Of a DNA stretch of 64,000 nt, positions 1 to 64,000 are shown one piece after another. The notes under the pieces were generated by a model that was not told the DNA's origin, ran no database searches, and was given only the letters and a program-made list of their open reading frames with translations. The stretch is from Leucoraja ocellata. Its lineage: Eukaryota. The position numbers and the translations under genes were made by a program. How positions within the stretch are numbered: position 1 is the stretch's first letter; the number at the start of each line of letters is the position of its first letter. Location: assembly GCA_036785375.1 (NCBI GenBank), contig JAWMAR010000008.1, positions 4,030,001 through 4,094,000 of the forward strand, read 5' to 3'.

Positions 1-549
1 AGCATCATACCAGGTTTTGGCATATGCATACACGCAAGCACTAAGACGCATACACACGTTTATATGCGGACATTGATTGGTGGATTCAGACACCGATGGT
101 TTCCACCACCTATCACATTCCTCCAATCTTCCCAATTACCCACAATTTAACACCTCACTGTCTTTCCTAGGCTTTCTCTCCTTCACTATCCCTCCCTAAC
201 CCCCTTCACCCTTTCCTCTCTCTTGAACATTGCTGTTGGCCCTACCCTTCCTTCCCTGGACCATGAATCCCTCCCCATTTCTGTGTCACGGGCAGATCAT
301 GAAAGGGTTCCATTCCTGAGAACTGTTTATGAGCTGATTTCTCCACTTGTCAGAAGCACCCGTTTTCTATAGCTGCACACATCATTTCCCTGCGCACACC
401 TGCTATGCACTTCATTGAATATCCACCCGAACACAACCCATAATATAAATCATGGAGAAAATACTGTATCCGTTCATTAATGAATGCAACAAAACATTTA
501 ATTAGTTTTATTATTATTTATATACATATAAAACTCTCATCTTGTCGTC

Positions 550-550
<1 letters not shown>

Positions 551-616
<66 letters not shown>
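551..616 (+). repeat. (TAA)n microsatellite, ~22 units; (TTA)n 3' tail of the adjacent Rex1/Babar LINE
   Basis: Perfect taa run seen directly; it abuts the 3' UTR of the minus-strand LINE fragment. Confidence 0.9.
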
Positions 617-619
<3 letters not shown>

Positions 620-910
620 TTTTATTGATCCCTTCAGGGAAATTCAGATGTCCAGAAGCCCCCAACCAACAAATTCACAGATTCAGAACGAAAGCAGACA
701 GAAAATACATAGAATACACTGTGGACACTACCTGAAAGCAATAAATACTTAAAAAGACCAATAATTAACAATTAAAAATTAAAAATTGCAAAAATGCACC
801 CCCCTACAGCCTAGCGGTCCGAATTATAAAATCTAATGGCTGCAGGGGTGAAGGATCTCCTGAACCGCTCCGTTCTACAGGGCAGGGAGAGGAGCCGGTT
901 GTTGTTCCGA
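551..910 (-). mobile_element. 5'-truncated Rex1/Babar-type LINE 3' end
   Basis: Minus ORF ends RLLSLPCRTERFRRSFTPAAIRFYN, the typical Rex1/Babar C-terminus, followed by a 3' UTR and (TTA)n. Possible TSD gtcgtctt (544-551) / gtcatctt (911-918). Confidence 0.7.
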
Positions 911-1049
911 GTCATCTTTTGAGTTGTTTTTAAATTTGCGCAAAAATGGTACCCGATAGCGCCACGATTTTTCACCACCTTACTCGCCATTCTCCTGTAC
1001 TGCAAGTGCATCAAGTTTTGTTCCAATCGGCGAAATATTACATAAGTTA

Positions 1050-1460
1050 TTGGTCTTCTCTCCTGTCATTCGCTAGGACGGAGACGCCCCTTCCAGCATC
1101 CGCTGTCAATCACCGATGGCGAGAATAAAGCTGAAGGAGCGGAGTGAGCAGAGTGTGAGCGGGGGCTGTATTCGCGGGCGGGGCTGTATTCGCGGGCGGG
1201 CGGATGGTGGCAGTGTTCGCGGGCTGTGTATGTGGGCGGGCGGGGTCTGTGTTCCGCGGGCGGCCTTTTTCCTTCGGGTGGCGGCGGCGGCGACCACCAC
1301 GACGAGCCAGGAGCTGCTGAGTGCAGCCGGGGCCGGGAGCCAATGAGTCCGACAGGAGCCGGGGACGGGAGCTGGTGAGTGAGTCTGGAGCTGGTGATTG
1401 CGGCCACACACCCCCTCCTCTCCTCCTCCCCTCCTCCTCGCCTTCCCCCGTACCACACAC
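1050..1460 (+). promoter_or_regulatory. CpG island / TATA-less promoter with GC boxes
   Basis: Very GC- and CpG-rich against a CpG-depleted background; several GGGCGG boxes (~1176, 1194, 1233); 18-bp direct repeat ggggctgtattcgcgggc at 1162-1179 and 1180-1197. Confidence 0.7.
1343..1374 (+). CDS. candidate first coding exon (MSPTGAGDGS...) of an unidentified host gene; may instead be 5' UTR
   Basis: ATG at 1343 inside the CpG island, then CTG|GTGAGT consensus donor at 1375. Kozak context is weak and no homology was recognised. Confidence 0.3.
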
Positions 1461-1545
1461 ACCCCCTCCCCTACCCCCACAACCCCCCCTACCCCCACAA
1501 GCCCGCTCCCCCACACAACCCCCTTCCCCACAACCCCCTCCCCTA
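1407..1545 (-). repeat. C-rich low-complexity tract (G-run array on minus strand)
   Basis: Repeated ccccctccccctaccccca / acaacccc units. Confidence 0.75.
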
Positions 1546-2439
1546 CAAATGTTGCCTCATTCGCAGAGTTCCTCCAGCACTTTGTGTTTGTTCAAGATTT
1601 CAGCATTTGCAATTCCTTGTGATGAAAAGTAATGGTTTTCCATTTTAATGGTCAAATCTCTGGATAGAAACCGTGGGAGATGCAATTTTTTTTTGATTGT
1701 TGACACTTCTATCCCATTGATCTGAAACCAATTAAAATTCAGGGACCCAGAAACGAAAGGACAATAATTTAACACACATGGACTCAATCCCTTCATTGTC
1801 GCTGATGTATCATTGAAATGACAGTTTAAGTCTACACAGTACAGTACTTGGAAATCACAGCAGAAAACGACAATGAGATTATAAAACAGAGGTTCCTCAC
1901 ATATTAGGACTCAAACTGTAACAAACTCACCCACGTTATAAGTGAACAATAGTTTAGAGCCTCCAGCTCTTCCCACTCTGTATCCTTTGTTGCTGGTGTT
2001 CATTAAAATCAATTTTCATAGATTCACAAAAGGTGTTAAAATGTGACAACACTGATGGAAGCAAAAATCTGGAAGAAATGGGTTTAGTTCCAGCAATAAA
2101 TACGATTCACAGCTGGATATAGTCTACTCATTGTTTTTACTAAACAAGCACTCAAGGTTGCCTCGATCCCATTAGCTACTTTATTGGGGAAAATGTAAGT
2201 GGGAAATGGTTTGATATTTGAGAGAGTGGATGATTGAGAGGTTTCTAGACTTTGGGTTGTTCAGCAGACTTGCTATCCTGTATTACAAAAGCAAAATGGT
2301 GCAGATGCTATAAACCTGAAATTAAAACAGAACACGCTGCTAATGTTCAGCAGGTTGGGCAGAATTTGTTGATGAAAAGGTAACTGCGCAACATCTGTCA
2401 GAGGAACAGCAACAAATGTAACAAAATCGATGATTTGAG

Positions 2440-3870
2440 GAGGGGTCGTACTGGACCTTGCATTGGTAAATAAGCCTGGCTAGGTGATTGGTGTTTCAGT
2501 GGCAGAGCATTTTGAGCACAACTCCATACATTTGAAGACAGCGAAGAATAAGGATATATGTCTGGACCTTCAAAGAGGTTACTAAATTGGGGTAAGGCAC
2601 ATTACAACATTATTAGGCAGGAACTAGGTAGCATAAATTGGGAATTGTTATTGAGTAAGTCCACATCAAACATGTGGGTATTGTTGATCAGCTGATAAGA
2701 CTTCAGGACTAGCATGTTCCAATAAGGAGGGATAAGGATGGCAATGTGAGAACCTTGGATGATCAGAGACGGTGTAAATGTGATCAAAAAGGAAAAGGAA
2801 CCACATGTATTGTTTAGGGCAATGAAGTCTGACTGGGCCTTTGAGGAAAATAAAGCAAGCAGGAAGAACACAAGTTTCTCCGGAGATGCTGCCTGACCCA
2901 CTCAGTTACTCCAGCATTTTGTGTCTATCTTCGGTATAAACAGCATATGCAGTTCCTATGCAGGAAAGAACGCAAGCAGGCAATTAGAAGGGGCAAAAGG
3001 GGTCATAAAATGTCATTGGCAAGTCGGATTAAAGAAAATCTCATGATATTTCGTACAAAAATTAAAAACAAGAGGATAACTATGGAGACGGTAGGAGCAC
3101 TCAAGTATAAAGGAGGATGTTGATACTTGGATTGTGAGGATGTAGGCAAGGTACTAAATGAGTACTTGCATCTTATTCACCATGGAGGATGTGGAGGATA
3201 ATGAGATTAGTGCGGAGAAGATTAATAATCTAGGGCAGTTTGAGATCAAGAAAGAGGTGGTGGTGGGGGTTTTGAAGAGCATTAAGGTGGATAAATCCCC
3301 AGCACCTGATAGGATCACTCCTAGGTTATTGAGGGAGGCAAGAGATGTGATTGCAGAGACCTTGTGAAGAGACCTTCTCTCTAGCCACAGATGTCCAAGA
3401 AGACTAGAGTGTAGTTAATGTTGTTCCTATGTTGAAGAAGGGAAGTAGAGATAATCCAGGAAATTATAGTCCAGTAAACCTCATCTCAGTGGAGAGAATC
3501 TATTGGAGAGGATTGTTCGTGATCGGATTTACCCCCATTTGGAATGGGATAATTACGGACAATCAGCATGTCTTTGTCCAAGCAGAGTCACGTCTTACCC
3601 ACTTGATTTAGTTTTTTGAGGAGTTCACAAAGGTGTTCCACGAGGGTAGGGCAGTGGATGTTGCCTATATGGATTTTAGTAAGGTATTTGTTCAAGTAGG
3701 CTGATCAATTAGAATAAGATGCATGGGATCTACCACAGTTCCGATTCAGATCTGGCTTAGCCTTAGAGGATAGAGGGTAGTGTTGGAAGTGTGCTATTCT
3801 GGCTGGAGGTATGTGACTAGTGGTGTTAGGCAGCAATCTGTGCTAGGAGCTCCGTTGTTTGTGATATACA
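2440..3870 (+). mobile_element. degenerate CR1-clade LINE ORF2 (endonuclease C-term to RT)
   Basis: Translated pieces IKVDKSPAPDRITPRLLREA, KKGSRDNPGNYSPVNL, AVDVAYMDFSKVF, VTSGVRQQSVLGAPLFVIYI; many stops and frameshifts. Confidence 0.9.
2874..2958 (+). mobile_element. Penelope pseudo-LTR fragment nested in CR1
   Basis: gatgctgcctgacccactcagttactccagcattttgtgtcta matches other pLTR copies; flanked by gcaggaagaacacaag / gcaggaaagaacgcaag (TSD-like). Confidence 0.7.
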
Positions 3871-5358
3871 TCTTTGCCATTGATCCAACCAAGAACTGTG
3901 ATATCATTAGCAAGTATAAAAAATTGCCACTGTACGTGGCCATTCAGTACCGGTGTCAGAGGTTATGGGGAGAAGGCAGGAGAATGGGGTTAGGAGAAAG
4001 AGATAGATCAGAGATAGATTTTCTCTCTTTAACCGCCTTCATTTATCTTGCCCTCGTTGCAGTCATCAACACGTGCCCTTCTGTGACGGCATCTCAAGTG
4101 ATTTTGGATATTTGTGCCAAGCAATTGAATTGCTTGCGCTGTGCAGATTTATTCAGCACACGTTTCATCCAAAATCGATGCAACCTATTGTGAAGCTCAT
4201 GGGTGATCATTTCGGGGTGAAATCACAAAATTGGATTGGATCCTTTCAGTTAAAATCCATGTTACTGCATCCAGTATTTTCCTTCGTATTGTCAGCCCTC
4301 ATGTTTGATATCTTCCCGAGCTAAGCTGGAGCTCCCACTCAGGGCCAGAAACCTACAGTCGCTTGGCAGTCACAGCAAACAAGGAGCCTAGCCATTGGGA
4401 TCCCATTCAAAAGGCCACCTGGCTCTCAATGGCGCACTTCGCAGCGCAGATTCAGGCTGCTCACTGCAGACAACTCACACACCTCTCACAGCACAGTGTT
4501 GAACGCAAACAATTAAAGAGCAATCTTCGGACAGTCTATTTACTGAGAAGCACATTAAATGTGTGTGTTGTGAGATCCCTCTGTGGATGAGAAGGACGGC
4601 CTTCTCCTCCAGCTGATCAGGGTCTGCATGTGAGGGTCAGCATCCTTCCTCTATCCCTGCTAGTTTCTGCCTCGATGTAGGGTATGAAGTCAGTAACGTT
4701 TTTTAATTGTTTTATTTTATATTTCACCATAATGGTCTGGTTGCGTAGTATAACTGGCCATTTATAGTTTATTCTACATTTATTTGTTGTGTCGTTGCAT
4801 TAATATGCCTGCAGCTGCAGACGGTAAGAATTATTCATTGTTCTGTTTCTGGTGCAGAGGACAATTAAACACTCCTGTCGCCTGGTGTTAAGCAACACTT
4901 TGAGGGGGGCAGCTGTCCGTGTGTACTGGGAGCAGGGGTGTACGGGTGGAGGTGAATGTGTGTGTGTGTGGTTTGTGTGCTTGCGTCAGCATTAGAGATT
5001 TATAACCTGTTCTCCCTGCAGCCATATATCTCATTTATTAGCACCAATTCCCCCTCTGAGTAATTTGCTGCTTTCTTTGCACTCTCAAGCCTCTCTCCAT
5101 TGCACGGCAGCAATTATGTGTGTCACTGCTCTCTGGTCTCCGTGGGGAATGTGCCTTTAAGGGCTGGTGCCCCCTCCTCTGATTGCTGCAGATCAAAGCT
5201 GTGGCAGGTGCAGTAATCTGGTGCTCCACACCACCTGAAGTCGTGAGGTAAAGCCATTTTGGACGCACTTTGTCACACTAATTTTCAGCCAAGCAACAAT
5301 GATTCAGGAAGAATGAAGTTCCATTTCTAGGCAATGGTTAATGGATTGGTCCCTGGTC

Positions 5359-5662
5359 TTTAGTTTAGTTTAGTTTAGAGATACCGTGTGGAAACAGGCC
5401 CTTCAGTCCACCGACTCCACACACCGACTGACGGGCCCGCAATCACCCTTACACTAGTTCTATCCTACACACTAGGGATAATTTACAGAAGCCAATTAGC
5501 ATACTAACCTGCACGTCTTTGGAATGCGGGAGGAAACTGGAGCACTCGGAGAAAACCCATGTGGTCACAGGGAGAATGTACAAACTCTGCACAGACAGCA
5601 CCCGTAGTCAGGATCGAGCCCTGGTCTCTGGTGCTGTGAGGCAGCAACTGTACTGCTGGTCC
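5359..5662 (-). mobile_element. HE1-like tRNA-derived V-SINE
   Basis: B-box-like head, V-domain, CR1-like tail and (ctaaa)n end, all on the minus strand. Confidence 0.85.
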
Positions 5663-6240
5663 AACATGTGAACAGCATGAGCAGGGCTTCCATTAATGGC
5701 ACAGATTGACCTTAGCCTGCTCCATGACGTGCATTTCCTTTGAATCAGATTGTTTAAAATTGTCAACAATATCCAGTTTAGTCTATCTCACAATATTTAT
5801 TTCGTTAGCTTCACCTTAGCCAGTTTTATCTGAAGCCCTTTCCAACAAGTATTGCATTGTTGGAATATGCACAAGTGTTTCGACATGATTCCTTTGTTAT
5901 CTGTTAGAATACTAAGTCAGTCTGGTTTTATAAAACATGTATGTATTTAAAACTGCTAGAGTTGCAAGTAGCCCTGTCATCTCTTGTTAAAGCTGCCATT
6001 TCGTTCCCAAGGAGTCGGCTTCAACAAGATGGTTGCTGACAACACAAAAGACACAATTGACAGAATCAGCCCCGGTATTGCAGGATTCCTGCAGACAAAT
6101 GACAACTTGTTCAACAAACAAAAAAAAAATGCAGATGTTGGAAATCTGAAATGAAAGCAGAAAATGCTGCAAGTACTCAGCTTGTCAGGCAGCCTACTCT
6201 TTCAGATGTAAATTTAAACAAAATAAAAATGCAGAAAAAG

Positions 6241-6710
6241 GGAGGCCACGGTGGCGCAGCAGTAGAGTTTCTTCCTTACAGCGCTTGCAGCGTCAAAGAC
6301 CCGGGTTCGATCCCAACTTCAGGCACTGTCTATACGGAGTTTGTATGTTCTTCCTGTGACCTGCGTGGGTTTTCTCCGAGATCTTCAGGTTTCCTCCCAC
6401 ACTCCAAATACGTACAGGTATGTAGGTTAATTGGCTTGGTGTATGTGTTAAGAATTGTCCCTAGTGTGTGTAGGATAATGTTCTTCTTCTTTTTGCATAT
6501 GGAGTGCACTGCCTAAAGTTGTAGGACAACTTGTTCTATTTGGTCTCATTGGATTTTGCACACCGGGTTAATTAGATTTGTTGAAACAGGGCAGACCACG
6601 TGAAGGTTGCAATCTTCCACCCCAGGATAATGTTAATGTGCAGGGATCGCTGGTCGGTGTGGATTCAGTGGGCCGAATGGCCTGTTTCCACGCTGTATCT
6701 CTAAAACTAC
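6241..6710 (+). mobile_element. HE1-like V-SINE interrupted by a 141-bp insertion
   Basis: A box ggtggcgcagcag, B box ggttcgatccc, V-domain gagtttgtatgttct...ctgcgtgggttttctcc, tail gggccgaatggcctgtttcc. Confidence 0.9.
6483..6623 (-). mobile_element. ~140-bp (GAA)n-tailed short retroposon, copy 1
   Basis: Perfect 11-bp TSD aggataatgtt (6472-6482 / 6624-6634); homologous to 48340-48478. Confidence 0.8.
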
Positions 6711-6712
6711 AA

Positions 6713-7145
6713 TTAACCATATAACAAATAACCATATAACAATTACTGCACGGAAACAGGCCATCTCGGCCCTACAAGTCCGTGCCGAACAATTTTTTTT
6801 TTTCCCCTTAGTCCCACCTGCCTGCACTCATACCATAACCCTCCATTCCCTTCTCATCCATATGCCTATCCAATTTATTTTTAAATTATACCAATGAACC
6901 TGCCTCCACCACTTCCACTGGAAGCTCATTCCACACCGCTACCACTCTCTGAGTAAAGAAGTTCCCCCTCATATTACCCCTAAACTTCTGTCCCTTAATT
7001 CTGAAGTCATGTCCTCTTGTTTGAATCTTCCCTATTCTCAAAGGGAAAAGCTTGTCCACATCAACTCTGTCTATCCCTCTCATCATTTTAAAGACCTCTA
7101 TCAGGTCCCCCCTTAACCTTCTGCGCTCCAGAGAATAAAGACCTA
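6713..7145 (-). mobile_element. CR1 LINE 3' end (young)
   Basis: ORF RGIDRVDVDKLFPLR...TRGHDFRIKG...FFTQRVVAVWNELP is the CR1 ORF2 C-terminus; atatggtt-type tail. Confidence 0.92.
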
Positions 7146-9969
7146 AGACCTAATTAAAACTAGAGAGGCTGAAAATCGGAGAGACAAACAGCAAAAGGCT
7201 GAAAAAACTCATCAGAACTGATGAAGGATCTTCGAGCTGAAATGAATATAGGACAAAGAACAGTAGAGCACAGGAACATGCTAATGCCGAAATTGATGCC
7301 TAGTTAAACAGATCTCATCTGCCTGCACATGATCCGTATCCCTCTATTCCCTGTACTTCCATGTTCAACTTTCAAATGTAAGCGGTTTCTCTTTCTGAAG
7401 AATGTTATCAGGCCTGCTGAGGTTTGTGCAGCATTTTCGGTTTTTATTAATGTTTCAGGTCAACAACCTTTCACACAATATACCTTTCATCACAAAATAA
7501 CTTGTTCATTTTGTTCACTCACCCTGGAGATGAATGGTTTGTTTGTTGTCAGAACTGACTGCAACAGCTTGTTCTTTGATCCCCTTTGATTTTCAATTTA
7601 TTTATTAAACGATGATGTATCTAGACAGGAAAGTGCCAATTTCTCATTTGTTTCCCTTATAATGGAGGAATACTTAACTCATGACCAAAGTCATTTGGGA
7701 CACTGCCCCAAATGAGATTGTTTTTCACTCCTGAATGGTTATTTTTTTCTCTATTTGAATTTCGTCAGGAATAATTAATTTTGTCCGATTTGTACGTTGT
7801 GCTTTGATCCCCACTGGCTGACGAATGAGGAAAGCTTTATTTAATCAGTGGCTTAAAGGGAGCTCAGTGACTTTAGTCAGGTCCAAACGAATTAGGCTGG
7901 AATGAGAACTGACTATTATTTGAACAGAAAATCTGCTTCTCACAATCTACTGACACTGAGGTCTCATAATCTCAGAATGCAAGAGAGCCAGAGGAACAAA
8001 CATAAAACACCATAGATGAGGAGTTTGCTCAAAGTCCTTTCTCTTTTGATCTGTAACTGAACTGCTCGATATATCTTTCACTTTAAAGTCTATGCTGAAA
8101 ATGACTCGAGGGAATATGTGTTACAGTGGAATTAGCTGAATGTGTGGAACCATCTGGAATGTCCTGCTGTTGATTTATCAGCCATGGACTATATGACCAA
8201 GTGTGAGCAATGCAAGGCTTCAAGGCAATAACTAACCATATGGACAACTTTGTGATTGAAGTGCATATTAACCAAGCTCATCGAATATTTGTGCTGCTTA
8301 CTAAACTTTGCGAATTTAGGAAGGAGCAGAAATTCAAATATTTTGATTCGCGAGACGGTTTTAATTTGAGGCATCCAAACCGCAGTGTTCACCTGACTGT
8401 AACCAGCAGCAACCAACGTTTGATTTGTCACAGTGGGGTATTATTAGTGTCAGTCGATATATGTGAATCCATCAAAAACAACTTCTCTGATCCTGGTATC
8501 AGATGCCAGAGTTACAGGAAGAGACCCCAGAAGTCTGTTCACACTGGAGGAGAGGTGGTCATATTGTTTGGAAATATCCTTAACTGTTTTGAGAAGAAAC
8601 CTCTGAATTTTTTTTCCATGGTGGAAAGATTTGAAATTGTGGTGGACAGGGATTTGCAGTGGGGGTGGTGAGCAACATATAGAATAAAGCTTGGAAGTGA
8701 ATGGGCATAAGTTCATATGACATTAAATAGAGAATGAGAAATATTTGGAACAGACATTTTAGGATGGGCAGCCGGGACTGATAAGCACTAATTTTATAAT
8801 GAATGTTAAATATTTGGTGAGAAAAGTAGCTCGGAGATATAGATTTAAATGTGTACAGTATGTTGTGTTGGGCTTAAGTAAAGGGATGTTTAGCTGAACT
8901 GTACTTTCCATGTGCTTACCGCAAAGGTAATGCTGGCCTGTCAAAAACATGGGGTTTGTATGTCAAGGCAAGACTTTCTAAGGGCTGTTATTTTAACATC
9001 TTAGAAAGTAATGGAGTCTGTGCATTGATATTTATTCCAGTACAACGATTCTGCTGCCCTCTTGTTTGCTGATGTCGTTTGCCTTGCCTGAAATCGGAAC
9101 GGATGGAAGGGGTAATCTTCTTGGCAAAAGGAAGAATAACAGAGTGTTTGAGCTCCTACTGCTGATTGCTGTCGAACATTTCAGAGTGAGCTGATTGAGA
9201 ATAGCAACGGGATTCACTGTGTTACACCCCACAGTGGGAAAAGAAACTTGCGAACACCCCTTGACTGGGCTCACACATCAAGAGCGGCAGATTGTTTCAG
9301 GCTGACAGTGTGCCGCTGTTTTGCTGCTGTTACCTATTGTGCTGTGCTGCAGGCAAATTTGCACCTTCTCAAGAGGAGGCAAGACAGAAGTTCTTTTGAG
9401 GATTCTGGTTGCTTTGAGGTTGTTGATGATTTAATATTGCCTTCTTCACTAAAGTAAGAATTGAATTGCCTGGTGATTTAAGCAACCTCAAAATAGAACA
9501 TGAATTTTTAAGTACTCATTTGAATTCATTCTGCATTGTTATTGCGGTACTTAACATTTTCTTGCACTGAGCTTTACTGGCTGGGCTCATTGTGTCTGCA
9601 CAATAATGGAGTTATAATGTTTATCTCAGAAAAGCCTTTGGTTCCTTCATTCCTGGAAGACTGTGAAATAATATCTCAATGTTGTACAGCAGTCAAACAT
9701 TTGATTCCATTCAGCACCTGTTTCATGATGCAAGACACAATCAACCCATGCACCCAATATCAGAGCATATCTGTGTCAAGCATCAGAATCCTAACATTTT
9801 TCTCACTGCAATAATAAACTTAAGCTTTCTACTGGTGTGGAGCTAATCAGTAGGAAAAAATAAGAAACTATGCAATCATCACTCCAGAACCAAGATCATC
9901 TGAGCTACTGTGTGCACACTATCCTGTTGTATGTCTACTTCTGCTTGGGTAGTCCCTTGGGATTGATGA

Positions 9970-10680
9970 TAAGGTCATTAGGAATAGAATTAGGCTATTT
10001 GGCCCATCAAGTCTACTCCGCCATTCAATCATGGCTGATCTATCTCTCCCTCCTAACCCCATTCTCCTGCCTTCTCCACATAACCTCTGACACCTGTACT
10101 AATCAAGAATCTATCTATCTCTGTCTTAAAAATATCCACTGACTTGGCCTCCACAGCCTATATGGCAAAGAATTCCACAGATTCACCGCCTTCTGACTAA
10201 AGAAATTACCTTCCTAAAAGAACGTCCTTTAATTCTGAGGCTAAGACCTCTGGTCCTAAACTCTCCCGCGAGTTGAAACATCCTCTCCACGTCCACTCTA
10301 TCCAAGCCGTTCACTATTCTGTATGTTTTAATGAGGTCCCCCATCATTCTACTAAACTCCAGCAAGTACAGGCCCAGTGCCGACAAACGCTCATCATCGG
10401 TTAACATACTCATTCCTGGGATCATTCTTGAAAGCCTCCTCTGGACCCTCTCCAGCCAACATATCCTTCCTCAGATATGGTGCTCAAAATTGCTCTCAAT
10501 ATTCCAAATGTGGCCATACCAGCGCCAGAGACCCCACTTTCGCTACACTACCTGCCCCTCCACCTATTTTCATATCATCCACAAACATTGCCACAAAGCC
10601 TTCATTCCCCTCGTCCAAATTATTAATATGCAATGTGGAGAGTAGCTGCCCTAGCACCAAACCTTGCGGAACTCCACTTG
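9970..10680 (-). mobile_element. CR1 LINE 3' region with internal deletion
   Basis: SGVPQGLVLG, FVDDMKIGG, LVWPHLEY, LGLYLLEFSRMMGDLI motifs and the CR1 3' UTR. Confidence 0.9.
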
Positions 10681-10955
10681 GCTGAGGAGGCAATGTGGGA
10701 GCCAAACATTGCTCCTTAGATGACGCAGTAGGTGGCCAAAAGTGTGAGGTGCTGGGTGGGTGGTTTGAGAGGTAGTTTGCTAAAGCAGGGCTTCTGTGCT
10801 GTCCTGGTCCACAGTCCATAATGTTCCTTCGCCACTTTGAGTGATCCAGGTTTTCCCAGACATCAGTGAGGATGTTTCATTTCTTCAAGATGTTTTCGAG
10901 TAAATCTGTTCCTTTGGTCACCTGTCGATGTCTTTGCACGATGAAGCTCAGGATA

Positions 10956-11119
10956 TGTGTAGGAAGAAACTGCAGATGCTGGTTTAAATTGAAGATTGAA
11001 AAAAAGCTGGAGTAACTCAGCGGGACAGGCTGCATCTCTGGATAGAAGGAATGGGTGACGTTTCGGGTCAAGACCCTTCTTCAGTCTGAAGAAGGGTCTC
11101 GACCCGAAACATCACCCAT
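10956..11119 (-). mobile_element. Penelope pseudo-LTR insertion ending in a 69-bp palindrome with hammerhead cores
   Basis: pLTR sequence; palindrome 11051-11119; flanked by atgaagctcaggata (10941-10955) / atggagcttaggata (11118-11132). Confidence 0.85.
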
Positions 11120-13639
11120 GGAGCTTAGGATAGTTGGTCTACTTCAGGAGTTTAATGTAGGGCATACAAACAAATTGGTCTTTCCGGTGTTTCTGAATAT
11201 AACTGTGACTCAATATTAAAGATAGACACAAAATGCTGGAGTAACTCAGCAGGTCAGGCAGCATCTCTGGAGATAGGCGAAGTTACAGCTGGGACACTTC
11301 TTCAGACTGATTGTAGTGGAGGAAAAGTTGGTAGTGGAAGTTGTGAAGCAATATTGTTTTCTTCATTACCTATCCACCCTCACCCCGTGACTCCAACGCT
11401 CAAGAAGAGTGCGGCAATACCTCCTGAAATGTGGCTGAAAATGTGTCACCTGGGGCAGGGTGGCAAGCTCATCGAATTGCAAGCCAGGCTGGGAAGGCGG
11501 AGAAGGATCACTTATAGGGGAAGGATTCAAAGAAGGACACCAAGATGCCTGATTGCGGGTGTGACATGATTGAGGAGCAATACTGACAGTTCGCAAATGG
11601 AATTAAGTCGAAATCTAACTCGTTATCAGCAGCTTATCACCACAGCAACTCTGGCCCAACTGCACCAGAGGTATTATCCCTTTGTCCCATTCATCTCTTC
11701 CCCACCCTCACTGCAACTTAACCTATTTTCTCACTATCCCCGATCTGATGAAGTATCTATAACTTGAAACATTTTTTTTGTTCCCTCAGCACAGATGCTG
11801 CCTGACCAAATAAATGTTTCCAACATCTTTTGTTTGTGTTTCAGAAATGAACTGAAGTGAACTTTTGGAGAGACAAGGAAGGTCACACATCCCTGTTCTC
11901 CAGAGATGTGGCCTGGCCTACTGATTTACTCCAGATCACCGTGTCCTTACTTTGAAGTGAACTTTTCCTTTCTCTGCCCATTCAGTTACAGTTATTGCTC
12001 AGTAATAGGTAGCTTATTCCACTGAAGATTGGACAGGTGTCTACAATATTGTCACAATCACTGAACACTGGCAGCTCAATATCCTGGAGTATAGAATTTT
12101 CAGGTCAGACAAAGATTGTATTAATTCAGTATTGAGGGAGCATATCCTAAAAGAGCAAATGGAAACCAAAAGGTGTTGTTACTTTGCTCTGGGATTATTA
12201 CAAACTTCACTAAAGTCAACGTGAGATAGAGGATAGATATGTAAGCAGAACACATTCAGACGCAATAAAAATAGGATTATCATACTGGGGAATTTCAATT
12301 TCCCAAATATTAACTGGGATTGCCCCAGCGTTAAAGGCTCAGAGAGGGCAGCAAATAGGGTGTTTTTATGTTGAATATGTTAGTTGGCTGAGAAATATAA
12401 CTAGTCTCCATTGTCACTATTGGTCTTTACGTGGAGTAAGTCGAAATGGTTCTGAGAACGAACTGTATCATTGAAGACACAGAACACAGAAACGCAACAA
12501 TTTTCGACACAAACTGCACACCAAGTCTCGCAAGAGGACGTGAAGGAAGGGAGTGGAGAGACTGGCCAGACTGAAGACACCGCAAAAACAGTGTCATTTC
12601 CAGACCCATTCAGACTAGGTTCTGTTGAGTCACTTAGTGTACAAAGTGGCAGATGAGAAAATGCAGGCAAAGCCTTTCAATGTGCTGGACTTAATGTTCC
12701 AGGGACATGCAGAACAGCCACCAGAATGGAGGTGGTAATTAAAAGGGTGAGACAGCGCACTCAAAACTAGTTCACAACTGCATAAGTTGCAGCATGATGT
12801 TCTTCCTCATAGCCAAGTCATACAGGCACTGCATATTTGCAGTGGGTGCAAAAGGAAGGAGAGTATTTTGGAACAAAATAATCAGTCTTATAGTTTGTTC
12901 GTGGGTCAAATGGAAGCACGTCTCTTTAAATGATCTTCTGCCTCGTGTGTGGTGTACCTCACACACTTCGGTTGCACAAAAACTTGGCAGTTAAGTATCT
13001 ATTTCGAGATAAGGTAAAAGATTGTTACCAATACAGAAGCTTTCAATTGTCATATTTTGATCCATTCAGGAGAAGGCTTCTGACATGATAAACACCTTGT
13101 GCTCACTCTCCTCTGGCCCAATGATCACATGACTGTATTCCACTGTTCAGCGTTGGCCTTGGTTACCGTGCTGGTGGTACCAGTAAGGCTGTTCCATTAA
13201 AGAACATATGTGCAACAGAAATATATACTGAGGAGGCTGAAACATTATGCTGAATGATACCCATTGTACACACTAGACTGATGCTTAGAACAGAACATAT
13301 AAGGCTGCCCTATCTATTGACGGAGCAACATATTGATATCATATTGAGTCGGTCTGTCAAAAGCTAGGATTGTATTGGAGATACCCCATCCATTTTCTGT
13401 TCAGATGGAGCATAGCAGTGTTGGCTATATCTCTGAGAGGCATATACATCCTACGCACGTTGACGGATGGCATGCAGTTCTGAACTTACTTATATCAGCC
13501 CAGCACAGTGTAGCCAGTGCAGCATGACTGATTGAAAACAGTTGTAGTGTGTAGAGTTAAAAACATTGGCAATGATCCAGAAAGGAAAAGTTAAAAGAGA
13601 TGTATTTGTGACTTCAAAAGGAACAGTAAATGACAGTAC

Positions 13640-13808
13640 CTGTCGCGGGGTAACGCCTGTATGGTCATGAGTAGTCGCCCAAAAATAATCGTACCTTTTT
13701 CTGGTCGCCCCTGAATTTTCAACATGTTGAACATTTTCGGCAACCTGCTGCGACTATGACGGGTGTCGGCAAGTCACCGAAAAAAATCGCGTAAGTGGGA
13801 CAGGCCCT
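13640..13808. mobile_element. partial PIF/Harbinger-like MITE (one TIR)
   Basis: CpG-rich segment ending aagtgggacaggccct followed by taa; the TIR plus TWA target is typical of Harbinger. The other end was not found. Confidence 0.6.
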
Positions 13809-15505
13809 TAAGGAAGAGAAGAGGTCTTATGTCTACAGGAAGCCTGAAAGGGAATCAGGATGCAAATGATTTAAAATAGACATCACAAAAATGGAGAGCC
13901 TAACGAAACAGCCAAAGTAGAGATGTTGCAACTAAGTTCATGATGTTAAGATAGTGTTAAATACAACGGATAATTGTAACTACTGTCATTGTTGTCAAGA
14001 ATTATTAACCCTGCATTAAATTTGATGTGAACAATTTGGTACAAACAGATGAAACCAGAAAGATAATGGTCAAAAGCACTTTTACATTGATGAGGACACT
14101 TACATTGAAATAGTAATCGCAGGACAGGGCGTGAGACTGGACATGGGCGAGGTTTGTCTGGCAAAGCAATCCATCAGATTCACTATTGTGTGGAGTTGGT
14201 GTTTCTGAGATATCGTGGAATAATCAGTGAAAAGATCAATGAATAATGAGATGAAGAATTTGAATACATTTATAGTTTGTTGTGTATAAAAAAAAATGTT
14301 GAAGTTAAATAAATTTCCGAATCTTGAATTTCATGTATGCAAATATGTTTGCGTGGGCTTATTGCAATTTTTTTAAAGGGGATGTAATAGATAGATAGAT
14401 AGCCTTTTATTGTAATGTACATATAAAAGTGTAAATTAATCTTTGGGAATTTGAATCTATCTTATGGTAGGATTTCTGATATATTCTTATATTGGACGCT
14501 GCCATTAGTTGATAGTGGACTGCCTTCCATATTCCACTGGAACCTCTGTTGTCTGTCTTTGTAAGCTACAGCATGAATGCATTAAGAGGAGTTGATATAT
14601 ACTCTGCCTATCCCTGTCTATTTTTGTCAATCACATATTCTGAAGAAAATCTGTCTTTTCATTTATATGGTTATGTGTTACAAGAAAAAAAAAATCGAGG
14701 TTAACCTAAACCCAACCAAACTACATCCATTTGTTATATCACTAGTTTCTCCTTTCTATAGCGGTCGGGGTAATGGGTCTGCGCACTTTAGGTAACTATA
14801 ATTCCAAAAATAAAATGATAAATTAAAATTAAGTGAAAGTGGCATGAAAGTGAAGCTGAGATCAGAGATCAGATCAGACATAATGTTACTGAATGGTGAA
14901 TTTAGCTCGAGGGGATCAGTGGCCTACTCCTGCTCCAATTTATAGATTCTCATGTGCTTAAGTAAAAGTGCTTAAGCATCTTTAAAATAGATATGTTAGG
15001 TACCTTAAGATCTTACAGCACCAGAGTTTCACTATTGCATTTGATTTGAACAGATTCAATTCTTTCAGGGCATTTATGTATCTAATGGCCTGCTCCCCCC
15101 ACCCTGCTGTGAGAGTTGGAGCCTCCTGAAAGAGACGAATAAGCATATTTTATGGGGATGGACAGAGGTGAAGGTGGGATTCATTAAGGGATTTGTCTGT
15201 TTTTATGAAGAGGGATTTTCAAGAAGGGAAAGTTTTCTATGGCCACAATCTGTGTTGAGCCTTGCATCAACTCGAGTTTATTGCCGTATGCACAAGGACA
15301 GTGAGGTGAAGGTACAATAAAAGAATTGCTTGCAGCAGCATCACAGGCACATAGACTCAGATAAACACACAAAATATAAATTTTACATAAAATCACATAA
15401 AATTTCAAAAGTAAAGCAAAAAAGACATTATGGCAAAACACAATTAGAAAAAAATAAGTTAATCCATGGTTAGGGTCTTTTTCAGCAAGTAAGGTGACAA
15501 GACTG

Positions 15506-15811
15506 GGCAGCACGGTGGTGCAGCGGTAGAGTTGCTGCCCTACAGCGCTTGCAGCACCATAGAACAGGGTTTGATCCTGACTACGTGTGCTGCTTGTGCG
15601 GTATTTGTACGTTCATCCTTTTTTCTCCAAGGTCTTCTGTTTTTCCTCCCCCTCCAAAAGACGAACAGGTGTGTAGGTTAATTGGCTCGGTGTTATTATA
15701 AATTGTCCCTAGTGTGTGTAGGATAGTGTGAATGAGCGGGGATTGCTGCTCCGCACGGACTTGGTGGGCCGAAGGATCAGTTTCCGTGCTGTATCTCTAA
15801 AACTAAAACTA
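15506..15811 (+). mobile_element. HE1-like V-SINE
   Basis: tRNA-like head, V-domain, CR1 tail, (ctaaaa)n; aagactg on both flanks. Confidence 0.88.
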
Positions 15812-15819
15812 AAGACTGA

Positions 15820-16075
15820 CTGGAAAATAAAGACACAAGAGATTACAGATGGTGCTATATGGAGTAGAAAAATGCCAAACTGCTAGAAGAACTCAGCGGG
15901 TCAAACAGCACCCTTGGACCTTTCTGATTGGGGATGCTGCATGAGAACTGAGAGTGCAGAGGGAAGATATACAGAAAAGGGACGTGAGAGGGAGTGGACT
16001 TGTCGGTAATAGATGGGACCAGCTGAGGTGGAGATAATGGGCAGATAGAGCAAGGTAGAGGAGGGGGAGAGAGAA
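15820..16075 (-). mobile_element. Penelope pLTR / 3' region fragment
   Basis: gaactcagcgggtcaaacagca followed by a purine-rich tract, as in the 53994-54958 copy. Confidence 0.55.
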
Positions 16076-16107
16076 GAGACAAAAGTTCTCTTTTGTCTCT
16101 TACCCAT

Positions 16108-17097
16108 ACACTAGCAATGTTACAAAATTTTGAGATTTATAAAATCAAATCTGCAATTTATCCCATCAGATAAAGCATAACAATAAGTTTAATTTGACAC
16201 CTAATTCACTTTCATATCTCAAGTAATAAAAAGGTTATGGCCATTTTCATACTCGGAAATTAGCATCTTGTTCCCTATTGATTTTCTATGGACATAACAA
16301 AAAAGCTGTGATCATGGACAGTCAAAAACCCATAACCTTCTTAAAAATTAAGAGAACTGAATGAAATTTTCAGTTATCATAGATTGAAGCATTCTGAAAC
16401 AAATATAAAATAATCTTACTTGGATGACCTGAAATTAAAGCATATAATTAGTTAGTTACCCAATTGTAGCTAATTTCAAACTTCAATTACTAGATCTAAA
16501 CATCTATCCATTTCTTAATAAATGATTAACATTTTTAAATAGCCTAAGTGTCCAAATAATATTCACAAATAATTCACAATAAAACATGATTTTTAAATCT
16601 CATTTACATCAATTTATAGGCCAAATGGAAGGAATTTAGTGTTCAATTGCTGTAAATTAAAGTCAATTTAAATCGGCTTTCTAGTGGGTTCCTGTGAACG
16701 CGCTGGTTTAGAACGTTCACATTGCGCTGGATTTGTGCCCTCAAGTGCCCAGAAAAATACTGCGGGATATAAAGAGCCCAAAATGAACTACTCAGTATAG
16801 AAAATTTTATATACAGGGTTCTTAAGAAGCCCCTTTTAATGTAAAAATAAGGTACATACCTTTAATTGTTTGCTTTATAAAACCCTGGGGCTGCGAGAGG
16901 TCGCGGGTTTAGAGAGTGATTTTTAAACTACTATAACTATTATTCAAGGCCATAAAAACTAATAATACCTTTTGCGACGGGGTCTTTCAGCGATTTTCCG
17001 TTAATGATTTACTAGGCTGAACATTTTCGATTGCAACAGCCTAGTAAAAATCGCGTTTTAAACCCGCCCCCTCTAAACAGCGCCAAAATCGCAGACA
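16108..17097. repeat. ~1-kb AT-rich putative non-autonomous DNA transposon fragment (class unknown)
   Basis: Abrupt compositional change, no ORF, aaaggttatggccatttt and tgaaattttcag motifs, CpG-retaining right end. No TIR pair found. Confidence 0.35.
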
Positions 17098-17102
17098 AAT
17101 CC

Positions 17103-17200
17103 AAGATGGACACAAAAATCTGGAGTAACTCAGCAGGGCAGGCAGCATCTCTGGAGAGAAGGAATCGGTGTCGTTTTGGGTCGAGACCTTTCTTCAGACA
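17103..17200 (-). mobile_element. Penelope pseudo-LTR
   Basis: ggagtaactcagcagggcaggcagcatctctggag...gggtcgagacctttcttcagac. Confidence 0.8.
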
Positions 17201-17702
17201 GATGGAAAGGTATGGGGGTGATGGGCAGATAGAAGCAGGTAGAGGAAGGTTGTACGTCTAGGTTGCAACGCAATATCTGGATTCCCAACAAAGGTAATAC
17301 AATATGCCAAGGTTAAGCTGTGCTCCCATTGTAAAGATGTAATTTTACAGGGCTATTTGCCCACGCACAAAATAGTGAAGTTGAAACTGTTTAATTAACT
17401 CCTTTTATCAATGTACATAAACAGAATAAAACCTCTTTGAGTTCAGTGATATACAGTACCTCTGAGATTTTTTTTGAGTTGTGAAAGATTCTTCCTGAAC
17501 GTTTGCTTGCCTGGCTGAATAAAGACTTTATACATCAACAGCTCTGGCCTCCGTGTAGCTCATTCAAAGTCACCACAATGTGATCCTTTCTGCTGTAGCT
17601 GGCTGAGTGTGATCAAAGCCTCCATGCTTGCTTGAGAGGGGACACCATTGTTGGTGTATTTGAGCCGTCAGTGGAGTTGAGGTTCTGCAGATACTGCATC
17701 TG

Positions 17703-17998
17703 GTTTAATTTAGAGATATACGGCATGGAAACAGGCCACAAGGTCCACGCTGACCATTGGTCACCCATTCACACTAGTTTTATGTTATCCATTCAATATA
17801 CAAATGGGGCAATTTACAGAGGCCAATTAACGTACAAACCTGCACGTCTTTGAAATGTGGGAGGAAACCGGAGCACCTGGGAAAAACCCACCCGGTTGCA
17901 GGGAAAACGTGAAAACTCCACACAGACAGTTGCCGAGGTCAGGATCAAACCTAGGTGTCTGGCACTGTGAGGGAGCAGCTCTACCAGCTGCGCCACTA
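17703..17998 (-). mobile_element. HE1-like V-SINE
   Basis: Minus strand gives gtggcgcagctggtagagc head, V-domain and tail. Confidence 0.85.
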
Positions 17999-18039
17999 TT
18001 TATGGCAACTCGACCAGTCTTTTAAGGTGTCTGTTGTAG

Positions 18040-18102
18040 GGAGACCGAGTCTCGGAGACGTCAGGGAGTGGTGGGGATTGCAGCGGCCCTTTACCCCATG
18101 AG
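18040..18102 (+). other. candidate 63-nt internal exon
   Basis: tgttgtag| acceptor and AG|GTAAGC donor; CpG-rich; stays open in phase with the candidate exon 1 (W-ETESRRRQGVVGIAAALYPM-R). The polypyrimidine tract is weak. Confidence 0.22.
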
Positions 18103-19689
18103 GTAAGCATTGGGTTTAAGAATAAATTTAAAAACAATTTTTGTGGAAAAATAACACCCAGTGAAACACAGAGGCGAAGGCGTGGAATGTGTAATTTTTT
18201 ACAAAATACGGACACAAAGAGGACAACAAGGAAACTAAATTCACCTCGCCCTCTTCCCTATTTGAACCTCCAACCTGGACATGTCTGTTAACTCAGCTTC
18301 CTCTTGCTGTGTGGAGAATAGACCTTAGACCATTTAATTATTTTTATTAAATCAAGATGGGAGAAAGGATATGCTGGAGCTGAGGTTTTTTTTTTGTTCT
18401 GTGACATGAATTCAAATCTAATCTATATTGATTGCTGCATAGGGTCCTAACTAAATGCCCTGAAACTGCCTCAGGTTAGTTCCTGGTGGGTTCATGTAAA
18501 TTGTTCTGATCCTTTTCCCAAACATTTGGAGCCACGGAAAGGATAGGATCACAGCAGAGGATTAATTATGAGAAAATCAAGTAGAGCGTGAACAGGAGAG
18601 GGAATAAAATGAAGCAAAATCTGAGAGGGCGATAAAGGTATTTCAAAGGAGTGGGATGGACAGGAGTGGACTAGGGATCCAGAGAATTAACTCAAATAGA
18701 TTTCAAATTCTATTTTGACAGATTTTGAATCAATTTCTCATCCTAGATCTTAAATGATCTCATCTTTAGCACATTGTTGTATGTGGGACATTGCTCTAAA
18801 TGTGCTGCTGCAATTTCCACATCACAATGACTTCAGTTCAATAGCACTTCATTAACTTGGAAACATTTTGTAACATCCTGAGTTTGTGGAGCTGTTATGT
18901 AAACGCATGTCTTCCTAGCTTCAGTCCAAACATTTATGCAAATGAAGTGCCATGTTTTGATCTTATGATTTGCATTAATGCACTGCAGCACAACATTTAT
19001 TATGCACGCATCGTTACAACTTTTGAAACGTTATTGTTTCTCGTAGTTCTGTGTGGGCGATGGTCAGGAAGGTCAACATCACACTCTCCACGTTGGTGAT
19101 TTATGATCTGGACATATGACATTGTGCTGGTTAACATCAGATAATATGTCTGTTTATACATCACAGTTATATGTATTTACTGCACTGCTTCATTTTTATA
19201 AAAAAAAAGAGAACAACACTGAAACAGATGAATATGTTTACATCGAAGAACATATGTACATGAATACACAATCACAGATTGAAGCACATCACAGCTTTTC
19301 CAAAAATCTGATACCTTCTCAACAGACCCGATGTTTTTTGGTATTTCCTGTACATTTGTTCAGGATGCTGATGCTGCTGACTAGATGCCTCCCTCGGGAT
19401 TTTCCAGAGTATTCCTATGGATCTGTGTCACAAGTTCACAGTACTTTGCCTCCTGCTCTTCAATGATCGCTTCCATAGGTCCTTGTTCCTTCGAACCCCT
19501 CTGCAGTCACCATGTGCTTTTGATCTTGCCATGTAATTTCTGGCCACTCATACTCCTCCAACAATTTCAAGGTCCCTCCTTGATGGTGTTTTTTACCTTG
19601 TAGTCAGAACACCATTACCTGGTCTCTTAACTGGACCCATCTTCCTGGTGTCTGAGTCATAGTGATTTCCTCTGCCTCCACCACCCTCT

Positions 19690-20105
19690 CTCCTTCCCTC
19701 CAAACTGGCTTGGCCTCTGCGATCTCCCAGTTGCCAAACACTTTAACTCTCTTTCCCATTCTGACCTTTCTGTCAATCAGGCCAAATGCAAATTGGAGGA
19801 ACAGCACCTCATATTCCGCTTGGGCAGCTTACAACCCAGCAGAGTGAACATTGATTTCTCTAACTGCAAGTAACCCTTGCATTCCCTTTCTGTTCCTCCC
19901 CCACCCGAGTCATCCCACTGGTTTCATGGTCGTCTTGCTTAATTTCACTCATTACCACCTTCTCCACTGCCAACAATAGACCATTGTGGGCTCCACCTTT
20001 CCTTGATCATCGTTGCGGGCATTGAATTGTCCTTTTGGTTATCTATCATTTATTTGGTCTTTGTACCTTTTCATATCTCTAGTTTCCCCTTCCCCTACAA
20101 TGAAG
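19690..20105 (+). mobile_element. degenerate Penelope 3' end (GIY-YIG C-terminus)
   Basis: DLPVAKHFNS...KLEEQHLIFRLGSLQP, homologous to 54243-54569. Confidence 0.8.
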
Positions 20106-20329
20106 GGAATAACGCAAATACTGTGCAGTGCAAGATAAAGTCCAGTAAAGTATGATCAAAGATCGTCTGAAATGAGGTAGATAGTGACTGAGGACTGCTT
20201 TCGAGTTGTTGGTATGATGTGTATTATATGGCTGAATGTTCTTTCTTGTTATCTACATCAGTAATACATCATCTTTTAAGTTGATGCAGATTTTGTCTGA
20301 CAATCCTTCTTCTGACGTCAATGGAGAAT

Positions 20330-20960
20330 TAAGAATAAGAGCATGAGTAGGTCATTAGGATTTTCGAGCCTGCTCTTCCAATCAAGGTGATCGTCACTGA
20401 TCCTCTATCCCAATACCTGTACCATATTCCTGCTCTCTCCTGAAACAATTTGTTGTGTTTTTATGTCTAAAAATGTAACAATCTCTTTTTTAACCATATT
20501 CAGTGACTTGCTCTCTGAAGCTCCCTGCATTAGAGAATTCCACAGGTTCACCTCCCTTCAAGTGTAGAAATGTCACCTGATGTCAGCCTCTTTTTTTTTC
20601 AAAGACTTTATTCAACACATCAAATAATACAACAGATCAAGTCATACACAAAACGAACTTACATTATATCCAGTGTCATTATACTACAACATTACAATCA
20701 TTATTCACAATACTCTCAACCCCACGCGGTGACCAGCGCCCACGGAATACCTCCAAAGTCCCCGTGAGCACCGCATGTTCCCTCTCCCTGATGTCAGCCT
20801 CATGTAGCCTGAAATGACTCTCTCTCTCTCTCTTTTTTTTAAAGTTTCAATTACATCCCTCCACATTTTTCCAAGCTCTACTGAATACTGAAGCTGGCTT
20901 AATCATTCTGCATAATGATAGTCCTGCCATCTCAGGAATCGCAGGAAGTTGTAGCAGCTT
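20330..20960 (-). mobile_element. old CR1 3' region
   Basis: Degenerate CR1 3' UTR and C-terminus (IPEMAGLS); interrupted by a Tx1 insertion. Confidence 0.6.
20591..20786 (-). mobile_element. 5'-truncated Tx1/L1-clade LINE 3' end with poly(A)
   Basis: Perfect 15-bp TSD cctgatgtcagcctc (20576-20590 / 20787-20801); minus strand reads EREHAVLTGTLEVFRGRWSPRGVE..., then AATAAA and an A tail. Confidence 0.8.
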
Positions 20961-22263
20961 TCTGCATTTCAAACCATACGGGAGAGTAAATGGAAGATTA
21001 ACGTGGCAGTGAATTGTAAGGATCGCATTTAGTCTTAATTGGCAGCATAAAGCAGGCAGCAAATGTTTAGCATTGCACCTTCTCATTTCATTGAAAGGTC
21101 CCAGGTAATGGGGGGGGATTCTCAAGCACCCCTTAAGGCAGAGCTCCCTGCTGGGAAATGGCCTCTCTAAGCACTATAGTAAGTGGTGCAGATACTGTCA
21201 TGATCTGAGGTTTCCTCAGGAATGCCATCTGCAGTTCATCTTTAAAAAAAATTCAATTTAATGACTGAGTCCCCAAGATATTATTTTCATGACCTTCAAA
21301 GTACTTTCTTGGGTCTCGTATTTAAACTGCAAGTTGCAAGTCTCCATTTGGGGTGGAAGTGCTGTTGTCTCACCCACACAGGATTGTCGATGTGCACTTC
21401 AGGCTTCCATCCATATCCCCAGTTAGTACCTGAGCTATTCTGATGTGGCCTCCAGAGGTTACACTTCTTTCACCTCCATCTACAGTACGTATTTCTGCCC
21501 AATGTTCCCTCATGTAGTGCAGATGGTTTACAAATGTAGGGAAGATAGCGTTACAGCCCACTACCTGCAGTATTAAGAACCAGTCAGGGATTCAGAATAG
21601 CTGCACATTCCCTAACATCAGTTTTATTCAGGTTTTGAGTGGAAATGTCTGTCTGTTGTCTCTTTGTCTTGGAACTGCAAATGGTACACAGTGAAAAAAA
21701 TATGGTGCTCTAAATGTAAGCAATGGGAGGAAATTGTTACCTCACTTCCATAAGGAGATAAAGAAAATCTCACATTTTGATAAAGGATGTTAAACTGATT
21801 GAAAGTGGCAGCGGAAGGCTGCTGTATCAGTGATGGTGCGGATGGAAATGCTGTTCACAATCACTGTGTCCTCCAAATACCATCTGTCCCTTTATCTCTT
21901 ACTTTTAGAATTGCTGACAGCTATTTAACCTGACGAGGCCAGAGGAGCTTCTGAATATCGAAGCATAATTGCAATTTTGACAAGTTCTGGTCAAATGAGC
22001 AATTTAGAATTCAGAAGCCTTTCGATTAATTGGATCTGTGGGCAGTTTGGATGTTACATATTCGTAAAGCAGCTCCTTTGTAGAAAGATTAGAATCACAG
22101 ACTGCTCTCAATTACTCTGCACCCACTTTGGTTTCTTTTATATTTCCCTTCTCATAAATTTCCATATGTTCTTACAACATAGAAATGTTATTTTGACCCA
22201 TTGAGTTAATGCCAGCTGGCAGAGCAATCTCACTTGTCCCTGTAACCTGTTCTCAACAACAAT

Positions 22264-22580
22264 AGGGCAACACATTGGGGCAATGGTAGAGTTGGTGCCT
22301 TACAGTGCCAGAGACCCAGGTTCGATCCAGATTACGGGTGCTGTCTTTGTGGCGTTTGTACGTTTTCCCCCTAACTTGCGTGGGTTTTCTCCGAGGTTTT
22401 TGGTTGCCATCCACACACTAAATTAGACGTACAGGTTTGTAGGCTTGGTATAAACGTTGATTTTCCTAAGTGTGTGTTGGATAGTGTTAGTGTGCAGGGA
22501 TCGCTGGTCAGTGTGGACTCGGTGGGCCGAAGGGCCTGTTTCTGTGCTGTATCTCTAAATTAAAAACAAAATTAAATTAG
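22264..22580 (+). mobile_element. HE1-like V-SINE
   Basis: B box ggttcgatcc, V-domain, CR1 tail. Confidence 0.85.
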
Positions 22581-23234
22581 CTCCCCTCAGATTCTACCAG
22601 CCATTCACACAGTAGGGACAATTTACAGTGGCCAAGTAACCCACCAAACTGCATGTTTTTGGGATCTGGGAGGAAACCAGATTTGTTGACAGTGAGATTG
22701 TCAACCGCACCGGTGTGAGATACAGCAGCTGTTTACAGAAGAAAAAACAGGTTTTACCCAATGCAGTTTCCCCTTGAAACAGTGCTATTCATCGTGCATT
22801 CTCAGTTTGCATGATGATCCCAAACAAGCTTCCCACATCTGTGCCTGGAGAGCATTACCCTTGGTGTTCAGGATCACATTCATTATTCATAACTCCTCAG
22901 GCTCAGGAACATCCCGTTCTGCCGATGACAATGTCTGCTCTACCGACTGGCTCGTTGCTCACTTCTGCATTCGGGTGATCACCCACACTCCGTATGAAGG
23001 AGTAAAGAGCACTTAGTTTTTCTTCAGTTCTCAGGAGCAGGCATAGTGCACACTTGTATTTGCCTGCATAAGTCAGCGAAGGCATCAATTAGTTGCATTC
23101 CCTCACAGAGATCTCCATGGCAGCTTCTGACCAGGAATTCCTGGCTATCATCTTAGAAGGTTTACAAAAAACACACAAACTGCTTGAGTAACTCAGTAGG
23201 TCAAGCAGCATCTCTGAAGAACATGGATTTTCTT

Positions 23235-23551
23235 AGCTTAGTCTTGTTTCAGTTTAGAGATACAGCGCGGAAACAGGCCCTTCGGCCCACCGAGTCCGCA
23301 CCAACCAGTGATCCTTGCACACTAACACTATCTGACACACACTAGGGACAATTTACACTCATACCAAGCCAATTAACCTACTTACCTGTAGGTCTTTGGA
23401 GTGTGGGAGGAAAACGAAGATCCCGAAGTAAACCTACACAGTCACGAGGTGAACATACAAGCTCTGTACAGACAGCACCCGTAGTCGGGATCGAACCCTG
23501 GTCTCTGGCGCTGCAAGCGCTGTGAGAAAGCAACTCTACCACTGTGCCGCC
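23235..23551 (-). mobile_element. HE1-like V-SINE
   Basis: Full head-to-tail similarity to the other copies. Confidence 0.9.
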
Positions 23552-24686
23552 TTAATCTTCCTTATACTAAAAGCATGCCTTCTTCAAAACGTAATTCTTT
23601 ACTAGCCTGTCCAAGTACTTTTGATTTCCCAGGAACACTCTCTCAGCCTCCTACCATTGTTCATTCAATAACAACACTGGCGAAGTTTGTTTGTGGTTTG
23701 TTGCATCCCTTCAAGAGCTGCAGAGATCACAGCAGTTATGCTAAACATTGTCAACTTCAAGAACTTGTAAAACATCAAAAGGAAGACACACTGGAAGCTG
23801 ATAATTGCAGCATTGCACAAGGAATCCCAATTCTTCTGTTGTGAACTTTGTAGCTTAGAAACTGAAGTTCGCCTTTCTCGTAATGAACCAAGCCCTCACT
23901 GCATTTTGATTTCATGCCAAATCAAGTTCCCTGCAAACAAAATTGCCCTGAAAGCCATTTGAGACAGTGGCAGAATTATCCATTGTGCTTAAGCTAGACG
24001 AGTGCATTCTCCACAGGACCAGGCACAAAATAGCCCAGCTGCTGACACTTGATTTTGCACCAGGTCTTAAAAGCACAAATGCCATTATAGAGCAGGAGCA
24101 CAAACTATGTCTCCCATGGAGGAAGTTGTAAGGGAGTTGCAGAGAATAACATTATTTACAGACATGTTCATAGAGGTCCCAGCAGGTGAGATACCAGTGA
24201 GGAGACTGCTGGATCTTCGGTTTCGGCGGACTGCGGTGGGTGGAGCAGGAGATCACCAGGCCAGTCTCTAGAAGCGTCCAATGTTCCCAACTGTAGTGGC
24301 AACAATTCCTGCAGCATGAAGACATGACGGAAGAAATTTCACAAACCATGTAAACTGCCTGGAGGTTTGTGAACATTATTTTTCCAGTCTCCAAAATGTC
24401 TCCGTTGCCCTCAGCTTATTTTTAAGGTGAGAGCAAAGTTTAAAAATAAATCACAAGATTCATTAGCACAAAGGAACATAAGAAAGTGCAGATGCAGGAA
24501 AATGCTGAGGCAAAATATACACTTCTGGAAGAACTCAGCGGGTTAAGCAGCATCTACGGAGGAAAAGCGATGGTCGAAGTTTCCAGTCAAGTCCCTGCAT
24601 CCGGACTGATTAACAATAGTTTCCAAACTCTGTGGGCTCGCTCATGTCATGCAACTCCGTTCAAGAACAGTGAGAGCTAGGGATTG

Positions 24687-25630
24687 AACATCTCGTATAC
24701 ATTCCAGGAAATCCTCTTCCTCAGCGCTGTTACCAATTTGGTTGGCCCAATCTATCATGTGTGGCTTTAATCTACATATAGATTGGGCCTACCAAATTGG
24801 TAACAGCACTGAGGAGGAGGATTTCCTGGAATGTAGACGGGATGTTTTTTTTAAACCAATATGTAGAGGAACCGACTAGAGGACAGGCCATCCTAGACTG
24901 GGTATCGTGTAATGAGGAAGGATTGGTTAGCAATCTTGTTGTGCAAAGCCCCTTGGGCAACTGACCATTATATGGTGGAATTCTGCATTAGGATGGAGAG
25001 TAACACCAAAGAGACTAAGGTCCTGAACTTAAAGAAAAGAGACTTTGAAGGCATGAGATGGGAAATGGCTAGGATAGACTGTAAAATGATACTTAAAGGG
25101 TTGACGGTGGCGATGTAATGGCAAAGATTTAAAGACTGCATGGATGAACGCCAAAAATTGTTCATCCCTGTCTGGCAAAAAAAATAAAACAGGAAAGCGG
25201 CTCAACCATGGCAAATGAGGGAAAACAAGGATAGTATTAAATCCAAGGAAGAGGCTATAAATTGGCCAGAGGAAGCAGCAAATCGGAGGACTGGGAGAAA
25301 TTTAGAACTGAACAGAGGAGGAGAAGGGGTTAATTAAGAGGGGGGAAAGGGGGAATGAAAGAAAGCTTGCAGGGAATATAAAAACTGACTGTGAAAGCTC
25401 CTTTAGATATGTAAAAAGGAAAAGATTAGTGGACAAATGTAGTCCGAGACAGGTGAATTTATAATGGGAAACAAGGAAATGGCAGAACAGTTAAACGAGT
25501 ACTTTGGTTCTGTTTTCACTAAGGAAGACACAAACAATCTCCCATAGATACTAGCGGACCGAGGATCTAATGGGAGGGAGGAACTGATGGGAATCCACAT
25601 TAGTCAGGAAATGGTGTTAGGTAAACTGTT
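24687..25630 (+). mobile_element. CR1 ORF2 fragment (endonuclease C-term and linker) with 5' fold-back duplication
   Basis: FNLHIDWA.QIGNS.EEEDFLEC...FLNQYVEEPTRGQAILDWV...DHYMVEF; inverted arms at 24687-24755 and 24778-24846. Confidence 0.88.
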
Positions 25631-26744
25631 TGTGTAGACTTCTAGTTGTAGTTCCATTTGCTGCTCCCGATATTCCACAGACCTCACAACACAACATCTT
25701 ATACAACATCTAATTATAGGTTGAGATCTTCATTACTACAAATATTTCATTTCGTTATTGCGAAGAGTAGAGCAGGTTTTAAGTAAACAGTTCCGCCATG
25801 ATGTGTAGGCATCTCAGTCAGGCACTCGCATTTGTTAAGGTTAATGGTCGTTTTGGCTCAAAACTATTTTTGCTGCTGACATTACTGAAAATCCAACTCC
25901 CCAGGAGCAGGTCGTACTAAATGGGAGCAGCACTCTGAGCATCACAGAGGAAGTGGCACTGAATTCACTGGAGCATTGATTCTGAAATGTCTCCAGTGGC
26001 AATTTGCTGAGCTTGGTTCTGAGGGAGGTATCTGGAGAAATGTCAATGAGCACCTCTAATGGCTTTGATGGGACAGTGAAGTAATTTAGCTTCAATATTT
26101 AATACATGCACTCAAATTACACTCTGCAGCTGAGGCACAGCTCATGTCCAGCACGGCAAAAGCAACTTTCAATGAGCTGAGTTGTTAGAGATAACGATGA
26201 CCATGCTTTCTGCTCTTCACTGTTCTCCGGGCCCCATGGTTGAACTCGGTGAAGAGAATTCTTTATCATCATATTTCTATTATTTTCAATTATTTTCAAA
26301 TGAAACATTTATCATCACTGGTAATAATTGCAAAAGGGGCTTCCCACAGGTGCTGAGCATGTGAAATGCAAACTGTGAGTCCTGGAGGTAGTCAGCAGGT
26401 CAGGCATCATCTGAGGTGAGAGAGAGTCACAGTTACATTTCCAGCCATGATCAAGTGTAGTGGTGGAACATGGCAGATCCTGAACATTAATTGCTGCTAT
26501 CGCTGCTGATGTAGCTGACCTGCTGCGTATTCCAATAGTTCATAGTATTTATTAGGAATTAATTACATGCCTTACCCTGCTTGAAGCAACTTGTCCAACC
26601 AATTGCCATGGGGTAGACCATCGCACAAAACAAATGTGTCATAATGCAGACGTTCTTTGCAAATGCATGAAGGGCATAAACAACCAGGCAATCAATGAAA
26701 TCTTCAGCTGAAGTGTAATGTGGACAAAAGTCAAATAACTACAT

Positions 26745-26893
26745 TGAGTAGTGTGTTCATCATAGTGTCTGTGAGGAGTGTGTTCACCAGTGTCAGTGTG
26801 GGGTGAGTTCACCACAGTGCATGTAAACAGTGGATTCACCACAGTGTCAGTGAGGGGCGTTCATCATGGTGTCAGTCAACAGTGTGTTCACCC
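26745..26893 (+). repeat. degenerate ~26-bp minisatellite (about 5-6 units)
   Basis: Recurrent cagtgtcagtg..gg.gtgttcacca units. Confidence 0.65.
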
Positions 26894-27349
26894 ATTGCCA
26901 CCTCTGTCCATGCTGCCGTGATTAAAACCTGAAGGTGTGACATCAGGAAAGCAATGTGGGAACATGGCAGCTGGGAAGTGACATTTCCGGTTTTTTACAC
27001 TTTCAAATGAGATCGCTTAGAAATTAGTTTTTGTCGGGTTTTTTTAATTTCGCAGATGAGGCAAAGGCTCAGCTGGGAGAACTCCAATGTTACTTCTTAT
27101 GTTAACACCACCTAAACAAGCATTAAACCTTTATGAGAGAAAAATTATAATATTTTCTCTTGCCAAAAAACATCCAAGCCAAAAGAGCTTTTCTTTTTCG
27201 TCTGAATGTATAAACCCCCCTAAATATTAATGTATAGAACACCAAGTTCTATACATCGTGTATATGGATGGGCCACGGCTGTGGACTAGGAACGGGGCAG
27301 GAGGCCTTTATCGAGGTGCCGCAGTGTCGATGCCTCCCGGATCGCCACA

Positions 27350-27475
27350 TAACAAAGAACTGCAGGTGCTGGTTTATCAAAGAAAGGCACAAAATGCTGG
27401 AGTAACTCAGCGGGTCAGGCAGTAACTCTGGGGAACATGAAGAGGTGATGTTTCAGGTCGAGACCCTTCTTCAGG
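27350..27475 (-). mobile_element. Penelope pseudo-LTR
   Basis: gaactgcaggtgctgg...ggagtaactcagcgggtcaggcag...ggtcgagacccttcttcag. Confidence 0.85.
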
Positions 27476-27479
27476 TGTC

Positions 27480-28320
27480 TGATAACAGTGTGAAACAAGT
27501 TGTTCTTGAATCTAGTGGTATATGCTTTCAAGATTTTGTATATTCTGTGAAAGAAAGAGAAGAGAGAATGACCTCAGTCTGAGTGATAATGTTATCTGCT
27601 TTCCCAAAGTGGATTGAAGTAGGTGGATGGGGGGAGCCTGATTTGCATGATGGACTCGGCTGCATCCACAGCTCTCTGCATTTCCTTATGGTATTGGGCA
27701 AAGCATTTGGTATATCAAGCTGTGACACAACCTGATAGGATGCATTCTACTGTGCATCTGCAGAAATGTATAAGATTCATTCGAGACATGCTGAATTTCC
27801 TTAGACTTCTGGGGAAGTAAGGGCTTTCTTGTCCATGGCACCAATGTGGTTGGACCAGGTCAATTTGTTGGTGATATTTACACCAAGGAATGTGAAGCTC
27901 TCAACCTTGTCCACTTCAGCACCATTGTTGCAGACTGGGATGTGTACACCACCCTACTTCCTTAAAGCGATGTCAGCTCCTTTGTTTTGCTTATATTGAG
28001 GTAGAATTTGTTATCCTGACACCATGCTGGTAAACTCATTATCTTATTTGTGTCCTCCATCTCATCATTGTTTGAAATCGAGCCAGAAATTTAAGTCCAG
28101 ATTTGGAATGATGGTGTTGTAGGCAGAGCTATAGTTTCTAACTTGAATTCTGACATTGACATCATTGTCATCCTGATGTTCCAGGAATGACTGTCGTGCA
28201 GGGTGACATCATCTGTCATGGACCTGCGGCAGCAACAGGTGAATTGTTGTGTGGGAGCCTAGGGTTGATGTATGATATGACCAACCTCTCGAAGCACTTT
28301 ATGATGATTTGATTTCAGAT
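27480..28320 (-). mobile_element. degenerate Rex1/Babar LINE RT C-terminal region
   Basis: Minus strand VESFTFLGVNITNKLTWSNHIGAMDKKA and downstream Rex1-type motifs. Confidence 0.75.
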
Positions 28321-28350
28321 TCACTCATCTTTAATGCACGCTACTTTGAT

Positions 28351-28675
28351 TTTTAGTTTAGGGTTTAGGTTAGTTTAGTTTAGAGATACAACGCAGAAAC
28401 AGGACCTTCGACCCACCGGTTCTGCGCTAACCAGCGATCCCTGCATATTAACACTATCCTACACCCACTCGGGACAATTTTTACATTTACCAACCAATTA
28501 ACCTACGTCTTTGGAGTGTGGGAGGAAACCGAAGATCTCGGAGAAAACCCACATGGTCACGGGGTGAACATACAAACTCCGTACAGGCAGCACCCATATT
28601 CGGGATCGAACCCGGGCCTCTGGTGCTGCATTCGCTATAAGGCAGCAACTCTACCACTGCACCGCCATGCTGCCC
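28351..28675 (-). mobile_element. HE1-like V-SINE
   Basis: Head, V-domain and (ctaaa)n tail. Confidence 0.88.
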
Positions 28676-29069
28676 TGCGCTGGGATGATAGCGGTCTTCG
28701 TAAAGCAGGTGGGAACTACAAATTGGAGTAGAGATAAGTTAAACACGTTCATGAATACCTGTTAGCTGATCTGTGCAGATTTTGAGGAAGCAACCAGGGA
28801 CTTCATCAGGGCCTGTCGCCTTTCATGGGTTCACTCTCAGGAAAGCTGATCTGACATCTGCGACAGTGAACATGGGGACAGATGTACCCGAGGTTGGTGT
28901 GGCATGTAATGTGATGTGATTTCACTGTTCAAAACAAACACATTGGGGAGGAATGAGTTTATACTAGCGATGATGTCTGACTTTACTTTGTAACCTGTCA
29001 CACAATGCAAGTCTTACACAATTGACAGGTGTCTGTGCAATTATTCTGCTACTCTAGGTTGGTTCATAA

Positions 29070-29215
29070 TTGTCATAGTCATAGAGTGATACAGCGTGGA
29101 CACAGGCCCTTCGACCCCACTTGCCCAAACCGACCAACATGTCCCAGCTGCACTAGTCCCACTTGCCCACATTTGCCGCATATCCCTCCAAACCTGTCCT
29201 ATCCATGAATTTGTC
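29070..29215 (-). mobile_element. CR1 3' UTR fragment
   Basis: Tail ctatgactatga and the gggcctgtgtcc motif on the minus strand. Confidence 0.75.
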
Positions 29216-30811
29216 TCCTAGCATTCTTGATGGGTTTGCAAAGGTCATACGTAAAATTCCTATGAAGGTCAGGGTCGTTTCACTCGAATACTACAGATTT
29301 GGAATTCACCAGCGAGTGCATCTCACGGTTTCCAGTTGTGGAATACTCGCACTGACTTCTTTGACACGCGGTCTTCAACATGCTTAGTGATGAAGTCTGT
29401 GATGTCAGTGGCATGTTCATTTAGGTGGGTCACTGAGTTCGTGAATAAGGACCAGTCCACCAACTCAAAGCAGTCACCGGATCTGTGATGTAGTTTGGGA
29501 TATTTCAGTACAGTGAAGGTTTTAACTGAATACTGTTTATGATTGTGGTTGTTCACAAAGTTCAACAGCCGTGATACCATTTCTTCAGCACTCTTTCATT
29601 CTCTCTGGCGTCAAGCTATCCGTAAACAACAGTAAGGTCATTGTTCCCTTCTTAAAATCTTACTTTCAATCATGTCCTTGAAGTGCATCAGGAATGCAAG
29701 TGGCATTTGCAATGCTGTTTTTTATTATCACCTTTGGACTTGTCTTCAATCACTGAACTTCTTCCAAATCTCCATCCATATCCTTTGCATGGCTAGCCCT
29801 GGGTTAATGGATTCACCGGCCAATTTACATATCGTCTGCATTCATAAAGTATTCATCGTTGTCTGAGCCAATTGAAACAGTTGTCCTGCTCTTCAGAAAA
29901 TCTTCCCAGAAGACAGTCAAGGCCACGGCCACTAAACGGGTTTGCTGCTTAATATGTGCAGCCGCATCCTCAGACTTCAGTCGGCCTGTAGGTGATGTTA
30001 TCTTACTGACAGGTTTAATGTTTAATTCAGCATTCATTGCAGCTGTTATCACAGTTGGAGTTAAGGAAGATTGGTACATGTGTAGCAAAGTGGAACATCG
30101 TGGATTAGGGTGTAGGATGGAGCTAGGAACTAGAAGGCTTGATCATGGACAGGATCTGCGGTGAGTGAAGGACATTGGAATAACTCAGCAGGTCAGGCAG
30201 CATCTCTGGACAACGTGAATAGGTGACACTTCCGCCAAGATCCTTTTACATCTTGTAATATTAACGGTCCCACACATTATGTCCTGTCCTGCCATTGCTT
30301 GTCATATAAGAGGATCTCTGCAGCTAAACCAGTATTTTTCGGGGAAGTCCAACTATTTCCACTTTAAATATAACTCTGGATTTTGTGAATCCCAATTATA
30401 ACTATTGCTGTGACTTTCCATGACTGTCACAGATTATGGGAATTAAAGACACATTTTCTGGACACTGCTGCGAGCAATCTGATAGAAAAACTCTTAGAGA
30501 TTATAAAGCCATATGTTATTTTTTCATTTTTCTTTGAATAGTTTTATTTAAAAGCTACATAAATATTAGAGTTTAATATTAAGTACTGAATAAGTGAAGC
30601 ATTCGGAGCATGAGGCCATGTAATGAAGCCTTCAGAAATGTATCTGTTCATAGATGGCAATTTTACGCCACGATATTTGGATTGCAACAGTGATTGCACT
30701 TCATTAGTAATGCATTGACCCTACAACACAGTATAACGGCTGGGGCCTGTTCGTAAACGTGTATCCATTGTGCACCCAGGAAATGAAAGCAGGACTGCAC
30801 AGTGGCACAGA

Positions 30812-31072
30812 GGGTGGAACAGTGGTGCAATGGTAGAGCTGCTGCCTCACAGTGCCAGAGACTAGGGTTCAATCCCGACAGTGGAGAGCTGTCTGTACAG
30901 AGTTTGTACATTCTCCCTATGACCCATGTGGGTTTTCTCCGGGTGCTCCAGTTTCTTCCCGCATTCCAAAGACGCGTGTGTGCGATACAAAAGTAGGATA
31001 ACATAGAAGGGGTGTTCGGGAGATCGATGGTCGGCGTGGCTGAAGGGCCTGTTTCCGTACTGTATCTCTAAA
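30812..31072 (+). mobile_element. HE1-like V-SINE
   Basis: ggttcaatccc B box, V-domain, tail. Confidence 0.85.
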
Positions 31073-32555
31073 CTCATATTACTAATATTTAAACAGAGAT
31101 CTTTTTTAAAGGAAGTGTTTGCGGAGTGTTTCATATCTCTGGCAGTGTTGAAGCTGCAATCTTGGGACATTTAAATACATGGGCTGAGGAGCTCAGTATT
31201 GAGGGAGTGTTAGGTTGTCAATTTTGGATAGGGTACAAAACCTCAGACAGTCTTCTCTCCCAGTGAATATAAAATATTCCACAGCAAGAAAGGCTTCCAT
31301 GTATCCTTGTCTGATGTTTCCTACAACTAACACTTAAAGCAGGTCACCTGGTTATTTACTTTCAATGCATTGTGGCTTTGCTACATACAGTTTGCCACAG
31401 CGACAGTGACAACACTTCAAAAATACTTCATTGGTTATAGAAGCCCACAGAAGATTTCAAGGTGATAAGAGGCACTAGATGAAAGCAAGTTCTTTGTTTT
31501 CCCTTCTTGTTATGGAAGCTCAGAGATGCGGTTGTTAGAAGATTACAACCTATACTCGTCCTTTCATGATAAAATTTGTAGCCATCATATAACCCATAAT
31601 TTCAACTGAGTTTGCTTGCTAACTCTGAACTGGATAAGTGGACTGATTTGTTCACCTCAAAGCTCTTCCATTCAATGGTTTCTCCTGCATCAAAAGAAAC
31701 ATATGCCATTTGATGGTTGATAACAACTGATGACTCAAAAGATCTGGGACATTTGGCAAAGTTAAATTGCAACAATCTTGCGATGTTGTCAGTATTTTTT
31801 CATCTGAATCCAGTGATCAAGAAAAAAAAACAAATTATCAAGAACAAAATTATGAGCCGTTGTACATGTGCCACAGTTTTATATTGCAACAGTGATGGCA
31901 TGTCAGCAGTAAAGCATTAGCCGACAACAGGTTAGAATGTCTTTGGAGCGACTCAAAATGCTCATTAGAAGTATGATACGCAGGCAACTAATTTGTGCTT
32001 TGGACATAGATCTTCAATTGGAGGTCCTGGGTCACAGGCATGACAGAGAGATCAAGAGAAGTTCAGATGTAAGAGTATCTGTTTTAAGGTACATCATAGA
32101 GATAGAGTCTGAAGAGGGAGAGGGGGGCATGAAGATTATCTGCATTGTGGTGTAAAACTGCCCCTATGTTTTAGGAGAGCATCTAAGCAATGAGCTTCAA
32201 AGCCCTTCAAAGGGCCGTTCCCTTTAACGTGCAGAAGCAGACCTTGCTTGACGTGGAGATATACAAGATTTATCCGTGCAAGTGATGGCCAACTAGGATG
32301 TTGTTGTGTATGTCCGCATGCCTCTGGCAGCCACAGGTAATGTTGATCAAATTCAATGCCATCAGCGACTTGCATAGTGAGTTTTCGGCTGAATTCCTTT
32401 GCTTCTCCTACAAAACAAGGTCCAGCATTGCACGTTCAGAAATATGAATTAGAAACTATTGCCAATAATTTTAGTGAATGATACAAGGGACCAGGTTCAA
32501 GGATCTGACTAGTAGAACCGAAAAAGGCTCACACGTCTGTTTAGTTGCCAATCAG

Positions 32556-32815
32556 TTTGATTGGCAAGAGAAAACAAAAACAGTACTTGTCTTGGTATGT
32601 GTGGGGTCCAGTTTACAGCAGCACGCCTCTCTCTCTCTCTCTCTTTGCCTCTGTCCGTGGCACTGATCCCGACTCAGCCCATCGCTGAACCCCTCTCGTA
32701 CATGAACTTTATTGGCAAGAGAGGGAACAAAAACAGTACTTGTCTTGGTATGCACGGGGTCCATTTTCCAGCAGCACCTCTCTCTCTCTCCCCCACTCTC
32801 CCCCTCTCTCTCTCT
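32556..32815 (+). repeat. tandem pair of ~150-bp units each ending in (CT)n
   Basis: ttggcaagag...caaaaacagtacttgtcttggtatg...ggggtcca...cagcagcac(ctct)n occurs at ~32556 and ~32708. Confidence 0.8.
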
Positions 32816-33440
32816 AAAGGATTTGAGTATAGGAGCAGGGAGGTTCTACTGCAGTTGTACAGGATCTTGGTGAGACCACACCTGGAGTATTGCGTACAGT
32901 TTTGGTCTCCTAATCTGAGGAAAGACATTCTTGCCATAGAGGGAGTACAGAGAAGGTTCACCAGACTGATTCCTGGGATGTCAGGACTTTCATATGAAGA
33001 AAGACTGCATAGATTTGGCTTGTACTCGCTAGAATTTAGAAGATTGAGGGGGGATCTTATAGAAACTTACAAAATTCTTAAGGGGTTCGACAGACTAGAT
33101 GCAGGAAGATTGTTCCCGATGTTGGGGAAGTCCAGAACAAGGGGTCATAGTTTAAGGATAAGGGGTAAATCTTTTAGGACCGAGATGAGAAAAAACATTT
33201 TTCACACAGAGAGTGGTGAATCTCTGGAATTCTCTGCCACAGAAGGTAATTGAGGCCAGTTCATTGGCTATATTTAAGAGGGAGTTAGATGTGGCCCTTG
33301 TGGCTAAAGGGATCAGGGGGTATGGAGAGAAGGCAGGTCGAGGATACTGAGTTGGATGATCAGCCATGATCATATTGAATGGCGGTGCAGGCTCGAAGGG
33401 CCGAATGGCCTACTCCTGCACCTATTTTCTATGTTCTATG
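32816..33440 (+). mobile_element. young 5'-truncated CR1 LINE
   Basis: Open frame LYRILVRPHLEYCVQFWSP...GLYSLEFRRLRGDLIETYKI...TRGHSLRI, then the 3' UTR and ttctatg tail. Confidence 0.95.
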
Positions 33441-35745
33441 ATTGCGGTGGATGGTGTCCATTTTGTGAATGGTATCTGATGTTGTCACAGTGAACTATTG
33501 GTGGAGAGTGGTGGATCTCTCTCCCCCCCCCCAGTTCAGCGGGAATGTATTCAATGCTGCTGCCTCAAAGTTAGCTTTCATGCGACATACATCAGTACGT
33601 GGTGATTCAATTGAAATACAGGGAAATCGATATCTGGTGTTCCACATTGCTTTGTAATTTCAGCAAATACTTCGGTTTAATATGTCTGTTTACAGTATTT
33701 AGCTCACCTGGTAAATGATGGTAACTCCGAAAATCTTATGAATGGGTACTGAATAGTATGCATCTTTTAAGTTGATGTCTACCATAAAGTATCCTAGGAA
33801 ATCCATGGTTAGCAGTTACAAGTTTCAATAAGTGTGTAACATGGTGAAAATACTCAAATGGTAAAGTCAATGATGGTGCAACATTCACCATCTTTGGGTT
33901 TTTTGGTACCAAAGGTTCATATTAGGCTTCTTTATGACCCCTAATATATATTCTCCAGTTAGCTAGTCCCTCCTGTTCTTTTTTAGTGGGAGGGTAGACC
34001 CTTTTGGGGTGCATGCTGAACTGGTAATATATGGTCCCTAGATAAGGGACGTATCAGATATTAAACTGATAAGAACAGATACTACACTTGATCTTAGCCA
34101 AAAGGCCGAGAAGTGATGGGTTTCGTAATTCAATTTTTATCCTTGAATACTTTTGGTATATAACTAACAAGTGTGATAGTTCTTCATGTTCCCAACCCAG
34201 GTGTGATCCCCCCCCCCCCCTCCCCCCTCCCTGTTAGTACAAACCCTTCATCTTTATTGTGATGGTAGGAACCATACTTATCTGTCTTCACTGTTGTTTA
34301 GTGGTGTGTTCATTTCTTTGGTTTCTGGTTCCTTGTCTGTAGGGATGGTGTTGTTGGGGGGTGGCGCATTTTCCATGGGGCCCCGCTCTGGACCCTGGCC
34401 TGAAAGGGCTTACGGGGGTTGGCATGCTTTCACCAGTGCTATTAAGTAGGCGCCTACTGGTGGACGCGTGGAGGTACTGCTGTCTGGTTTTGTGTGGTGT
34501 TCATTCCAGGCCCTGCCCTCTTGATGCCGAATATTTTGGATACTTCGTCCAGTTTCTTAGGCTTGGTTTGGTAACTTAGCCAGATAGCAGGATCTGTGGT
34601 TGTGAGGTCGGCGTTCTCACAGTCCTGTGAGTTTTTTAGTTTGAGGGCAGGTTTTATAACTTCCTTTGAGAAGTTGCAGACAGTACTGTGAACAGTAGGT
34701 TCAGGTGTTTTGCCATACTACCCTGCCCCTCTGGAATGAGCATGCAAAAATGATAGCTGACGTCAGAGGTATCAAATGCAATTTAAGATATTTGGGTTTT
34801 AAAAAGCTATGCTCAATGTACCCCCCAATAATGGTGGGCACTTTGAGTAAATGCAATTTAGGGGAGGCGTGATGAAATCCAACGCCTCATGACTACCTGT
34901 CTTGGAGAGGTTTTTTGAAAAGAACAGGTGGTAAGCTGGCCATCAGTTGAGACTGAATAGCCATCTCGCTAGTGGTGGAGCCACATAGCGGCCACACCCA
35001 GCAGCTCTTCCTGATCCTGTACCTCAAGCATACTCCCGATGTTGTTCAGCCAGTGAACCCTCTTCTTGACCAGCCCAGCCCTGGTCACCATCGATCCATC
35101 GATAAGGGAGATGGCCAGTGCTGTAGTGCATGAAGTGGGAGTGTTATGCTCCCTTGGCGAGCTTGCCCCTGCTCCTGAGGCAAGTCTTGCTGGAGTTTGA
35201 AGTGCCAATTCCATCTTCCGTGTCTGTCTCCAGCCCGAGGTTTGGTTGCTGGCTTTGCTGCTAGAGGCTGCCTGCCGTTTTCGGGCGGCGTTTCTGCGGT
35301 TCTCGGGCGGTGAGTCTCCTTGTCGGGAGTATGCAGGGGTTACCGGCCAGTTTTTTAGTTTCCCTCCAGTCCGCTGCTGTTGGTCAGACAGCTGTTAGCG
35401 GACTGGGCATCGGCTCAGTACCCTGACTGTGGACCGCAGCGTGTGCGGTCCCGGTGCCGCCTCTCCCCCCCTCCACTGACGGAACGCTCCTTCCCTGGAG
35501 TCGAACGGGGGCCGCTTCCCTCTGTTCTGCTTTGCTGTCTTCAGTTCCCCTGCAGCAACAAAGAGGAGCAAAGTAGTGAATTCGAACCTGTGGGTAAGTA
35601 CTTACCTAACGGTCCGTTCCTTCAGGCTTGTAGCGGGAGCGCCTGTACTCCCGTTCGTCGCTGTTGCATCTGCGTGAACGCTATGGCGCGCATGCGTGCT
35701 GGACGGGTTATTCACGTAGTCACTCACGTGGCTCCGAAGTAAAAT
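33441..35745 (-). mobile_element. DIRS retrotransposon copy A (5' end, gag, RT start, methyltransferase remnant; internally deleted)
   Basis: 5' end ttttacttcggagccacgtgagtgactacgtgaa matches the ICR of copy B; RT motif YFMVDINLKDAYYSVPIH (~33740-33790); MT motif VFAEITKQCGTPDID (~33625-33670) is homologous to VFAEITARYGTPDID in copy B. Confidence 0.85.
34025..34117 (-). pseudogene. RNU2: U2 snRNA 5' fragment (nt 1 to ~93, truncated before the Sm site)
   Basis: Minus strand ATCaCTTCTCGGCCTTTTGGCTAAGATCAAGTGTAGTATCTGTTCTTATCAGTTTAATATCTGATACGTCCCTTATCTAGGGACCATATATTA is the vertebrate U2 5' half, including GTAGTA and stem-loops I, IIa and IIb. Confidence 0.95.
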
Positions 35746-36734
35746 AACATGGAATCTGGCAGTGGGAAAAGGAACATAAGCCTTTGTGCAATTAATTGCA
35801 GGCATTTCTTATCTCTTCAATCGCAGCTGTTCATACCCTCCACTCTGTCCGCTGGTATTAGAAGGGTGAGATGTGGATCTTACTGCACTGGATGCCTAAT
35901 TGGAACGCCTGTGAATACCTGACATGCTGCAACAGTGGATTATGGATTAAGAGGTATCATCACTCTCACCTTCATTATCCACTCTGAAGTTGTCAGGACT
36001 TAATCCCTTCAACAATCCGACTGCTCCGTGCAAGATATTGCTGTTCGCAATTTGAAAATTAAGTTGCAGAAAGCTTTGTGCTTTAGAGCCAGATACCAGT
36101 AACAAGATTTTCACCCCAATGATTCAATTTCAGATACAACCCTCTGTGCAGTTATCTGGTATCTCCAACTCAGCACTGCCCTGCAGGCATGGACATACCG
36201 CTTGGTGCTGTGTCAAAGTCAAACCCATTGCACTGCAAATCCCAGACTGTATGAATGTTTAGTCCTAGATTGAAGTGGCAGTCTAGAATATGTCTCCGGA
36301 AAACACACCGTAAAGTAGAAAATGGTGCAGGGCTCCATCAGTCTGTTTGGTGCTGCTTGGGTGTGAAATTGGAGCATTTACCGAATGGCTAGCATCACCT
36401 TTAGATTTTCAGTGCACAATCATTTCAAAGTCCTTAGCACCAATATAACCTGTGCTGACTGATGTCGTGTCTCCATCTCATACTAGACTTGCTTGGCACC
36501 ACCAATGCTGGAATTCACCGTCAAACTTGGTTGTCTTCTCAGGTGACATGCCAATGTCGCCACGCCATTCCTCTGCTCTTCCATCACTTCTTGCTCCAAG
36601 CTACCGTCAGCAGCCGAGCTTGGAGTATTGCCTGGTTGTGATGGATGCTACAAGTCACCACATCTGGGGCTACCTGCTGTGCATGAGGACATCTCTGGAG
36701 CAGTCCCCCCTCTAGAAGCTGACTATGCTCAATT

Positions 36735-36875
36735 GCATCTGGGATGGCTTTAATCAGGCAACTGAATCATCCTACCACAACCAGAGAGCAGTGCTGAACT
36801 ACTATCTACCTCATTGGTGACCTTTGGACTATCCTTGATCGGACTTTGCTGGCTTTATTAAACATTATTCCCTTT
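36735..36875 (+). mobile_element. Rex1/Babar-type 3' UTR fragment
   Basis: caggcaactgaa...actatctacctcatt...gatcggacttt; a second copy lies on the minus strand at ~20105-20215. Confidence 0.55.
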
Positions 36876-38193
36876 GGTTGCTAAGCCATTCATTAACTGT
36901 AACATCATGCCACTAACATGGCAAATCTAACTTAGCTGGACTGATTGAGAAGACCACTTCCTTCCAGCATGCTTGCTCACAGCTCTGGAAACAAACCCAC
37001 ACTACCTGGGCAATGCATGTGCTAACTTACTTACGACAACACAGAAAGAGGCCATTTGACCCATCAGGTCCAGGCCAGCTGTCAAAGACCCTGCCAGTAA
37101 ATCAGATTTTCCTCTCATTTCCCCGTAAGCCTGCCCATGGTTTACAGTCTTAATGAACATAGCCTGATGTAATCTACAGTTCGTGAGTAGATCAGGGTTG
37201 TGATGTGGCACTTTCGCTCATGGTATCAACTTATTTTTTCTTTTGCCACTTACATACACCTAGAGATAATTTGCAGAAGTCAATTAAGGAACTAAGCAGT
37301 CTTAAGGATTTAAGGAATTAAGCAGTCACACAAGCCCATTCAGTCTCGGGGAGAACGTGCAAACTCTACAGGAGTGGTCAGCATTACATCATGTCAGTGC
37401 CGTGGTGAGGTGGGAGCTCCACTAGCTCTGAGCTGTCCAGCCAGCCCAAGCAATTTGAAGGAATTCTATTAAACCGTGTACACACAAAATTTGCAAAAGA
37501 AATTGGAAGCAAATCAGCAATCCTGGTAACAAAATAACTGGCATTACGGAGCATTATGTCACAGCTACTTTGCTGAGGATTTAATACCTACTTTGGGAAT
37601 AGGTGAAGACTGTCACTCTCTACCATAATGCAGGGTACCATGGAGCAATCAGCAGTGTGCCAATTCCAAAAAGCTGGCTCTCTTCCTGCCATTTAAAATG
37701 TCAGTGCAATTCAATACAGCCCTTTTAATGGGAGTAAATTAGAAACTAATTGATTTGGTGCTGTGCACTGTCATCTCTACATGGATTAGGTTGCTGCCTG
37801 GCTGAGGTATTTGTACAGGGCCAAGCATCCTTGCAAATACTAAAATTCTTATCTAATCTTCCTGCTGAAAATTACATCTCAAGGCAATTAAATTCACATC
37901 AGTCAGGATGCAATCTGTCAGGAGTAGGGTTAATCCGAGAGGCTGCAACATTTAACAATGAGATTCTTCTTCCTGCCATTATCTGTGAATTGTGTTCTCA
38001 CAGCCTGCAATGTAGAGTGAAGTGGTAGATTGGAGGGAGATTAAAATCCATGCTGTGATTAGCCAGATTTACATCGCTAAACTTCATCTCAGAGGGTCTT
38101 TTTCTCTTTCATTGTGTGTTGTTTTTGAATCTTTGTTTTACTCCCAAACACTGGTTCACATCGACCAGAAACCTTGTGGAATGCCCCTTCCGT

Positions 38194-38363
38194 AAAGAGG
38201 GAGTTAGATGTGGCCCTTGTGGCTAAGGGGATCAGGGGGTATGGAGAGAAGGCAGGTACGGGATACTGAGTTGGATGATCAGCCATGATCATATTGAATG
38301 GCGGTGCAGGCTCGAAGGGCCGAATGGCCTACTCCTGCACCTAATTTCTATGTTTCTATGTTT
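38194..38363 (+). mobile_element. young CR1 3' end
   Basis: Nearly identical to 33276-33440; (tttctatg)n tail. Confidence 0.92.
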
Positions 38364-39849
38364 CCCCTAACAGGGTGATACCTCCACCTTGAGCTGAAGG
38401 GGAAAATGCAGCTTGATTTGATAAATAACAAACTTACAGGTACCATCTTAAATCCAAAGGTTTCTCCTTTGGTCCAATTTGTGAAGACCAGTGAGCACCC
38501 CACTGACGAAACTGGTTAACATCCTATCACCTCACCTTACCACCACATGTCTCTATCTGTCCACTGTACGCCATTTCTCTGTGGAAGCTTTGGTATCAGG
38601 AACATTTATGGATATGCATAAAAAAAGAGGTTAACTATTGAATGACCGGTCTCAATGTGATTCAGCTGAGGGACCTGCGACATTAATGCTTCTGTTTTGA
38701 TTATCTTTATGTGGTTATCACTTGTTATTGTCTGCTCATGTATCATTCTTTCTTTTTACTTCGTAAAGGGATTTGGCTATCACCCCAGATCTACCCTGAC
38801 AAGCCTTGTATGAATTTTGCACATTTTGATGGGAGTTTAGGCCCACACTGCTCCATCTCTCCTCCTGGGACAAAACATATCCTAATCCCAGAAATCAATA
38901 TGATTGATGGCTGAGAGAGTACAACAAGGTTTTACAGTTATATCCCCCATGGATAGGGACACACTCTGTATATAAAATTCCAGGTATGGTCTCACCAGGA
39001 TCCGATATCATTACAATAAGACAATATACTCAAATGGTCTTGCAATAAAGGACAACATACTATCTGCTTTCCTAACTACTTGCTTTAGCTGCACCTTAAC
39101 CTTCAATTATTTGTGCAAAAGGACATCAAAGTTCCCCTGAGCACTGATGCATTTCAATCTCACCATTTAAAAATATACTTCATTCCCTTCATTCCTTCAA
39201 ACTTCTCGGCATCTGCATACAATGGTGTCTGTCTTGCGCTTCTTATGCTTCTTGTGCGGGTTGGTGGAAAGATTGATGAAAACAGGGCCGCGACGTGAAC
39301 ACTCTTTCCTTGATCCCCCTCCTCTAAGCTGGAAGACCCTCAATTTGCCACATCAGGTTCCATCTGTTATATCCTTGCCCTATTATCTAGCCTGCCTGTC
39401 TACTACTAAAGCTTCTCTGCATCATCCTCACAGCCTACAATGTCACTTAGCCTTGTATCATCAGAAAATATACATATATTATACAATCTCTTCATTGGAT
39501 TACTGATATATGTTGTGAAAATCAGAGCACCAAAATATGTTCCCAGTGCCACCACGCAAATCACAACTTTCCCATCTGACAATGATCAACTTATTCTGTT
39601 TATTGTCTGTTAACCAATCCTCGATGCATGCCACTGCAATTCTCCCCTCTAATCCAGCAGGCAGTGTCTTCACATGAATTACTTTGCTGCATCCCTGAGA
39701 GCCTGGATCAATTATTGCTCAAAAAGCTTTTATGTGGCAAATAAATCTTTACACAATGAGAATAACAAGAAGAGCAACAGAGAGTGCAAAAATAGAATGA
39801 TTCTCTAGAGAGACATGATGCAAGATGCATCTCTGGTAAGCTACAGTTT

Positions 39850-40385
39850 ATGGAGGTAACATGGGCATCACAAGGTGTTTTGGCAACTGCTCTGCCCAAG
39901 ACCACAAGACATTGCAAAGAGTTGTAGATAGTCCATCACACAAACAAGCCTCTGCCCCTCCCCCCATATCAACTCTATTCAAGGTTCACACTGCTTCGGG
40001 AAAGCAGCTAACAGAATCAAGGACCAGTTACGCCCCGGTCATTCTCGCTTTTCCTTCCTCTCCCATTAGGCAGAGATACAAAAGCTTGAAAGCACATACC
40101 ACCAAATTCAGGAACAACTTCTTCCCTGCTGTGAGCAGGATACCAAATGGTCTTCTCATTAGCTGATGGTTAAGGCCCAATCTCCCAACCATTGCAGATC
40201 TTGGACTCTTTCTCTATAACTGTAACATTATAACGTAGTATTAATTTCTTGCCTGTTGTATTTTTCTCGTTTTTACCTATTGTACTTGTGCGTGACTTCA
40301 CTGTACTCACGTAGTATTGTACGACTGGACAATACGTAACGTTTTACACTGTATCTCAGTACACATGACAATAATTAACCAATAA
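39850..40385 (+). mobile_element. Rex1/Babar LINE 3' region
   Basis: FGNCSAQDHKTLQRVV...RYKSLKAHTTKFRNNFFPAVSR. Confidence 0.8.
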
Positions 40386-40543
40386 CAATGTCGAGATGAG
40401 GATCTTATTAACATGTGAGGTGAGATGGTAGTGGATATTCTGTTGAAGTTAAATGGTCTTTGAGGTGTAGGTGACATAAAGTCAATTCAGTTCAGCTGGA
40501 GATCAAATAGGGTGATAAGGTTGCACACACCCTAATCCAGTCC

Positions 40544-40727
40544 AAGGTAGACAAAAATGCAGGAGAAACTCAGCAGGTGAGGCAGCATCTATGGAGCAAA
40601 GGAAAGAGTTTTGACCCGAAACGTTGCCTATTTCCTTCACTCCATAGATGCTGCCTCACCTGCTGAGTTTCTCCAGAATTTTTGTCTACCTTCGATTTTC
40701 CATCATCTGCAGTTCCTTCTCGAACAA
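40544..40727 (+). mobile_element. fold-back Penelope pLTR insertion with 16-bp TSD
   Basis: Inverted arms ~40544-40604 and 40631-40692; TSD ctaatccagtccaagg at 40532-40547 and 40728-40743. Confidence 0.88.
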
Positions 40728-42634
40728 CTAATCCAGTCCAAGGCAGTGCTCAGAAAGGTAAATACAATCTGTGGCTGTGAGACTGCAACATTAGTACTGG
40801 AATAATAATGTTGGTGCTAATCAAATATCTGTTATTAATTTCTGAAAGAAATGGTAAACACTTTTTTTTTCCTCTAACAGGGATGTCAAGAGATGCAGGG
40901 TTGAGTGTTTCACCACATTTGTGCAAGCTGGTCTTGTGCTTAGCCAATATTACCAAGGAATAGCAAGGAGTTGAGTAAAAGGAAGGTCGGGTGTAGAGTT
41001 GGAGGAGGAAGGACCACAAACGAGATGGCCAGCACAATGGAACCTTTGGAGGATTACTGTGACATTGGTAGCAGAGCGGGTTTGGTAGGCCCGTGGGGGG
41101 CAAATGGTTTGGGGACAACTTTGTGGGAAAGATGAGTCAGCATTTGAAGGCAATTACAAGAGGAAAAGGAAGATGGCAAGATAATTGCAGAAAGTAGAGT
41201 CGGTGCACAAGACAGGACTGGAGCAAACAAAGGCAGAGAGGGAATTCAGAATGTGAGGCCTGGGGTTGGGGTTTGTCATGTCAATGATAATTGGGGTAGA
41301 GTTGAAGTTAATAGACAATATGTACTGCTGGAGAGGGAGTGTAGCAAGATAAGAGAGAAACCGATAAAATAGAGCTCTGTAGATTCCAAAGCAGGCTTTC
41401 TGTAATGATCAAAACAAATGTTCACCACAGCTCAGTAAAGACAATTTTAAATTCTCATAAATATATCTCGCCAATGGCACAAAAATAAAATATAGAGAGG
41501 ACCCTGTTTATGATAGAGCTTAGCTCTCCCAATCCAATACTAGCCGATATTACCCACAATGGCTGTTTTGACAATTCCTCTTTTTAATGCACCACTTTCA
41601 TCAGTTTTAATTTTGTGCTTCCTTGCCTCTACCATCCACTTTGGAGACAGCATCCAGATTGGAAGAAAACCAATTCTTACAGCCCTTTAAGTATTCAATC
41701 AATTGGAAAATATGTTACCGAATCCTTCAGTTTGAAAGAAACCAAGATGAAGAAAGTGTTTAAAAGCACTTATTGACTATATATTTCCACCACAGAGAAA
41801 GAAAATCAATAAATAATAGATGCTAGAGTCAAGGGAGTCTCCAGATGAGACTCCTATTAAAAAAAAGGAAAAAATACAATGAAAGTAACTTGAGTTGAGC
41901 ACTGAAATGTTTTCTGGGGAGAGAAATACAGCTAGTGTTTCCGGCCACTCAACTTTTGCCAGAATTGATGGAAGGTCAATGACCAAAAATACTGGGGGAA
42001 TTTTAACACCCTCAAAACAGATGGATTTGAGCCATGGAATATTCTTAAAAACAGTAGATATGGAATTCTAGCCCTTTGTCAAGTCAGAGATTTCATTGTT
42101 GAACTATCTCTTCTCAGAAATTGGTCACTGCCCCCACAGGTACATTAGTGAGATGTATTGAGCTGGGAAGATAGGAGTTCTTGTTGCTGGCTTGCTACTT
42201 GTTAAGTCAGAGGTACTTGGACCCCATGGGGTTGTCCGTAACTGGAGAGACCTAATCTTCTCAGTTTGTCCTTCTAGGGCAGCAGAATAGCAGCAACCTA
42301 GGCTAGATCCCAATCTTTGGTGCTGTCTGGATGGAGGTTGCATGATCCCCCTTTGATCATGAGGATTCCTCCTGTTTCTCCCACTTCCAAATGCACGCTG
42401 ATGGTTAATTGGCAGTTATAAGCTGCCCCTAGTGTACAGGTGAACATTAGAATCTGAGGGGAACTAATGGAAAATGGGTTTGGGTAATTTGTGTAAATGG
42501 GTGCTTGATACTGTGGGCTGAAGGGCTGTTTTTTAAGCTGCCCGTTCATAACCAGAAACAATCTTGTGAATCTTTGTGCATTCCTTCAAGGCAAGTGCAT
42601 GCTTTTGTTAAGAGATCAGACCTCTAGGTGTGGT

Positions 42635-42770
42635 TCAGACTGAAGAAGGGTTTCGGCCCGAAACGTTGCCTATTTCCTTCGCTCCATAGATGCTGCTGCA
42701 CCCGCTGAGTTTCTCCAGCATTTTTGTGTACCTTCGATTTTCCAGCATCTGCAGTTCCTTCTTAAACACA
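42635..42770 (+). mobile_element. young Penelope pseudo-LTR with hammerhead core
   Basis: ctgaaga-agggtttcggccc-gaaac-gtt; reverse complement of 53997-54130. Confidence 0.9.
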
Positions 42771-44068
42771 TAATTAATTGCGGTTGGGCTTCTTTTCTGC
42801 TATATTTATTTTGCAATATAAGTTATTTTGCAATAAAAATACTATTTCTCAATAAGTGATTGATGTATCTGCGTGTGATGTTTATGATACTTGTACAAGA
42901 ACACATTGGTCGTTCTGTAAAGGAACATTTCCAGGTCTGTAGACACCAACTAATCTACGTTTCTAATTGACTATGAAAAGTGGTTAACCTTGTCACATCC
43001 TACTGCATTTGGCATGTTCCTGCCTATTCAATTCTCCCTGTGTAATCTTACATCCTACTTCTCCATTCAACCTTGCAACAATAGGAGACACACATCGTCC
43101 CCTAATCTGAGCAATTCCATTTCAATGAGATAGAACTCTGATCCCCGAGGTACCGGCTGATTAGAGTGAGTCATCCGGAAAATTAACGTTTCATTTCTCC
43201 CCTCCGCTCTCTGAGCCCTAATTTTGTGAAGTTACTTTGTGTTTCAACCATAGCTCACTCACTGCCAGCACAAACATTAAGTCTTGCACTAGTTACATTT
43301 TCAGGAACCCAATTAAGTTTGTCAAACATAATTTCACTTTCATAAGTCTTCATTTTTCCTGCCTAATCATATAATATCTTAAGTACTCAATTGCCAATCG
43401 ATCTTAGTACCTTACATTCAGTAGTGAATCTTTATCTCCCAGAGCTCTTATGAAAGGCCATTGAGCTGTGCATCCCAGTTGCTCTCTCCATAGATCCTGG
43501 CTGACTTGATCGCCAACATTCGCTATTTTTATTTCTGAAGTTCAGCATCTGTATTACTGTAGTTTACAGCTTTCTCTAACCCTCCTTTCTTCAAATGCAA
43601 GGTTATGGCTGCCTTTCAATCCCCTGAACAGTTCCACAACTTAGTGAATGCTAAAGATAAGACAATGTCTGAAACCGCTTTGTTTAAAAACTAGGCTTTC
43701 AGATGCTGGGATTTACCTGCTTTCTGTATATTAATTTATCCAATGTTTTGGCATATTACTGCTAACATTTACTTTGTTTTTCTGTCCCAAATCAACTACT
43801 AGCCTCCATTATTTCTGAAATTTATGTTGTATCTGCTGTTTGGGAAACAGATCTAAAGTATTGATTAAATATCTTTACACACTCCACATCCCCATTACAA
43901 TGTTTCCCGTATTTCTCCACAAGATTTAAGTTTGATAAAGCGTTTCTTTCTATATACTTTCGGTGTCTTCCACCGCCTTGTTTTATGTCCATTTATATTC
44001 AATCTTATCATTAATCATATAACAACAGTTAATAGGGATTCGGACAGGTCCCTGGATAGGAAAGAATT

Positions 44069-44260
44069 AAAGGGATATGTGCCAAATGCAGGCTGATGGG
44101 ACTGGTGTAAATGGGGCATGTTGGTTGGCATGGCAGGTAGTGCCAAAGGGCCTGTTTCTATGCTGTACGACTATGATTTTATTACCATTATTTTACATTG
44201 TTTTAGAGTCTCAGAGTTGTACAACAAAGAAATGCCTACCATGCGTTTCAGCCTACCATG
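44069..44260 (+). repeat. tail-to-tail CR1 3' ends, locally duplicated at 45099-45309
   Basis: Both copies share the spacer attaccattattttacattgttttagagtc between the two CR1 tails. Confidence 0.75.
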
Positions 44261-45319
44261 TCCATTCTGACATTTTAGCCCATTTATACCAACTCCATTT
44301 GCCCACATAACCACAGTCCACCGACTCCCCACAGTCTAAATGTCTTGTAATCGTAATGATGGTATCTGAACTCCGCCACCTCTGGCAGCGAGTTCCAGAT
44401 ATCAACCACTCTCCGTGTGAAAATGTGTGGAAATCACTGGATTAAAAGGAACATCTGCATTCACGTTCACATCTGCAATTATCAATCCTTTTACAACCAA
44501 ATAATCATCCAGTGCCTTTTTACAAAGTTAATCAATTTGACATTGATTCTGATTGTTACTGATTCAGTCTTTAACAGAGCAGCCACGTAGATCTATACAA
44601 TATCTAAAATGCCTTTGCAAAAACATTGAACTAACTTCTAACATCACTTACAAGCTTTACACAGATCTAATTCTGTAATCCAGTTGAGCAGATTGAACAG
44701 GATTTGACATCTAAGGAAAATGTTGTAAGCTATGTTCTAACAGACGCAATAATACCTGGCTCAGAAATGAAAAGGACAAATTATACTTTTCTAATTTAGG
44801 GACTCCTTTTAACATGGTTACCTCAAGAGCAAAGTAAAAAAAGTCAATGATATACATTCCTTCAATGACAGTCTGGCGTTTACAGCCAGTTGATTGAGAG
44901 TGGACAGTTTCTACTCACTGTTACGTGGCTGAAGCCTGGGATTTAGCATCAGTCAAAGCTACCAGAATTTCAAGCCACTTCCATATTATATTTCTCTTTT
45001 TCTTACAATATGGAGGAACTATTTAAACATAGAATCCATGCCGACATCTGCAAGGAATCCTATCAAACCCATTAACTCATTTATTAACATATAGCGGTAA
45101 AGGGATATGTGCCAAATGCAGGCAGATGGGACTGGTGTAAATAGGGCAACGTGGTTGGCATGGCAGGTTGTGCCAAAGGGCCTGTTTCCATGGTGTATGA
45201 CTGTGACTCTATTACCATTATTTTACATTGTTTTAGAGTCAAAGAGTAACAGAGTTGTATAGCAAAGAAATGGCACCTTCAGTCTAACATATCCATACAG
45301 CCTACCATGACAGTACAGC

Positions 45320-45930
45320 ACAGGTACAGGCCCTTTGGCCCACAATGCCGCACATAGTTCCAAGTTAAACTAATCTCCTCTGCCTGCTGGTGATCCATAT
45401 CCCACCATTCTCTGCATATCCATATCTAAAAGCCTCTTGCATGCTACCGTAGTATCTGCCCTCCACTATCACTGCTGGTACTGTGTTCCAGGCACCCACC
45501 GATCTCTGCGTAAAAATCTTGCCCTGCTCATCTCCTTTAAGTTATACCCCTCTCACTTTAAGTCTTTGATGTTTCCACCCTGAGGAAAAGGTTCGACTAC
45601 CCTGTCTAGGCCTCATATTTGTCTCCCCTCAGCATCCGATACTCCAGAGAAAACAACCCAAGTTCTTCCAATCTCCACCTAGAGTTAAAAGCTTCTAATC
45701 CATGCAGCATTCTGGTAAATCTCTTCCGCACTCTCTCCAAAGCCTCCACATTCCTTCCGGTAATGGGCCAACCAGAACTGCACACAATACACCAAATGTG
45801 GCCCAATCATAGTACTGAAAAAATGCAACATGTCTTTCTGACTCTTGTACTCAATGCCCTGATGGAAGGAAGCGTTCTATACATCTTCTATCTACTGATG
45901 TTGCCATTTTCAGGGAGCTGTAGACTTGGA
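45320..45930 (-). mobile_element. CR1 3' region
   Basis: ALERVRKRFTRMLHGLE...LGLFSLEYRMLRGD. Confidence 0.85.
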
Positions 45931-48339
45931 CTTCGACTCAAACAATAGAGATGCCAGCACACATTATCTTTCCAATTCCCAACAACGCCACCTTTCTTCT
46001 GTTCCCTCACTCCCACACCAGGTGCAATTAGCAATAGTGGATTAGCCTTTCAACCCGCATGTCTTTGGCATGTGGGAGGAAGTAAAGCATGTCAGCACTT
46101 AATACTCATCTCTAACTGTACCAAGAAAAGGTACTTTCCTGAAACACTCCAGGACTAGTGGTACAGACATGAAGGTTCTGTAACAGTGCTGTTGAGCAGG
46201 ATATGCCAAGTGATGATGAAAAGGTGGGCATATATTTCTAAATCACAGAAGTGTGTGGTTCAGCAGTGGGGGGGGGGGGGGGGGGGGGGTGGTAGAGTTC
46301 ATGGGATTTGGAGTGCACAGTCAAATAAACGTTGCTGATGACTGAAGAGTGTGTTGTCAGTGGCACATAGTGCTCCCCTGGTGGAGGGAATGAATGTTCC
46401 GAGGGTGGCTAAGGTGCTAGTCAAGTGGGTTGCTTTGTCGTGGGTGGCACCAATGTTCCTGAACGTTGCTGGATCTGTGCCGCCTGGTAACAGAGACAAG
46501 CAACTAACATGCTGTGAGCAAATATTGGCTGGAAACACAATGTTCATCCACATGCAACAATGCTTCCCTCTTGTTCATTGGAAGTGGCTTGGACAGCGTT
46601 TCTGGAGCTTCACAGGAACAAGCAGTAAAAGGATGCCATACATGTTAATTGAAAATTGAGTTACCAGACAATATTTGTATTGTAAATACATCAGATTGCT
46701 TTGACTAAATATATAATTCCATTCCACTTTGCTTTGATACATACTAGAGTGTGCAGTAATGGCCAATTGCCCTCAGTTGGCCTGGCGAAGTGAAACACAA
46801 CAAGGCCCATGTGGCATATAATGTGAGTCGCCGATATTACACAGATTTTAAATGCCTAATATGCCAGATGTATTCCATTTAATTTGATGTACTTGTGACA
46901 ATAGACAATAGACAGACTGCTGTGATTACAGCAGACAGCATAAAAGCTACATATTTTAACTGATCCTTTAAAGGGCAGAGAGAAAGAAAATGATCCCTGC
47001 TGGTTTGTGGTTCAACAACAAAGGTTCAGAAAACCCTTGTGACACATATAGTTGACCTTTTGTTTGATAGCAACTATAGTCAGCTCTCCAGCACCCAGTA
47101 GGTTACATGTTGGCCTGGTTTTATGCCAGGAAATGGCAGCGACATTTTGCAGGGCAAGGTTTCGGACTTGGGTAAACGTGGCAACCCCAATCTTGCCAGT
47201 TGATCTCTGCTGGACATTTCCTGACTCTACTCTGCTTCTGAACTCACCATGGAGTTTAGTAGGAGAGCTAAGTCTCACTGAGATATTCCGGCATTGAAAC
47301 TGAGGTAACTGCTCTTAGATCCCATGCCCAGTGGAGGAGAAAGAGAGATTTGAGGTACTACACAGTTTTTGTTCCATTTGAGTACTTTTCAATATTTTTA
47401 ATTACTTAAATGCTTCTGAGAAGTTCAATTAAATTTCATGTAATTTTTAAACCATTTCTATTTTTTTTTATAGTTCTTAATTAATACTGGAAGTGTAGCT
47501 GCCAGAACAATGTGGGGGCAGGATGATGATGGCTATCAAAGATTGAAGAGACATTTCATGAATACAATTGTTCTGGCCAGTCCAGAATTTCATCGTCTGA
47601 GACCCAATCCCATTTTTCCTCTTGTCTGATATCCCTGCCACCCGCCTACACCAGGGGCAATTTACTTGTTACCAGTTAACCTAACAACCAGTTCATCTTT
47701 GGGAAACCAGAGGACCTGTCAGAAACCCACATGATCACAGGGAGAAGTTGCAAGCTCTACACAAACAGCATCCAGGACCAGGATTGATCTCTGGTCTATA
47801 TAGTTGTGAGGCTCCTGTGCTAATTTCAGCGCTGTGGTAGGTTAGTAGGTTAATTTTCTAGAAATTCAGCCAGGTTTAGGGCAATGGTGAATGTTGCCAT
47901 CAAGTCGTCAAGGGTGGGGTCTGTGCCAGTAAAATCTGGGTCAATGTTAATAGCTTACGGTGTCAGAATAATTTACACGAGACGTGAGTGACAGTTAACT
48001 TCTTCTTTACGCGCAAAACTTGTCAGACAAGGAGAACAGTCAAACAAGAGACTGTTCTGCAAACTTAAAGCATGCCGCATTTTAATATAATTTTTGATTG
48101 AATAAATAAAAGGTCAGGCATGAACACTTGTTTACAGGATGAACTATTTTGATCCAGCATTCTGTATTTTTTCCCTCAATAATAAGACATGCTGGTGTTC
48201 AAGTTGTTGACTTTGTGGTGCACTTGAATCAGACATTATTAGCCTAGTGCAGAAGGGGCACCTTTAATCCAGTAAAGTTTGTTTTCCCATAGAATTAAGT
48301 GATGGATTAAGACAAACTGGAAGAACAGTGCAGTTCAAT

Positions 48340-48478
48340 CTTCTTCTTATTCTTCTTGTGTATGGCGTGCACAGCCTAAAGTTGCAGAACAACCTGGTCT
48401 ATTTGAGCTTATTTGATTGTGCACACCGAGTTGATTGCACTTGTCGAAACAGGGCGGAAGGTTGCAATCTCTCACCCC
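48340..48478 (-). mobile_element. ~140-bp (GAA)n-tailed short retroposon, copy 2
   Basis: Homologous to 6483-6623; TSD agtgcagttcaat / agctcagttcaat (48327-48339 / 48479-48491). Confidence 0.8.
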
Positions 48479-48739
48479 AGCTCAGTTCAATGACTCCCTA
48501 TAAATGGTAAAGTCCATTCACTCCATGTTGCTTCCCATATTGTGCATTCCGATGGTACCAAATTAGACCTGCTCCCAGACTTCCAATGATCTTCAGCTGG
48601 ATGAGGATGGGATGGAGCATCAGGGTAGGATCGATTTAACTGTCCGAGATTTCATCACAACATTACATGTGGAAACCAGCAAGCGTATCTCAATTTTTCA
48701 CCAAAATGTGGTGGTTATCATTATACTCCTCTATTGAAA

Positions 48740-48920
48740 GTCCTTCCCTCATTGGCTACCAGAGGAGATAGTTGAAACAGAAATCTCTGAAAGACATTCA
48801 GAGGTGCATGGATAGGAAAGGTTTAGAAGGATATGGGCCAAATGCAAGCAGGTGGGACTAGTGTAGATGGGACATCTTGGTCGGATTGGGCAAGTCCTGT
48901 TTCCATGCTGTATCTCTATG
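48740..48920 (+). mobile_element. CR1 3' end
   Basis: catggataggaaaggtttagaaggatatgggccaaatgc...cctgtttccatgctgtat. Confidence 0.75.
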
Positions 48921-50775
48921 ACCTAGTGTTGCTGAAATACTGATGTCATGCATTGAATATATAGGACACTGATGAAGATGAGGTTGGCATCACTTATGTG
49001 CCATAACCCATTGCTGGACAGTGAAGTGATGTTGAGCTAGACGAACTCAAACAAGGTTGGAATCTATGGAGCTCATGCCTGTAGCCCAATCATGTCCCCT
49101 TGTTGTAGGGCACCCTTTGGTATTGATGTTGAAGTAATGTAATACTGTGAACAGGATCTCTATTTGATCATCAGTACATATACAACATTAGGGATGCCAA
49201 GTATCCAGCACTGCCCCACTGGACATGCTCCATGTCACCTCACAGTTTCTCCGTGCCAAGATGAGAGACTTGTTTTGGATGTTTGAAGCCTGGAGCTGGC
49301 TCCTGTTTGATCTCATCCAAGGCAAGCCACTTCTCCTGAAAACAAAACGGCAGTAATTTGTGGCCAAAGATAATTATGAATAAAAGTACAGAATTTAAAC
49401 ACAGTACAGTTTGTACAGTACAGCAAGAAGCCAGAACACCCATAGGAAACACAAATGATTACAGGAAGGGTGTGCAAACTCCAAACAGACAGCACTAGAG
49501 GTAAAGATAAAACACAGGTCACTGGAACTGTGAGGCAACAGTTCTGCTAACTGCATGACTGTGCACCCTCATGACACAGCCAAAATTTCACTCTGTTTTT
49601 AATGATGTCAGACATCTTTGAAGGCTCAGGTTCTTCCGGGGCTTTAGAATGTAATTTATATTAATGATGCGGTGGTGGCTTATGCAAGGGGTAGCCTTGT
49701 TTCTGAACCGAATGAACCAATGAAGAGCAATTACCCTCTTCAGCTCCCAAGCTCCCTCCACACCATGCAGCCTGCCCAAAGCACCTTCAGAAATGAATAG
49801 ATGGGATAAGACCTGCCTGCCATTATGATCTGGCAGATGTGCCTTACCTGAAGCAACTGCAAAGTTCATCCAAGGTCACCACTCTGGAAACCAGCTGCCA
49901 ACAAAGTATTTGCCTCTGGCATAAAGATCAAAGAGACCCTTTCCTGCTTTTTAGTGTACCAGAGGCCAACATATTTTTATACAGATGCTCGTGATTTTTC
50001 CTTGGAATATCTATCATGTTTTCCATTAGTCAATTTTTAATTTTTTTCCCCACTGGGCACCCAGGCCTGCAGCTCTGAACGATACAGAAATAATTATTTA
50101 GAGTCATATGCGTCTCAAATTTAGTTCGCATCAAAACTACATTAAATATTAATATCAGTGATTTTTTTTTTTCCTTCCTAAGGACATGTAGGAATAATTG
50201 TGAAATAGAAACAGGATGATGCAGAGCCAGAGTGAAGTGCCTCATCTGGGGGACTGATGTGTTACTTCTGCAAACAATGATAAAATATTGCTGAGTCCAA
50301 ATTTCATCACCATTAGCGTGTTTAAACAGAGCACGATGATTCTTGGTGAAGGAGCAACACCCTGCAATTACCCATAATATGGCGGACAATTTGTACTGCT
50401 TGTCTGTCTGATTCGATCTAACCAAAAACATTGCCAGTAAAATAAATTGTCTACCGTGAAATTGCTGGATTTAAGTCATTAGTGCGAATTAATCTGCCTC
50501 AACCATTTAGGACCGGTAATTCATGTTGTAGGAACTCTGTTAATGATGTGATTTACAGCTGGGAATGGGAATAATTAAACCCCTGGGTTTTGCTTCTCAG
50601 CAAGTAAAATATTCCTGGAGGATTCCTGAACTCTAGCTGTGTTGGTAGAAGGCAAATTAAATGAAGTTTGACTTTTCACCAATAGCAGTTTCTACATTCC
50701 AATAAAGGCAATTCAAGACTCAGGATTATGATAATCGCACTGCTTCAATATCCAGTGGTCCAACTAGATATTGTT

Positions 50776-50950
50776 GCACTGTGGCGCAGCGGTAGAGCTG
50801 TTGCCATACAGCGCCAGGGAGCCGGGTTCCATCCTGACCACTGGTGCTGTCTGGACAGAGTATGTACGCTCTCTGATTTCTCCGATTTCCTCCCATATTC
50901 CAAAGACGCACTTGTTTGTAGGTTAATTGACTTCTGTGAAATGTGCTTAG
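50776..50950 (+). mobile_element. V-SINE 5' part
   Basis: gtggcgcagcggtagagc head, B box and V-domain. Confidence 0.8.
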
Positions 50951-51441
50951 TGAGTAGCAATATGTTCATTCAATGGGGCATGGGCTTATTGTGCCATACA
51001 AGTTGCACACAATGAATTAGCAAAAACTTTAACTGGTTACAGAGACAAGAGCATTTGGTGTCCTTGATCTATGTACCCAATTAGTTTTTTCATGCTGTAC
51101 TTGTTAGATTAATTACTTGGCAGATTTTTGGCTCTTAGCATTGCTCTCTGTCAATCCATTCTAACACAGTACTGGAGAGGAATCACTCGGGAATTCAGAT
51201 GCTTTGTCCTTCTAAAGTCTTGACCTAATAGTCATACTTTTGCATCTCTCGTCTAAAAGGATGATGTGAAATACTGAAAGGTGCAGGTTTTGCTGAAACT
51301 GATGCTGAGCGACCATCCAGGCACTGGTTCAGCCCTTTTCTAACCAGGAACAGAGTTTCACCATTTATTCCCTGCTAAAGATCCTAATTGAGGTCAGATG
51401 GTCTGATCTTATTACTGGTAACTCAGTTGGTTCTCAGGAGA

Positions 51442-52060
51442 GTGTGTAGGAAATAACTGCAGATGCTGGTTTAAATCAAAGGTAAACACCAAATGCTGGA
51501 GTAACTCAGCGAGACAGGCAGCATCTCTGGAGAGACGGAATGGTTTTGGGTCGAGACCCTTCTTCAGAGAAATTAGTTCTCCTTGATTCAGATTATTACT
51601 TGAGGCTGGATGGTGAGAATGAGCTTGAGATGTGTCTGGAAAACACAAAATTCATTGAATTTAAAACAGTAGGGACTGGATTTGGATTTAATCATGTGTC
51701 CATTCTTCACCTTGAACATTATTGGAATTGAGTTTGAAAAGATGACAAAGAGCAGAGTGATGAAGGAACTCAGGCAGCACCTGTGGAGCGATATGGACAG
51801 ACAATGTTCTGGGTCGAGACTTTCTTCAGACTGTTGGGTCAGGAAGGGGAAAGCTGGAAAAGAGAGGGGAAGCGGGGCAAAGCTTGGCAAGTGAGAGAGG
51901 AGGGGAGTGGCAATGTGTTAATGGTTGGAGTTTGTGACAAAGGTTGGAGGTGAAAAGGAGACAAATGGGTATCAGATAAGGAATGAAGAAGAGGAGTGAA
52001 ATGTAAAGATGGAGGGAGGGATATGGGTGGAAGGGGATAGGAGGGAGGGGAAGAGTGGAC
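51442..52060 (-). mobile_element. cluster of Penelope pLTR / 3' fragments
   Basis: pLTRs at ~51442-51568 and ~51755-51832, a GIY-YIG tail remnant at ~51600-51690, and a purine-rich 3' region. Confidence 0.7.
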
Positions 52061-52339
52061 AAAAAGTATCTCTAAACTAAACAGAAAAGTGATAGATACA
52101 GTATGTATGTGAAGAGATCAGGGAGGTGATGTGGAGGAGGGTGATGAGGTATCAAACTCCAAGTAAGGTTTATTATCTCTGGGCAGTTACATCTTCCAAG
52201 AAACTCTTGTGTAGGTACGCCCGAGGCCAGTTGATACACATGTGTTAATTTTGCTCTTGAGAGGCTTGAAAGAACTAGATTTCTTGGTTACAAAGACAGG
52301 TGTAACTGCATTAGGTTGATTTACATGCAGCATAAAGGA

Positions 52340-52790
52340 AGACCTGCACAGTTCCTGAGGGAACAAGGCTCCATTGAATGCACCAACCAACATGTTGCAT
52401 TTCACTCTGGAGATCCTGTTCGCTTCTTTGCAAAGGGTGAAAGTCAATCAGCTCATAAAGCATTGTGTGGTGGAGTGATAGCAGTCACGACGAGCACATT
52501 TAGAGGCCACACACAAAGTCTCTGCCATGCACAATATCACCATGAGCCGGCTTTATGTTCCTCATTGAGTAGGGAAAGGCCACCTGGGAGCAGGTTGCTG
52601 CTTTCAATGGGTAGCTTGCACATCCCCCAAGGCAAAGGTACTCTGTGCACGAGGCATCACGGAAGCCATGCATGAGCAGATAGCCCTCCTGCAGGAGAAG
52701 GGATACGGCATTTGGGAAATCATCTCTTTTCTGTTGAAACAGCAACATATTTCCCCAACTCACTTCATCATGAACATTGTTCCACTAGGA
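52340..52790 (+). pseudogene. possible fossil PIF/Harbinger (HARBI1-like) DDE transposase
   Basis: AQFLREQGSIECTNQHVAF..DPVRFFAKG resembles AGFPxVxGAIDCTHVA...FxNRKG; later EQIALL resembles EQTIGLLK. Heavily decayed. Confidence 0.35.
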
Positions 52791-53199
52791 CAGGAGAGAG
52801 CTGACTCTGACATGGAGAGTGAAAGTAATGTGGAGCCGCAATGGGGAAAGTGTTATCTGTGCAGAGGTCAGCTGCTTACGCAAGGTGGCACTCCTGAAAA
52901 TATACAGACCTTAGGGTATGACATTTAATTTATAGGAACAGGGTACTTTTCATTAAAATGTTATATCATGTGACGATTCTGGGCTCTTCTGTCTAATAAT
53001 TACACACCTTTCATATTCTCCTATAATTCAGTGAATGTCAACTTGTTTACAAAATCATAGAGGCAGATAGTCCTAAATAACCTTAAGTACAAGATCCTAC
53101 CCTATCCTGCCTCTGCTGCACCATGCAACCCTTCAACAAATACTCACAGTGAGACCCTGGAAAACATGGACCACTTCCCATATAACCACAAAACCATCT

Positions 53200-53830
53200 C
53201 TCTTCAAAGCCAGGCATTGATGGTGAAATTCATCACGGCCTTCATTGTACCAGTGCAGCCTTTGGTCGGGTCAGGAAAAATGGTATTTCAAGATCAGGGC
53301 TCAGACTTGGCACAAATTTCATGGCTTTCTCAGCATCAATGATTCCTGCCCTCGTGCTACTGGGGACCTGGACTGACTTTAGCAGCTATATCAAAACAGA
53401 ATAAATACACCCAGCATTGTTTCCGTAAAATTCTCCAAACTCGCTGCAAGAATACCAGAAACCAACATCAACATCCTGGGCCAGGCCAACATTAAGGCAC
53501 TAGTTACACCTGGTCCTATATTTTGGACAGCCACATTGTTCGCATGTAATAAGGAACTGCAGATGCTGGTTTATTCCAAAGAGAGACACAAAGTGCTGGA
53601 GCAACTCAGTGGGTCAGGCAACATCTCTGGGGAAAATAGATAGGTGACATTTCGGGTTGGGACCCTTCTTCAAACTGAGGAGGAGCATTAGGGGCGGAAC
53701 CTTGGCACCATGCACCAGGACACACAAACGTCCTACATAAAATGGTGGAAGGTGAGCATCACAACTGTCCAGCTCCCCTCCTCCATCAGGCACCTCCTGG
53801 CCTATCTGTGAACTCACTGAACCAGAGTGG
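53200..53830 (+). mobile_element. degenerate RTE-clade LINE C-terminus, interrupted by a Penelope pLTR (~53545-53680)
   Basis: cagtgcagcctttggtcgg..., HCFRKILQ, ..HIVRM resemble RTE/BovB-type C-terminal motifs. Confidence 0.55.
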
Positions 53831-53993
53831 AAATCACCCTTGATCATGAGGGTCTGTGAAAAGAAAGAAGGATTGCAGTGTGAATAGGGTTTAAGTCAAG
53901 AGTCATAGAGAGATACTGTACGACAACAGGTCATTCAGCTCATTGTTTCCAAACTGACTGGCAACTATTCTTTTGCGCTACATTAATCCCTTA

Positions 53994-54958
53994 TGTTGTT
54001 TAAGAGGGAGCTGCAGATGCTGGAGAATCGAAGGTTACACAAAAAAGCTGGAGAAACTCAGCGGGTGCAGCAGCATCTATGGAGCGAAGGAAATAGGCAA
54101 CGTTTCGGGCCGAAACCCTTCTTCAGACTGATCGGGGGCGGGGGTGGGTGGGGACAAGAAAGGGAAAAGCAGGAGGAGCCCGAAGGCTGGGGGATGGGAG
54201 GAGACAGCAGGGGGGTTGAGGAAGGGGAGGAGACAGCAAGGACTAACAAAATTGGGAGAATTCGATGTTCATGCCCCCGGGATGCAGACTCCCCAAACGG
54301 AATATGAGGTGCTGTTCCTCCAATTTCCGGTGCTGCTCGCTGTGGCCATGGAGGAGACCCAGGACAGAGAGGTCGGAGACGGAGTGGGAGGGGGAGTTGA
54401 AGTGCTGAGCCACCGGGAGGTCAGCTTGGTTATTGCGGACCGAGCGGAGGTGTTCGGCGAAACGATCGCCCAACCTCCGCTTGGTCTCACCGATATAGAT
54501 CTGCTGACATCTAGAGCAGCGGACGCAATAGATGAGGTTGGAAGAGATGCAGGTAAACCTCTGTCGCACCTGGAACGATTGCTTGGGTCCTTGAACGGAG
54601 TCGAGGGGGGAGGTAAAGGGACAAGTGTTGCATCTCTTGCGGTTGCAAGGGAAAGTGCCCGGGGAGGGGGTGGACCGAGAGGGAAGGGAAAATTGACAAG
54701 GGAGTTATGGAGGGAGCGGTCTTTGCGGAAGGCAGATATGGGGGGAGATGGGAAGATGTGGCGAGTGGTGGGGTCACGTTGGAGGTGGCGAAACTGACGG
54801 AGGATTACTTTTTGTATGTGACGGCTGGTGGGGTGAAAGGTGAGGACTAGGGGGACTCGGCCCTTGTTGCGAGTGCGGGGATGGGGAGAGAGAGCAGTGT
54901 TGCGGGGTATGGAAGAGACCCTGGTGCGAGCCTCATTTATGGTGGAGGAGGGGAACCT
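53994..54958 (-). mobile_element. young 5'-truncated Penelope-like element (RT linker, GIY-YIG endonuclease, pLTR)
   Basis: RVPLVLTFHP...PISAFRKDRSLHNSLV and FTCISSNLIYCVRCSRCQQIYIGETKRRLGDRFAEH; one frameshift; tcccttat on both flanks. Confidence 0.95.
54095..54131 (-). ncRNA. minimal hammerhead-ribozyme motif in Penelope pLTR
   Basis: Minus strand tcagt-CTGAAGA-agggtttcggccc-GAAA-cgttg: CUGANGA and GAAA cores, short stem II, self-complementary AACGTT stem III. Confidence 0.7.
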
Positions 54959-54999
54959 CATTGTACTCCCTTATTGTAGTTTCTCCATGTTCTCATCAC

Positions 55000-55225
55000 A
55001 CTTCTAACACTAGATTTACCACTCACCTTCACATCTTACAGTCGCCAATTCACTTATCAACCTACACTTTTGGGATGTGGGAAGAAATCTGAGCACCCAA
55101 AGAATCCCACACGGTTACAAGGATAAAATGCAAACTCCACACAAACGTCACCTGGAGTCCAGATCTAAACCGTATCTCTGATACTGTGAGGCAGATGCTC
55201 TAACCAGCTGCAACACTCTGCTGCC
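55000..55225 (-). mobile_element. older V-SINE
   Basis: Degenerate V-domain (gtggagtttgcatttt...gtgtgggattc on the minus strand). Confidence 0.65.
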
Positions 55226-55795
55226 TGGATTGGTTTGTTTTGTCTATTCCACCTCCTTCAAGACTGAGTTCCAAGCTTGGCCATCCCCACAGCTCATTGC
55301 GTCCAGATTGTAAGTTCTGATGACACAGTCATTGTAGATGAGTTTAGGATGGCCAGCCTTCCTACACTGTACAGCACTCTCCTAGGCTGTCAATTGCTGT
55401 GTGTGCATTTGTCATGCGACCCAGATCCTTTTGTTGTTAGTGTGGCTTCCACGCTAGGTTGGCTAAGTTGCAAATCAACACACTTCAATGTTGGCAATAT
55501 TGTCAGGTCATTTAATTCCCATTATGCTGCGTTGGTGCTACTGTTGCAAGCACTTGCATTTCTTGATATGGTGATGATATGGGTCGGTATTTAACAAGCT
55601 TGAGACATGCTGAAAGTCCTTGTTAATGCTAGTGTTATTGGTTACAGTACTATCTCAATGGTAGAAAAAATTGCCGTTGTTTTCGTGGCTACTGTTCTGT
55701 TTTATTTCTAGTATTCTACAATGACAAATTCCCACCATGGGCAGGCTTCAGTACATGAATTATAGTTGACTCAAAGCCACAGACCCTCCAATAAA

Positions 55796-56117
55796 GGGCC
55801 GCACAGTGGCACAGCGGTAGAGCTACTGCCTTATAATGCGTGCAGTGCCAGAGTCCCGGGTTCCATCCCGTTTACTGGTGCTGTCTACATGGAGTTTGTA
55901 CGTTCTCCCCGTGACCTCAGGGGCTTTCTCTGAGATCTTCAGTTTCCTCCCACACTCCAAAGACGTACAGGTTTGTAGGTTGATTGGCTTGGTATAAATG
56001 TGAATTGTCCCCAATGTGTGTAGGATAGTGTTAATGTGCAGGGATCGCTGGTCGGTGCGGTCTCGGTGGGCCGAAGGGCCTGTTTCCGGGCTGTATCTCC
56101 GAACTCAACTAAACTAA
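55796..56117 (+). mobile_element. HE1-like V-SINE
   Basis: Full-length head, V-domain and tail with (ctaaa)n. Confidence 0.92.
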
Positions 56118-56479
56118 AGAAATCAAAATGTGAAGTGCGGAAAAGCTTAAAGGAGATGAAAACAAAACAGAGATATTAGTTCTTCTGGTTTGCAACAACT
56201 TTGATTTTTGGAAAGCGTAACAAAAGGAAGTGGCATTGTAATATGTCGTGAGCACGGTGAAATTATGGTGACCACATGCAGCACATTGTTATGTGTGTGA
56301 GGGCAAAAATATCACAGACTCACTTCTGCAATCCCTGCAGCACTGTGATGCACTCCACAGGCTTTGGCAATAATAAGACAGACATTTCAGTTTAGCAGGT
56401 ACAGATGAGGCAAAACCCTGCTGCAGAAGTGGTCCAGCTGCAGCTAACCGGGGAAGGAAAAGGCAGAATCTCAAAAAGA

Positions 56480-57003
56480 AAACAATAGGATTGAGGATTT
56501 GAAAAACTGCAGAAATCAACAAAAGAAGAGCAAGCCACAGTATGGAAAGGGAAAGATGAAACAAAATCAGACTGGCAAGAAAAAATAAGAACAGACTGTA
56601 AAGCTTCCGTGGATATTTCAAAGGCAGGAGATTGATCACTCAATGTGGATCTCAAGAGAATGATACATGAAAATTGTAGAATAAGGAAATGGCAAAGAAA
56701 TTAAACAAGTACTTTGTGTCAGTCTTCATGAAAGAAGGGACAGAAAATAGAGCTGAACAATAGGCCTAGGTTAAATGGAAAGCTTAAAGATAATAACTTT
56801 CATAGAAACATAATATTGGAGAAAGTAAATAGAGGTAGTTGAGGCAGGTACAATCACAATGTTTTAACGACATTTGGACAGGTACATGGAAAGGATAGGT
56901 TTAGAAGGATATCGGCCAAATGCAGACAGGTGTTAATGGGCATGTTAGTTGGCGTGGGAAATTTAATCGAAGGGCCTGTTTCCATGCTGTATGACTCTTT
57001 GAC
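56480..57003 (+). mobile_element. CR1 fragments (ORF2 linker and 3' end)
   Basis: Homologous to 25280-25620 (KEMAKKLNKYFVSVF) followed by the CR1 3' UTR. Confidence 0.75.
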
Positions 57004-57093
57004 TTCATAAATCACAGAAAGTAGAAAGAATTTAAAATAGCCCTAATGTACATCTTGTCATAGACCCAGAAATCACGAAGGGCATACAAAAAG

Positions 57094-59190
57094 ATAGTAA
57101 GATTAAACGAGAACTTACCAGTTTGAAGTTTGATCGTTATTTTATGAGGAGTAACGTTGAGGGATTACGTGAAGAACCCCGCCAGGAGGCATGCGTGTCA
57201 TTCTTCAAAGCAGCGGTGTGAAATCACAGATAACTGTAATGACTAAACACAGTAAGATTAGAGAAGAGATACCAGTTGAGTATATGATCAAGGGTGGGAG
57301 TGGAGGGCATGTAATCCCTCAACGTTACTCCTCATAAAATAATGATCAAACTTCAAACTGGTAAGTTCTCATTTAATCTTACTATTTTTCTTCGGAGTCA
57401 CGTGAGTGACTATGTGAAGATTTTAAAGCTCTGTGATTTCATGCCGTGGAAACGAGTCCATGCATCACATCTGCCTTGATTATGGGGAGAATAGTGTTAA
57501 CATCATTAGACATCAATACGATATTGAAAACCCAATGATAAATATATTAACACCAAATTATAGCCTCTATTTATGGGGTAAATTATATTACAGAACTTAA
57601 AATTGTTTCTGCAAATGTTCCAGTTTCAATGACTGGTTTGTTATAAAATCGTTGGAAAGTTTTCTCCGTTGACCATCCTGCTGTCTTGAGGATTTGGTCC
57701 ATAGGAACATCCAACTTCATAGCTGCCGATGTAGCTGCAGCCCTGGTGGAGTGAGATTTTAAAATGCTAGTGTCTACTCCAGCCTTTATTAGGACCTGTT
57801 TTAGCCATCTAGAGATGGTCTGGACTGTCACTGTTTTGAGTGGCTGTTTGTAGCTGATTAAAAGTGGCAATTCTTTCCCTCTGATGATCTTAGTATACTC
57901 CATGTATAATAGTAAGTGTGTTACAATACAGAGACGATCATCTGTCGGGTAGGCCCTGAATTCTGTTTTTAGGCCTGCTGACCCCTGTCTGTTTTGTTTG
58001 ACTAATTCATTGATGTGAAAAGTTAAATTTCCAGATGAGATAGTCATGTTGTCCAGCCTTAGTTTCTGTAGTGACTGGACCCTATGTGCCGTGACCAAGG
58101 CCATCATCATGACTGTTTGCATAGTCAGTTTCTGTAGGGACAGAGCTGTAGTTGGAGACCAGTTTCTTAACATGGTCAGTACAATGCTCACATCCCATAT
58201 TTGGGAGTACCTGGTTCTTGGGGGATTAACATTAAAAATGCCCCTCATGAGTTTGGTTACCAGGGTGTGTCCCAACAGAATACCGATCTGTTCCTTGCCA
58301 CAGGTATGTTGACAGAGCACTTCTGGCGCAGTTGATGGCACTATGACTGAGCCTCTCATCGTAATGGAGGCTTGCCAGGAATTCCAGAACAGACGGGATG
58401 TTCATAGATCTGTGGGTGATGTTTATTGTTGTGACAGTACTTCCCATTTCTTGATGACACCAAGTACTGTTTTTTGGTGGACTGTCTGTGGACCGCTGAA
58501 ATAATATCCACTGTTCGTCCGTCAGTCCCAGGTGTAGTAGAGGTGCTTTCAAACTCTACAAATTAATAGGTTTACATAATTAAGACATGGGTAACTTCCC
58601 GTTGTTGCGGGATGAACCAGTAAATTAGGTCTATGATGGATGGTGATGCATGGTTCTAATACCATGTCGAGTATCACCGGGACCCATGGTTGAGTAGGCC
58701 AATCGGGTACTATCAAAATACCAGATGCGGAGTCTTGCTGTATATTCCTAAATACCCGACTGATGAGGCAGAAAGGAGGGAATGCATAAATAAACAATCC
58801 CCCAATGCAGCGAAAATGCATCTGTTGCCACTGCCCCAGGTTCTGGTTCCCATGAACATAATTCGATAGCTGGTGTGAGCCTGGATGCGAATAGGTCGAT
58901 ATCTGGTGTTCCATACCGTGCTGTAATTTCAGCAAATACATTTTTATCCAACATCCATTCAGAGTTTTCATTGAATTTGCGTGACCTGTTGTCTGCCACT
59001 AAATTTAGTTTACCTGGTAAGTAGGTAGCTGATATCCAAATATCTCTCTCTGGATACACTATTGCCAGATTGTCACGTAATGTCGATTTGTTTCCACCCA
59101 TATGGGTGATATATGCTACCACGGTGGTGATGTCAATTTGTAGTCTAACATGCTGGTGATATAACCCAGAACAATATGACTTAAGGCCAT
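57094..59190 (-). mobile_element. DIRS retrotransposon copy B (RNase H end, methyltransferase, tyrosine recombinase, ICR, 3' terminus; 5'-truncated)
   Basis: RH: VRLQIDITTVVAYITHMGG; MT: GTPDIDLFAS, YAFPPFCLI, LIVPDWPTQPW; YR ORF; 78-bp inverted repeat at 57094-57171 and 57308-57385. Confidence 0.95.
57583..58552 (-). pseudogene. DIRS tyrosine recombinase ORF (frameshifted near 58270)
   Basis: VLEFLASL...SAINCARSALS (N-terminal domain); TAHRVQSL, KSHSTRAAATS, AGWSTEKTFQRFY carry the R...HxxR...W...Y catalytic set. Confidence 0.9.
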
Positions 59191-59384
59191 GGAATTCACT
59201 TAACATTCCCAGAATGTGCTTCAGTTATCTACAGCCCAGCTTGGAGCAAAGAGTGAAGCAATAACAAATGAAACAAAAGAAAAATCATGCCTCACTCCAG
59301 CAATGCACAGGGAAGTTGTCCAGATAACATGAAGTGTGCAGAGCATTAAGACAAACAAATACAGAAATAGAGGTTGGTGAGATG

Positions 59385-59506
59385 ATAGACACAATAAGCT
59401 GGAGTAACTCAGCGGGACAGGCAGCATCTCTTGAGAGAAGGAATGGGTGATGAAATATCTATCTATCTTTGGTTTAAACCAGCATCTGCAGTTTCTTCCT
59501 ACACAT
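59385..59506. mobile_element. head-to-head Penelope pLTR pieces with 14-bp TSD
   Basis: ttggtgagatgata (59374-59387) / ttggtgagacgata (59507-59520) flank two oppositely oriented pLTR pieces. Confidence 0.75.
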
Positions 59507-60314
59507 TTGGTGAGACGATATATGTCTGCAATACTAAACAATATCTAGTCATATATAAATGTGTCGGATGTGTACATTTTTATTCATTCACATTGAAGAT
59601 CTGGGCATCACTTGCAGATCAGTAATTCCTTCTCATCCTTAATTGGCCATGACGAGATGGTGGTGAAATAAATTTAGCTCATGTGTCAAGAACACACCGT
59701 CTATCCAGGTTGAACCCCCTGGTATTCATTGGAGATTATTATGGATTACACTTACCTGCTCTAAAAGATTGGTTCAATAACTACCTGAAAATACGCTACA
59801 GAAACGGAGCTCAGTTGATGAAAACTCCAGGCTCATCTGGAGTGTTTGATTGCCACAGGAACATAAGAAATAGAAGCAGAAATCAACTCTCGCTGTTACT
59901 CGACAATGGATCACAGCTGAGCTTTCTACACTTTTCTGTAGTAAACTCAATTCCCATGATGTATTTAATATCCAAAAATGAATGCAGTCTAAAACTCCTT
60001 TTGCTGGTGGGAAGTTTCAGATCTCTCAGAAATTCTATGACGTGACCCCAGTTAATTTCCGAAATACCAGTTATAGTCGCGCTGATCAAGTGATTATTAT
60101 ATTTAAATGGCTAATATGCTTTTACTACAGTAATGCATTGACACTGTCCTGGCACAAATTGGAAGTTGGCTGGATGCATGCACTGTTTGTCGCTACTCAC
60201 TCACCGTTTTAGTGAAGTTATCTTGCTGATAAACTGAGGCGGCACAGACCACAACCAGTGGAGCTTTTGCCACCTCACACCTCCAGGGATTCTGGTTCAG
60301 TCCTGGCTATTCCT

Positions 60315-60650
60315 GGAAGAATAGAAAGGGTGAATGCACGTAGTCTTTTATGCATAGTAGGAGAATCAAGAACTCGAGGACATGGACAAGTCAGAGGGTA
60401 AAGATTTAATGGGAACCTGAGAGGCAATTTTTTTTTAAACAATGGGTGTACGGAACGAGCTGCCTGAGGAGGAAGTTGAGGCCTGTACTCTAACAGCATT
60501 TAAAAGGTACATGGATAGGAAAGGTTTAGCGGGATATGGGCCAAATGCAGGCAGTGTAGATGGGACATCTTGGGACTAGTGTAGATGGGACATCTTGGTC
60601 AGCATGGGCAAGTTGCGCCCAAAGGCCTGATTTCATGCTGCATGACTCTA
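60315..60650 (+). mobile_element. CR1 3' end
   Basis: GESRTRGH...RFNGNLRGNFF; 3' UTR with an internal 21-bp duplication agtgtagatgggacatcttgg. Confidence 0.85.
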
Positions 60651-60859
60651 TGACATCTGGGTAAACAAGTTGAAGAATGATATGTACTGCGGATTGAAAG
60701 CAACTGCTTTACATAGCGGAGCTGAATCAAATATCTTAATAGAAATTTGACATGTAAACAAAGAGTTGAGCTTAAGGTAAATGGAGTCTGTACCTATTAT
60801 GCAGACTTTACTGCAAAACTGCTTCAGCAACTGTATGGCCAGTTGTGAACTAGACAAAA

Positions 60860-61260
60860 AGTGAGTTACTTAAAGATGGAGAACTTGAAATTGAATCCAG
60901 AAGGCACCAATGTGCCCAGATGGAAGATGGTGTGCTGTTCCTCATACTTGTGTTGAGCTTGGTTGTAACAGAGCAGGGGGCCACAGGCTGAGAGGTGAGA
61001 ATGGGAGTGGTGTGGAGAGTTGAATTGGCAGGCAACCAAATGCTTAGGGCAACTCCTGTGGACTAAAACAGGTGCTGCACAAAATGATCAACCACTCTTC
61101 ACTTTGGTTATCCAGTATGGGAGATTATATTGTGAACATTGAACGCTGTCTCTCAGATTGGAAAAAGCGCAAGTGTTGCTTCCTCTCAAAAGACTATTTA
61201 GGTCTTTGGATGGTGAGAAGTGAAAAGATGAAATGCTATTTACTATAGAACGTGTTTCAT
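60860..61260 (-). mobile_element. old Penelope GIY-YIG fragment
   Basis: LPANSTLHTTP..., EEQHTIFHLG-like pieces; homologous to 54243-54569. Confidence 0.6.
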
Positions 61261-62844
61261 TTAGTAGTACCAACTGGGGGAAGAAGTCTGCGATTGTAAA
61301 TCAGTGCGGCCATTTGGAAATGTTCCCTCTGCAATTCTCAGTTTAACAAAGCAAGGCTTGCACGTATATGGATTTTGTAATGGCTCCAATGAGCAACAAA
61401 GTTAAAGAGAGGTTTTTACCTTGACAGAGGTTCCTCCTTCTGCTTTGAACTCTTTGTCTGAAAAAACAATCAGTAAAATTGCTTTGGAGCAGTCTTGCCC
61501 AGATTGTTGCCTGCTATAAATCACAAGAACACAAGGACTGAGGTACCCACAGGCTAATCTATAAATCACAGCTACCCTGGGAAGTGAAACGCCATCTGAT
61601 TTTCAAAGCACAATATCTATCTGCCAAATGTAGGTCTTCGTAAGGGGAAGGGTAGCCCAAAGGCCTTGGCCTCCTGATCAGTCACAGCCATAGCCATGAG
61701 CCATTGTAACATTGCAGGAATTGTTCCACTCCTAACTGCAGATAGCAGTAAATTTTAAGCTTTGCTGATTGCCCTTCCAGCTCAGTAGCCTGTACACAAT
61801 GTTTACACACCCTTGTGCTACCAACAATGAAGCTGTAATAATGGTCTACCTTAAGGCTAAAAAACACTACATGCTAACGTGAGGATTACCCCAGACCTGA
61901 ACTGGCTGACGCCAACTTCAGAGAGCTATAATTTTTATGTTGCTTATTTTGAAAGGACTTCATCCTTCCAATGGTAATTTCTGACCACACATTTAGATCA
62001 TTCCATCCATGCACTGAAATGCGGGCTTGTGTACTTCCCCCCCACACCTGACTTTACTGTGCAACTCATTACCCACAGGCATCATCACAATGTCTCAAGC
62101 ATCACACCATCTTGTGGTTGTTGTGTTAATTCCATCCAAAGAAGCCAAAACTAATTACTCCCCATCATCGCTTCAGTTAGTGCCTTTCAACTTTATTATT
62201 GTGAGTATGATGCCATATAATTAATGTGCAATCCTGAATTATTTTAAATACATGCCAAGTTAAAATGAATCCAAAATATGCATTTAACCATTAACGACTT
62301 GCTGTGCTATTTTATTTCTCACTGCTCCTCGTTCTAAAATATTATGATTATTATACCATATAACACACAATGTATTATTCTGCACATAACAAAAGACCAG
62401 GATTAATCAGACTGACATCAAGAATGTAAATTACACTGGTAAACTAGAGCTTTGCATTGTAGTAATGTCAGCTTTCAGCCTTTGTCTGCTAATTGGCAAA
62501 TGTGATTTTAGTAAATTTAAGATGATTAGAAGTACGTAGCAATTTATGATTGTCTGTGATTGTTTGCCAGAAATATAAGGAAGAGCTCAGTGAGACACAA
62601 AGCAAGCACCATCATTAACTGATGGTCGGCTGCTCTTAAGATAAGTACATACCCAAGAAGGACCATAACTTATACATTGCAAGATCAAGATCTCTGATTC
62701 AGATAGAGGAGGTGACGGTTCTGTCATTACAAGGACGACACATCATTAAATTAGTAATGAATAATAACTAATGCAAAATGCAGAAGTGGTGAAGAAAATA
62801 ATTTCATGAGTGGAACGCTGGGACAACTATTTCAAGAATTTATT

Positions 62845-63178
62845 AAGGTAGAAACAAGGAACTGTAGATGCTGGTTTACACAAAGGGACACAAAGTGCTG
62901 GATAACTCAGCAGGTCAGGCAGTGTTCAGGTCACCGCATTACAGGAAGGATGTGGAGGCTTTGGAGAGGATACAGGGTATTGCCTTGATCAGAGGGTATT
63001 AGCTGTAAGGAAAGGTTGGACAAACGTGAATTGTTTTCTCTGGAACATTGGAAGCCGAGGGGAAACCTGAAAGAAGTTTATAAAATTATGAGGCTTCCAT
63101 TTTTCCCATGATGGAAATGTAATATACTGTAGCATTAAGGTGATGGCGGCCTGGGGGGAGGGGTAGGTTTAAAGGAGA
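62845..63178 (+). mobile_element. Penelope pLTR fragment followed by a CR1 C-terminal fragment
   Basis: ggaactgtagatgctgg...actcagcaggtcaggcag, then SPHYRKDVEALER...LFSLEHWKPRGNLKEVYKIM. Confidence 0.75.
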
Positions 63179-63530
63179 CTAGACCAGAGGGGAGCCGTTG
63201 GGCCCCATCCCCTCACTGCATGGTTGCAGGGGAGGGGGGGGGGGGGGGGGGGGGTTTGCGGCCTTCGGAGTCCAACACACCCTAACCATCCCCCACACAC
63301 ACTAACCCCCACCTTGATGTTATATTAATATTATTAATTCGCTCCCATCCCCAGCCCTATCCACTCACGCATAACCCCCAACTACACAGAAGCGGCTAGA
63401 GAGGGGAGGGGGTGGAGAGAGAGGGGGAGGGGGGTAGAGATTGAGGGGTGGGGGAGTGTGGCTTCACAGGGGAGGGCTGGTTCCCGAACACAATACTCCA
63501 CCACTCACCCATAGGTCCCAATATTCTTCT
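63179..63530 (-). mobile_element. non-autonomous Helitron-like element 3' end
   Basis: Minus strand ends ggggcccaacggctcccc (GC hairpin)-tctggt-CTAG|T and truncates the CR1 fragment without a TSD. The 5' boundary is uncertain. Confidence 0.55.
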
Positions 63531-64000
63531 GACTGGGAGTCAGGGGAAAGGGAAACATAGATATGGTGTTGCTCCTGGTAAGCTGGATGGCACTAGATTA
63601 TAATCATTCCATAAGTGATGGCAACATTAATAACATTAAGAAATAATTTGAATGCAATTTTCATTGTCCAATGGCTTCAGGGCATCCCAAAGTGGTTTTA
63701 AGCCAATCACAAACTTTTAAAATGAAGCCACTATCATGATGAGGAAAATATAGCAGGCAATCTCTGCTGAGGAAGTTCCCATAAACAACACTATGATAAC
63801 AAGCCGATGAACTATCTTAGAAATATTAATGCTGTCACAAAACACTAATTAAGCACTAACTGGTATCCAATTCAATTCCTCTGTGACAAAATATAAACAA
63901 TAAATGATAGCAGCAAGTACCAGAAATAGTCAGCTTTCAAGGAAGCATCTATGGAGATAGAAACAAGTGTTAATACTGTATATTTTGGGTCAGTGACCCA

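Follow-up and report, generated by a model that had tools for sequence, protein, structure and literature searches.

A U2 snRNA fragment inside a DIRS1-like retrotransposon of Leucoraja ocellata, and snRNA cargo in related elements

The U2 piece and its carrier element

The window, meaning the whole 64,000-nt stretch of Leucoraja ocellata DNA analysed here, contains on its minus strand a truncated, non-autonomous DIRS1-like retrotransposon with the 5' part of a U2 snRNA inside its pol region. The features are:

33520..35745, minus strand: truncated non-autonomous DIRS1-like copy (left end, gag remnant, start of pol)
35682..35745, minus strand: left inverted terminal repeat (ITR), first bases ATT, which aligns in inverted orientation with the right ITR of L053, a full copy
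34118..35681, minus strand: DIRS leader, degenerate ORF1 and pol N-terminus, upstream of U2 (tblastn against the ORFs of near-intact relative L188)
34025..34117, minus strand: U2 snRNA nt 1-93, sense to the element and replacing ACCA of the empty site (Rfam and alignment to native U2)
33707..34024, minus strand: degenerate reverse transcriptase (RT) region downstream of U2, with a DIRS-type RT motif at 33785-33756
33520..33713, minus strand: RNase H/methyltransferase (MT) remnant beyond a 730-nt deletion

A whole-window Rfam search gave a match to RF00004 on the minus strand (111 bits, E 1.2e-21) and no further one. The piece, at 34117-34025, is identical at 92 of 93 positions to nt 1-93 of the native U2 genes of the same genome; as an initial sequence-only reading had it, it starts at the U2 5' end, stops before the Sm site and lies on the same strand as the DIRS element. 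Because it begins at the first base of the RNA, with no gene flank, it is RNA-derived. Stem IIb has the native sequence and pairs in the predicted fold, which bears out the suggested origin from native U2. The sole difference, G4A, is common to nearly all copies of the family described below (family A); the A is the parent's base at the aligned position, and CpG decay accounts for the change equally well.

The flanks on either side of the piece are collinear DIRS pol on the same strand. The expectation that excising U2 would leave contiguous pol therefore holds for collinearity, but not for an open frame: the U2-less parents and the U2 carriers have the same run of small indels relative to the RT of a near-intact relative, and family A lacks the open ORFs of an autonomous element. 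From these shared indels it follows that the lineage had lost its coding capacity before the capture. The empty site reads AAACCC-ACCA-CCAG in 8 of the 100 places listed, out of 113 exact empty-site matches. U2 substitutes the four nucleotides ACCA, with a single shared A at each end. The 5' junction is an imperfect 3/5 match (parent ACCAC, U2 ATCGC, chimera ATCAC). Microhomologies proposed earlier (AT on the 5' side, ATATTA on the 3' side) found no support, ATATTA lying wholly within U2. A scan of the flanks found neither an A tail nor a target site duplication (TSD) of at least 7 nt, in agreement with the sequence-only reading.

The piece resembles a tailless retropseudogene in starting at nt 1 and in its end, which falls where the RNA is single-stranded and A-rich (the linker ahead of the Sm site), but it replaces four nucleotides, with one shared A and no TSD, where such a pseudogene has a TSD whose target is complementary to the RNA end. 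U6/L1-type chimeras consist of an snRNA 5' of a LINE 3' fragment, with an A tail and TSD; here there is DIRS pol on both sides and no LINE part. Utopia, a U2-targeting element, is grouped with Keno. In Keno, Utopia and SINEU, a non-LTR element is inserted in U2 or headed by it, whereas the window piece is internal to a tyrosine recombinase (YR) element, and Keno-like copies form a separate class in this genome.

The carrier is a DIRS1-like retrotransposon by the ITRs, the internal complementary region (ICR) and right extension, the ATT ends, and the RT, RNase H, MT and YR regions tested, matching the definition given in PMC3266345 and PMC7192593 (ITRs, ICR, right extension, ATT ends without TSD, and a gag-RT/RH/MT-YR layout). 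The full family length is ~4.74 kb. Full copies have inverted terminal ends, and in all 14 aligned right ends an ICR is complementary to both termini together with the right extension. The window copy retains the left end only, lacking ~730 nt internally (a deletion missing from the duplicate locus L153) and everything 3' of the RNase H/MT region, including YR, ICR and right ITR. As the ICR is described as essential for DIRS (PMC7192593), this copy is presumably a dead end. Near-intact U2-less relatives, 70-77% identical to family A in DNA, match RVT_1 at 73 bits over the cut-off; Phage_integrase (E 1e-5) and weak RVT_3 and Dam matches are all under it. No Pfam match was obtained for the ORF pieces of family A.

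The region from 27870 to 37057 is 97% identical to the duplicate locus L153 (G000:C8), ~1.5 Mb away and inverted. Many other element or pseudogene pairs share one contig, 0.1-1.5 Mb apart and often inverted, which suggests many large segmental duplications or assembly haplotypes. A second DIRS1-like element in the window (57091-59211, minus strand; the 3' part, with ICR and right end) belongs to another subfamily, ~70% identical to family A, and has no Rfam match. A GGTAAG motif resembling a splice donor lies at 35608-35592 (minus strand), ~140 nt past the element start, and occurs in every subfamily examined, including the leaders of L200, L215, L227, L229, L241 and L242. None of the 148 non-repeat ORFs in the window (341 ORFs in total) reached the Pfam cut-off and no host exon was identified, so the idea of a host intron antisense to U2 is unsupported.

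A family of copies sharing both U2 junctions

A junction search of the source genome, the check suggested by the sequence-only reading, showed that the window copy belongs to a propagating chimeric family with at least 49 loci having both U2 junctions, representing ~34 independent insertions. Each of the 40 places scored for the region spans U2, and all 30 that were aligned have both junctions. The 3' junction pattern gave 47 matches and the union of searches 48 loci; the diverged L313 makes 49, and since it surfaced in a blind sample, the count is a floor. Fifteen pairs of loci have common flanks, leaving 33 insertions (plus one, L313). Among the 48 loci, ATT was present at 39 of the 42 left ends found and 33 of the 35 right ends found. 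Because the family inherits the junction, patching of a break at the window locus by U2 cDNA after insertion, one of two routes offered earlier, is excluded.

The U2-less group is larger, with 1,149 matches to the 3' anchor, U2 being present in five of 30 inspected. In a tree built without the U2 columns (88 rows, none dropped), the 48 U2 rows sit on one branch nested among U2-less parents of the CCC type, with an SH-aLRT value of 86, which lies under the tool's 95 mark. The proposal that the capture founded a non-autonomous family thus stands as to the family, but the lineage had lost its autonomy before the capture.

The cargo decays neutrally, like its flanks, with no sign of selection. Among 32 independent copies there are 47 distinct changes in the 93 U2 sites and 148 in 251 flanking sites (p 0.38), so that the two, whose comparison had also been suggested, have diverged alike. 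An apparent better preservation of U2 (3.5% vs 4.5%, p 0.024) disappeared when the L179 row was left out and distinct changes rather than inherited repeats were counted.

About half of family A has an 83-nt tandem duplication just 3' of U2 (L056-L061, L024, L026-L030 and others), which the window copy lacks. At L162 a second DIRS adjoins. DIRS copies L046, L055, L157, L173, L189 and L192 all hit the same ATT in a CR1-like repeat (GTGGA-ATT-CTCTGCCAC), possibly a recombinase hot spot. In public runs the DIRS downstream flank was found in contigs of three organisms and in 30 RNA reads of a fourth, none of which covers the U2-DIRS junction. One public DNA run has depth on the U2 side, with no bridging piece among the matches listed, and no public RNA dataset among the matches listed has the chimera.

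Recurrent capture of U2, and single captures of other snRNAs

A pattern for the 5' part of U2 matched 322 places in the genome. Eighty were examined from the first 100 listed, taken from the largest contigs; six known family-A places and 14 on two contigs with U2 gene arrays (nine of them full genes) were left out. The 80 comprise 55 fragments in DIRS elements, 19 Keno-like and six other, a sample in which amplified families are over-represented; events seen once number four in DIRS and four outside. The DIRS-borne fragments fall into 10 junction classes (A, 5; B, 33, with one derivative; C, 5; D, 2; E and F, 3 each; G, H, I and J, 1 each), and an eleventh U2 event (class K) was met by chance in the blind sample. 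Capture sites are in the left ITR (I, J), the leader (B, C), the RT region (A, D, F, G) and the RNase H/MT region (E, H). The class D position is homologous to that of A, in another DIRS subfamily.

Nearly all captures start at or near nt 1, although class H matches U2 from nt 7 only. The 3' ends are at nt 90-96 in A, B, C, E, G and H and at nt 171-186 in D, F, I, J and K, and several captures carry a few extra A's beyond. Inaccessibility of an Sm-bound 3' half, invoked earlier for the end of the window piece, cannot be a general rule, since five of the 11 U2 captures run through the Sm site. No pre-U2 3' extension appears in junction alignments of the captured pieces. Class E skips ~135 nt of the element and class H repeats ~1,250 nt; a 14-nt U2 match considered for class E did not extend. 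Empty sites were found in none of B, C, F and H, and those for E, G, I, J and the U1 event come from relatives only 75-93% alike.

Two lineages acquired U2 twice. In class B, a fresh U2 1-96 (identical to native in 19 of 32 copies) lies in front of an older U2 29-90 (53-55 of 62 positions), the second having landed in the older piece. Class K is a second, near-full U2 within a sub-branch of family A (L179, L313), with ~3-4 nt (ATC/ATCC) repeated at both sides of the insert, possibly a short duplication. The older pieces in B and K are down to 84-88% identity. The only DIRS in 20 blind stretches also bears two U2 pieces. In classes B and C, U2 sits two bases past an acceptor-like TTACAG.

Among fragments outside DIRS, Keno-like elements headed by stacked snRNA 5' pieces (U5-U2, U2-U1 and U5-U1-like) were seen at L143, L195, L256, L257, L319, L324 and L341. 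At L147, L203 and L206 a U2 piece (nt 54-76) is closely followed by the same CR1-type 3' tail, reversed; in L203 and L206 the tail cuts U2 at the same base, nt 76.

Other snRNAs were tallied by hand in the same way as U2, with duplicated loci collapsed and genes and Keno-type copies left out. For U1, 16 matches gave three RNA-derived events; for U6, 31 matches, 30 of them examined, gave 17; and for U5, 30 matches gave five. Each has one event in DIRS, so that with the 11 U2 events there are 14 captures. The U5 capture founded a 14-copy DIRS family (L321-L347), with full U5 plus AAA cleanly inserted in the leader beside an earlier-captured CR1 tail; reading it as a U5-CR1 chimera was rejected, since the empty site has the tail too. 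The DIRS U6 event shows a 12-nt match, considered as a TSD, which belongs to an internal repeat of DIRS that its empty site also contains.

Independent RNA-derived events are in DIRS for U2 in 10 of 14 cases, as against one of 17 for U6 (p 0.00035) and three of 25 for U1, U5 and U6 together (10:4 vs 3:22, p 0.0003). The enrichment of the latter three in DIRS is not itself robust (p 0.007 at a DIRS genome share of 1.6%, 0.13 at 5%), and the share is poorly determined, coming from one element in one of the 20 blind stretches (3,235 of 200,000 nt). Counting only those DIRS events seen once, four of eight U2 events are in DIRS (p 0.005 even at a DIRS share of 10%).

Routes of capture and their implications

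With a probability of about 0.7, the captures are accounted for by DIRS reverse transcriptase switching onto co-localised U2 RNA and back, the other route offered by the sequence-only reading, in which such a switch founded a U2-carrying non-autonomous family. It is favoured by the 48 tested loci of the 49 forming one clade and by the 10 other DIRS sites, always in sense orientation. Minus-strand synthesis would run 3' to 5' along the DIRS RNA; the RT would leave it for U2, held with or packaged into DIRS particles, at the A-rich linker before the Sm site or near the U2 3' end, and copy U2 to nt 1. The cDNA end would then re-anneal to DIRS RNA through a short match to the first bases of U2, and the chimeric cDNA would be completed and integrated by the normal ICR/tyrosine-recombinase route. 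Proteins would be supplied in trans by intact relatives, allowing the chimera to spread to its ~34 sites.

Under this template-switch model, captures should be in sense orientation, begin at nt 1, match the first bases of U2 at the 5' junction, and now and then skip or repeat element sequence; each of these is observed. Over 10 events, matches to the first bases of the snRNA add up to 20 where 3.8 are expected; the six events with the closest empty relatives have 10 against 2.25 (P 0.0006). The U5 event has no 5' microhomology, and family A's own junctions, with only 1-nt homologies, fit several mechanisms. The longest U2-DIRS complementarity is 9-10 nt, the same as in shuffled sequences, with no pairing above chance that would explain the preference for U2. 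U2 as a primer or pairing partner was also considered: nt 70-96 pair ~1-2 SD above shuffles near the right end in six of seven elements, which is too weak.

Precedents exist among retroviruses, which package cytoplasmic pre-U2 (PMC4378196) and, through microhomology, build host RNAs such as 7SL into recombinants as patches (PMC4997597). The likeness lies in a packaged host non-coding RNA serving as third template at chance microhomologies; patching has been seen in virions and experimental recombinants, whereas here captures are recorded repeatedly in the germline, in a YR element that is not viral, and are read from genomic footprints (orientation, microhomology and non-collinear re-entry). 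DIRS-1 cDNA is reported to build up in the cytoplasm, and the DIRS replication primer is described as unidentified (PMC7192593).

Ligation could instead have made the 3' junction, cut or oligoadenylated U2 being joined to broken DIRS RNA, as in the RtcB route to U6/L1 chimeras named in PMC11838501, with the RT switching once, at the U2 5' end. In its favour, there is often little homology at the 3' junctions, together with a few additional A's (D, E, F, B, U5), and the ends cluster (six events at nt 90-96, five at 171-186). Against it, the ends occupy several positions instead of a single cut site, a jump onto a tailed RNA end would account for the A's equally well, and DIRS RT is still required for the 5' junction. 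This variant is unlikely.

Equally improbable, and disfavoured, is that a DIRS copy already in the genome received U2 cDNA from LINE machinery (as a tailless retropseudogene made through internal priming) or from break repair, and was later amplified in trans. LINE-made snRNA pseudogenes with TSDs are present in the genome (L139, L201). According to PMC5322556, tailless copies terminate where the RNA is single-stranded and A-rich, as at nt 90-96; the DIRS counts are inflated by amplification, and family A taken alone is compatible with this route. It predicts random orientation, however, and 14 of 14 captures are sense (p 0.00012); it predicts TSDs, and none of 7 nt or more was found in the 12 events scanned (10 U2, U1, U5), against nine of 16 U6 events outside DIRS with both a TSD and an A tail; it predicts a rate near the DIRS share of the genome, and the 10 of 14 U2 events in DIRS have p 7e-8 even if that share is assumed to be 10%. 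Long skips and the 1,250-nt repeat also misfit target-primed insertion.

That U2 is a selected cargo aiding the element (by stability, export, as a splicing decoy or as a packaging signal) is very improbable: the U2 and U5 families are amplified (A at 49 or more loci, B in 32 of the 80 sampled, U5 in 14 of 30) and second U2 pieces occur in B, K and the sole blind-stretch DIRS, but the piece in family A changes as its flanks do, relatives without U2 outnumber the carriers by far, the older B and K pieces have decayed, and positions are scattered. The cargo is most likely a passenger, reflecting a copying habit of DIRS rather than usefulness.

Template switching by DIRS RT would thus give chimeras of a known kind, snRNA joined to retroelement, in what is probably a new form: internal, multiplying and recurrent snRNA cargo in DIRS. 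The elements share ITRs, ICR, right extension, ATT ends and layout with described DIRS1-like elements, but include non-autonomous lineages with internal snRNA copies, cargo that goes unmentioned in the accessible text of PMC3266345 and PMC7192593. Like U6/L1 and other snRNA-LINE chimeras (PMC11838501), they have a sense snRNA joined from its 5' end to a retroelement during or before reverse transcription. There, however, the snRNA caps a 5'-truncated LINE between TSDs, with one junction and as a dead end (PMC11838501). A DIRS capture is internal and has two junctions, its carrier multiplies with both ends retained, and the predominant snRNA is U2, not U6. Keno and SINEU (PMC4494074), as well as Utopia, also attach U2 5' sequence to a mobile element, as do the Keno-like copies here (19 of 80), but they are non-LTR elements with U2 at the front (to nt ~40-55 here), tied to insertion in U2 genes. 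Cassandra, Helenus and Ajax are likewise non-autonomous retrotransposon families bearing a small-RNA segment, but carry 5S- or other small-RNA-like sequence, kept in Cassandra for its Pol III promoter, while the DIRS cargo decays neutrally and no internal promoter is reported for snRNAs (PMC4494074). A term search of PMC10886601 found neither snRNA nor DIRS, and no published report of snRNA cargo in DIRS was found in a search that left Repbase entries and subscription papers, which may describe such families, outside its scope.

Most dispersed U2 5' fragments sampled (55 of 80) are passengers of DIRS, neither genes nor LINE pseudogenes, which matters for snRNA annotation, U2 FISH and copy-number work. 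The captures also bear on DIRS replication, which is poorly known. A stronger version, held tentatively and at somewhat less than even odds, is that DIRS replication complexes selectively hold U2 and that the RT uses it as a routine bridging template. If so, DIRS copies would preserve, like fossils, which RNAs a scarcely studied replication particle contains and in which cell compartment it resides; the substrates would be U2 of half length, stopping short of the Sm site, and nearly complete U2, in some cases with an A tail. The 14 oriented captures, 11 of them of U2, give a testable prediction about what the DIRS RT encounters and the way it jumps. They would also add a third class of retroelement to those known from retroviral patch repair and U6/L1 chimera formation, one whose chimeras persist and proliferate.
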